Below are positions 1-31,017 of a stretch of 31,017 nucleotides of DNA, piece by piece. The stretch lies in the NCBI GenBank assembly GCA_964477505.1, contig CAYZDN010000007.1, positions 1 to 31,017 of the forward strand. The letters are read 5' to 3'. The translations under genes were made by a program, and so were the position numbers. The notes under the pieces are model-generated. The model had not been told where the DNA came from. It searched no databases and saw only the letters and a list, made by a program, of their open reading frames with translations. Position 1 is the stretch's first letter, and the number at the start of each line of letters is the position of its first letter. The stretch comes from an uncultured Nitrosopumilales archaeon (lineage in GTDB: Archaea; Thermoproteota; Nitrososphaeria; Nitrososphaerales; Gagatemarchaeaceae).

Positions 1-2
1 GT

Positions 3-284
3 GCTGTCCTTTACTCCCGTGGCATGACCCCTCTGAGGGTGCAGGACGTGGTCGCCAGCATGGACGGCGTCCTGGCCAGTCATGGCGTGAGGGAATTCCT
101 CCCGACAGAGGCTGCCGACGTCGTGGCAGCGGAGGAGCTACGGTCCGTTCACCCCTCGCTCGGATACTTCGACTCTCTGCACGCTGCGCCCGCAATGAGG
201 TTCGGCATCCCCATCCTAGGGAGCGAAGGAGCGTACGGCAGGGTTGGCGTCCCATTCCTGGATCTTGATAGGTACGGAGGCTAA
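3..284 (+). CDS. PIN-domain (VapC-like) toxin, C-terminal part; 5' end truncated by the window edge
   Basis: Frame is open from position 3 (AVLYSRGMTPLRVQDVV...). Contains the PIN C-terminal signature LGYFDSLHAA...ILGSEGAYGRV (family pattern FDxLHAAxA...ILSxDxxY). Confidence 0.7.
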   Translation, partial: AVLYSRGMTPLRVQDVVASMDGVLASHGVREFLPTEAADVVAAEELRSVHPSLGYFDSLHAAPAMRFGIPILGSEGAYGRVGVPFLDLDRYGG

Positions 285-363
285 CGAGCGATGGAATCTC
301 TAGGAGATCTACTTCTGTAATCCTGATCCCCAACAATCATGTCTACTGTCGGGGGTAGGCACA

Positions 364-382
364 TTCGAATCCCACCCCCGCA
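364..382 (+). repeat. Repeat R1: tRNA-Leu-like 3' fragment TTCGAATCCCACCCCCGCA
   Basis: Complete T-loop TTCGAAT, T-stem 3' strand CCCAC, acceptor 3' strand (one C short) and discriminator A. Confidence 0.8.
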
Positions 383-417
383 CATCCACAAACCCCCTTC
401 CAGATTCGTTCAATTAG

Positions 418-477
418 TATGATATGGCGGCCCACCGGGTAAAGCTTAAATGATATGCTACGATTTCGTAAGATATG
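418..477 (+). promoter_or_regulatory. Putative promoter/operator of the antitoxin-toxin operon
   Basis: TTAAA at 446-450, about 25-29 nt before ATG 475. Inverted repeat TACG-ATTT-CGTA at 459-470. GATATG occurs three times (421, 452, 472). Confidence 0.45.
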
Positions 478-843
478 GCTCAGTTACTGGTAAGGGTGGA
501 TGAAGACATCGCCAGGGAGATTAGAAGGATAGTCAAGGACAAGTACGGAGGAAGGAGGGGTGCCCTGAGCATGGTCGTCGAAGAGGCACTTAGGGGGATT
601 GTTTCACCCCCGGCTGAGATATCCGCAGGCTCCTTGCTAGAGGTGATTGACTACGTCTCCCGGGCTGCCAAGGAAGGGCAACCCAAGGACCAGATACTTA
701 CCAACGTCTTCCTTATGCTGGATCGGGGATTCGAACAGAGCATCGTGATGGGGGTAGAAGACATGCGGAAGGGAAGGGTGCGTGCAGTTCCCAAGGGTGA
801 GGACGCGGTCGAATTCCTCAGGGCGCTTGCGAAGCAGGCCTAG
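475..843 (+). CDS. Ribbon-helix-helix (CopG-like) putative antitoxin
   Basis: N-terminal MAQLLVRVDEDIAREIRRIV...LSMVVEEALR fits an RHH strand-helix-helix. The C-terminal EDMRKGRV...VEFLRAL tail is antitoxin-like. Lies 3 nt upstream of the toxin gene. Confidence 0.7.
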   Translation: MAQLLVRVDEDIAREIRRIVKDKYGGRRGALSMVVEEALRGIVSPPAEISAGSLLEVIDYVSRAAKEGQPKDQILTNVFLMLDRGFEQSIVMGVEDMRKGRVRAVPKGEDAVEFLRALAKQA

Positions 844-846
844 GCT

Positions 847-1119
847 GTGCCAAGGCGAGTCAGATACACCGAAGAATTTGTCAGGAGGTTCAGGGAATTG
901 ACAGTCTCGCAGAGAGGAAAAGTTGAGGAATCAGTCAGAGTGATTTTGTCGTCCGATGACCCTCGCGCCTTAGCTCATCACCTAGAAAGGAAGGCTTACT
1001 TCTGCAACTGGAGTCACAGAGTCAGGGGAAACCTGCTGGTGGTCTTCGGAATATCCAACAAAACACTGACATTCGTTTCCACCGGGACTCATTCACAAGC
1101 ATATCATCCAAGCCGATGA
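847..1119 (+). CDS. RelE/ParE-superfamily toxin, YafQ-like mRNA interferase
   Basis: 90 aa; starts RVRYTEEF, has HHL mid-protein and ends with the YafQ-type motif TGTHS. Confidence 0.75.
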   Translation: MPRRVRYTEEFVRRFRELTVSQRGKVEESVRVILSSDDPRALAHHLERKAYFCNWSHRVRGNLLVVFGISNKTLTFVSTGTHSQAYHPSR

Positions 1120-1177
1120 TGCAGGAATTCGGCCAAGAAAGCATGAGAACGTGCTTTGAGAACTACATGTATATCTG

Positions 1178-1194
1178 GAGTCCCACCCCCCGCA
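1178..1194 (+). repeat. Repeat R2: GAGTCCCACCCCCCGCA
   Basis: Direct repeat of R1/R3/R4/R5 with a full six-C acceptor strand. Confidence 0.85.
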
Positions 1195-1277
1195 CATTAG
1201 TTTCACGGAACTCCCTTCGTCCTGTGAGTTGTGTACCATCACAGCGGTGAAAGCGTCTCCGTTTGGCGTTCTGAACT

Positions 1278-1454
1278 CTATTTCCTGCTCAGGCGCTTCA
1301 GGCCCCTTCTTATGGTGAACAAGCTGGCCAGAGTCATTAGCTCGAATTCGGCATCTTCCCTCGAGCGCTCGAGAGCTCTCAGGATTCTTTTCTTGACTAC
1401 GGGGATCAGGTTGTCGACAAGAATACGAACGGATTCATCAACATCTTCATTCAT
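1278..1454 (-). CDS. Small hypothetical protein, 58 aa (below the ORF-track cutoff)
   Basis: Manual translation: MNEDVDESVRILVDNLIPVVKKRILRALERSREDAEFELMTLASLFTIRRGLKRLSRK*. Its ATG overlaps the upstream stop (ATGA, 1454-1451), which suggests translational coupling. Confidence 0.55.
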   Translation of the reverse strand: MNEDVDESVRILVDNLIPVVKKRILRALERSREDAEFELMTLASLFTIRRGLKRLSRK

Positions 1455-1591
1455 CTCTTGCGCAGCCTTGACATGTCGAGAGTCTCGTTAGCCCATCGCT
1501 CAAACTTGGCAGGGTCCTTTACGAGCGACTTTAGGGTCCTCATTCCTCTCTTGACGTCCTCGTCCAGCGTCTGTTCCTTCGCTCCGGTCAT
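1451..1591 (-). CDS. Small hypothetical protein, 46 aa (track ORF 1451-1708 with a probable later start)
   Basis: MTGAKEQTLDEDVKRGMRTLKSLVKDPAKFERWANETLDMSRLRKR*. TATA-like TTATTAGG on the minus strand at 1621-1614 is 23-30 nt before ATG 1591. Confidence 0.5.
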   Translation of the reverse strand: MTGAKEQTLDEDVKRGMRTLKSLVKDPAKFERWANETLDMSRLRKR

Positions 1592-1719
1592 TCGAGCGAC
1601 AGTTAGAGGCGGGCCTAATAAGTCCGTCTCCAAGTTCGCGGACACTCTGGAGGCATTGGAATGAAACTGTTCACAATATTCGCATTGAGCGAGGAAGGAT
1701 TTCCGCACAACACAATGTG

Positions 1720-1736
1720 AAGTCCCACCCCCCGCA
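1720..1736 (+). repeat. Repeat R3: AAGTCCCACCCCCCGCA
   Basis: Direct repeat, preceded by CACAACACAATGTG and followed by AATTACTTTCAC. Confidence 0.85.
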
Positions 1737-1835
1737 AATTACTTTCACTCTACCCCTGCTGATCCTTCAGGTGCATCAGATTGTGACGGATACCAGAATC
1801 GCCCTGGCTACCTTCTAAGAATCCAAGAGGTGTTG

Positions 1836-1851
1836 GAGTCCCACCCCCGCA
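1836..1851 (+). repeat. Repeat R4: GAGTCCCACCCCCGCA
   Basis: Direct repeat (one C short, as in R1), overlapped by the inverted repeat TCCAA-N6-TTGGA. Confidence 0.85.
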
Positions 1852-1948
1852 CTAGGCTACCTCGAAAGCGTCTGCTTCGAATATGATTTAGTGTGCTGAA
1901 GCTCCGGCGACCGCAAATCATAATACTGTAAACCAATGTGGTGGCTCT

Positions 1949-2200
1949 GTGCCCCGGTATATCGACGTGCACAAGGACATGAAGGGGGTCAAACTGAAAG
2001 ACGTGGCAGAGGCACACGCGAAGGACCTCAAGGTGCAGGGCAAATATGGAGTGAAGTTCCAGATGTACTGGCTCGACGAGAAGCAGGGAACCATATTCTG
2101 CCTGTCAGACGCACCGAACAGGGATGCGATCACGAAGGCGCACAAAGAAGCCCATGGGCTCCTTCCCCAAGAGACGTTCGAGGTTCAGGAAGGGAAGTAG
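1949..2200 (+). CDS. DUF4242 / SCO4226-like His-rich small protein (nickel-binding family)
   Basis: Pattern MPRYIDVH...AEAHAKDL...QGKYGVKF..YWLDE..GTIFCL.DAP...AHKEAHGL is typical of DUF4242. GTG start; AT-rich box at ~1919-1925. Confidence 0.85.
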   Translation: MPRYIDVHKDMKGVKLKDVAEAHAKDLKVQGKYGVKFQMYWLDEKQGTIFCLSDAPNRDAITKAHKEAHGLLPQETFEVQEGK

Positions 2201-2212
2201 ACCCCCTCCTCA

Positions 2213-2218
2213 TTTTTT
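2213..2218 (+). terminator. Possible archaeal oligo-T terminator
   Basis: T6 tract 13 nt after the DUF4242 stop codon. Confidence 0.35.
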
Positions 2219-2328
2219 GTCCAAAAGAATAAACCCTAGAACATTGTCGCCAATATTTCATGTTGCATTCCCGCCACCGCACCGCTTCTAATTCCAAGAC
2301 GAAGCTGCTTTGAACACAACAAATTGTG

Positions 2329-2345
2329 AAGTCCCACCCCCCGCA
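2329..2345 (+). repeat. Repeat R5: AAGTCCCACCCCCCGCA (last copy; likely boundary with the core chromosome)
   Basis: Direct repeat preceded by CACAACAAATTGTG. GC-rich ordinary genes resume just downstream. Confidence 0.85.
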
Positions 2346-2420
2346 TCTCTCCTCTGAGACACCGTACTTCGTATTCGCGATGGATTAAAAAGGGGAACTG
2401 GGGGGCGGGAAATTCAGTCC

Positions 2421-3236
2421 ATGCGAGCAAACATGCGCCGGCGGGAACGCAGAAAGAAGGCGCTGTACATAACCGCGGTCGTGGTGGTCGTCTTCGTCCT
2501 TGTTATCGGCGTTTACGTGGCCGAGAACCTCTCGGCGCAGGATCCCCTGATAGGGACTCCGGTCACGTCATCGAACTACATGTCGCTCTATAACATCGCG
2601 TCGTCGGCTTCCTACGGTTCCACCAACCCTTCCCTTGCGGGCTCGAGCTTCGTGAAGATCCCTTCGGGGACCTCGTGGTACGTCGGGTCAAAGCCGATCG
2701 TCGTCTACATAGGCGCCGAGTACTGCCCCTACTGCTCTTTCACCAGGTGGCCCCTGATAATCGCGTTGATGAGGTTCGGGAATTTCACAGGGCTCCAGTA
2801 TATGCAGTCGTCGTCCACGGACGTGTACCCCAATACGGACACGTTCACCTTCGTAGGCTCCACCTACACGAGCAGCTATGTCGTCTTCCAGCCCATCGAG
2901 CACGAATCCAGGACCCAGGGGAACTACCTGCAGTCAATCCCGTCCAACTACTCGAGCGTGTTCACGGGCTACGGCAGCGGGTACCCGTTCGTAGACATAG
3001 GGAACAAATACGCGGTCCCTGGAACCTTCTACGCCCCTGACTACCTCGGGAGCGGGAAGGGAGGGAACTGGACTCTAGACATTCAGTCGGTGGGTACCAG
3101 TGGGAGCCAGCTCTCCTATCGGGTGATGACGGCGGCGAACGCCTACACCGCGCTGATCTGCGCAGCGACCGGAGGGGACCCAGGGTCCGTCTGTAACAAT
3201 CCGGCCATCACGGCTTACAACAGCTCCATCCCGTAG
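2421..3236 (+). CDS. DUF929-family membrane-anchored thioredoxin-like protein
   Basis: Basic N-terminus plus one TM helix; IGAEYCPYC redox motif; ALMRFGNF; YPNTDTFTF; GYPF putative cis-Pro loop. Confidence 0.8.
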
Positions 3237-3650
3237 CTATGCTTCGTCCCCTAGCGTCAGCTTGATGGCGGGGACCCCCAACAGCAGCGCCAAGATGTGG
3301 TCAAGGGTGCAATAGAGGCAGATGGCGTCCAGCGCGAAGACTTCCGCGTAGACTAGGTACCCCACGAATATGACCCCAATCATCCACATCGGCATCAGCA
3401 CGTAGTTCAGAGTGGGATTGTTCAGCCACATCACGACGAGCATCCCTGCAAAGAACAGGACCCCCAAGAGGGCCACCGGTATGCCGGCGAACCTGCTGTA
3501 GCTGCTCGAAGTCACCAGGGCGCAGTTTATGGCACCTGAAGTTGGACAGTAGAGCTGGACCGACGGGAAGAGAGAATCGGAAAGGAGGTAGATGGCGTCG
3601 ACCAGGCCGACGGCCGACACAACGAGGCCGAAGAGCCTCCACCTGGCCAT
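3237..3650 (-). CDS. Vitamin K epoxide reductase (VKOR) family protein
   Basis: Four TM helices, loop cysteines CPTSGAINC, S-YS motif and active-site CLYC. Probable start is ATG 3650 (MARWRLFG). Confidence 0.9.
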   Translation of the reverse strand: MARWRLFGLVVSAVGLVDAIYLLSDSLFPSVQLYCPTSGAINCALVTSSSYSRFAGIPVALLGVLFFAGMLVVMWLNNPTLNYVLMPMWMIGVIFVGYLVYAEVFALDAICLYCTLDHILALLLGVPAIKLTLGDEA

Positions 3651-3726
3651 GGCTAGGCCCCCGACCTGGGGTATTTCGACTTTCAGAAGCAACACTTAAA
3701 GTCGAAAAAACAGGCTGCGTCGTCGC

Positions 3727-5283
3727 TTGCTTTCTCCCGGATTGGAGGCCAGGGACTACCAGAAGAGAATCGCTTCAGTCGCTGCCGTGACCAACACCCT
3801 GGTGGTCCTCCCTACGGGGCTGGGAAAGACGATGATCGCCATGATGGTGGCAGCCCAAATCATGGAGCAGCGCCCCGGCGCGAAGGTCATGGTCCTGGCG
3901 CCTACCCGCCCCCTCGTCCTACAGCACTTCAGGACGTTCCAAGAGGGGATGACGATCCCCAAGGAGTCCATGACTGCGCTCACGGGGACCGTCGACCCCG
4001 GAGAGAGGGAAGTGGCTTGGATGAAGTCGAAGGTCATCTTCGCCACCCCGCAGACGGTCTACAACGACGTCAGGCACGGTAGGGTCTCGCTGAAGGACGT
4101 GGCGTTAGCGGTCTTCGACGAAGCCCACAGGTGCGTGAGAGACTACACCTACACGAAGCTTGCGACGGCGTACAAGGAGTCGGCCGAGAGGCCTCTGATC
4201 ATGGGGCTCACAGCCTCGCCGGGGGCTTCGAAGGAAAAGATCAACGAGATCAAACGGAACCTGTTCATCGAAGCGGTCGAAGCGAGGAGCGAGGAAAGCG
4301 AAGACGTCAAGGATTATGTCGAAAGGACGAGCATCGAGACCATCAAGGTCAGGGTCCCAGACGAGTACTACGAGACCAACCTGAGGCTGAGGGAGCTGTA
4401 CAATGACAAGGTGAAGAAGCTGCTGAACGGAGGATTCTTGCGGAGCAACCGTGTCTCCAAGAAGGCGCTCCTCGAGGCGAGGATAGCTATCTCCGCGAGG
4501 CTCAGCAAAGCGCAGGCGAGCGGGGGACAGAAAGGGTACATCTTTGGCGCGATAATCAACCAGGCCCAGGCGGTCGCAATCCTGCACGCCCTCGAGATGA
4601 TAGAGACCCAGGGGGCGCCCCCCCTCCTGAGGTACCTGGACAAGATGAGGGACAGGCCGGACAAGGGAAAGGCGATCGCCTCGCTCGTAAAGGACCCGAA
4701 GTGGTTGAAGATGGAGGAGGAGGCGCTAAAGCTCGCTTCAATCCCGCACCCCAAGGTCTCCGTGGCGGTGGACGTGGTGAAGCAACTGCTTCGGAGAAAA
4801 CCCGATTCCAGGGTGATCGTGTTCACCCAGTACAGAGACACGATTGAAGACATAGTGAAAGCCCTTGACAAGGAGGGGGTCACGGCAAGGAGGTTCGTCG
4901 GCCAGGCCGACAGAGAGGGGAGCAAGGGGATGGACCAGGTACTCCAGTCGAAGACGCTGGAGCTCTTCCGGGATGGAGAGTTCAAGGTCTTGGTGAGCAG
5001 CAGCATAGGGGAGGAAGGGCTGCACGTCCCCGACGTGGACCTGGTCGTCTTCTACGAAGCTGTCCCTTCGGAGATAAGGTACATCCAGCGGAGAGGAAGG
5101 ACGGGGAGGACGACCGAGGGTCGGGTCGTCATCCTACTGGCGGAGGGGACCGTAGACGAGTCCTACTACTACAGCACCCTGCAGAAGGAGAGCCGGATGA
5201 AGGAGCTGGTCAAGGAGTCAGGGAAGAAGCCTTCGAAGCGAAGGGAAAAGAGTCCGACGTTGATGGATTTCGTAGGGAGCTAG
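3727..5283 (+). CDS. hef: Hef/FANCM(Mph1)-like SF2 helicase, without a C-terminal nuclease domain
   Basis: EARDYQ (Q motif), LPTGLGKT (I), FDEAHR (II), GLTASPG (III), SSIGEEGLHVPDVD (V), IQRRGRTGR (VI). Confidence 0.9.
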   Translation: MLSPGLEARDYQKRIASVAAVTNTLVVLPTGLGKTMIAMMVAAQIMEQRPGAKVMVLAPTRPLVLQHFRTFQEGMTIPKESMTALTGTVDPGEREVAWMKSKVIFATPQTVYNDVRHGRVSLKDVALAVFDEAHRCVRDYTYTKLATAYKESAERPLIMGLTASPGASKEKINEIKRNLFIEAVEARSEESEDVKDYVERTSIETIKVRVPDEYYETNLRLRELYNDKVKKLLNGGFLRSNRVSKKALLEARIAISARLSKAQASGGQKGYIFGAIINQAQAVAILHALEMIETQGAPPLLRYLDKMRDRPDKGKAIASLVKDPKWLKMEEEALKLASIPHPKVSVAVDVVKQLLRRKPDSRVIVFTQYRDTIEDIVKALDKEGVTARRFVGQADREGSKGMDQVLQSKTLELFRDGEFKVLVSSSIGEEGLHVPDVDLVVFYEAVPSEIRYIQRRGRTGRTTEGRVVILLAEGTVDESYYYSTLQKESRMKELVKESGKKPSKRREKSPTLMDFVGS

Positions 5284-6686
5284 GCCCGGCTCCCGATGAC
5301 CGAGACCTTGATCGTGTTGGTCGTCCCGATCATCCCGGGAGTCCCGGATGTCACCACTATGCGCTCCCCCTTCTTTGCCAGCCCGAGGCCTTCGGCCGCC
5401 TGGTCGGCCTGCTCGAAGAGACGGTCCAGGTCCTTCGCAGGCCTCATGACGACGGGAAGGACCCCCCGATAGATATTCAAAGTGCGGGCGACCCTTGGCT
5501 CGCTGCAGATCGCTACGATCGGGTGCGACGGCCGATACATCGAGACCCTCCGTGCGGTAGCCCCGGTCTGGGTCGGGGCCACTATCGCCCTAGCCCCCAC
5601 GTAGTCCGCAAGGCTGCATGCGGCTCTCGCGATGGCCGTGGCCGTTTCGGCAGACTCGGCCTCCGGAAGGCTGCGGAAGGACGGATGAAGGTCCCGCTCC
5701 GTCGCCCTAGCTATCTTGTCGAGCATCCGGACGGATTCCACGGGATACTTGCCGACCGTGGTCTCGTCAGAGAGCATCACCGCGTCGGTGCCGTCGAGGA
5801 TGGCGGTCGAGACGTCTGTGACTTCGGCACGGCTCGGGACGGGGGAGTTCACCATGCTCACCAACATCTGGGTCGCCACTATGACCGGTTTCCCTGACTC
5901 GTTGCACCACCTTATGACCGCCTTCTGAATCGTCGGCACTGTCTCGATGGGAGCCTCAATCCCGAGGTCCCCTCTGGCGACCATCGCCCCGTCGGCCTCG
6001 CCGATGATCTCGCGTAGGTTCGTGACCGCCTCCTTCTTCTCAATCTTCGCTATCAGGGTCGGGCCGCGGGGAGGAAGGAGCCCCCGGACAGCCCTAACGT
6101 CTGAAGGGGACCTCACGAACGAGATTGCCACGAAGTCGACCCCCTGTCGGACTCCGAACCTGAGGTAGGAGACATCCAGAGCGGTCGGGTAGGTGACTTT
6201 CAGCTTCACTCCGGGAGCGTTGACCCCTTTCCCAGAGCTCAGCACGCCGCCTGCGAGAACGACGCACCGGGCCGAAACTTGGCTCGCTTCTTCCACGCGC
6301 AGTCTTATCACGCCGTCTGCGAGGTGGAGGACGTCCCCTTTTTCCAAGGACTTCAAGAGGTCAGGGTTGTTGACCGGGACCTTAGCGGCGTCCCCCGCCA
6401 CGTCCGCCGACGTCAGCTCGACGATGGAACCACGCGCCAGATCGACCGAGCCATCCACGATCTTGCCTACGCGGATCTTAGGCCCAGGGAGGTCCTGGAG
6501 GATAGCGACCGTCCGCGCGGCCTTCTTTGCCTCGGTCCTGATCGTTCTGATCTCGTCGAGGTGGCTTTCCAGGTCGCCGTGCGAGAAGTTGATCCTGAAG
6601 ATGTCCACTCGAGGTATCAGTTTCCTTACGATCCTGGGGTCTCTGCTGGCCGGGCCGATGGTGCATATGATCTTGGTCTTCCGCAT
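5280..6686 (-). CDS. pyk: Pyruvate kinase
   Basis: RKTKIICTIGPAS, RINFSHG, QDLPGPKIR, IAKIE, MVARGDLGIE, VATQML, DAVMLSDET. The 3' end overlaps hef by 4 nt. Confidence 0.97.
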   Translation of the reverse strand: MRKTKIICTIGPASRDPRIVRKLIPRVDIFRINFSHGDLESHLDEIRTIRTEAKKAARTVAILQDLPGPKIRVGKIVDGSVDLARGSIVELTSADVAGDAAKVPVNNPDLLKSLEKGDVLHLADGVIRLRVEEASQVSARCVVLAGGVLSSGKGVNAPGVKLKVTYPTALDVSYLRFGVRQGVDFVAISFVRSPSDVRAVRGLLPPRGPTLIAKIEKKEAVTNLREIIGEADGAMVARGDLGIEAPIETVPTIQKAVIRWCNESGKPVIVATQMLVSMVNSPVPSRAEVTDVSTAILDGTDAVMLSDETTVGKYPVESVRMLDKIARATERDLHPSFRSLPEAESAETATAIARAACSLADYVGARAIVAPTQTGATARRVSMYRPSHPIVAICSEPRVARTLNIYRGVLPVVMRPAKDLDRLFEQADQAAEGLGLAKKGERIVVTSGTPGMIGTTNTIKVSVIGSRA

Positions 6687-6727
6687 AGGCCGGGGCCTCC
6701 CCTCGGAGGGAGACCATAAAGCTAGAG

Positions 6728-7276
6728 CTAGCCGGTGGCTTTGGCGCTCGTCGGCCCGGGGTCGGAGTCGAGCTCTCTATCTATCCAGTCCACCTGCGAC
6801 GCGAGGACCTGCCGGAGCTCGCGGAGGATCGGAGCCCTTTTTTTGGCTGGGATCTGGCCCACCTTCTCCCGGATGAACCCCGAGCTGTCTCTGAAACGCC
6901 TTATCATCATCGCCATGAACACGTCTCCCGGAAGGAGGTCGGAGAAGAGCCGACCCATCACCGTATCTTTGCGCCCCATCCCCGCAATCTGCTTACGGGC
7001 CTCCGAAAGCTCCTGGTCCCCCTTGGAAGTCAGGACGTACGTCTTTCGTGAGCGTCCCCTTCCCTTCGACGCGATCAACCCCTCCCTCTGCAGGCCCTTC
7101 AGGAGGGGGTACATCGTCCCCGGACCGGGCCTCCAAGCTCCTTCAGTCAGTTCATCGATGGATTGGATGATCGAATACCCAGACTGGGGGGACTTCGAGA
7201 GGAGGGTCAGCATGTAGATTCGGAGGAAACCCCTGGGGACCGTCTGTGGGTGAAGCCAGTGGCGTTCGGGGGGCAT
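6728..7276 (-). CDS. PadR-family transcriptional regulator
   Basis: GYSIIQSI...WRPGPGTMYPLLKGL..EGLI...RKTYVLTSKG is the PadR wHTH pattern. Divergent from an ABC exporter. Confidence 0.92.
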   Translation of the reverse strand: MPPERHWLHPQTVPRGFLRIYMLTLLSKSPQSGYSIIQSIDELTEGAWRPGPGTMYPLLKGLQREGLIASKGRGRSRKTYVLTSKGDQELSEARKQIAGMGRKDTVMGRLFSDLLPGDVFMAMMIRRFRDSSGFIREKVGQIPAKKRAPILRELRQVLASQVDWIDRELDSDPGPTSAKATG

Positions 7277-7299
7277 CCGGCGTTCGAGGAAGTAGGGCG

Positions 7300-7342
7300 C
7301 TATATTAGTTTGTATAAGATATCGTATCAGATAGTCTTAAAT
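7300..7342. promoter_or_regulatory. Divergent promoter region with a candidate PadR operator
   Basis: AT-rich island. Quasi-palindrome GATATC-GTATCA-GATAGTC at 7318-7336. CTTAAAT at 7336-7342 lies about 26-32 nt before TTG 7368. Confidence 0.45.
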
Positions 7343-7367
7343 CGCGGCACCCGAAGGGGTTAGGCAG

Positions 7368-8372
7368 TTGAACGACGTCATCTCCGTTGAGAAGCTCGAA
7401 GTGGTGTACGGGGACGGTACCCGTGCGGTCGACGGAATAGACTTCACAGTCGGTGACGGCGAATTCTTCGGATTCCTCGGCCCGAACGGCGCTGGCAAGA
7501 GCACGACGATCAAGGTCCTGACCACGCTTCTGAGGAAGACGGGAGGCAAAGCCACGGTGCTGGGGCACGACATCGGTTCCGCCGACAAGAAGGTACGGCC
7601 GCTCATCGGCGTCCAGAGCCAAGAGACCGTTGTGGACGGAGACCTCACGGGGAGAGAGAACATGATCCTCCAGGGCAATCTGCACGGCATGAGAGGTAAG
7701 GAGCTTGACGCCCGGGTTGACGAGCTCCTGAAGCTGGTCGAGCTGTCGGACGTGGCAGACAGAAGGGCCGCGTTCTATTCGGGTGGGATGAAGAAGAGGC
7801 TCGACCTGGCGTCGTCCCTCGTCCACAAACCCAAGCTCCTGTTCTTAGACGAGCCGACCACCGGGCTGGACCCCCAGTCCAGGGCCGGCGTCTGGAAATA
7901 CCTGAGGAAACTGAACAAGGAGGACGGAATCGCGATATTCCTTACCACCCAATACCTGGAAGAAGCTGACAAGCTCTGCGACAGGCTTGCGATCATCGAC
8001 CATGGCCAGATAATAACCGGCGGGTCGCCTTCGGAGCTCAAGGCAGAGATAGGCGCGGACGCCATAACGCTCAGCATCGAAGGGAACGGCGGGAACGTGG
8101 AGACCGCCCAGGGGGTCCTGAAAGGGATCTCGGGCATCAAGGAGGTCGTCCAGGGGGACGGTGGGATAACGGTCTACGCGATGAATGCGAGCACCCTCGT
8201 GCCCGACATAGTGAGGTCCTTCGACGCCAAAGGACTCAAACTCGCCTCCATCAATCTTTCGAGGCCAAGCTTGGACGACGTGTTCCTGAAGCACACAGGA
8301 CATAGAATAAGGGCGGAGGAGCTCGTCAGGCCCCAATCGAAGATGATGGGAAGGTTCGGGAGGAGGCACTAG
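7368..8372 (+). CDS. ABC-2 exporter ATP-binding subunit (DrrA-like)
   Basis: GPNGAGKST, YSGGMKKRL, LFLDEPTTGLDP, TTQYLEEAD. Confidence 0.95.
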   Translation: MNDVISVEKLEVVYGDGTRAVDGIDFTVGDGEFFGFLGPNGAGKSTTIKVLTTLLRKTGGKATVLGHDIGSADKKVRPLIGVQSQETVVDGDLTGRENMILQGNLHGMRGKELDARVDELLKLVELSDVADRRAAFYSGGMKKRLDLASSLVHKPKLLFLDEPTTGLDPQSRAGVWKYLRKLNKEDGIAIFLTTQYLEEADKLCDRLAIIDHGQIITGGSPSELKAEIGADAITLSIEGNGGNVETAQGVLKGISGIKEVVQGDGGITVYAMNASTLVPDIVRSFDAKGLKLASINLSRPSLDDVFLKHTGHRIRAEELVRPQSKMMGRFGRRH

Positions 8373-8375
8373 GAG

Positions 8376-9158
8376 ATGTCCCTGGCTTTCGACACCTGGG
8401 TCCTGTTCGTCAGGTCGATCAAGAAGCTGGTCCGGACCCCCATACTTCTGTTCTTCTCTCTCTTCCAGCCCATAATCTTCCTCTTCCTGTTCACCGCGCT
8501 GTTCTCGAAGGCAGGCTCGTTATTCGCATCCTCTGCGGGGTTCCCCGGGGCCACCTACACCAGCTTCGCCCTTGCCGGCATCGTGCTGCAGAACGGGTTC
8601 TCGAGCGCCCTTCAATCTGGCACGTCGGTGGTCGACGACCTCACCTCGGGTTTCCTCGAGAAGGCCCTCGTCACTCCCGTGAACAGGTCGGCGATTCTTT
8701 TCGGAAGGCTGCTGAGCGACGCGTTCAGGGTCGTCGTTCAATCCGCCATCATCCTCGGGCTGGCGTACTTTGCCCTGGGCGCGGACCTTACCACAGGGGT
8801 TCCGGGCGTGCTGATGATATTCCTGATCGTGGCCTTCTTCGGCCTCGCCTGGTCTGGCATATCCCTGACCATAGGGCTCAGGACCAAGAGCGCCGAAACG
8901 GTCTTCGGTCTAGGAGGGATACTGACCTTCCCCCTGCTGTTCATGAGCACCGCCCTCGTCCCAGTGAGCCAGATGGAGAGCTGGATGCAGACCGTGTCCC
9001 AGCTCAACCCTATCAGCTATACGGTGGACGCTGTCAGGGCCCTGACGTTGAGCGGGTTCGACTGGACGAAGATACTCAACGCCATCGGGTACGTAGGAGG
9101 GATAGCCGTGGTGTCGCTGGGGGCGACCCTCTACCTGTTCAGGAAAGTCGTCTCCTAG
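8376..9158 (+). CDS. ABC-2 exporter permease (DrrB-like)
   Basis: Six TM helices; GFLEKALVTPV.R, STALVP and NPISY motifs. Confidence 0.92.
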   Translation: MSLAFDTWVLFVRSIKKLVRTPILLFFSLFQPIIFLFLFTALFSKAGSLFASSAGFPGATYTSFALAGIVLQNGFSSALQSGTSVVDDLTSGFLEKALVTPVNRSAILFGRLLSDAFRVVVQSAIILGLAYFALGADLTTGVPGVLMIFLIVAFFGLAWSGISLTIGLRTKSAETVFGLGGILTFPLLFMSTALVPVSQMESWMQTVSQLNPISYTVDAVRALTLSGFDWTKILNAIGYVGGIAVVSLGATLYLFRKVVS

Positions 9159-9173
9159 CCTCGGACGTATCGG

Positions 9174-9207
9174 GAGCACGTTACTCTTTTAGGGAAAGAG
9201 GATGCTC
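9174..9207. promoter_or_regulatory. Intergenic inverted repeat (operator or hairpin)
   Basis: GAGCA-cgtta-CTCTTT-taggg-AAAGAG-ga-TGCTC, ending 2 nt before ATG 9210. Confidence 0.4.
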
Positions 9208-9209
9208 TC

Positions 9210-9866
9210 ATGACCATGGGCGCCATCGCGGACGAAGGAAGGCGAGAAGTCTTCGCGTCCGTGGAAGCCATAGGGCGCATCGGCTCACGGTGGTCGGACT
9301 ACCTGAGACGGAGAGAGAGACACCTCGTCATCGCGAAGTCCCTGGTCTACGGTGGTTTGATCTTCTTCCTCCTCGTGGCGGCGGTCATTTCATACGTGGC
9401 CTCGGAGTATGACATCGCTTACTTCGTGGCACACAAGGAGCAGTTCGTCCCCTACTTCGAGGTCGCGATCTTGATCGGGGTGGGAACCGTCGTCGCCTCT
9501 CTGGCCATCCTCAACAGGCGGACCGAGTCGAGGATGAGGGAGGTGTCGGAACTGGTCAACCAGCTGAAGGGAGGGGCAGGGGGCCACGAAGAGGCCTGGA
9601 AGGCGCTTGCCGCGACTAGAAAGATGCTCGACGCGCTCCCCGAGATCGCCCGGCCCAGGACCCAGGACGCGCTGATCTACGGCCTGCTTTCCTTCGTCTT
9701 GGTTGCGATAGTCGCCAGACCCGTCGTCGGAGTGGCGGTGGCGCTCGTCATCTTCCTCTACTTCAGGTACGAGGGGACGAAGACGTACCAGACGGAGCTT
9801 TCGCGCCTCGAAGAGCAGAGGAAGGTATTCGAAGAGAAGATGCAGGTTTTCACTCAGTCGTTGTGA
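9210..9866 (+). CDS. Hypothetical membrane protein
   Basis: Two pairs of hydrophobic helices separated by a charged helical linker; charged C-terminal helix. Confidence 0.7.
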   Translation: MTMGAIADEGRREVFASVEAIGRIGSRWSDYLRRRERHLVIAKSLVYGGLIFFLLVAAVISYVASEYDIAYFVAHKEQFVPYFEVAILIGVGTVVASLAILNRRTESRMREVSELVNQLKGGAGGHEEAWKALAATRKMLDALPEIARPRTQDALIYGLLSFVLVAIVARPVVGVAVALVIFLYFRYEGTKTYQTELSRLEEQRKVFEEKMQVFTQSL

Positions 9867-9873
9867 TATATGT

Positions 9874-10149
9874 TTGGACAGGCCAGACCTCTACGTGGTA
9901 GCCAGGTTCCTGGACATACTCTACGAGCAGGGCACCCCAATGAAGAGGACCAACATCCAGATGCGCCTGGGGGTGAACTACCCAAGGTTCACAGAGTACC
10001 TCGAGTGGCTCCAGTCGAAGGGGTTCGTAGCCTTGGGGGAGGGACAGGACGACGGAGCCGAAGTCTTTTCCCTCAGTAACAAGGGGAACGAAGCATACCA
10101 CCGGATCGTAGACTGGATCCGTGAGACGATGGAAGGAATCAAACTGTAG
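9874..10149 (+). CDS. Small winged helix-turn-helix protein (predicted archaeal transcriptional regulator)
   Basis: KRTNIQMRLGVNYPRFTEYLEWLQSKGFV...FSLSNKG fits a wHTH. Confidence 0.85.
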   Translation: MDRPDLYVVARFLDILYEQGTPMKRTNIQMRLGVNYPRFTEYLEWLQSKGFVALGEGQDDGAEVFSLSNKGNEAYHRIVDWIRETMEGIKL

Positions 10150-10223
10150 GGACGGAGGTACTGGGGGAACGTATCATCAACACGCGACGCTTATTACCAC
10201 CGGACCGGCCCCCTTCCCAGGAA

Positions 10224-11156
10224 ATGGCCCCCTCTCTTGAAGCGGTCGGGCTCTCTAAGAAGTACGGGAGCTTCGCTGCGGTCTCAGGGCTGAACATCAA
10301 GGTCCAAGGGACGAAGTGCGTGGGATTCCTCGGCCCAAACGGTGCAGGGAAGACCACCACGATGAAGATGTTCACTGGCCTGATAGGGGCGACGGAGGGG
10401 ACGGCCCTGATAAACGGGGTCGACGTCAGCAAGGACAAGAAGGGGGCGCTCGCTTCCTGCTCGACTCTGATCGAGACCCCTGAAATCTATCCGGCGCTCA
10501 CGCCCAAGGAAGCCCTGAGCATGCTTTGCGAGCTAAGGGGGGTCTCGGCCGGGGAGAGAAACAAGAGAATCGACGAGGCGCTCGGCCGGGTCAAGATGAC
10601 GGAATGGGAGAACAAGAAGCTGGGAGGGTTCTCGAAGGGGATGAAGCAGCGGGTCAACGTCGCTTCGACCCTCCTCAGCGACCCCCAGGTCATCATCATG
10701 GACGAGCCATCGACGGGGCTCGACCCGAGGGGGATGAGCGAAGTGAGGGACATCGTGAAGTCCCTTGGGGACAGGCTCGTGTTCATGAGTTCACACCTTT
10801 TGGCAGAGGTGACAGAGGTTTGCCAAGAGGTTGCGATGATCGACCACGGAAAGCTGCTTGTCTATGACACAATCGACAACGTGACCTCCAAGTTCTCAGG
10901 GGGCTCCGGCACGGTCAGGATAGGGTTCGCTAGGCCCCTCGACGTCCAGACCGGGACGACTATTTCGAACCTCGAGGGGGTCACTTCGTTCTCGAGGGCA
11001 AACGACAGGCACGCGCTGGTGAAGTTCGACCCCAAGGTCATCACCCAAGAGAAGCTGTTCGAGAAGATCGCAGGGCTGAAGGCGGGCGCCCAGACCTTCG
11101 AGTCAGAAGCCGGGCTGGAAGACGTGTATCTCAGCCTCATCAAGGAGACGCTGTAG
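10224..11156 (+). CDS. ABC transporter ATP-binding subunit
   Basis: GPNGAGKTT, FSKGMKQR, IIMDEPSTGLDP, SSHLLAEV. Confidence 0.95.
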   Translation: MAPSLEAVGLSKKYGSFAAVSGLNIKVQGTKCVGFLGPNGAGKTTTMKMFTGLIGATEGTALINGVDVSKDKKGALASCSTLIETPEIYPALTPKEALSMLCELRGVSAGERNKRIDEALGRVKMTEWENKKLGGFSKGMKQRVNVASTLLSDPQVIIMDEPSTGLDPRGMSEVRDIVKSLGDRLVFMSSHLLAEVTEVCQEVAMIDHGKLLVYDTIDNVTSKFSGGSGTVRIGFARPLDVQTGTTISNLEGVTSFSRANDRHALVKFDPKVITQEKLFEKIAGLKAGAQTFESEAGLEDVYLSLIKETL

Positions 11157-11158
11157 GA

Positions 11159-12013
11159 ATGGCCGAGTCCTCGGCGACCCATGCCAGGGTGGGCAGCCTC
11201 GCCCAGGTGGGCATCATAGCGAAGTACAACTTCCTGAACTATTTCAGGGCGAGGAGATTCTACGTGATGCTCGCAATCATCCTGATCATCGGCGGACTGG
11301 TGACGGGGCTGGTGGCTTACTACGGGGTCGCAACACTCGGCGGCAATACCGCGCTCGGATTCTACGGAGCCGGATGGGGAGGCTTCGCGACGTTTGTGAT
11401 CATCCTAAGCGCCGTGTTCTTCGGCGGAGACGCCATTTCTGGGGAGTTCCAGAACAGGACCGGCTACTTCCTGGTGCCCAACCCCATAAGGAGGTCGGCG
11501 GTGTACGTCGGAAAATACCTGGCCGCCCTCGCGGCCTCCTCGCTCGTCCTAGGGACCTTCGCCGTGATCATGATTGCCAACGGCCTCTACTATTTCCCCG
11601 GGTCGATGCCCTGGGAGTTCGTCCAATCGTTGGCGTTCGCGTGGGTCTACCTCATCGCGGTCATGTCGCTCGCTTTCGCCTTCAGTTCGCTCTTCAAGAG
11701 CACGTCGATCTCGGTCCTCATGACGGTGATACTACTGCTGTTCGTCTTCAACATAGTCGATGCTCTCGTTTCTATCGTCGCTGGCTATGAGCCGTGGTAC
11801 TCGATCGTCTACGGCGCGCAGATAATCGGCGACATATTGACCGTGCCGTACCCGGCTCACTTCACTCCGGGGATTGGGGGAGAAGGGAGGTTCCGGGGGA
11901 TACCCTCCTACGCACCCACCGTCCCTGAAGGGCTGGCGATCCTCCTGGTCTACCTCGTAGTGATGGCGGTGGTCGGGCTCGTCCTGTTCCAGAAGAAGGA
12001 GTTCACGTCCTAG
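11159..12013 (+). CDS. ABC-2 family permease
   Basis: Six TM helices; DAISGEFQNRTGYFLVPNPIRR..VYVGK signature. Confidence 0.9.
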   Translation: MAESSATHARVGSLAQVGIIAKYNFLNYFRARRFYVMLAIILIIGGLVTGLVAYYGVATLGGNTALGFYGAGWGGFATFVIILSAVFFGGDAISGEFQNRTGYFLVPNPIRRSAVYVGKYLAALAASSLVLGTFAVIMIANGLYYFPGSMPWEFVQSLAFAWVYLIAVMSLAFAFSSLFKSTSISVLMTVILLLFVFNIVDALVSIVAGYEPWYSIVYGAQIIGDILTVPYPAHFTPGIGGEGRFRGIPSYAPTVPEGLAILLVYLVVMAVVGLVLFQKKEFTS

Positions 12014-12954
12014 CCGCTCGTAAGCATAAAGTCGTGCACCTTCCCTCCATCTAGGTTGACCAGAGCTCCGCGGAGAATCCCGTCCGAGTACTCGCTCCCG
12101 GGGTTCAGACATAGGGTCCGCCCGAGCTTCACGAACCCCTTCGACTCGTGGATGTGGCCGTGAAGTCCTAGCAGCGGAGCGTGCCTCTCGATGGCGCCCC
12201 TCACGGCGGTGCTCCCTGCGTGGATGTACTTGATCCCCAGTCCTTCCTTGACGTAGTTGAAGTCGTGGCTCACGGCCGGAGCCTTGTCGAGCTCGGTGTC
12301 GATCGGCGGTACGTGGAGGTTGTACACGGCGTTCGCCTGGTCCTTCACCTTGGACGCCAGGGACTCGATCATCCCCCCCAGCCTTTCCTCGCTTACCTCC
12401 CTCGGGCTCTTCCACGGAGTGGGGTTCGCATATCCGAGGGTTATCATCTCGTACCCCCCGCCGAGGTCTACCACCCTGTTCTCGGGGTTGACGAAAGGGC
12501 CCGAATCGACAAGCGCCCTGTCCAGCTCGAACTTGTCGTCGTTGCCCGGGGACAGGTAGCACTTCACGTCCGTCCCCTTCAGCCTTTCCAAGGTGAGCTG
12601 GACCCATGAGTCGAGCACGGCAACCATGGCATCGTCGAACACCTTGGTCTCCTTCGACTTGTCCGACTGGATCTCCCCCAGTTCGCCGGGCGTCGTCACG
12701 AATGAATACTCGCCGGCGTCCTGCAACGCCCTTCGGGTTTCAGCCAGCTTGTCCTTGCCGATGGTCTTCTGGGCGCCGAAGAGGGTGACCTCGTATTTCC
12801 CGTCCTGGCGCTCGACGAACGGGACGAGCACCTTGCCAGTGATGTCGCCTCCCAAGATCAGGGCGTCGGCCCTGTAGACCTTCGATGCGTTGAGGAACTT
12901 CCTGTAGCATTTCTCGGACCCGTGCACATCGGTAGTGAAGAAGATCCGCGTCAT
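12010..12954 (-). CDS. Calcineurin-like metallophosphoesterase (Icc-related)
   Basis: DVHGS, GGDITG, PGNDD, HVPP and HGHIHE motifs. Confidence 0.92.
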   Translation of the reverse strand: MTRIFFTTDVHGSEKCYRKFLNASKVYRADALILGGDITGKVLVPFVERQDGKYEVTLFGAQKTIGKDKLAETRRALQDAGEYSFVTTPGELGEIQSDKSKETKVFDDAMVAVLDSWVQLTLERLKGTDVKCYLSPGNDDKFELDRALVDSGPFVNPENRVVDLGGGYEMITLGYANPTPWKSPREVSEERLGGMIESLASKVKDQANAVYNLHVPPIDTELDKAPAVSHDFNYVKEGLGIKYIHAGSTAVRGAIERHAPLLGLHGHIHESKGFVKLGRTLCLNPGSEYSDGILRGALVNLDGGKVHDFMLTSG

Positions 12955-13036
12955 TTGCGCAGGATTTGACGCGGCAAGGTGACCGTATTTAATGATGGAT
13001 TAGCATCGGCGCGGGAATCGGCCAGGCAAACAACAA

Positions 13037-14272
13037 CTAGCGCAGGAACGCGAACGGGTCATTCCCCTCCGAATATGCGCGGGCGGCCACGTACATCCCG
13101 GCGCTCCAGGACTGCCCGTATTGCCCCCTGGCTTCCCCCTTCCTCCCGTCCAGCCACTCGTTGAATCCGACCGCCTCCCCCTCCCGGAGGACCCCGTTCG
13201 CTTTGGCCAGGTTCTCGAGTTGGGTCGGGGCAGCCTCGGATCCCAGGGCGTAAAGGGCGCACACGTAGAACCCTCCTACGAAGGGCCATACCCCGCCGTT
13301 GTGGTAGTCCAGGGGTCCGCTCCTGTGCTGGATGGGGAGCATGGCGTCGAAGTTGTCGTCGTACCCCGCATCTCCTTTCTTGTACGGAGGGTCGAGGACC
13401 CGGGCAGGGAAGGGATAGGATAGCTTCCTGGACTCGATGGTGTCGATTATCGACCGAAACGTCTCCTCGCCGGCCGCGCCCCAGAGCCCGCAAAGCAGGT
13501 TCGATAGGGTGTCGAAGTGCGAGTCTATCCTGGCGAACGAGATGTACTGGAGATAGTACTTCTTCGACATGTCTACGACCTTCTGCTCCGCGTGGTGCGT
13601 CGCCAGCCTGGGCCAGTACTTCGAGATCCTGCCTGTGCTGTCGTCCCCCGGCAGGAATACGTCGCCGAACCTCTCCTTCAGGGCGTCGTAGTCGAGCATG
13701 TTGGGGAAGTCCGCGCCCCTCCCAGCCTTGGCAAGGAGCGATGTGATGCATTTTGTCGCCGTCAGAAAGAGGATGTTGTTGTAGAGGGTCTTGCCGGTGC
13801 GTTGGATAGCCGCATCCATCCAGTCAGCCCCCTGAGGGGAGTCCACGAGCCACGAGTTGTTGGCGTCCTGGAACCGGACGAATTCGTATGCGTCCAACGC
13901 CGCGTCCAGGTCATCGTTCAGGAGCGTCCTGTCCTCCGTAGCGTGGTAGAGGCTGGCGAGCCCAAGGATATACCAACACGAAGAGTCGGTGGACCCCGAA
14001 AAGCCGAACTCGGGCTGATCTATGCCCAGGTCGTAGAAGTTTGGGATCTGGCCGAGCGGTGCGCGGGTCTTGGCGAACGTGTCCAACGTCGTCCGGGCAG
14101 ACTGAAGGAGGGCGGGGTCCTTCACGAGATTCGCCCCCAGGAAGGAGATGAAGGCGTCGCGCGCCCAGATCTGGTTGTAGTACGCGTGGGATGCCTTCAG
14201 TCCACGCTGGGTGGCGTTCCTTCTGAGCACTTCGACAGCACGCTCATAGGTGGATTCGACCAGCTCGCTCAA
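13037..14272 (-). CDS. (alpha/alpha)6-barrel glycoside hydrolase, GH100/amylo-alpha-1,6-glucosidase-like
   Basis: QIWARDAF, DWMD, YHNGGVWPFVGGFY, FNEWLDG and QSWSAG motifs. Confidence 0.8.
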   Translation of the reverse strand: MSELVESTYERAVEVLRRNATQRGLKASHAYYNQIWARDAFISFLGANLVKDPALLQSARTTLDTFAKTRAPLGQIPNFYDLGIDQPEFGFSGSTDSSCWYILGLASLYHATEDRTLLNDDLDAALDAYEFVRFQDANNSWLVDSPQGADWMDAAIQRTGKTLYNNILFLTATKCITSLLAKAGRGADFPNMLDYDALKERFGDVFLPGDDSTGRISKYWPRLATHHAEQKVVDMSKKYYLQYISFARIDSHFDTLSNLLCGLWGAAGEETFRSIIDTIESRKLSYPFPARVLDPPYKKGDAGYDDNFDAMLPIQHRSGPLDYHNGGVWPFVGGFYVCALYALGSEAAPTQLENLAKANGVLREGEAVGFNEWLDGRKGEARGQYGQSWSAGMYVAARAYSEGNDPFAFLR

Positions 14273-14280
14273 GGCATCAC

Positions 14281-14727
14281 CTACTTGGCAGCCTCGATCG
14301 CCTTGGTGATCCCTGCGAAGATCTCGGCTACCTTCTTGGTGGAGAACCCCTTCAACAGCGATGAACCTATCCCGGCCATCACCCCTTGGATCTCTGCATC
14401 AGCGGTCCACGCCATCGTGGTGGGGGAGTCCCCCGAGAGGGTGAAGACGCTTTTCAGCCTGAGGCTGCTCCCGCTCCCCGACCCCTCTGCTGTAAGGGTG
14501 GCGCTCGAAGGAGGCGAAGTTCTTTCCAGGGTCATCTTGATCCTGAGGCTGGCAGAGACCACGGCGACCCGTAGCTTCACCTTCGCCTCGACCGTCGACC
14601 CGTCTATCACCCTGACGTCCTCAGAATCAGGGAGGGCACGGGTGATGAAGTTCGGGTCGGTCAGGAGGGAATACGCTCTGTCCCGGGTCGTGCCTATCGC
14701 GTTCGACCCCTCAAGGTGGAGTTGCAT
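14281..14727 (-). CDS. CoxG/SRPBCC-family protein
   Basis: AYSLLTDP..ITRALP, W.A.AEIQG.MAGIGS.LL pattern. Confidence 0.88.
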   Translation of the reverse strand: MQLHLEGSNAIGTTRDRAYSLLTDPNFITRALPDSEDVRVIDGSTVEAKVKLRVAVVSASLRIKMTLERTSPPSSATLTAEGSGSGSSLRLKSVFTLSGDSPTTMAWTADAEIQGVMAGIGSSLLKGFSTKKVAEIFAGITKAIEAAK

Positions 14728-14758
14728 GTTGGATTGGTTCTCCGCCCGCTAAATATGC

Positions 14759-15988
14759 TCACCTATACGCTTCGAAGTCCCTGCCGAGGACGCTTGAGGC
14801 TATCTTGAGCTCCATGATCTCGTCGGTCCCTTCATAGATCCTGGCCACACGGGAGTCGAGGAAGTGCTTCGCGACCGGCGAAAGGATGGAGTACCCGAAA
14901 CCGCCGAAGCATTGGACCGCCCTGTCGGCAGAATCGAAGGCGCTTCTTGAGGAGAAGTACTTGGCGACGGCCGAGAGGCGGTCAGCTTCGCCCCTGAGCG
15001 CGAGGTCCTTGAGGTCATTCTCAAACTCGTCTTTCTTCATCGCCGCCCTGTATACAAGCCAGCGCGACGCTTCGAGGCTCGTTTCGATGGCGGCGACGTG
15101 CTTCTGAATGAGCTGGTGCTTCGCAATCTGCTTGCCGTGCTGGACCCGAGAAGTCGCCCTCTCCTTCACCTGGTTGAGGCAGTCCTCCATCACGCCCAGG
15201 CATCCCGAGCCGATCCCGATCCTTCCGTTGAGGAGGGCCGAATATGCTATGGAGAGCCCCATGCCCTCCGCACCGAGGACGTCCTCCTTCGGGATGAAAG
15301 CGCCGTCCAAGGTTATCATCGAAGTGTCGGAGGTGAAGAGCCCGATCTTCTCCTCGAGCTTCATGTCCACGGTGAATCCGTCCTTCTTGGTGTCGAGGAG
15401 GAAGGCCGTGACCCCCTTCACCGACCCCTCGGGCTTGGCGAATACTATCATGTTGGTCGCTGTCGAGCCGTTTGAAATCAGATACTTCGACCCAGAGACC
15501 CTGAAGCCATCCCCTTCCTTGACGTAGCTCGTCTTCAGAGACGCGGGGTCTGAACCAGCCTCGGGCTCGGTGAGTCCGTAGGCGAAGATGACCTCTCCTG
15601 CGGCGGCTTTAGGCAGGTAACGGGACTTCTGCTCCTCGGTCCCCCAGTCCTGGACGGCCAGGCTCCCGAGGCACTGGTGCACGTCGGCGAATGTGATGAC
15701 CCCCATCCCGGTCTGACCCATCCTCTCCATGAAGAGGGCCTCCACAAGCTGTCGGGCGCCCCTCCCGCCAAACTCTTCCGAGATTGGGACCCCCAGGAGC
15801 CCGTTCTTTTTCAGCACGAGCGGGGTTTCGGGATTGTATTTCCTCTCGATGTAATTCTCGTATTCGGACACGAGGAGCTCCCCCGCCGCCCTATCGGCGT
15901 CTTCGAGGAGCGTCAGCTCTTCCTCGGTGAGCCCCACAATCCTCGAAAGCTCGTCGACGGCAGACTGGAATAGCGGCTCCAAAACCAA
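14759..15988 (-). CDS. Acyl-CoA dehydrogenase
   Basis: YGLTEPEAGSD, GSKYLISNG, R.QHGKQI, QCFGGFGY, RIYEGTDEI. Confidence 0.95.
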   Translation of the reverse strand: MVLEPLFQSAVDELSRIVGLTEEELTLLEDADRAAGELLVSEYENYIERKYNPETPLVLKKNGLLGVPISEEFGGRGARQLVEALFMERMGQTGMGVITFADVHQCLGSLAVQDWGTEEQKSRYLPKAAAGEVIFAYGLTEPEAGSDPASLKTSYVKEGDGFRVSGSKYLISNGSTATNMIVFAKPEGSVKGVTAFLLDTKKDGFTVDMKLEEKIGLFTSDTSMITLDGAFIPKEDVLGAEGMGLSIAYSALLNGRIGIGSGCLGVMEDCLNQVKERATSRVQHGKQIAKHQLIQKHVAAIETSLEASRWLVYRAAMKKDEFENDLKDLALRGEADRLSAVAKYFSSRSAFDSADRAVQCFGGFGYSILSPVAKHFLDSRVARIYEGTDEIMELKIASSVLGRDFEAYR

Positions 15989-16043
15989 CCATCCGGCGGA
16001 AGTCCGGTGGCTTTAACCCTCACGGCTTAGGGACGCCACGTTC

Positions 16044-16247
16044 GTGAAGACCGACGTCTCACCCATGTGGCTGACCTACTTCATGGTTCCTTGGAAAAAG
16101 GTGGAGCAGGAAGAGACAGGACAGAAGTGCACCAAGTGCGGGAAGCCGCTCGCCAAGACAGAGGTTTTCACTGACAAGGCCGGGGTAAACTACGAGGGAT
16201 ACGTGTGCCACTCCGACAAGCAGGTGACCTGGCTCAGAGTGAGCTGA
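16044..16247 (+). CDS. Small putative zinc-ribbon protein (start may be ATG 16065)
   Basis: CTKCG...YVCHSD knuckles; isolated short ORF in the intergenic space. Confidence 0.55.
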   Translation: MKTDVSPMWLTYFMVPWKKVEQEETGQKCTKCGKPLAKTEVFTDKAGVNYEGYVCHSDKQVTWLRVS

Positions 16248-16258
16248 GGCCTCTAGTC

Positions 16259-16570
16259 CTACTTCGCCCTGAACCCTTCCCCGTATTGAAATCCGCGGCC
16301 CATGTTCTTGGCCCACTTCTTCTCGAACACTTCGTCCATGTTCGCGTCGGGGTCAATGAGCCGAGAGGCGTCCAGGACGTAGAAGATGACGTCGATCAAC
16401 TCCTCGATGGTCTCCTCCTTCGGCTTTCCCTTCTTCCAGTCGTCCCCAGCCTCCCCCAGCTCGATGAAAGCGAAGAGGAGCTTGTTGGCGATTTCATCAG
16501 GGGTATTCCCAAACCCCTTCTCGATGACGAGTTGTTCTATCTTCTTCTTTGCTTCCTCCAGAGAGACCAT
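16259..16570 (-). CDS. MazG-like nucleotide pyrophosphohydrolase
   Basis: ELGEAGD..KKG and EELIDVIFY helical acidic motifs. Probable start is ATG 16570. Confidence 0.85.
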   Translation of the reverse strand: MVSLEEAKKKIEQLVIEKGFGNTPDEIANKLLFAFIELGEAGDDWKKGKPKEETIEELIDVIFYVLDASRLIDPDANMDEVFEKKWAKNMGRGFQYGEGFRAK

Positions 16571-16696
16571 GTCTAAGCCCTCGCAAGGGACGTTCGTAAA
16601 CTTGCCGCAACCCCTCGGCATGGCCGTCCAATCAGCCAGTGTGTGATGTCGGCCGCCTCGTTCATGCGGAATGTGAGAGAGACTTGTGCGAAAGCG

Positions 16697-17404
16697 TCAA
16701 ACTTTCTTCTTCGGCGCCACGACGGTTCTGTAGTATTCGCAGCTCCTGGACAGGGAGCAGGTGGGGCACTTCGGTCCGATGGGCTTGCATGTGGTCTGGC
16801 CGAATCTGACGAAGAGGTCGTTTAGATCGACCCAATAGCGCTTCGGGACCGTGCGGACCAGCTCGGCTTCGGTCTCCTCGGGCTTCTTCGTCTTCACCAG
16901 CCCCAGCCTGTTCGAGATCCGGTGGACATGGGTGTCGACGGGGATGGCTGGCTTGTTGAAGGCGTAGACCAGGACGCAGTTTGCCGTCTTGCGCCCCACC
17001 GCCCGGAGCTTCAACAGGTCTTCCTCGTTGTCGGGGACGCGGCCTTCGAACTCCTCGACGAGCTGCTTCGATGCCGTGATGATGTTCTTGGTCTTCATGT
17101 TGTAGAACCCCGAGGGCCTGATGAGCCGACGGACGGTCCGCGGGTCCGCGCTGGCGAGCTCGGCAGGGGTCTTGTATCGTGAAAACAGGTTTTCAGTCGC
17201 CTTCGTGGTGTTTTCATCTTTCGTCCGGTGGGAGAGGATCGTCCCGATGAGGATGCGGAAGGGGTCCCCGTCCTCTGCCTCCTGAAGCTGCGCGAGGGCG
17301 GTAGCCCTCTTGTCGGTGGACCCGTATACCATCCGGCGCATCTCCCTAAGGGTCTCGGGGATGCCTAGGCGCTTTCGAGGACCCAGGGTTCCTTCTTTGA
17401 CCAT
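16697..17404 (-). CDS. nth: Endonuclease III (start uncertain, possibly ATG 17341)
   Basis: [10 protein letters not shown], Hh[20 protein letters not shown] and the 4Fe-4S motif [17 protein letters not shown]. Confidence 0.95.
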
Positions 17405-18288
17405 GCCGCTATCTCCTCGCAGGTGCTCTCCAGGTCATACTTCGGCGCGTAGCCAAGGTCCTTCCAGTCCACCTGGTCCCCGACCCTGACCGACGCCCTG
17501 AGCTGTTCCGCGGTGTACTTCGGTAAGCCCGACGAAGCGAAGATTCCCTGCTTCTTCACTTCGACCATCGACCCGGTTGCTTTGGAAATCCCGGTGGCAA
17601 GGGCCTCGGGGGTCGAATCGAACGACTTCAGGAGGAAGCCCTTCCCGCTAGGGACCGCTGCCGTAGCTGCCAGGAACATCGCCTGGGCGATGTCGCAGGG
17701 GTGGGAGAAAGACATCTCCCCACCCGAAGGGATGACGACCTTCCCCGACGAGATCATCTTCAGTAGGGGGACAACCAACGCCTCGTCCCTTGACCCAACC
17801 GCCCTAGCGGCCCTTATGACCGAAACCCTCAGGTCCGGTGTCCGCTTCGAGAACTCGGAGAGGATCCGTTCCGATTCGGCCTTCGACTTTTGGTACTCAT
17901 CGGAGGGCGAGAAGGGCAAGGCGGAGTCGACCTCCTTTCGGTGGAACCCATAGACGTCGAGGGTGCTAAGATGAACGAAGACCTTGACCTTCGACTCTTT
18001 GGCGACCTCCAGGAGGTTGAGGAGCCCTTCTGTGTTCGACCTCATGAAATCGCTGTCGGCTCCGGGCATGGGGGAAGCGAGGTTGTAGACGACGTCTACC
18101 CCCTCCATCGCCTCGTGGAGGGAGTGATGGTCGAGAAGATCGGCTTCTATTCCCTGGACGCCGTTCGTGTCCATTATTTTGAGGTGAGACCCCTTGCGGA
18201 AGGTGCCTTTGGAGATCTCTCCCTGTTGGAAGAGGTATTCAACGACGTGACCGCCGATGAACCCGGTACCCCCTACGAGCAGGTTCAC
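17365..18288 (-). CDS. NAD-dependent epimerase/dehydratase (extended SDR)
   Basis: [22 protein letters not shown]. Confidence 0.9.
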
Positions 18289-18599
18289 TGGCTCCCCCCT
18301 TCGCCGAGGTGATGATGGTGATGATGCTCGTCCTTGCCAGGCTTGGCTTCGAACTCCCCCCTCACCAGCCTCAGTTGCATGTCTTCCTCGAACTTCGGAA
18401 AGTCCCCCGTGAGCTCCGACAGCGCGGACTTGGCCGCCTTCGTGAACTGGGGGGAGAAGTTCTGGCCCCCGAACCTCCCGTAGGCCACCCCCGAGAACCG
18501 CACCTTCCTTCCTCCGATCTCGACGTATCCGCGGATCAGGTTCGCGACCTCCCCTTCGCTGACATGATCGACGACGATGGAGTAGGTTGGGAGCGCCAA
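18285..18599 (-). CDS. Hypothetical protein with a C-terminal His6 tract
   Basis: Ends [15 protein letters not shown]. The stop overlaps the SDR start (GTGA). Confidence 0.7.
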   Translation of the reverse strand: MALPTYSIVVDHVSEGEVANLIRGYVEIGGRKVRFSGVAYGRFGGQNFSPQFTKAAKSALSELTGDFPKFEEDMQLRLVRGEFEAKPGKDEHHHHHHLGEGGSQ

Positions 18600-18658
18600 A
18601 CCAAGCCGAGACCCTCGCGGGAGCTTCTTAAACTCAGTTTAAGTGATCTATGGGACCG

Positions 18659-19087
18659 CTACAGCTCGAAGTCCGGAGGGCGGTACCGTGCCTGCACCAT
18701 CTCCTTGAGAGAGGTGACAAGGGCGAAGCTCGAACTGACGATGTCGGTCTGGGTGATTATCCCCACGAGCCTCCCCTCCTCCATGACCGGGAGCTTCTTG
18801 ATGCCCGCGTCGGCCATGGTCCTGGCGGCGACCTCGACCTTTTCCCCCGGCGCCACGGTCAAGAGCCTCTTCTTCGCCGCCGAGACCGTAGTTGTGCCCA
18901 GGTCAGACCCCTTTGCCACGGCGCGAGAAATGTCCCCCTCGGTGATTATCCCGACCGTGGATGGACCGTTGGTTACGACGAGAGCCCCTATCTTCCATTT
19001 CGCCATCGACTTCGCAGCGTCGAGGATGGTTGAGTCAACGCCGATCGTCTTCACGTTCCTGCTCATGACGTCCTTGACGTAAATCAA
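18659..19087 (-). CDS. CBS-domain protein
   Basis: VKDVMSRNV, IGALVV, GIITEGDI, KKLPVM..GRLVGIITQTDI. Confidence 0.93.
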   Translation of the reverse strand: MIYVKDVMSRNVKTIGVDSTILDAAKSMAKWKIGALVVTNGPSTVGIITEGDISRAVAKGSDLGTTTVSAAKKRLLTVAPGEKVEVAARTMADAGIKKLPVMEEGRLVGIITQTDIVSSSFALVTSLKEMVQARYRPPDFEL

Positions 19088-19091
19088 CGGG

Positions 19092-19592
19092 TCACCTCGC
19101 GACCAGCACTGGGCATTTCGCGTGGCTCACCAAACCCGAGGACACGCTCCCTAGTATGAGCTGCTTGAACCCTGTCATCCCTCTCGTCCCCACCACGATC
19201 AGGTCAGACTTCTCGGAGGCTGCGAAGCCGACGACGGCCTCGACCACAGAAGGCGCCTCGATGAGCTCCCCCCTCGGCTTCACCCCCAGGTCGTTCGCAG
19301 CTTGCACCCCCCTAGAAAGCACGCTCTCGCCCGATGCTTTGGCCGCGTCTTCAAGAGTCCCGTAGTCAGGGATGGGCATCCCGGAGGCGGCGCTGAATCC
19401 TATGGCAGGGGAAGGGTAGACGTGGACAAGGATGACGCTGGACCCGTGTATCGTAGCGATGGAGGCTGCTAGCTGGACAGCCTTTAGCGAATCCTTCGAC
19501 CCGTCAAATGCGACGATGATCTTCCTGAACCCGGAACCTTTTGACATTCTTTTCGGGCGTTTTTGAGTGCCGGTTGCTTTTAAGGCGGTCAT
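19092..19592 (-). CDS. Universal stress protein (UspA family)
   Basis: IIVAFDGS, DLIVVGTRG, LGSVSSGLVSHAKCPVLV. Confidence 0.95.
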   Translation of the reverse strand: MTALKATGTQKRPKRMSKGSGFRKIIVAFDGSKDSLKAVQLAASIATIHGSSVILVHVYPSPAIGFSAASGMPIPDYGTLEDAAKASGESVLSRGVQAANDLGVKPRGELIEAPSVVEAVVGFAASEKSDLIVVGTRGMTGFKQLILGSVSSGLVSHAKCPVLVAR

Positions 19593-19794
19593 TCTATTCC
19601 CAGCATTGAGAACCGCCGCTGGTGTGTATTTGGGTTCTCCGGGACGTACGCGTTGCAGGGCCCGACAGCGACCATACCTAACTCATTAGTGATTCTTCTC
19701 GGGAGCGTGAAGCGAAGAGAGGCTCCCCAAAAGTGATTATCAGATACGGAAATCGTACCTCCGCCTTATATCAGGTGCGGCTTTGGTCGCCTCC

Positions 19795-20352
19795 ATGGAA
19801 AACGCAACGACGACCACCCACGGCAAATGGGCCGGGCGGTTCATCTGGGCCGCCATCATCCAAGGCCTAGCCTTCACAGTCGCAACCATCCTAGTACTCG
19901 ACCCGCTCCAATACGTCACCGGCAAGGCAGACTACTTCTCGCCCGCCAGGGTCATCGCCAGCGGAGGCGGAGGCACCTGGTTCTTCACGGGCTTCATCTC
20001 CTGGCTTGTAGTCGGCGTCATAGCGACCGCCGTCACAGCGATCTTCTACTACTACATAGAGGACGTCCGGGGCCACGTGTACAAAGGGTACAGGAGCCTG
20101 CTGGCGTGGGGTCACCTGCTGTTCATGAACGTCGGCATCGCCGGCGCCATGATCATAATGACCTACCAGGGATACCTCGCCGGTGTGGCTTTGACCCCCG
20201 CGACTTCAGGCGGTGGTGGGCTCAACGCCGGCCAGGTCCACGAGCAGATACTGGGTTGGACTACCGATCCAATCGGCGGGCTCATCCTTCTCGCGTGCAT
20301 CGGGGCGCTGCTGGGTGGACTGGGGTATCTGATCTCGAGCAGGGCAAAGTAG
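19795..20352 (+). CDS. Hypothetical multi-pass membrane protein with intramembrane or loop histidines
   Basis: Five hydrophobic segments; AWGHLLFMNVG and GQVHEQ. TTATAT at 19765-19770 supports ATG 19795. Confidence 0.75.
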   Translation: MENATTTTHGKWAGRFIWAAIIQGLAFTVATILVLDPLQYVTGKADYFSPARVIASGGGGTWFFTGFISWLVVGVIATAVTAIFYYYIEDVRGHVYKGYRSLLAWGHLLFMNVGIAGAMIIMTYQGYLAGVALTPATSGGGGLNAGQVHEQILGWTTDPIGGLILLACIGALLGGLGYLISSRAK

Positions 20353-20426
20353 CCCTGCCCTTCCCAATTTTACAGCCAGGCGGTTGGAAATAAACTCAAA
20401 TAAGCTGAGGTTCGGTTCTGCACTGC

Positions 20427-20786
20427 TTGGAGATCTCCGAGCCGTCCCGTGTCCAGGCGTTAGTGGCGGGACTGGCCGACGAGTACTCCAGGAAGATCAT
20501 TCTTTCCGCAATCCCGAAGGCGAAGTCGGTGGAAGACATGAGCCGGGAGAACGATATCCCCCTCAGCACCTGCTATCGGCGGGTCCACGAGCTCCTCGAC
20601 AGTCAGATCCTCGTCGTGGAGAAGATCATCGTGACCCCCGAGGGGAAGAAGTACGAGCTCCTCAGGAGCGCCTACAGGGCGGTCAACGTCACCTTCGACG
20701 GAGGGGTGATGAAGGTGGACGCCACCATAAACGAAGACGTCGCCGAGAAGCTCAGGCGCCTGTGGCTGAGCATGAAGGAGGCATAG
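20427..20786 (+). CDS. ArsR-like winged-HTH regulator
   Basis: LADEYSRKIIL...SVEDMS....IPLSTCYRRVHEL; TTG start. Confidence 0.88.
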   Translation: MEISEPSRVQALVAGLADEYSRKIILSAIPKAKSVEDMSRENDIPLSTCYRRVHELLDSQILVVEKIIVTPEGKKYELLRSAYRAVNVTFDGGVMKVDATINEDVAEKLRRLWLSMKEA

Positions 20787-20848
20787 CGATTGCCTTCGAC
20801 GGCAAGCTCCAACTCCTTAAAGGACAAGGGAGGTGATACTCGGTAGAA

Positions 20849-21121
20849 ATGGACGTGATCTATCTCGACATAGGGCAGGCGCTAATACTGGTGTTCGGGG
20901 GCGTGGTGGTGTACTATGCCTACAAGGCGTTCGGGAAGACGAAGAGCCAGGCCATGCTCCTGCTCGGGGTCGGGTTCGCCTTTGTGACGCTGGGGGCCCT
21001 GGTGGCAGGGGTGTTGTATAACGCTGGGACGGAACTCGACACGGTGATAACGTTGCAGGCGTACATGCAGGCCGTGGGGTTCTTCATCATCGTGTATTCA
21101 CTGGCGCGGGCGAAAGGCTAG
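20849..21121 (+). CDS. Small three-TM hypothetical membrane protein
   Basis: 90 aa, three hydrophobic helices, YYAYKAF and IIVYSL. Confidence 0.75.
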   Translation: MDVIYLDIGQALILVFGGVVVYYAYKAFGKTKSQAMLLLGVGFAFVTLGALVAGVLYNAGTELDTVITLQAYMQAVGFFIIVYSLARAKG

Positions 21122-21130
21122 CCTCGTCCT

Positions 21131-23815
21131 TCAGCGCCTCTTCGCCCCCAGGGGGAGCGGCGCTTCGACCTGTGCGACCTTCACCCGGAAGTCGACCGCG
21201 GTCGCCTTGTCCCCGTGCATGATCACGGGGTTAAGGTCGAGCTCCACGACCTCCGGGAGGTCTTCCACCATGGCAGAGATGCGGAGGATCACCTGTTCGA
21301 GCGCGGGGACGTTGTAAGACGGCCCGCCCCTGTAGCCTGTGAGCAGGGGGAAGGTCTTGAGCGAGCGCACCATCTCGTCGGCGTCCCGCTCAGTAAGAGG
21401 AGCCAGGCGCACAGCTGCGTCCTTCAGGAGCTCCACCATGGTCCCACCCGCTCCGCACGCCACCAGGGGTCCGAAGACGGGATCCCCCGTTACCCCGACT
21501 ATCATCTCCGCCCCGGCGGGGACCATCTCCTGGACCAGGAAACCTTGAGGCTTGAAGCCCTGCCCCTGTAGCCTGGCCGCCATGGACACGGCTTCCCGCC
21601 TCACCGAGTCTTTGCCAGACAAACCGACCTTGACCGCGCCGCTTTCTGTCTTGTGCAGCAACCCCTCCGCGACACCCTTCAGGACCACGGTCCCCCCGAG
21701 CCCCTCCGCGGCACTGGCCGCCTCTTCCGGGGTCATGGCCTTCGTCGTCTTGACTATCGGGATCCCATAGGCGTCAAGGAGCGCCCTCGCGTCTTCGGGG
21801 GACAGCCAACCAGCCCCTTTCGCAAGGGCCTTGGCAACGATCCCCGCCCCTTCGTTCCTTCTGAGGCCGGCGAACCTTGGGATCCGGCTCGGCGGGGTCC
21901 TGAGCCAGGCGCCGTACTCGGCGGCCCTCGCGAGCGCCCTTGCGGCGACCTCCGGGAAGGGATAGGATGGGACCCTGACTTCGCCTTCGGAGAGTATCTC
22001 TGAAAGGCCATGGTGGGCCATGAAGGTGGCCAGGATCGTGACCTTGCCGCGCAGGTCCCGGGCCGCGCTCAGTATCTCCCTTGCCACGTCCTCGGGCTTT
22101 ATCGCTATCGGGGGGACGAAGAGCACCAGTATCGAGTCGATGTCCGCGTCTTTCGCGACGGCTCTCATGACCCTCCCGAAGTCTGGGGCGGTTGCGGACG
22201 CGATCATGTCCACCGGGTTCTTCACCCCGGCGTCCTTGTTGAGGTGAGCCTTCAGCTCGTCCTGGACGGCGGCGGAGAACTCGGGGACCACCAGCCCCCT
22301 GTCCTCGCAGGCGTCGGCGGCCAGGATCCCGGCGCCCCCCGCGTTGGTGATCACCGCCACCCGCTTCCCCTTCGGTATCGGCTGGGTGGTGAGCAGGGCT
22401 GCGACGTCGAACATCTCCCCAAGCGTGTCCATCCTGATGACTCCGGCCTGATGGAAGAGGGCGTCCACGGTGACGTCCGAAGAAGCGATCAGCGCCCCGG
22501 TGTGGGACTGGGTCGCCCTGAAGCCGGCCGACGATCTGCCGCTCTTGACGGCCAGTATCGGTTTCCTCCTCGTCACCCGCTTGGCGATCCGTGCGAACTT
22601 TCGGGGGTTTCCGAACGATTCAAGGTAAAGGAGGACCAGGTCCGTCATGTCGTCCGCCTCCCAATAGGTGAGGAGGTCATTGCCGGAGATGTCGGCCTTG
22701 TTTCCGACCGAGACGAAAGAAGACATGCCGAGCCCCAGCTTGTTCGCGTGCTCGATGACCGCTATCCCGAGGGCCCCTGACTGCGAGAGGAAACCCATCC
22801 TCCCGGGCTTGGGGACGAAGGGAGAGAACTGCCCGTTCAGGCCGACCCGCTCCTCCGTGTTGACGACCCCCATGCAGTTGGGGCCGATGAGTCTCATCCC
22901 GGTGTCGCGGCATACCTCCAGAAGCTGCTTCTGCAGGTCCTTCCCCTCGCCCCCGACTTCGGCGAAGCCGGCGGAGATCACCACCAGCGCCTTCACCCCC
23001 TTCTGGGCGCACTCCTTGGCGACCGGGATCACGAAGCGGGCAGGGACGACAATTATGGCAAGGTCGACCTTCCCCGGGCAGTCGAGGATTGACTTGTACG
23101 CGGGGACGGACTGGATGACCTCGGAGCTTGGGTTGACGGGGTAGACCGGCCCGTTGAACGCCCCGTCGAGGACGTTGTGGAAGAGCCTCCCGCCGATCGC
23201 GTTGCGGTCCTTGGACGCCCCTATCACGGCCACGCTCCTGGGTTCGAGGAAGTTCCTCACTGCGGCGATCACGGAGGACGATTCCCGCCTTTCGAACGCC
23301 TCCACGGTGGCGAGCTCCACGGAGGTAGGGAACTCCACTTTCAGGACCCCTGGCTCGATCCTGGTGGAAGTAGGAAAGCCCAGCTCGTTGAGGAGCTCGA
23401 TCATGGCCGTGTTCTCCGGGATCACAGAAGCCTCGAAGAGGTCTATCCCTTCTCGGGCGGCGGACTGGGCTAGCTGCCCCAGCAGGACCGTCCCGAGCCC
23501 CTTCCCCTGCAGTGCGTCTCCAATCACGACCCCGACTTCGGCTCTGGTCTCGTCGCCCGTCCCGTGGAAAGCAAGCCCGACGATCGAACCCTCACGGAGG
23601 GCCGCCAACACGTGCACGTGCCCTCCAGGGGCGAGCCTTCTGACGAGCTCGTTTCGATCCCCGAACGCCTCGTACATCAGGGCGACCGTCTTATCGGTAA
23701 GCGACCCGGCGAACCTTTGCAGCAACCCGAGGTCGTCCGCACCCAGGGCTCTCACCCGGACGATTGACCCGTCTGACAGCACCACGTCGGTGGACGATTC
23801 TTCCAACCTGTTCAT
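21131..23815 (-). CDS. GNAT + NDP-forming acyl-CoA synthetase fusion (type II Pat-like protein acetyltransferase architecture)
   Basis: N-terminal GNAT (RAEVG, LQGKGLG). CoA-binding domain (SVAVIGAS, VYPVNP, GPNCMG). Ligase domains (SQSGALG, SHTG, TNAGGAG, NPVD). ATP-grasp (LLHKTESGAV, VQEM, ELDLNP). Confidence 0.92.
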   Translation of the reverse strand: MNRLEESSTDVVLSDGSIVRVRALGADDLGLLQRFAGSLTDKTVALMYEAFGDRNELVRRLAPGGHVHVLAALREGSIVGLAFHGTGDETRAEVGVVIGDALQGKGLGTVLLGQLAQSAAREGIDLFEASVIPENTAMIELLNELGFPTSTRIEPGVLKVEFPTSVELATVEAFERRESSSVIAAVRNFLEPRSVAVIGASKDRNAIGGRLFHNVLDGAFNGPVYPVNPSSEVIQSVPAYKSILDCPGKVDLAIIVVPARFVIPVAKECAQKGVKALVVISAGFAEVGGEGKDLQKQLLEVCRDTGMRLIGPNCMGVVNTEERVGLNGQFSPFVPKPGRMGFLSQSGALGIAVIEHANKLGLGMSSFVSVGNKADISGNDLLTYWEADDMTDLVLLYLESFGNPRKFARIAKRVTRRKPILAVKSGRSSAGFRATQSHTGALIASSDVTVDALFHQAGVIRMDTLGEMFDVAALLTTQPIPKGKRVAVITNAGGAGILAADACEDRGLVVPEFSAAVQDELKAHLNKDAGVKNPVDMIASATAPDFGRVMRAVAKDADIDSILVLFVPPIAIKPEDVAREILSAARDLRGKVTILATFMAHHGLSEILSEGEVRVPSYPFPEVAARALARAAEYGAWLRTPPSRIPRFAGLRRNEGAGIVAKALAKGAGWLSPEDARALLDAYGIPIVKTTKAMTPEEAASAAEGLGGTVVLKGVAEGLLHKTESGAVKVGLSGKDSVRREAVSMAARLQGQGFKPQGFLVQEMVPAGAEMIVGVTGDPVFGPLVACGAGGTMVELLKDAAVRLAPLTERDADEMVRSLKTFPLLTGYRGGPSYNVPALEQVILRISAMVEDLPEVVELDLNPVIMHGDKATAVDFRVKVAQVEAPLPLGAKRR

Positions 23816-23979
23816 GCTCTAACCTGTGCCGGCCGGGGACCATTCCCTCAATAAACTCTCACACGATTCTCAGTTCCCATAACGACGGACGGAATCGGCC
23901 CCTCGACGGTTGTCTCATGTGAAGGCCTTCGGGCGCCTCGAAGTCCTTAAGAAGACAATTGGGAGGCGCGCTCAGAGAC

Positions 23980-24966
23980 ATGGTGCCAAGGAGGGGGATG
24001 ACATCCGCGGGAGTCGTGGTCCTCCTGATGATTCTCGCCCTAGCCGCCGTCTCCACCGTGTACATCACCTCAAGTCAATCTTCCAACGACCAACTGAACT
24101 CGCAGAACCAGCAGATCTCAGCCCTGCAGGCTGAGCTCCAGAATCTGACGAAGGAGTTCTCACTGGGGACGGGGACGGCGGGCGCCAACCTGACCCTTCC
24201 GGTGATGAATCAGGCGCCCACTATCAGGACCATTCGGGAGACCTGGTATCTGTCGCCTTCGGCCCACCAAGACAGGTTCGACCCTTCGTTCGTCATAGTC
24301 AACCAGGGGGACACCGTGAGACTCACCCTGATCGACAACGACACGGTTGCCCACGACTTCGTGGTGGGACCGCCCTACAACATCATCGTGAACGCGACCG
24401 TCCCTGGTTTGATCAACGACCTGACCGGCCAGATGTTCACCACCCCATCGCGTGGGAACTCCGCTGGGTGCTGCGGGCTCGGGGAGCCGGTCATCACGGG
24501 GAGCAAAGGCAACGTGTCCGCGACGTTCTCCTTCGTCGCAGAGTGGTCAGGGATCTATGAGTTCGTGTGCACTTACCACGCGCAGGTGGGGATGGTCGGT
24601 TACCTCGTGGTCCTCCCCAACGCAGCCTACAAGCAGTCAGGCACGAGCAGCACGGCCACAAGCGCGGCCAGAGGCTCCGTGGCCGTGAGCATCGCCCAGG
24701 GGGCCGGAGTCCCGCCGAACAACGGTTTCACACCTCGGAACATCACCGTGGTGATAGGGGTGAACAACACGGTCATCTGGACCAACAACGATGTTTCGAT
24801 ACACACCGTGACTTCGACCGTTGTGCCGTCCGGCGCCTCCCCCTTCGGCTCCGGATACCTGAACACGGGGGGCTCGTTCTCCTACACCTTCGCCGTCCCA
24901 GGAGTGTACGAATACCATTGCCAGATTCATCCCTGGATGACCGGAAGCGTTACCGTGAAGGCCTAG
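23980..24966 (+). CDS. Membrane-anchored protein with two cupredoxin (type-1 copper) domains
   Basis: N-terminal TM helix and coiled coil. Domain 1 has HDF...CTYHAQVGM; domain 2 has HTV...CQIHPWM. Probable start is ATG 23980. Confidence 0.9.
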   Translation: MVPRRGMTSAGVVVLLMILALAAVSTVYITSSQSSNDQLNSQNQQISALQAELQNLTKEFSLGTGTAGANLTLPVMNQAPTIRTIRETWYLSPSAHQDRFDPSFVIVNQGDTVRLTLIDNDTVAHDFVVGPPYNIIVNATVPGLINDLTGQMFTTPSRGNSAGCCGLGEPVITGSKGNVSATFSFVAEWSGIYEFVCTYHAQVGMVGYLVVLPNAAYKQSGTSSTATSAARGSVAVSIAQGAGVPPNNGFTPRNITVVIGVNNTVIWTNNDVSIHTVTSTVVPSGASPFGSGYLNTGGSFSYTFAVPGVYEYHCQIHPWMTGSVTVKA

Positions 24967-25286
24967 CGCATCGCTTCGGTCTGGATAAGCTCCGAGAGCT
25001 TCTGGAAATAGAGGCGGGTGGCCAGCGGCATCCCATCGAGGTTCCTCTCGATCGCCTCTGTGACGTACTTTATCGCCCGCCGAGAGGTCTTGAACTCGAA
25101 CTTCATCGGGAGGATGGGGTCCTGGGCGACGTCGATCGAATCCTGGAGGTGGCGCGGAGCCTCGGCCCTGGCGTCGCTCGCTATCTTCTGATACCAACCA
25201 AGCAGGACGTTGGGCTCGAACCCCTGCTTCAGCTCCTCGATCTCGCGGAGGAGCCTGTTCAGGACAAGCATCTCTTCGTTCGCCAA
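24963..25286 (-). CDS. Hypothetical protein
   Basis: 107-aa ORF with plausible protein composition that fills the space between flanking genes; 4-nt convergent overlap with the cupredoxin gene. Confidence 0.65.
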   Translation of the reverse strand: MANEEMLVLNRLLREIEELKQGFEPNVLLGWYQKIASDARAEAPRHLQDSIDVAQDPILPMKFEFKTSRRAIKYVTEAIERNLDGMPLATRLYFQKLSELIQTEAMR

Positions 25287-25356
25287 AACGCTTCGGACGT
25301 GTAATCCGTTCTCCCTCAGTTTAAGGAAAAGGGTCTAGGAATGTTGGTGCCGGTGT

Positions 25357-25770
25357 CTAGCTGCAACGCATATCGAAGATCTCGGTCTTCTCGTACTCTG
25401 CTTCCCACATGTGCGTGCTGTTCCTCCCGCGACGCACCGCCAGAAGCGTGTAACCTTCGGGTGCACCGTCGTACGCCTTCTGGAGGATTGACTCGGCCGG
25501 CTCCGAGTCTTCGTCGAAGCTTTGGACGATATGCTGCCTGAACTTCTCTATCTCTTTCATGTAGTCCTTCAGGCAGAGTGCCTTTCCCTGGAGCCTGGAA
25601 GATGTGATGAGCTTGACCTCCGCCCCGCACGCCTCGCAGGTGACCTTCTTCATCCCATCGTCGAGGCAGACCCTTCCGACCCCTACCACCATGGGGAAGG
25701 TCCCAGGCTGGGGTTCGGCGGCTCCGCACAGGACGCACTTGGCCGACCCCTTGGTCGAAGCGTGCTGCAT
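25357..25770 (-). CDS. Hypothetical protein with two putative Zn-binding knuckle pairs
   Basis: CVLC...VCLDD and CEAC...LCLKD. Confidence 0.65.
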   Translation of the reverse strand: MQHASTKGSAKCVLCGAAEPQPGTFPMVVGVGRVCLDDGMKKVTCEACGAEVKLITSSRLQGKALCLKDYMKEIEKFRQHIVQSFDEDSEPAESILQKAYDGAPEGYTLLAVRRGRNSTHMWEAEYEKTEIFDMRCS

Positions 25771-25827
25771 CGGCCTTGCAACTGCTCGCCAATCGATTTA
25801 AGGTTGCCCCCACGGACGAAAGGGTCA

Positions 25828-26916
25828 GTGAAGATTGAGCAGGTGTCGACCTACCCGATAGCCATCAAGGCGAAAGAGGACCTGAAAGGGGGCACCTTCG
25901 GCTACCCCCATTACCAGACGGTCCTTGTGAAGGTCACCGTCGACGCAGCCGAGGGGTGGGGGGAAGCCATGACCCGCTCTGACCCGAAGGCGACAGCCAC
26001 CCTCGTAGAGCACCTTGGGAGGAAGGTGACGGGGACCCAGTTCGGTGAGGTGGCCGACGTCTGGAGCGGACTCTGGAGGGACCTGCGGGTCCGCGGCCAT
26101 ACCAGGGGAGTGGACGTGGAAGCCCTGAGCGGCCTCGAGATGGCGCTCCAAGACGCGGTCTGCAAGCTCAGGGGGTTACCGCTGTGGAAGGCGCTTGGCG
26201 GAAGGGGCCTCCCCGAAGTCCCCGTATTCGCCGGGTCTCTTTTCTCTTCCAGGGGTCCGTTCGAAGACCAGGTCGAGTTCGCAAAGGGACGCGAGCTTCT
26301 CGGCGCGAAGGTAAAGGTGGGGTTCGGGGTCTCGGAGGACTCGAAAGCGCTTCAGAAGGTGAAAAGGCTCTGGCCGGACGGCATGCTCGTGGCTGATGCG
26401 AACGGGGCATACGATTCCGAGAGCGCCGCGAAGGCGTGCTCGGCGTTCTCTTCGCTGGACCTCGCTTGGTTCGAAGAACCGGTGCTGTCGGACGACCTGG
26501 CCGGGTACAGGTCGCTCAAGGGCTCGAATGTCAGAATCGGCGCCGGGGAGAGCTGGTTCGCGGGCGACTTCCAGACACCGATCGAGGAAGGGCTCGTGGG
26601 GGTGGTCGAGCCGAGCGTAAGCAGGTGCGGCGGGGTCATGGTCGAGTTTGAAGCCGCGAAGAAAGCGAAGGCCCGCGGCATCGCATTCTCGCCCATGACA
26701 GGGATGAATTCGGCCGTGTCGCTGGCCGCCTCCATTCACCTGGCTTCTGCGGTGGGGAGCATCGGAGTGGAATACAACCCGTTCCCCAACCCGATTCAGA
26801 CCGACTTGGCGGACGGGCTGGAGGAGCCCAGAGGAGGGAAGATGAAAGTCCAGTCGGGACCGGGGCTGGGGATCGAAGTAGACCAACGTTTCGTGAACTC
26901 CAACACCATCCCGTAG
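25828..26916 (+). CDS. Mandelate racemase/muconate lactonizing (enolase superfamily) enzyme
   Basis: True start is probably GTG 25828 (MKIEQVSTYP); the track's 5' extension overlaps the opposite-strand gene. Motifs: GWGE, ALSGLEMALQD, KVKVG, DANG, WFEEP, GES, EY. Confidence 0.92.
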   Translation: MKIEQVSTYPIAIKAKEDLKGGTFGYPHYQTVLVKVTVDAAEGWGEAMTRSDPKATATLVEHLGRKVTGTQFGEVADVWSGLWRDLRVRGHTRGVDVEALSGLEMALQDAVCKLRGLPLWKALGGRGLPEVPVFAGSLFSSRGPFEDQVEFAKGRELLGAKVKVGFGVSEDSKALQKVKRLWPDGMLVADANGAYDSESAAKACSAFSSLDLAWFEEPVLSDDLAGYRSLKGSNVRIGAGESWFAGDFQTPIEEGLVGVVEPSVSRCGGVMVEFEAAKKAKARGIAFSPMTGMNSAVSLAASIHLASAVGSIGVEYNPFPNPIQTDLADGLEEPRGGKMKVQSGPGLGIEVDQRFVNSNTIP

Positions 26917-26917
26917 G

Positions 26918-27697
26918 TCAGAGCAGCTTTGCGATCTCGTCGACGTTGGAGAGCTTCGCCAGCAGCTTGTATCCCCCCGCCTCCTTGTCGATCCCGCTCG
27001 TGACCAGGATGGGGTCGATCCCCGCATGGACCGCGCCGGCGATGTCGGTGTCCAGCTGGTCGCCGACCATTACCGCTTCGCCCTTCCTGACCCCGCCCCG
27101 CTTGAGGGCGGTCCTGAACATCAGAGTGGACGGCTTCCCTATCACCGTGGACTTCTTTCCGCCCGCATATTCCACGGCCCTGACGAGCGGGCCTGCTGCC
27201 ATGGCAGGTCCGTTCTTGTACATGAAGAGCGCCGAGTCGTGCGTCGCGACGATCCGTGCCCCGTTCCGCGCCACCCTGGCGGCGCGGTCCAGGGTGTCGT
27301 AGGTTGCATTCCTGTCGAGCCCTATCACCACAAAGTCAGCCTCGTCCCCGTCGGCTCTCGTGTGGCCACACTTTCTCATCTCGGCGTCGAGCCCACGCTC
27401 TCCCACGAGAAAGTAGGTCGACCTTCCCCACTTGTCTCTGATGTATTCGGAAGTGAGCTGGGCGCTCGTAAGGACTTCTTCCCTCCTCACCGGTATCTCG
27501 AAGTCCACCAACCGCCGGAAGACTGTCTCCGAAGCATCGGTGCTGTTGTTGGTGAGGACGAACAACTTCCTCCCCTCCGCCCTGAGGGCATTGACAGCTT
27601 CCGTCCCGCCGATCTTGGTCCTGCTCTCCTTCCCCCGGTAGAAGACCCCGTCGAGGTCGAACAGGAACAGCTTCTTCCCAGAAAGGACGCGTTTCAT
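26918..27697 (-). CDS. HAD-IIA (NagD-like) phosphatase
   Basis: FDLDGV, LTNNS, IGKPS, VGDQLDTDI. Confidence 0.95.
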   Translation of the reverse strand: MKRVLSGKKLFLFDLDGVFYRGKESRTKIGGTEAVNALRAEGRKLFVLTNNSTDASETVFRRLVDFEIPVRREEVLTSAQLTSEYIRDKWGRSTYFLVGERGLDAEMRKCGHTRADGDEADFVVIGLDRNATYDTLDRAARVARNGARIVATHDSALFMYKNGPAMAAGPLVRAVEYAGGKKSTVIGKPSTLMFRTALKRGGVRKGEAVMVGDQLDTDIAGAVHAGIDPILVTSGIDKEAGGYKLLAKLSNVDEIAKLL

Positions 27698-28122
27698 CCT
27701 TCTACCGTCACCTCGCCGCTCGCTCCGTCTAGCTCCACCCTGGAGCCCGCTCGAACCTTGGCATATGCGTCGCGCGGGACCCCGGAGATGACCGGTATCT
27801 CTTTTCCGTAGACCAGCCTGGCCATTACCGAGCCGATCACCGACGAGAGGTCGACCACATCCGTGACCAACGCAGCCGGGTGGTTTCCGTGGCGGACCGT
27901 CTCGAGGAACCAGGACGATGCGGTGGTGGAGCCTTTCCCGAACGGGTAGAACAGGACCTTTCCCTTCACGTCCTGCCCCCTGATGTCGCTCCTGACGTCG
28001 GCCACCTTCCCACTTGCTGGGTCGACACCATGGGCAAAGGTGAACGCTTTCATCGATACGAGGGCCTCCCCCGACGCCTTCCCGGGGGTCAGACCCCTCC
28101 CCTTGATCTTCGCGGCGGTCAA
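27694..28122 (-). CDS. Aconitase X small (swiveling) subunit, DUF126
   Basis: G.A.GEALVS, GVDPASG, GKVLFYPFGKGST. Confidence 0.92.
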   Translation of the reverse strand: MTAAKIKGRGLTPGKASGEALVSMKAFTFAHGVDPASGKVADVRSDIRGQDVKGKVLFYPFGKGSTTASSWFLETVRHGNHPAALVTDVVDLSSVIGSVMARLVYGKEIPVISGVPRDAYAKVRAGSRVELDGASGEVTVEG

Positions 28123-29327
28123 GTCGTGGTCTCCTCTATGATTGCCTTCTGGGAGGCGTACCGGATCTTGATCTCTCCTTCCGATGAGACTATCTCGGCG
28201 AGCTTCGCCGAGTTTGTCATCACCACGTTGAAGCCGAGCTTCTTCAGCGGGGATATCTCAGCGTCCGTGCTGTGCGTTATCCTGGCCCCTGCGGCTTCGA
28301 TCGTCGATGAGATTCCGGTCCGCTCTGCCATCTCGTAGGCCTGGGCGGAGGTGTAGGCGTACATCTTGGTCCCTCTTTTGAGATTCCTACCCTCGAGCAT
28401 CCTGGCGAGCTCGCCTAGCTCGCCGGCGGAGAGGTGAGGGACCCCGAACGCCACGAGGTCAGGGGGCTCGTCTGTCTGGTTGAGGTCCGATTCAATCTCG
28501 GAAATGCCGGAGCGGCTTATCTCGATCTCCTCGACCTTCTCTCCCGCCGACGCGTCGAGGACCGTCGTCGACCCCGGGGTTATCCCAGGCAGGTGGATCA
28601 TCGTTACCGGTCCGGCGGCGGCCGCGGCTGCACCCAGGTGCTTTAGCTGGTCAGAGCCTATCTTTGCAGGGAGTCCGGCGAGCGCCGGGACGCGTGACCC
28701 TGACATGCGCCCCACGAAGAAACCTATCGAGCGATAATCCAGGTCGGATAGCGGGCCGACGTCCGTCTTGAACGCCAACTTCGCCGCCCTGTTTTCCTCG
28801 TCCAGCATCCCAAACTTCGGAGTCAGGCCGAGGATCGCGCAGGCGAGATCCATCCCGGCCGTTATCTTGTTTGACCTGCAGCCAAGAACCGAGTTGGCGA
28901 AGACGACGGCGCTCGACTCTGCCCAGGCTACGGTTTCTCCCGCCTTCGGGAAGTTGCAGACCTGGTATTGGACGCAGGTCCAGCACCTCATCCCCCCTAG
29001 CTTCGCGTAAGCGTCGCAAAGCCTGAACTGCTTCCTGGCATACTCTTCGGGGATCCCGAAGCTCTTCCAGTTCTGGAGGTCGATGCTGGCCGGGTCGACC
29101 GAGGTCGGGACGGCGAACTTACCCCCCGAGTCGGCGAACTTCTCGATGACGTCTATCCCGGCGTCGTGGAGGCTGGAGTAGTGGGCCAGGACGTGGGCGG
29201 ACTTGATGGGGACGAGAAGGTCGGCGCCGACGGCATCTCCGACCTTCGCGACTATCTCCATGGCGAACCGTTTCGCTTCCCCCCCTTCTCCGCGGAGCAG
29301 CCTCTCCTGCCCCGAGTCCAGATGCAA
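28119..29327 (-). CDS. Aconitase X large subunit, DUF521 (atypical cluster-ligand motifs)
   Basis: AWAESSAVVFANSVLG.R.N, AILGLTPKFG, GAAAAAAG, PH.S..EL and VMTNSAK. TTG start. Confidence 0.9.
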   Translation of the reverse strand: MHLDSGQERLLRGEGGEAKRFAMEIVAKVGDAVGADLLVPIKSAHVLAHYSSLHDAGIDVIEKFADSGGKFAVPTSVDPASIDLQNWKSFGIPEEYARKQFRLCDAYAKLGGMRCWTCVQYQVCNFPKAGETVAWAESSAVVFANSVLGCRSNKITAGMDLACAILGLTPKFGMLDEENRAAKLAFKTDVGPLSDLDYRSIGFFVGRMSGSRVPALAGLPAKIGSDQLKHLGAAAAAAGPVTMIHLPGITPGSTTVLDASAGEKVEEIEISRSGISEIESDLNQTDEPPDLVAFGVPHLSAGELGELARMLEGRNLKRGTKMYAYTSAQAYEMAERTGISSTIEAAGARITHSTDAEISPLKKLGFNVVMTNSAKLAEIVSSEGEIKIRYASQKAIIEETTT

Positions 29328-29382
29328 GCGAGCCCGCGGAGGATTAGCATCAGTTAAAAGCTCGCCCTGCGTTCTGCGTCCG

Positions 29383-30531
29383 TTGAAGTTCTCCTATTTC
29401 CTTCCCACCAAGCTCGACTTCGGGTTCGGCGCGGTGGCGAGCGTCGGAGCCGAAGCGAAGGGGCTCGGCGCATCAAGGGCCCTGGTCGTAACGGACAAGG
29501 TCATGGTCAAGACAGGGATAGCCCAGCGGGTGACCGAAAGCTTGGGAGGAGTGGACCACGACGTCTATGACGGGGTCGAAGCGGAGCCGCGGATCGAAGC
29601 AGCCCAGGCGGTGGCCGACGGTGTCCGCTCCAAGAAGTACGACCTTGTCGTAGGCGTGGGGGGAGGGAGTTCCATGGACATGGCAAAGGTCGCCGCAGGG
29701 TTCGCGACCAATCAGGGAGCCGCGAAGGCGTTCGTTGGGAACAACCAGTTCGCGAAGGAGCCCCTACCGTCCATCATGGTCCCCACCACCGCAGGGACAG
29801 GAGCCGAGTTGACGGTCACCTCGATGGTCACCGTTGAAGGGCACAAACAGTGGATCAACAGCCCGCTGCTGCTCCCCTCGGTGGCGGTCGTGGACCCGGA
29901 ACTGACGATGAGCATGCCCCCCGGGGTCACGGCCGCGACGGGGATGGACGCCCTCTGCCACAACACCGAGGCATACCTTTCGAACATGGCAAACCCGATA
30001 ACGGACTCTGCGGCGCTGGAGGGGATCAGGATAATCGTCGGGAACCTCGAGAGGGCGTTCGATTCAGGGAGCGATAGAGCGGCGAGGGAGTCGATGAGCC
30101 TCGGGGCGCTCATGGGAGGGATTGCCCTACAGGCGAAGCAGGTCTACGGCCATTCGATCGGGTACACGATAGCGACCAGGTTCAGGCTCCCTCACGGCGT
30201 GTCATGCGGGCTCCCCCTCCCGTACATCATCTCAAACTATGCCGTGGCTTGCGCACCGAAGATGAAGAAGCTGGCAGAAGCATATGGCGTGCCCCCGGCT
30301 GACGACCCGTCCATACTGGGGATCGCCATCGCAGAGAAAGCCAGGGGGATCGCAACCCATCTGAAAATCCCCACGACGTTGAAGGAGCTCGGGGTGGCAG
30401 AGGCCGACCTGCCTGCTCTGGCCGAGGAGTGCGTCGTCATGTACCCCAGGCCAAGCAGCCCGCTCGTCTTTGACGTGAAGAGCATGAGCGGCCTGTATCG
30501 GCGGATGTGGGACGGGGAACTCTCGGCCTAA
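29383..30531 (+). CDS. Iron-containing (group III) alcohol dehydrogenase
   Basis: GGGSSMD, PTTAGTGAE, DALCHNTE, GHSIG and PHG metal ligands. Probable TTG start at 29383 (MKFSYFLPTK), with TTAAAAG about 25 nt upstream. Confidence 0.93.
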   Translation: MKFSYFLPTKLDFGFGAVASVGAEAKGLGASRALVVTDKVMVKTGIAQRVTESLGGVDHDVYDGVEAEPRIEAAQAVADGVRSKKYDLVVGVGGGSSMDMAKVAAGFATNQGAAKAFVGNNQFAKEPLPSIMVPTTAGTGAELTVTSMVTVEGHKQWINSPLLLPSVAVVDPELTMSMPPGVTAATGMDALCHNTEAYLSNMANPITDSAALEGIRIIVGNLERAFDSGSDRAARESMSLGALMGGIALQAKQVYGHSIGYTIATRFRLPHGVSCGLPLPYIISNYAVACAPKMKKLAEAYGVPPADDPSILGIAIAEKARGIATHLKIPTTLKELGVAEADLPALAEECVVMYPRPSSPLVFDVKSMSGLYRRMWDGELSA

Positions 30532-30571
30532 GTCTTATAGGCCTCCGCGAAGCTTGGTGCGTAGACGGCTC

Positions 30572-31017
30572 ATGAAGATGCTCATTCAAGGACAGCTAGT
30601 TGACGCCCAGGGCGCGGACACGATCAAGGTGGCAAACCCCGCGACGGGTGAAATAGTGGATTCGGTCCCAAAGGGTGGGAGGGAGGACGCCAAGAGAGCA
30701 ATCGATGCCGCCAGCGACGCCTACAAGGTGTGGTCCGAGACCCCGGCATTGGAGCGGTCGCGGGTCCTACTGAGGATAGCGGAAGTGGTGAGGGCCAACG
30801 TCGAGGACCTTGGAAGGAGCCTGACGATCGAGCAGGGGAAGCCGCTGGGTGAAGGGAAGAGCGAGATCAACTCGTTCGCCAACACCTGCGAGTACTACGC
30901 GGGGCTCATCGGCAGGGAAAGGGGGGCGCAGACCCCGTTCTCCACGGGAGAGGGCTTCTTCATCGTGCCGACGAGGCCACTTGGGGTCGTGGGGGCCATA
31001 CTACCCTGGAACTTCCC
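30572..31017 (+). CDS. NAD(P)-dependent aldehyde dehydrogenase, N-terminal part (runs off the window)
   Basis: Manual translation: MKMLIQGQLV...VANPATGEIVDSVP...ERSRVLLRIA...LTIEQGKPLGE...PLGVVGAILPWNF. Confidence 0.93.
   Translation, partial: MKMLIQGQLVDAQGADTIKVANPATGEIVDSVPKGGREDAKRAIDAASDAYKVWSETPALERSRVLLRIAEVVRANVEDLGRSLTIEQGKPLGEGKSEINSFANTCEYYAGLIGRERGAQTPFSTGEGFFIVPTRPLGVVGAILPWNF

Follow-up and report, generated by a model that had tools for sequence, protein, structure and literature searches.

A tandem array of small integrase-less units bounded by tRNA-Leu 3' ends in a Nitrososphaerales archaeon

The window, that is, the whole 31,017-nucleotide stretch of DNA analysed here, begins at the end of a contig in the metagenome-assembled genome (MAG) of an archaeon from soil and mine water. 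Close to its start it contains five co-oriented copies of CCCACCCCC(C)GCA, which begin at positions 371, 1182, 1724, 1840 and 2333, that is, 811, 542, 116 and 493 bp apart, all on the plus strand. The motif search thereby reproduced all the repeat positions and spacings of a first-pass annotation made from the sequence alone. A search of the whole 599,449-base MAG for CCCACCCCC followed by GCA gave these five matches, all inside 2 kb, and no other; the reversed pattern, used as a control, gave 0–1 matches per genome in 55 genomes of the genus. The cores R2 (1182–1194), R3 (1724–1736) and R5 (2333–2345) read CCCACCCCCCGCA, R5 being the final repeat before the chromosomal flank. Cores R1 (371–382) and R4 (1840–1851) read CCCACCCCCGCA, a 5-C variant with one C fewer than the tRNA and than the 7-bp acceptor strand needs. 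The T-loop TTCGAAT is present at R1 and absent from the other four repeats.

The cores delimit a series of short units, which are described here on the plus strand unless stated otherwise. The leftmost, u0, runs off the contig start and retains the C-terminal part of a PIN-like (VapC-like) ORF (3–284; Pfam PIN, E 0.027, 15.5 bits, under the cut-off). Left of R1 lies an element-side arm of A type (P arm, 326–370, T-loop included), of which approximately 45–60 nt are conserved in at least 20 copies in genomes G005, G009, G018, G041, G051, G056 and G060. Unit u1 (383–1181) carries an RHH-type antitoxin-like gene (475–843) and a RelE/YafQ-like toxin gene (847–1119), with matches to Pfam RHH_6 (E 0.005) and YafQ_toxin (E 5e-5) and to NCBIfam RelE_StbE (E 0.002), all under the curated cut-offs. 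A 73%-identical homologue of this toxin–antitoxin pair is found on contig G005:C83, in an array with a different tRNA-like core, TCCGACCCGCGGCA. The unit is closed by a C-type P arm (1152–1181, GCTTTGAGAACTACATGTAT...GGAGT), which is 85–91% identical to arms at G005:C87 and G052:C88. Unit u2 (1195–1723) is composed of a B/C-family proximal arm (1195–1211, CATTAGTTTCAC...), two small minus-strand ORFs without family match (1451–1708 and 1278–1454) and a B-type P arm (about 1697–1723); this proximal arm also occurs, without any difference, immediately after the intact tRNA-Leu(GAG) gene of G005:C87 and G041:C45. Unit u3 (1737–1839), only 103 bp long and without an ORF, consists of a proximal arm of B/C type (AATTACTTTCAC...) and a P arm that is B/C-like (1811–1839). 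The segment 1720–1775, which leads from the R3 region into u3, is 79% identical to the tRNA-Leu(GAG) 3' end and downstream flank of G005:C87. Unit u4 (1852–2332) carries a gene of the SCO4226-like nickel-responsive protein family (1949–2200; Pfam PF14026, E 1.3e-20; NCBIfam, E 1.5e-22, 79.4 bits, below the model's 125-bit cut-off), homologues of which sit in a tRNA-Lys-like array (G007:C30), and ends in a B-type P arm (2305–2332) that shares 89% identity with one from the complete genome G011. In both u1 and u4 a B/C-type distal arm is paired with a non-B/C proximal arm. A profile search of the window ORFs detected no recombinase gene in any of the units.

The repeat had been read as the 3' end of a tRNA-Leu gene, and exact matches to intact genes in relatives confirm this. 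The core represents the last 13 nt of intact tRNA-Leu genes at 24 loci in Nitrososphaerales genomes of the same genus; these genes end in ...GGGTTCGAATCCCACCCCCCGCA and have the anticodons TAG, GAG, intron-containing CAA and one more. Many of the 24 loci have arrays of co-oriented fragments next to them, behind TAG, GAG and CAA genes alike, and all the fragments run in the same direction as the tRNA gene. Contigs of many MAGs break at the tRNA-Leu-derived repeat. ARAGORN found no tRNA in the window, and the matching tRNA-Leu gene, which would lie off this contig, is not assembled in the source MAG. The absence of any matching tRNA would have refuted the first-pass proposal; relatives do have one, however, and the source MAG is only 57% complete. 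In G011, G041, G059, G060 and G009 an intact tRNA gene is seen at the proximal end of the array.

Between the array and a conserved flank lie a DUF929 gene (2421–3236, plus strand) and a VKOR gene (3237–3695, minus strand), both assigned with Pfam. The flank itself consists of genes for a Hef-like helicase (3727–5283, plus strand) and pyruvate kinase (5280–6686, minus strand), and displays 70–79% amino-acid identity and synteny with the tRNA-Leu(TAG) loci of G004, G006, G011 and G056. In G016 the Hef–pyruvate kinase synteny is kept, and no intact tRNA was found in the stretch examined. The DUF929/VKOR pair, missing between tRNA-Leu(TAG) and Hef in G006 and inverted in G004, may be an older insertion. 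The distance from tRNA-Leu(TAG) to Hef is 1.15 kb in G006, an empty site, 5.5 kb in G004, 11 kb in G056 and 13 kb in G011, where it includes three tRNA fragments. Occupied and empty states are thus both found among related genomes, and the filled sites differ in content. Judged by this synteny, the units at the start of the window would be the distal portion of a tandem series that follows the 3' end of tRNA-Leu(TAG), upstream of Hef and pyruvate kinase.

Variation within populations was followed by comparing the window with Logan assembled contigs from three runs (contigs only, no raw reads). Single contigs cover R1-u1-R2 (280–1220) and R3-u3-R4-u4-R5-DUF929 (1630–3149) with 0 mismatches. One contig of run X3 matches 1720–2307 with 0 mismatches, and what precedes this match is the C-type arm of another unit instead of the B-type arm of u2, the change falling exactly at R3. 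Several metagenome contigs match from 1152 onward and diverge upstream, and others attach different cargo to the arms at 1152 and 1211. Contig depth was 5.8 for u0 against 17 for u1 (run X1), and 8–13 for u2 against 17–18 in the neighbouring units. Variation at breakpoints unrelated to the repeats would have refuted the first-pass proposal; instead, the orthologous locus varies in content and a near-identical population differs exactly at R3. This junction polymorphism is consistent with turnover and does not prove it, and neither an excised circle nor an empty-site junction was seen among the assembled contigs.

Could the assembler have created the array, by collapsing or chaining pieces of relatives that occur together and have the repeat in common? 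There are depth peaks at the repeats, contigs of a co-occurring G041-like relative join cores, and the contig breaks mentioned above occur at the same repeat. However, the contigs that cross the junctions without mismatches were assembled independently, and core and arm together are shorter than k = 31. Furthermore, similar arrays are found in closed, single-contig genomes, G011 for example, and the 100%-complete G056 carries its own on the main contig. We therefore give scarcely any credence to an assembly artefact.

The organisation of the window array is common in the genus. The core was found in 52 of the 55 genomes, many of which, including the complete G011, have co-oriented clusters with spacings of 0.7–3 kb. 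Forty core-bounded units have a median length of 1.37 kb (31 are shorter than 2.5 kb), and their sizes concentrate at 0.7–2.5 kb. Only two of them carry an integrase; by tblastn the other 38 lack even a remnant of one. An all-against-all BLAST comparison of 41 units revealed similarity only at the ends, over the first 50–200 nt and the last 30–60 nt, and the family-specific ends themselves measure 20–130 nt on the left and 30–60 nt on the right; the ends pair by family, with at least four arm families among the units, and the interiors are unrelated. The 43 cargo ORFs include alpha/beta hydrolases, SRPBCC and SnoaL proteins, MFS transporters, F420H2 quinone reductase, nitroreductase, TetR, PIN, glyoxalase and methyltransferase families, and toxin–antitoxin pairs are present in units as well. 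The 25 families listed for these ORFs include none for integrases, replication or virions. Homologous cargo turns up in other arm and core contexts: L016 u1 and L026 u1, for example, have cargo in common and different arms. Among 33 units of the genus, cargo ORFs lie in both orientations relative to the core, and the cargo genes must have their own signals.

Such units might be no more than a graveyard, the remnants of full-size plasmids or viruses that brought their own integrases to tRNA-Leu; they would never have been mobile as such, and nothing but decay and the arrival of further large elements would alter the array. Integration of full-size elements at this site is attested by units of 10.7 and 5.6 kb with integrases and by an element of more than 10 kb with a D5 helicase. 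Truncated or broken integrases are present in G060, and the truncated ones in some arrays, e.g. G060:C10, indicate that erosion does occur; several array-bearing genomes have no detectable integrase. She and colleagues reportedly described, in 2001 and 2002, gene capture through the decay of integrated elements in Sulfolobus, which would be a precedent. The window has its own signs of decay: the shortened C-run of R1 and R4 would break identity in the crossover region, the 103-bp u3 would form a circle of 116 bp, too small to circularise alone, and internal deletions would account for the mismatched left arms of u1 and u4. Random erosion, however, should not keep both family-matched ends in most units and yet remove every backbone gene, whether for integration, replication or virions, nor is it easily reconciled with the clustering of sizes or with the near-complete lack of integrase remnants. 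In the same samples, the same arms are combined with unrelated cargo, and one segment, 100% identical, adjoins different neighbours at R3. Moreover, outside the att junction the window units resemble the integrase-bearing elements neither in nucleotide sequence nor in translation, and they do not align as terminal fragments of large elements, an outcome that would have refuted the first reading. Since small integrase-less units with family-matched ends and unrelated cargo are the rule in the genus, we favour non-autonomous cassettes, as originally suggested, over plain erosion, which we consider unlikely without dismissing it.

Integrases are present in relatives, behind the tRNA and as part of larger elements. 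Their genes begin within approximately 10–50 nt of the tRNA-Leu core in G009:C76, G017:C121, G052:C88 and G043:C3, and behind the third core of the array in G060:C60. In G009:C76 a 414-aa integrase starts 8 nt past tRNA-Leu(TAG), and the element also codes for a D5_N/DUF5906 helicase. The proximal arm of the integrase element in G017:C121 corresponds to that of the D-family mini-units at 20 of 24 nt. The three integrase families that were compared have only 23–24% mutual identity; together with the multiplicity of arm families, this argues against the action of a single integrase in trans, which had been suggested initially. For the B/C arm family, dominant in the window, no integrase-bearing partner was found among the relatives searched. 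The 57%-complete source MAG gave no match to PF00589 in the window or elsewhere, and no credible tblastn match to four tRNA-Leu-associated integrases. No integrase was found in the array-bearing genomes G059 and G051 (94–97% complete) either, and mobilisation by a resident enzyme is consequently impossible there.

Since many array-bearing genomes lack a detectable integrase, an explanation without any site-specific recombinase has also to be considered. The 13–14-nt repeats and arms of approximately 30 nt would then be microhomology used in replication slippage or homologous recombination, the arms being conserved for other reasons, as transcript ends or regulatory sites. The two orientations of the cargo are compatible with this, as is the frequency of short palindromes in the arms, slightly above that in random DNA (5.9 versus 5.1 paired bases, p = 0.002). 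Against it, 13–14 nt is short for homologous recombination, a search of the arms against Rfam found no family match, and in every case the repeat coincides exactly with a tRNA 3' end and runs in the direction of that tRNA. In addition, integrase genes abut the same core in several genomes, and the arms are paired, proximal with distal, like the halves of attP. Recombination of this kind appears quite improbable to us as the origin of the array.

We thus propose, with a probability of roughly 60 per cent, that integrase-less cassettes have accreted at this locus and are mobilised in cis or in trans, like CIMEs or tycheposon islands. The action of integrases on the mini-units, the circular intermediates and the order of insertion are inferred and have not been shown. 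Each unit would comprise a proximal arm (P'), 0–2 accessory genes and a distal arm (P). The junctions, P followed by the 13/14-nt tRNA core and P', would represent the attP arrangement left by tandem integration through tyrosine integrases. The enzymes would presumably be provided by autonomous elements that use the same tRNA-Leu core and carry an integrase with a D5-type primase-helicase or with other cargo. Recombination between any two cores would insert, delete or reshuffle units. Transfer to another cell would take place either in cis, the units travelling in a composite together with an autonomous element (accretion-mobilisation), or in trans once they have been excised.

Integration within tRNA genes is said to fall into sublocation classes, defined by Williams in 2002. 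The window array resembles tandem tRNA-gene integration in its co-oriented direct repeats of a tRNA 3' end, in its short att sites and in the integrases that adjoin the regenerated tRNA in relatives; the presence of an own integrase in every element, a feature of such tandems, is not met (none of the window units, two of 40 in the genus). In Thaumarchaeota, att sites have a median length of 17 bp, 57% of integrations are in tRNA genes, and tyrosine-recombinase elements build arrays by re-use of the site (Krupovic et al. 2019, PMC6563490, citing She et al. 2002 for att-site lengths). The elements described there were found through integrases or hallmark genes and are whole proviruses, ICEs and cryptic elements, whereas here 38 of 40 units are integrase-less, with a median of 1.4 kb and mostly 1–3 accessory genes between paired arms.

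CIMEs, which likewise are flanked by att sites and lack recombination and transfer genes, stand in tandem with autonomous elements at the same site, and mobilisation by the integrase of a neighbour, as a composite or in trans, has been proposed for them. They, and their accretion-mobilisation with ICEs, were reportedly described in Streptococcus thermophilus by Pavlovic in 2004 and Bellanger in 2011. CIMEs are usually single, several kb long, bacterial and tied to conjugation; the arrays described here are long, have mostly 1–2-kb units and several arm families per array, and belong to an archaeal host.

The tycheposons of Prochlorococcus combine a tyrosine recombinase, primase/helicase and cargo at a tRNA 3' end; in the genomic islands nothing but a partial tRNA stands between neighbouring elements, other partial tRNAs occur here and there, and most of the DNA consists of cargo rather than backbone (Hackl et al., bioRxiv 10.1101/2020.12.28.424599). 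A comparable autonomous partner, with integrase and primase/helicase at the tRNA, is present in relatives only (G009:C76) and not in the window. Tycheposons are bacterial and 10–20 kb long, and the island material 'lacks clear boundaries', whereas nearly every unit here keeps both arms and the core, which results in an explicit cassette structure.

Integrons are defined by IntI, attI and cassettes with attC, an imperfect inverted repeat (R''-L''...L'-R') with a GTTRRRY core, and their cassettes are mostly promoterless and co-oriented with Pc. Integrons have reportedly been found in archaea by Ghaly and co-workers in 2022. The window array shares with them small, mostly single-gene units that each end in a recombination site, accessory and toxin–antitoxin cargo, an ORF-less unit and an order that varies between populations. 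However, it has no intI, attI or Pc, and what is repeated is the 3' end of a tRNA flanked by linear arms, where an integron would have a folded attC (no covariance-model search was made). Its cargo is found in both orientations, it involves several unrelated integrases and arm families, and it is anchored at a tRNA gene, at least three different tRNAs being used in the genus. The analogy with an integron drawn in the first-pass annotation therefore holds for function but not for membership: the array is integron-like in function and is not an integron, as it has no platform integrase, attI or attC. The locus is an insertion hot spot whose building blocks are ordinary integration sites of the tRNA-targeting kind.

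A wider hypothesis, which we hold only tentatively and with somewhat less than even confidence, is that archaea possess a general gene-capture platform, equivalent to integrons and independently evolved. Transient integrase-primase elements would stack, excise and exchange single-gene cassettes with attP arms at tRNA 3' ends (Leu, GCCGCGG-acceptor and Lys-like in this genus), and accessory genes would move as cassettes instead of as whole plasmids or viruses. The organisation is directly testable, now that the att arms and three candidate integrase families are defined. The 13-nt core and the arms explain the recurrent assembly breaks at tRNA-Leu, and together with the arm consensus the core makes automatic detection of arrays in MAGs possible. 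If the units are mobilised, accessory genes would be acquired and shuffled at the level of cassettes in soil and mine-drainage Thaumarchaeota unlike ammonia oxidisers, which would gain detoxification enzymes, regulators and toxin–antitoxin pairs without resident plasmids, viruses or recombinases. It would account, too, for the fact that the variable parts of these small genomes lie close to tRNA genes.

The five co-oriented repeats (R1 to R5) noticed in the first-pass annotation were recovered by a motif scan at the same places and spacings, all on the forward strand. Sequence matches place core CCCACCCCCGCA at 371-382 (R1) and 1840-1851 (R4) and core CCCACCCCCCGCA at 1182-1194 (R2), 1724-1736 (R3) and 2333-2345 (R5), with start-to-start spacings of 811, 542, 116 and 493 bp. 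The proposal that the repeat is a tRNA-Leu 3' end also holds: intact tRNA-Leu genes in genomes of the same genus (TAG, GAG, intron-containing CAA and one more intron-containing gene) end in GGGTTCGAATCCCACCCCCCGCA. The window spans the entire contig C7 of G000, a 599-kb MAG (57% complete) from a mine-drainage metagenome, and a scan of this whole genome gave no further copies of the core motif outside the array. ARAGORN predicts no tRNA gene in the window, and the only tRNA-Leu assembled in G000 (CAG, on C2) has a different 3' end, ...CCCTCCCCCCGCA. Across the genus, the 14-mer TCCCACCCCCCGCA was found in 52 of 55 genomes (0-1 matches per genome for the reversed control), often as clustered, co-oriented copies 0.7-3 kb apart. 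The closed genome G011 carries the tRNA at 147317 and fragments at 145106, 144086 and 142762; contig G009:C32 has eight copies within 18 kb, and further clusters lie on G059:C4, G060:C60, G041:C45, G041:C73 and G051:C30. A scan of IMG/VR for the core gave only unrelated, low-GC tRNA-Leu genes.

MAG contigs often start or stop at or near the tRNA-Leu core (G015:C23:1-14, G060:C62:1-14, G005:C22:127-140, G017:C121:127-140, G060:C17:128-141 and others). Assemblies break at this core, and MAGs consequently contain too few arrays and parent tRNAs, as at the left end of the window.

The chromosomal context points to a particular tRNA gene. The genes for a Hef-like helicase and for pyruvate kinase (window 3727-6686) are found in synteny with tRNA-Leu(TAG) in G004, G006, G011 and G056; in G016 the Hef-pyruvate kinase synteny is kept and no intact tRNA was found within the stretch examined. 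The content of the locus varies among relatives. In G006 the site is empty, with tRNA and Hef 1.15 kb apart and no insertion; G004 has a gap of 5.5 kb and G056 one of 11 kb, and that of G011, at 13 kb, contains three fragments. This synteny and the variable gap therefore identify the window as the distal part of an array at tRNA-Leu(TAG); the parent tRNA itself is inferred, from sequence comparison, to lie beyond base 1. The DUF929 and VKOR genes (2421-3695) between R5 and Hef are missing from the empty G006 site and inverted in G004, and may represent an older captured unit or insertion whose att site has since decayed.

Logan contigs from three runs of one study were aligned to positions 1-4000. 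Being contigs and not reads, they attest presence without frequency, and circles cannot be detected. Single contigs cover 280-1220 and 1630-3149 with zero mismatches, so the assembly is confirmed. A 624-nt contig of run X3 matches 1720-2307 at every base, and its upstream part is the C-type arm of another unit instead of the end of u2 (the unit between R2 and R3). The neighbour thus switches exactly at R3 between contigs, so that a breakpoint at a repeat boundary, predicted in the first-pass annotation, has been seen once. In run X1 the contig depth was 5.8 over the PIN unit, 17 over u1, 8-13 over u2 and 18 over u3-u4. Loose contig ends show the arms at 1152 and 1211 joined to other cargo as well, and in some cases the contig clearly comes from a co-occurring relative similar to G041.

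When 41 units bounded by cores, drawn from 20 or more loci, were compared all against all, their ends proved alike and paired by family, and their interiors unrelated. For example, unit 2 of array L009 and unit 1 of L028 are alike at nt 4-133 and over the last 46 nt, unit 2 of L022 and unit 1 of G009:C32 at nt 5-96 and over the last 42 nt, and units 2 and 3 of L021 and unit 1 of L032 over the first 50 and last 52 nt. The arms fall into at least four families. Family A keeps the T-loop GTTCGAAT, with ~45-60 nt conserved; families B/C have the distal arm (left of the core) GCTTTGAnnAC...TGT...AGT and the proximal arm (right of it) CATTAGTTTCAC; the distal arm of family D contains CCCAACATGTTGGG and its proximal arm a similar motif; the family E arm contains TCTAACCTAAGGTTAGA. 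In the window, the left arms are A-type at R1, C-type at R2, B-type at R3, B/C-like at R4 and B-type at R5, while B/C proximal arms stand to the right of R2 and R3 and chromosomal sequence to the right of R5. Since B/C arms are present at both ends of u2 and u3, these are complete B/C-family units; u1 and u4 pair a B/C distal arm with a left end of another kind. The arm-core-arm junction at 1152-1206 is 91% identical to one in G052:C88.

Relatives have some D, E, B and C distal arms with striking palindromes. Because such palindromes are only modestly enriched overall and are weak in the arms of the window itself, recognition of the arms as attC-like hairpins is not claimed. The A-type arms (window 345-382 and relatives) keep GGGGGT, complementary to the core ACCCCC; a 6-7-bp stem around the T-loop is possible, minihelix-like and without a T-stem, and its sequence, of unknown significance, is conserved. 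For R1, the readings as a split tRNA, a tRNA pseudogene or a structured RNA were rejected, as the T-stem is absent, the upstream inverted-repeat pairing is not kept across 14 copies, and neither ARAGORN nor Rfam gave a match.

The absence of a recombinase from the window units, noted at first pass, extends to all of G000, which has no PF00589 match and no credible tblastn match to four tRNA-Leu-associated integrases. We claim absence only where both searches are negative because PF00589 genome scans miss divergent integrases: the scan of G056 gave zero matches, yet this genome encodes a protein related to the G043 integrase at 39% identity. The array-bearing genomes G059 and G051 yielded no integrase in the PF00589 scan or the second search. 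No PF00589 match (E 1e-3 or better), and so no XerA-like recombinase, was seen in the nearly complete G056, G059, G051 and G003, with the same reservation about divergent integrases.

Elsewhere in the genus, integrase genes start ~10-50 nt from the tRNA-Leu core (G009:C76, G017:C121, G052:C88, G043:C3), and one more follows the third core of the G060:C60 array; the three families compared share only 23-24% identity. The proximal arms of the G017 integrase element and the D-family mini-units match at 20/24 nt; judged by sequence alone, nothing else directly ties a family of mini-units to an integrase. The integrase of the B/C family was sought through its proximal arm, and none of 11 sites in 6 genomes adjoins one; a nearby integrase on G043:C12 was discarded as the partner, as it belongs to a tRNA-Glu element. 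An SSV-type 'suicidal' integrase, in which attP would lie within the gene and the arms would be coding remnants, was rejected for the G009 family: the ORF begins at an ATG 8 nt past the tRNA, just downstream of an in-frame TAG, and so is not partitioned, and the arms lack codon periodicity. The G009 element also codes for a D5_N/DUF5906 primase-helicase, a layout that is tycheposon-like or PICI-like. All four copies of the integrase-primase element share a ~115-nt non-coding block, ACAAACAAACAACCATACACCCCCTCC...GGGCACTTCTCAAATTTCTCC (alignment A2: L043 15130-15247, L042 15414-15525, L046 14084-14201, L047 10527-10649), which on G060:C10 immediately follows a truncated integrase of 116 codons. 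Its function is unknown, an origin or a small RNA being possible.

The units are small (median 1.37 kb for 40 genus units, 31 of them under 2.5 kb), and only two of the 40, sized 10.7 and 5.6 kb, carry an integrase. Matches of 43 cargo ORFs, which occur in either orientation, include alpha/beta hydrolases, SRPBCC, MFS, F420H2-dependent quinone reductase, SnoaL, RibD_C, nitroreductase, TetR, HxlR, PIN, DUF1801, glyoxalase and methyltransferases. The 25 families listed include none of integrases, replication proteins or virion proteins. The window itself carries a PIN-like fragment left of R1, an RHH and RelE/YafQ-like pair in u1 (both sub-threshold), two small ORFs without family assignment in u2, no cargo in u3 and an SCO4226-like gene in u4. 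Exact-protein look-ups for u1 and u4 matched only contigs of the source sample.

That the array arose purely by erosion, as a graveyard of former elements, is a serious rival explanation, although we consider it unlikely. Decay is visible in the 5-C cores of R1 and R4, in mismatched arms, in truncated integrases of relatives and in the 103-bp u3, whose circle would be too small to form unaided. Simple erosion would, according to the first-pass annotation, leave each unit as the terminal fragment of a large element; the window units match integrase-bearing elements only at the att junction, with no nucleotide or translated similarity past it.

The cargo is not tied to tRNA-Leu. Homologues of the genes in u1 and u4, at 73-81% identity, do not lie in tRNA-Leu arrays, and some of them belong to arrays of other tRNA-derived cores. 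A homologue of the u1 pair on G005:C83 (73% identical) is flanked by the core TCCGACCCGCGGCA with a C-like arm. Copies of this core (acceptor GCCGCGG), which is tRNA-3'-end-like and without an identified parent tRNA, are arrayed in one orientation and bound units of 0.8-3.8 kb, at 8298, 5225 and 4396 on the minus strand of G005:C83 (L048) and at 10133, 6288 and 3115 on the minus strand of G041:C81 (L049). On G007:C30 (L057; minus-strand cores at 7752, 6058 and 2559), two copies of CCCGTCGGGCCCGCA, the 3' end of a tRNA-Lys(TTT)-like gene, stand behind that gene, which probably contains an intron and was missed by ARAGORN; a 3.5-kb unit contains two SCO4226-like genes homologous to that of u4. 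Several tRNAs therefore serve as sites for this architecture, and the same cargo families appear in different att contexts. A homologue copy adjacent to tRNA-Glu has no repeated tRNA-Glu end, and none of 11 loci in a metagenome scan for the u1 antitoxin has the Leu core.

Independently of that core, the RHH/RelE-like module is flanked on either side by its own ~25-nt repeat, GGGTTCATTGCGCCTCCGCCGAGAAC, in contigs from peat metagenomes (L178 3909 and 4694, L172 1085, L171 993); the repeat also occurs on G005:C83 and, degenerate, at ~1125-1150 in the window. This toxin-antitoxin pair may thus be a nested module with another type of boundary.

Short att sites and arrays have already been noted in archaea (Krupovic et al., PMC6563490), and partial tRNAs between neighbouring elements have been described (Hackl et al., bioRxiv 10.1101/2020.12.28.424599); we found no description of such mini-cassette arrays in archaea in the literature. 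The array resembles CIME-like accretion-mobilisation and the formation of tycheposon islands. It is similar in function to an integron, yet every feature of integron membership is absent. The observation is confirmed, and in outline the cassette interpretation has support. The findings are consistent with integrase-less units having accreted in tandem at a tRNA integration hot spot, where recombination between cores would lead to gain, loss and reshuffling of units and the enzymes would be supplied by autonomous elements using the same core.

Follow-up and report, generated by a model that had tools for sequence, protein, structure and literature searches.

The window, that is the whole stretch of 31,017 nucleotides that was analyzed, carries a gene pair coding for a two-subunit aconitase X (AcnX). 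The large, catalytic subunit (AcnXL, 402 aa) is encoded by an intact ORF on the minus strand (28119..29327), the small, or swivel, subunit (AcnXS, 142 aa) by the next gene on the same strand (27694..28122). Both have TTG starts, and that of AcnXS overlaps the TGA stop of AcnXL (cTTGAcc), the two genes being translationally coupled. Directly downstream of AcnXS lies the gene of a HAD-IIA phosphatase of the NagD or p-nitrophenyl-phosphatase type (26918..27697, minus strand). Next to it, and convergent with the AcnX operon, is that of an MR_MLE member of the enolase superfamily, of sugar-acid dehydratase/cycloisomerase type (25828..26916, plus strand; PF13378, PF02746), which in the PDB is matched best by 4ggb, 3bjs and 5olc. 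On the other side, the gene of an Fe-dependent alcohol dehydrogenase (Fe-ADH), divergent from the operon (29383..30531, plus strand, the likely start being the TTG at 29383; PF00465, PF25137; E 9e-57 against 3owo), is followed by the N-terminal part of an aldehyde dehydrogenase (ALDH) gene, which runs off the window (30554..31015, plus strand; PF00171). The NCBIfam models nearest to the latter are those of succinate-semialdehyde and 2,5-dioxovalerate dehydrogenases, all scoring far below cut-off. The source archaeon is one of soil and mine water; the window is represented in three DNA sequencing runs, all from a single mine-drainage study, and in no RNA run listed.

AcnXL matches the Pfam profile PF04412 with 402.7 bits (cut-off 31.5) and aligns by HMMER to the large subunit of TkAcnX (7cnr_A) with an E of 6.9e-56. 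The AF2 model (pLDDT 97.6) features the AcnX three-domain fold and is paired by Foldseek with 7cnr_A (E 7e-42, TM 0.91/0.95, rmsd 1.7 A, 33% identity). TkAcnX is the Type-IIb phosphomevalonate dehydratase (PMDh) of Thermococcus kodakarensis (TK1249/TK1248, PDB 7CNR/7CNS); the two-subunit architecture is common to this enzyme, to the PMDh of Aeropyrum pernix (ApPMDh) and to the variant described here. Also shared with TkAcnX are Cys110 (site A), Glu129-Ser130-Ser131, Lys361 and the GKGST loop of the small subunit with its catalytic Ser. In the variant AcnXL, Glu137, Ser138 and Lys375 are kept, and make up, with Ser65 and Thr66 of AcnXS, the acid/base and carboxylate-binding set; S65, E137, S138 and K375 are each invariant in 181 or 182 of 182 database clusters.

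AcnXS is recognized by PF01989 (70 bits, cut-off 27) and by similarity to 7cnr_B (E 3.2e-22). Its G-K-G-S65-T66-T67 loop (27922..27939, minus strand) aligns to GKGSTV of TkAcnX, which holds the catalytic Ser62 and the carboxylate-binding Thr63 (roles according to PMC8184944), and GKGSTT was found in 25 related loci. The preliminary description of this DNA, made from the letters alone, was thus right in stating that the small subunit keeps GKGST. The two subunits are predicted to form a heterodimer, with a score of 0.94 against 0.01 for the best control; 51 of 78 solved complexes attain this mark, as do 2 of 108 mismatched pairs, and the pass may reflect likeness, because a like complex (7cnr) is already solved. 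The prediction runs share at least 98% of contacts, with a partner pLDDT of at least 91.

The divergence of the variant resides in the metal site. The ligands of TkAcnX are Cys110, Cys283 and Cys342 of the large subunit (PMC8184944), equivalent to Cys122, Cys297 and Cys356 of ApPMDh. In the HMMER alignment to 7cnr_A these residues correspond to C118, V296 and D355, i.e. of the three Type-IIb sites (A, 1 and B) only site A is kept, sites 1 and B being Val and Asp. Val296 is part of a GVPH motif (28434..28445, minus strand), and D355 of the stretch S-T-D355-A-E357 (28257..28271, minus strand; STD at 28263-28271), in which D355 matches Cys508 and E357 Cys510 (site C) of AtAcnX. Site 1 is Cys in 86%, and site B in 97%, of outgroup representatives. 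Translation of the minus strand gives GVPH and STD where they had been reported, and the claim that multi-base changes are needed is correct, as the codons of V296 (GTC) and D355 (GAC) are both two base changes away from TGC. The expanded C-W-T-C-x5-C motif, also pointed out earlier, translates as CWTCVQYQVC (28956..28985, minus strand): C118 is the retained site A, C115 and C124 are clade-specific. In the AF2 model C115 and C118 sit in a loop (residues 114-119), followed by a short helix (120-123) and C124. The canonical ligation is impossible here, because in ApPMDh either C297A or C356A abolishes the cluster, with less than 4% activity left (PMC10040528). The remaining Cys of AcnXL all fall within residues 104-163; among them C163 (28839..28841, minus strand), found in the clade and in most of the sister clade, is a possible additional ligand. 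Five Cys rather than three are near-invariant, and the assignment of the triad is hence not unique. Asp355 and Glu357 make up, together with Asp78 and Glu378, an acidic pocket, which could likewise accommodate a mononuclear metal or mixed ligands.

The ligand pattern is a fixed trait of 182 database clusters (clustering at 90% identity) and of 25 species-level Nitrososphaerales genomes (25 loci), at 60-90% identity; a single Nitrososphaerales family accounts for the whole clade. C104, C115, C118, C124, C163, D355 and E357 are invariant across the clusters, position 296 is V in 180 of them and I in the other 2, and C150 is variable. The C115, C118, C124 set is found in 24 of the 25 genome loci, Ser replacing C124 in one species (L017), and C104 is absent in four species (L022-L025). 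Further clade-specific residues are His49, His54, His230, Asp355, Glu357 and Glu378. Over 310 pairs, across 26 species, dN/dS has a median of 0.14, and every focal Cys, Asp and His shows synonymous codon variation. Decay, or a pseudogene, is excluded by the intact frame, the dN/dS and the fixed motifs. The earlier view of an intact but divergent AcnX subfamily is upheld by this strong purifying selection as by profile score, pLDDT and fold similarity.

In an IQ-TREE tree built with the five focal columns masked, outgroups feature the canonical three Cys at positions 118, 296 and 355. A wider clade (UFboot 94) has gained C124 and lacks C296, and in it position 357 became acidic (Glu or Asp) along with the gain of C124. 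With residues given in the order 115-118-124, 296, 355, the sister branch of the query clade is xCC, G/I/V, C (three Cys), a nested pair is CCC, G, C (four Cys), and in the query clade itself (UFboot 100) the residues read CCC, V, D. Along this stepwise series the number of Cys hardly ever falls below three, which makes ligand migration more likely than cluster loss, as judged from sequences; since one lineage only is involved, the series counts as one trajectory rather than as repeated evidence. In the four-Cys intermediates, ligation by all four would leave every iron occupied. A different ligation, by the Cys triad and/or Asp/Glu, as put forward in the preliminary description, would fit the series and the occurrence of D355 and E357 at sites B and C.

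A second AcnX pair resides on contig 42 of the same genome. Its motifs are canonical (SCTCTPY, GCPHCS, DTCMVV), it adjoins UbiD-like and flavoprotein (UbiX-type) genes, and it retains all four PMDh landmarks (Gly48-Val49-Ser50, Asn53, Asn79 and Tyr365 in Tk numbering). On motifs and neighbors, this is the pair that covers the mevalonate pathway, and the genome does carry the second, canonical AcnX for which the preliminary description advised looking. The variant AcnXL is 35% identical to the canonical copy, and all landmarks are changed: Asn79 to Asp78, Asn53 to Ser52, Gly48-Val49-Ser50 to Ala48-His49, and Tyr365 to Ile379. The PMDh phosphate-binding loop (Tk Gly48-Ser50, Asn53) is replaced by H45-V-L-A-H49-Y-S-S-L-H54 (29166..29195, minus strand), in which L47, A48, H49, S51 and H54 are clade-specific invariants, and which in the predicted complex touches the GKGST loop of the small subunit. 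UbiD and UbiX genes are not among the neighbors of the variant in the window, which are the HAD, MR_MLE, Fe-ADH and ALDH genes. The contig 42 copy with its UbiD/UbiX neighbors and the lost landmarks rule out, at the sequence level, that the variant is an ordinary PMDh.

Nor does the variant look like a cis-3-hydroxy-L-proline (C3LHyp) dehydratase. The fold is that of AtAcnX (TM 0.92-0.93), the site A Cys and the catalytic Ser are common, and acidic or ligand-capable residues occupy the site B and C positions; unlike AtAcnX, the variant is split into two chains. Of the C3LHyp-binding residues (At Trp35, Cys71, Thr72, Asp203, Ile206 and Tyr534) only the equivalent of Thr72, T67, is kept, W35 being replaced by A30, C71 by T66, D203 by L47 and Y534 by I379, next to the exchanges of C508 for D355 and C510 for E357. 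The equivalog model NF051439, with its cut-off of 700, gives 258.5 bits with the large and 75 bits with the small subunit.

Precedent for plastic AcnX ligand sets, and for subclasses without the landmark residues of either activity, is provided by Type-IIa enzymes, bacterial two-subunit C3LHyp dehydratases with just two conserved Cys, and by the uncharacterized Type-IIc to IIf subclasses, bacterial as described (Watanabe et al. 2021, PMC8184944). Unlike Type-IIa, in which sites A and B are kept, the variant keeps A alone and adds two Cys beside it; the IIc-IIf subclasses described are bacterial, and the clade of the variant resides in one Nitrososphaerales family. In the literature on AcnX and PMDh covered by the search, no paper was found describing the ligand pattern reported here.

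The neighborhood points to a hydroxy-acid catabolic step for the variant, as far as gene content tells. Across the query clade and the sister clade AcnX genes are found with those of an aldehyde dehydrogenase and of a member of the enolase superfamily. The MR_MLE gene is syntenic in about 17 loci and is found also beside sister-clade AcnX genes, the synteny of Fe-ADH with AcnX is kept at related loci, and about 20 loci have the HAD phosphatase gene next to AcnX. For three of the AcnX sequences the contigs are too short to show the gene context. At the corresponding locus of a complete congeneric genome without AcnX, HAD and ALDH are still present, and Fe-ADH, AcnXL, AcnXS and MR_MLE are missing; HAD and ALDH may therefore not be dedicated partners. 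The idea of HAD as a dedicated partner, which would imply a phosphorylated substrate, is weakened by the same locus.

Taken together, the variant probably has a new mode of metal binding and a substrate other than those of the known AcnX enzymes. The reading favored, at about even confidence, is that of a two-subunit (Type II) AcnX hydro-lyase, a PMDh paralog with an Fe-S cluster on migrated ligands and another substrate. The Lewis-acid center would still be an Fe-S cluster; sites 1 and B, both on domain 3, would have been abandoned, and the compact C115-x2-C118-x5-C124 loop, which surrounds the former site A, would bind the cluster, perhaps with assistance from C163, Asp355 or Glu357, one iron being left free for the hydroxyl and the carboxylate of the substrate. 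The substrate, a beta-hydroxy-carboxylate, would lose its alpha-proton to Ser65 and its metal-bound hydroxyl by elimination. The substrate would be neither mevalonate-5-phosphate nor C3LHyp, and would probably come from an accessory organic-acid or sugar-acid catabolic module including the enolase-superfamily enzyme and the aldehyde and alcohol dehydrogenases. The free iron would follow the logic of the radical-SAM enzymes, whose CX3CX2C motif is a compact three-Cys [4Fe-4S] loop with one free iron. CX2CX5C forms part of the cluster loop of endonuclease III/MutY, and three Cys packed into a ten-residue span are able to bind three irons of a single cubane. The likeness to both loops is one of spacing and logic only, and neither is homologous to the variant.

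Less probable, and to be regarded as a tentative alternative, is a mixed Cys/carboxylate ligation, in which a [2Fe-2S] or [4Fe-4S] cluster would stay roughly at the usual AcnX place on C118 plus Asp355 and/or Glu357 or Glu137, C124 or C115 filling the rest, and catalysis would proceed as above. The invariant D355 and E357, aligned with At Cys508 and Cys510, and the appearance of acidic 357 along with C124 speak for it, as does the AtAcnX S449C/C510V mutant, in which Glu292 directly ligates an iron, and the Glu ligand proposed for the Type-IIa enzymes with their two Cys (PMC8184944). Yet carboxylate ligands on Fe-S clusters are rare, and the two new invariant Cys beside C118 are left unaccounted for.

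Doubtful to a similar degree is a mononuclear Zn2+ or Fe2+ replacing the Fe-S cluster, bound by the C115/C118/C124 thiolates or by a Cys/Asp/Glu/His set, and acting as an oxygen-tolerant Lewis acid in oxic, acidic habitats. Catalytic Zn(Cys)3 sites occur in porphobilinogen synthase, two of the three canonical ligands are lost, the Cys left are clustered in residues 104-163, the clade-specific His and acidic residues listed above are available, and the DNA comes from mine-drainage metagenomes. However, such a site has no precedent in the AcnX family, the series retaining at least three Cys is equally expected of an Fe-S site, and the canonical Fe-S PMDh encoded in the genome shows that an Fe-S AcnX can be operated there.

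Very improbable is a metal-free or non-catalytic protein (pseudoenzyme, binding protein or regulator) keeping the AcnX fold alone: the loss of canonical ligands would fit, but the catalytic residues Ser65, Glu137-Ser138 and Lys375 are invariant, new Cys have been gained and then fixed, the protein is still coupled to a small subunit whose GKGST loop is intact, and the genes lie among catabolic enzymes. An ordinary PMDh, or a decaying duplicate of one, has next to no probability, the name 'phosphomevalonate dehydratase large subunit' given to relatives in some sources being outweighed by the canonical copy, the replaced phosphate-binding landmarks, the low identity to that copy and, for decay, the dN/dS.

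Two activities and three ligand arrangements have been described so far in AcnX: sites A/B/C with [2Fe-2S], A/1/B with [4Fe-4S], and A/B only in Type-IIa. The query clade would add a fourth, the whole binding site having moved onto one loop, and living three-Cys and four-Cys intermediates document the path of the relocation. The clade would thus be a natural test case for the re-anchoring of a catalytic Fe-S site without loss of function, and for what decides between [2Fe-2S], [4Fe-4S] and a mononuclear metal in one fold. Should the mononuclear reading, unlikely as it is, be true, with Asp355/Glu357 beside the three new-loop thiolates, this would be the first cluster-free catalytic AcnX member, evolved in archaea from oxic, acidic, metal-rich habitats. 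The finding warns that not every archaeal AcnX is a phosphomevalonate dehydratase, and draws attention to a putative dehydratase reaction within an accessory module for catabolism in non-ammonia-oxidizing Nitrososphaerales, organisms whose carbon metabolism is poorly known.

The large subunit gene of the divergent AcnX (28119-29327, minus strand) encodes 402 aa matching the Pfam AcnX profile over the full length (402.7 bits). The swivel (small) subunit gene (27694-28122, minus strand) encodes 142 aa, matches the Pfam AcnX swivel domain (70 bits), and starts at a TTG overlapping the TGA stop of the large subunit gene. The latter also starts at TTG, in the window (29325-29327) and, at the same position, in 18 of 25 related species (L003-L027 loci), at ATG in the remainder. 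A TTTTAA box is located about 30 nt upstream of this start in the window. The motifs reported in the preliminary description are confirmed, the DNA translating to GVPH (28434-28445), STD (28263-28271) and CWTCVQYQVC (28956-28985). The Val codon (GTC) and the Asp codon (GAC) both differ from TGC at two bases, and the claim of multi-base changes stands. The GKGST motif of the small subunit is present as GKGSTT, S65 being the catalytic Ser. C118, V296 and D355 of the large subunit align to Cys110, Cys283 and Cys342 of the Thermococcus kodakarensis enzyme (HMMER versus 7cnr_A, E 6.9e-56), which are the cluster ligands at sites A, 1 and B, respectively (Watanabe et al. 2021, PMC8184944). D355 and E357 lie at or adjoining Cys508 and Cys510 (sites B and C) of the Agrobacterium Type-I enzyme in the alignment. 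In the Aeropyrum phosphomevalonate dehydratase, a Cys to Ala change at either site 1 or site B causes loss of the cluster and leaves less than 4% of the activity (PMC10040528). The canonical mode of cluster binding is thus closed to the divergent AcnX.

The protein had been described as intact, and fold, catalytic residues, motif conservation and dN/dS all agree that it is not decaying. The AlphaFold2 model of the large subunit, built on 140 homologs (mean pLDDT 97.6), superposes on 7cnr_A at TM 0.91/0.95, with a rmsd of 1.7 A. Catalytic residues are kept in both the small (S65) and the large subunit (Glu137, Ser138, Lys375). Complex prediction docks the two subunits in the manner of the solved heterodimer, scoring 0.94 vs. 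0.01 for the best control; 51 of 78 solved complexes attained this mark, as did 2 of 108 mismatches. Contacts agree between runs to at least 98%, with a partner pLDDT of 91 or more. Because a like complex is already solved, the prediction denotes likeness only. Profile, fold, subunit structure and catalytic residues place the protein in the AcnX family. Screening 5.8 billion proteins brought up several hundred relatives (77-90% identity), every one from a Nitrososphaerota/Thaumarchaeota MAG; a genome scan gave 25 species-level loci at 63-82% identity. The expected homologs sharing the motifs under purifying selection do exist: C104, C115, C118, C124, C163, D355 and E357 are invariant in all 182 clusters of the clade, Val fills position 296 in 180 clusters and Ile in the other 2, and C150 varies freely. 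Median pairwise dN/dS is 0.14 (310 pairs), and synonymous codons are found at every focal residue. Exceptions are one species with Ser (AGC) at position 124 (L017, 6001-7203), and four (L022-L025) having Phe or Ser at position 104 and hence lacking C104. These natural variants are useful for telling which Cys are ligands.

The replacement of the ligands can be followed along the tree. Of the best 150 representatives (clustered at 50%), nearly all have Cys at site A; outside the clade of the divergent AcnX, Cys occupies site B in 97% and site 1 in 86% of the sequences. Searching from the nearest outgroup recovered intermediates, and an IQ-TREE tree was built with the five focal columns removed. 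Outgroups show the canonical state (x-C-x, C, C at residues 115, 118, 124; 296; 355). C124 was gained and the site 1 Cys lost in one clade (ultrafast bootstrap 94), and an acidic residue (Glu or Asp) at 357 arose on the same stem. One branch of this clade features three Cys (x-C-C, G/I/V, C; P0121, P0271, P0273, P0274 and P0277 proteins), with a nested pair featuring four (C-C-C, G, C; P0272 and P0275). The other branch is the clade of the divergent AcnX (C-C-C, V, D; bootstrap 100). Two positions past the site A Cys, a Pro that is otherwise near-universal is now Gln, His or Asn, or still Pro, its replacement marking a remodelled loop. The series is the pattern expected if a three-thiolate metal site persisted while its anchors moved; it stems from one lineage, and as an argument is purely comparative.

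A cubane can have three of its irons held by three Cys spaced within ten residues, examples being CX3CX2C of radical-SAM enzymes and CX2CX5C, part of the loop in endonuclease III. By analogy, the spacing of C115, C118 and C124 appears compatible with such holding. In the AlphaFold2 model C115 and C118 lie in loop 114-119, followed by one helical turn (120-123) and C124. All Cys of the large subunit fall within residues 104-163, and in 171 of the 182 clusters no Cys follows residue 170, so any thiolate-bound centre would be anchored on segment 104-163 alone. Asp78, His49, His54, His230 and Glu378 are, like Asp355 and Glu357, fixed in the clade. Metal, cluster type and ligands are what we infer here, and alternatives to three thiolates must be weighed. 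Asp355 and Glu357 occupy sites B and C, the S449C/C510V mutant of the Agrobacterium enzyme shows that the AcnX fold allows cluster ligation by a carboxylate (Glu292), and Type-IIa enzymes have two Cys only (PMC8184944). Mixed Cys/carboxylate ligation and a mononuclear metal in place of the cluster are thus both real rivals. Simple loss of the cluster would be hard to reconcile with a series keeping at least three Cys at the five focal positions in all members except L017.

A second, canonical AcnX, the presence of which was to be checked, was found on contig 42 of the same assembly (599 kb, 57% complete). The window stems from mine-drainage metagenomes, and the data sets listed for it include no RNA. 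The large subunit of this canonical AcnX (516 bits to Pfam) carries SCTCTPY, GCPHCS and DTCMVV, all three canonical ligand sites being Cys, and is 35% identical to the divergent one. Next comes its own swivel subunit gene, with UbiD-family and UbiX-type flavoprotein genes on the flanks, all lying side by side in a canonical archaeal mevalonate module (7714-11874). At a threshold of at least 60% identity, the divergent paralog occurs in 7 of the 10 genera of the window's GTDB family and in roughly 46 of its 97 genomes; several near-complete genomes from the window's own genus gave no such match. In 400 genomes sampled evenly across the phylum, identity never went above 42%, and the 56 genomes of the neighbouring family in the same order gave only a distant match each, of canonical type by score. 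Given this distribution, the paralog is an accessory gene of a single family.

Both the canonical copy and the replacement of phosphate-binding landmarks speak against a normal mevalonate-5-phosphate dehydratase. Gly48-Ser50, Asn53 and Asn79, which bind the substrate phosphate in the Thermococcus enzyme, correspond to Ala48-His49, Ser52 and Asp78, and Tyr365 to Ile379, whereas carboxylate and hydroxyl contacts are shared. Landmarks of Type-I cis-3-hydroxy-L-proline enzymes are gone except one Thr, and the score to the corresponding NCBIfam equivalog model is far below cut-off. The features that define the two characterised activities are lacking in the protein. Loss of both sets, with contacts to carboxylate and hydroxyl kept, suggests that the enzyme probably acts on a new substrate, a beta-hydroxy-carboxylate, by alpha,beta-elimination of water.

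The gene order in some 20 related genomes is aldehyde dehydrogenase (ALDH), Fe-dependent alcohol dehydrogenase, then, divergently oriented, the AcnX large subunit, AcnX small subunit and HAD-IIA phosphatase, and last a convergent enolase-superfamily gene (25828-26916, plus strand, in the window). The AcnX pair, an enolase-superfamily enzyme and ALDH recur around three-Cys and four-Cys sister enzymes. At one locus (L035, 1-10861) the four-Cys AcnX comes after genes for a three-subunit molybdenum hydroxylase (CoxLMS-like), CoxG-like, amidohydrolase_2 and amine-oxidase-like proteins, and before enolase-superfamily and ALDH genes; this cluster may encode an extended form of the same pathway. In a deep member of the clade, a branched-chain-type ABC transporter is inserted between the alcohol dehydrogenase and AcnX genes. 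The enolase-superfamily protein is nearest, with weak scores, to sugar-acid dehydratases/cycloisomerases (4ggb, 3bjs, 5olc), the ALDH fragment, below cut-off, to succinate-semialdehyde and 2,5-dioxovalerate dehydrogenases. The set is reminiscent of oxidative sugar-acid pathways, with their scheme of a dehydratase, a second dehydratase and a semialdehyde dehydrogenase; the context names no substrate. One complete genome from the window's genus (L041, G446:C1:106000-121000) carries ALDH, HAD and two small-protein genes in the same order as window 25357-31015, and lacks the alcohol dehydrogenase, both AcnX and the enolase-superfamily genes, with ALDH directly next to HAD at the syntenic locus. 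The genes lacking there thus show a presence/absence polymorphism within the genus, and the phosphatase, retained with ALDH, may be a bystander. AcnX genes occur without the enolase-superfamily gene at L003, L011 and L021. The two small proteins, of 137 aa (25357-25770, minus strand; Cys pairs near the N-terminus) and 107 aa (24963-25286, minus strand), have no Pfam match; together with a 335-aa protein having a C-terminal cupredoxin domain (23959-24966, plus strand), they hold their position beside the cluster in almost every related genome. Farther away, an 894-aa fusion (21131-23815, minus strand) joins GNAT acetyltransferase, CoA-binding, succinyl-CoA-ligase-like and ATP-grasp domains, the architecture of Pat-type protein acetyltransferases/ADP-forming acyl-CoA synthetases, and is syntenic in several relatives.

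No paper on the C-x2-C-x5-C/GVPH/STDAE pattern or on the intermediate series was found in the limited literature collection searched. Ligand sets are known to be plastic in AcnX: sites A/B/C serve in Type-I enzymes, A/1/B in Type-IIb and A/B in Type-IIa. Subclasses IIc-IIf are known with no activity assigned (PMC8184944). The divergent AcnX, keeping Cys at site A only, therefore adds a variant within AcnX rather than a new family.
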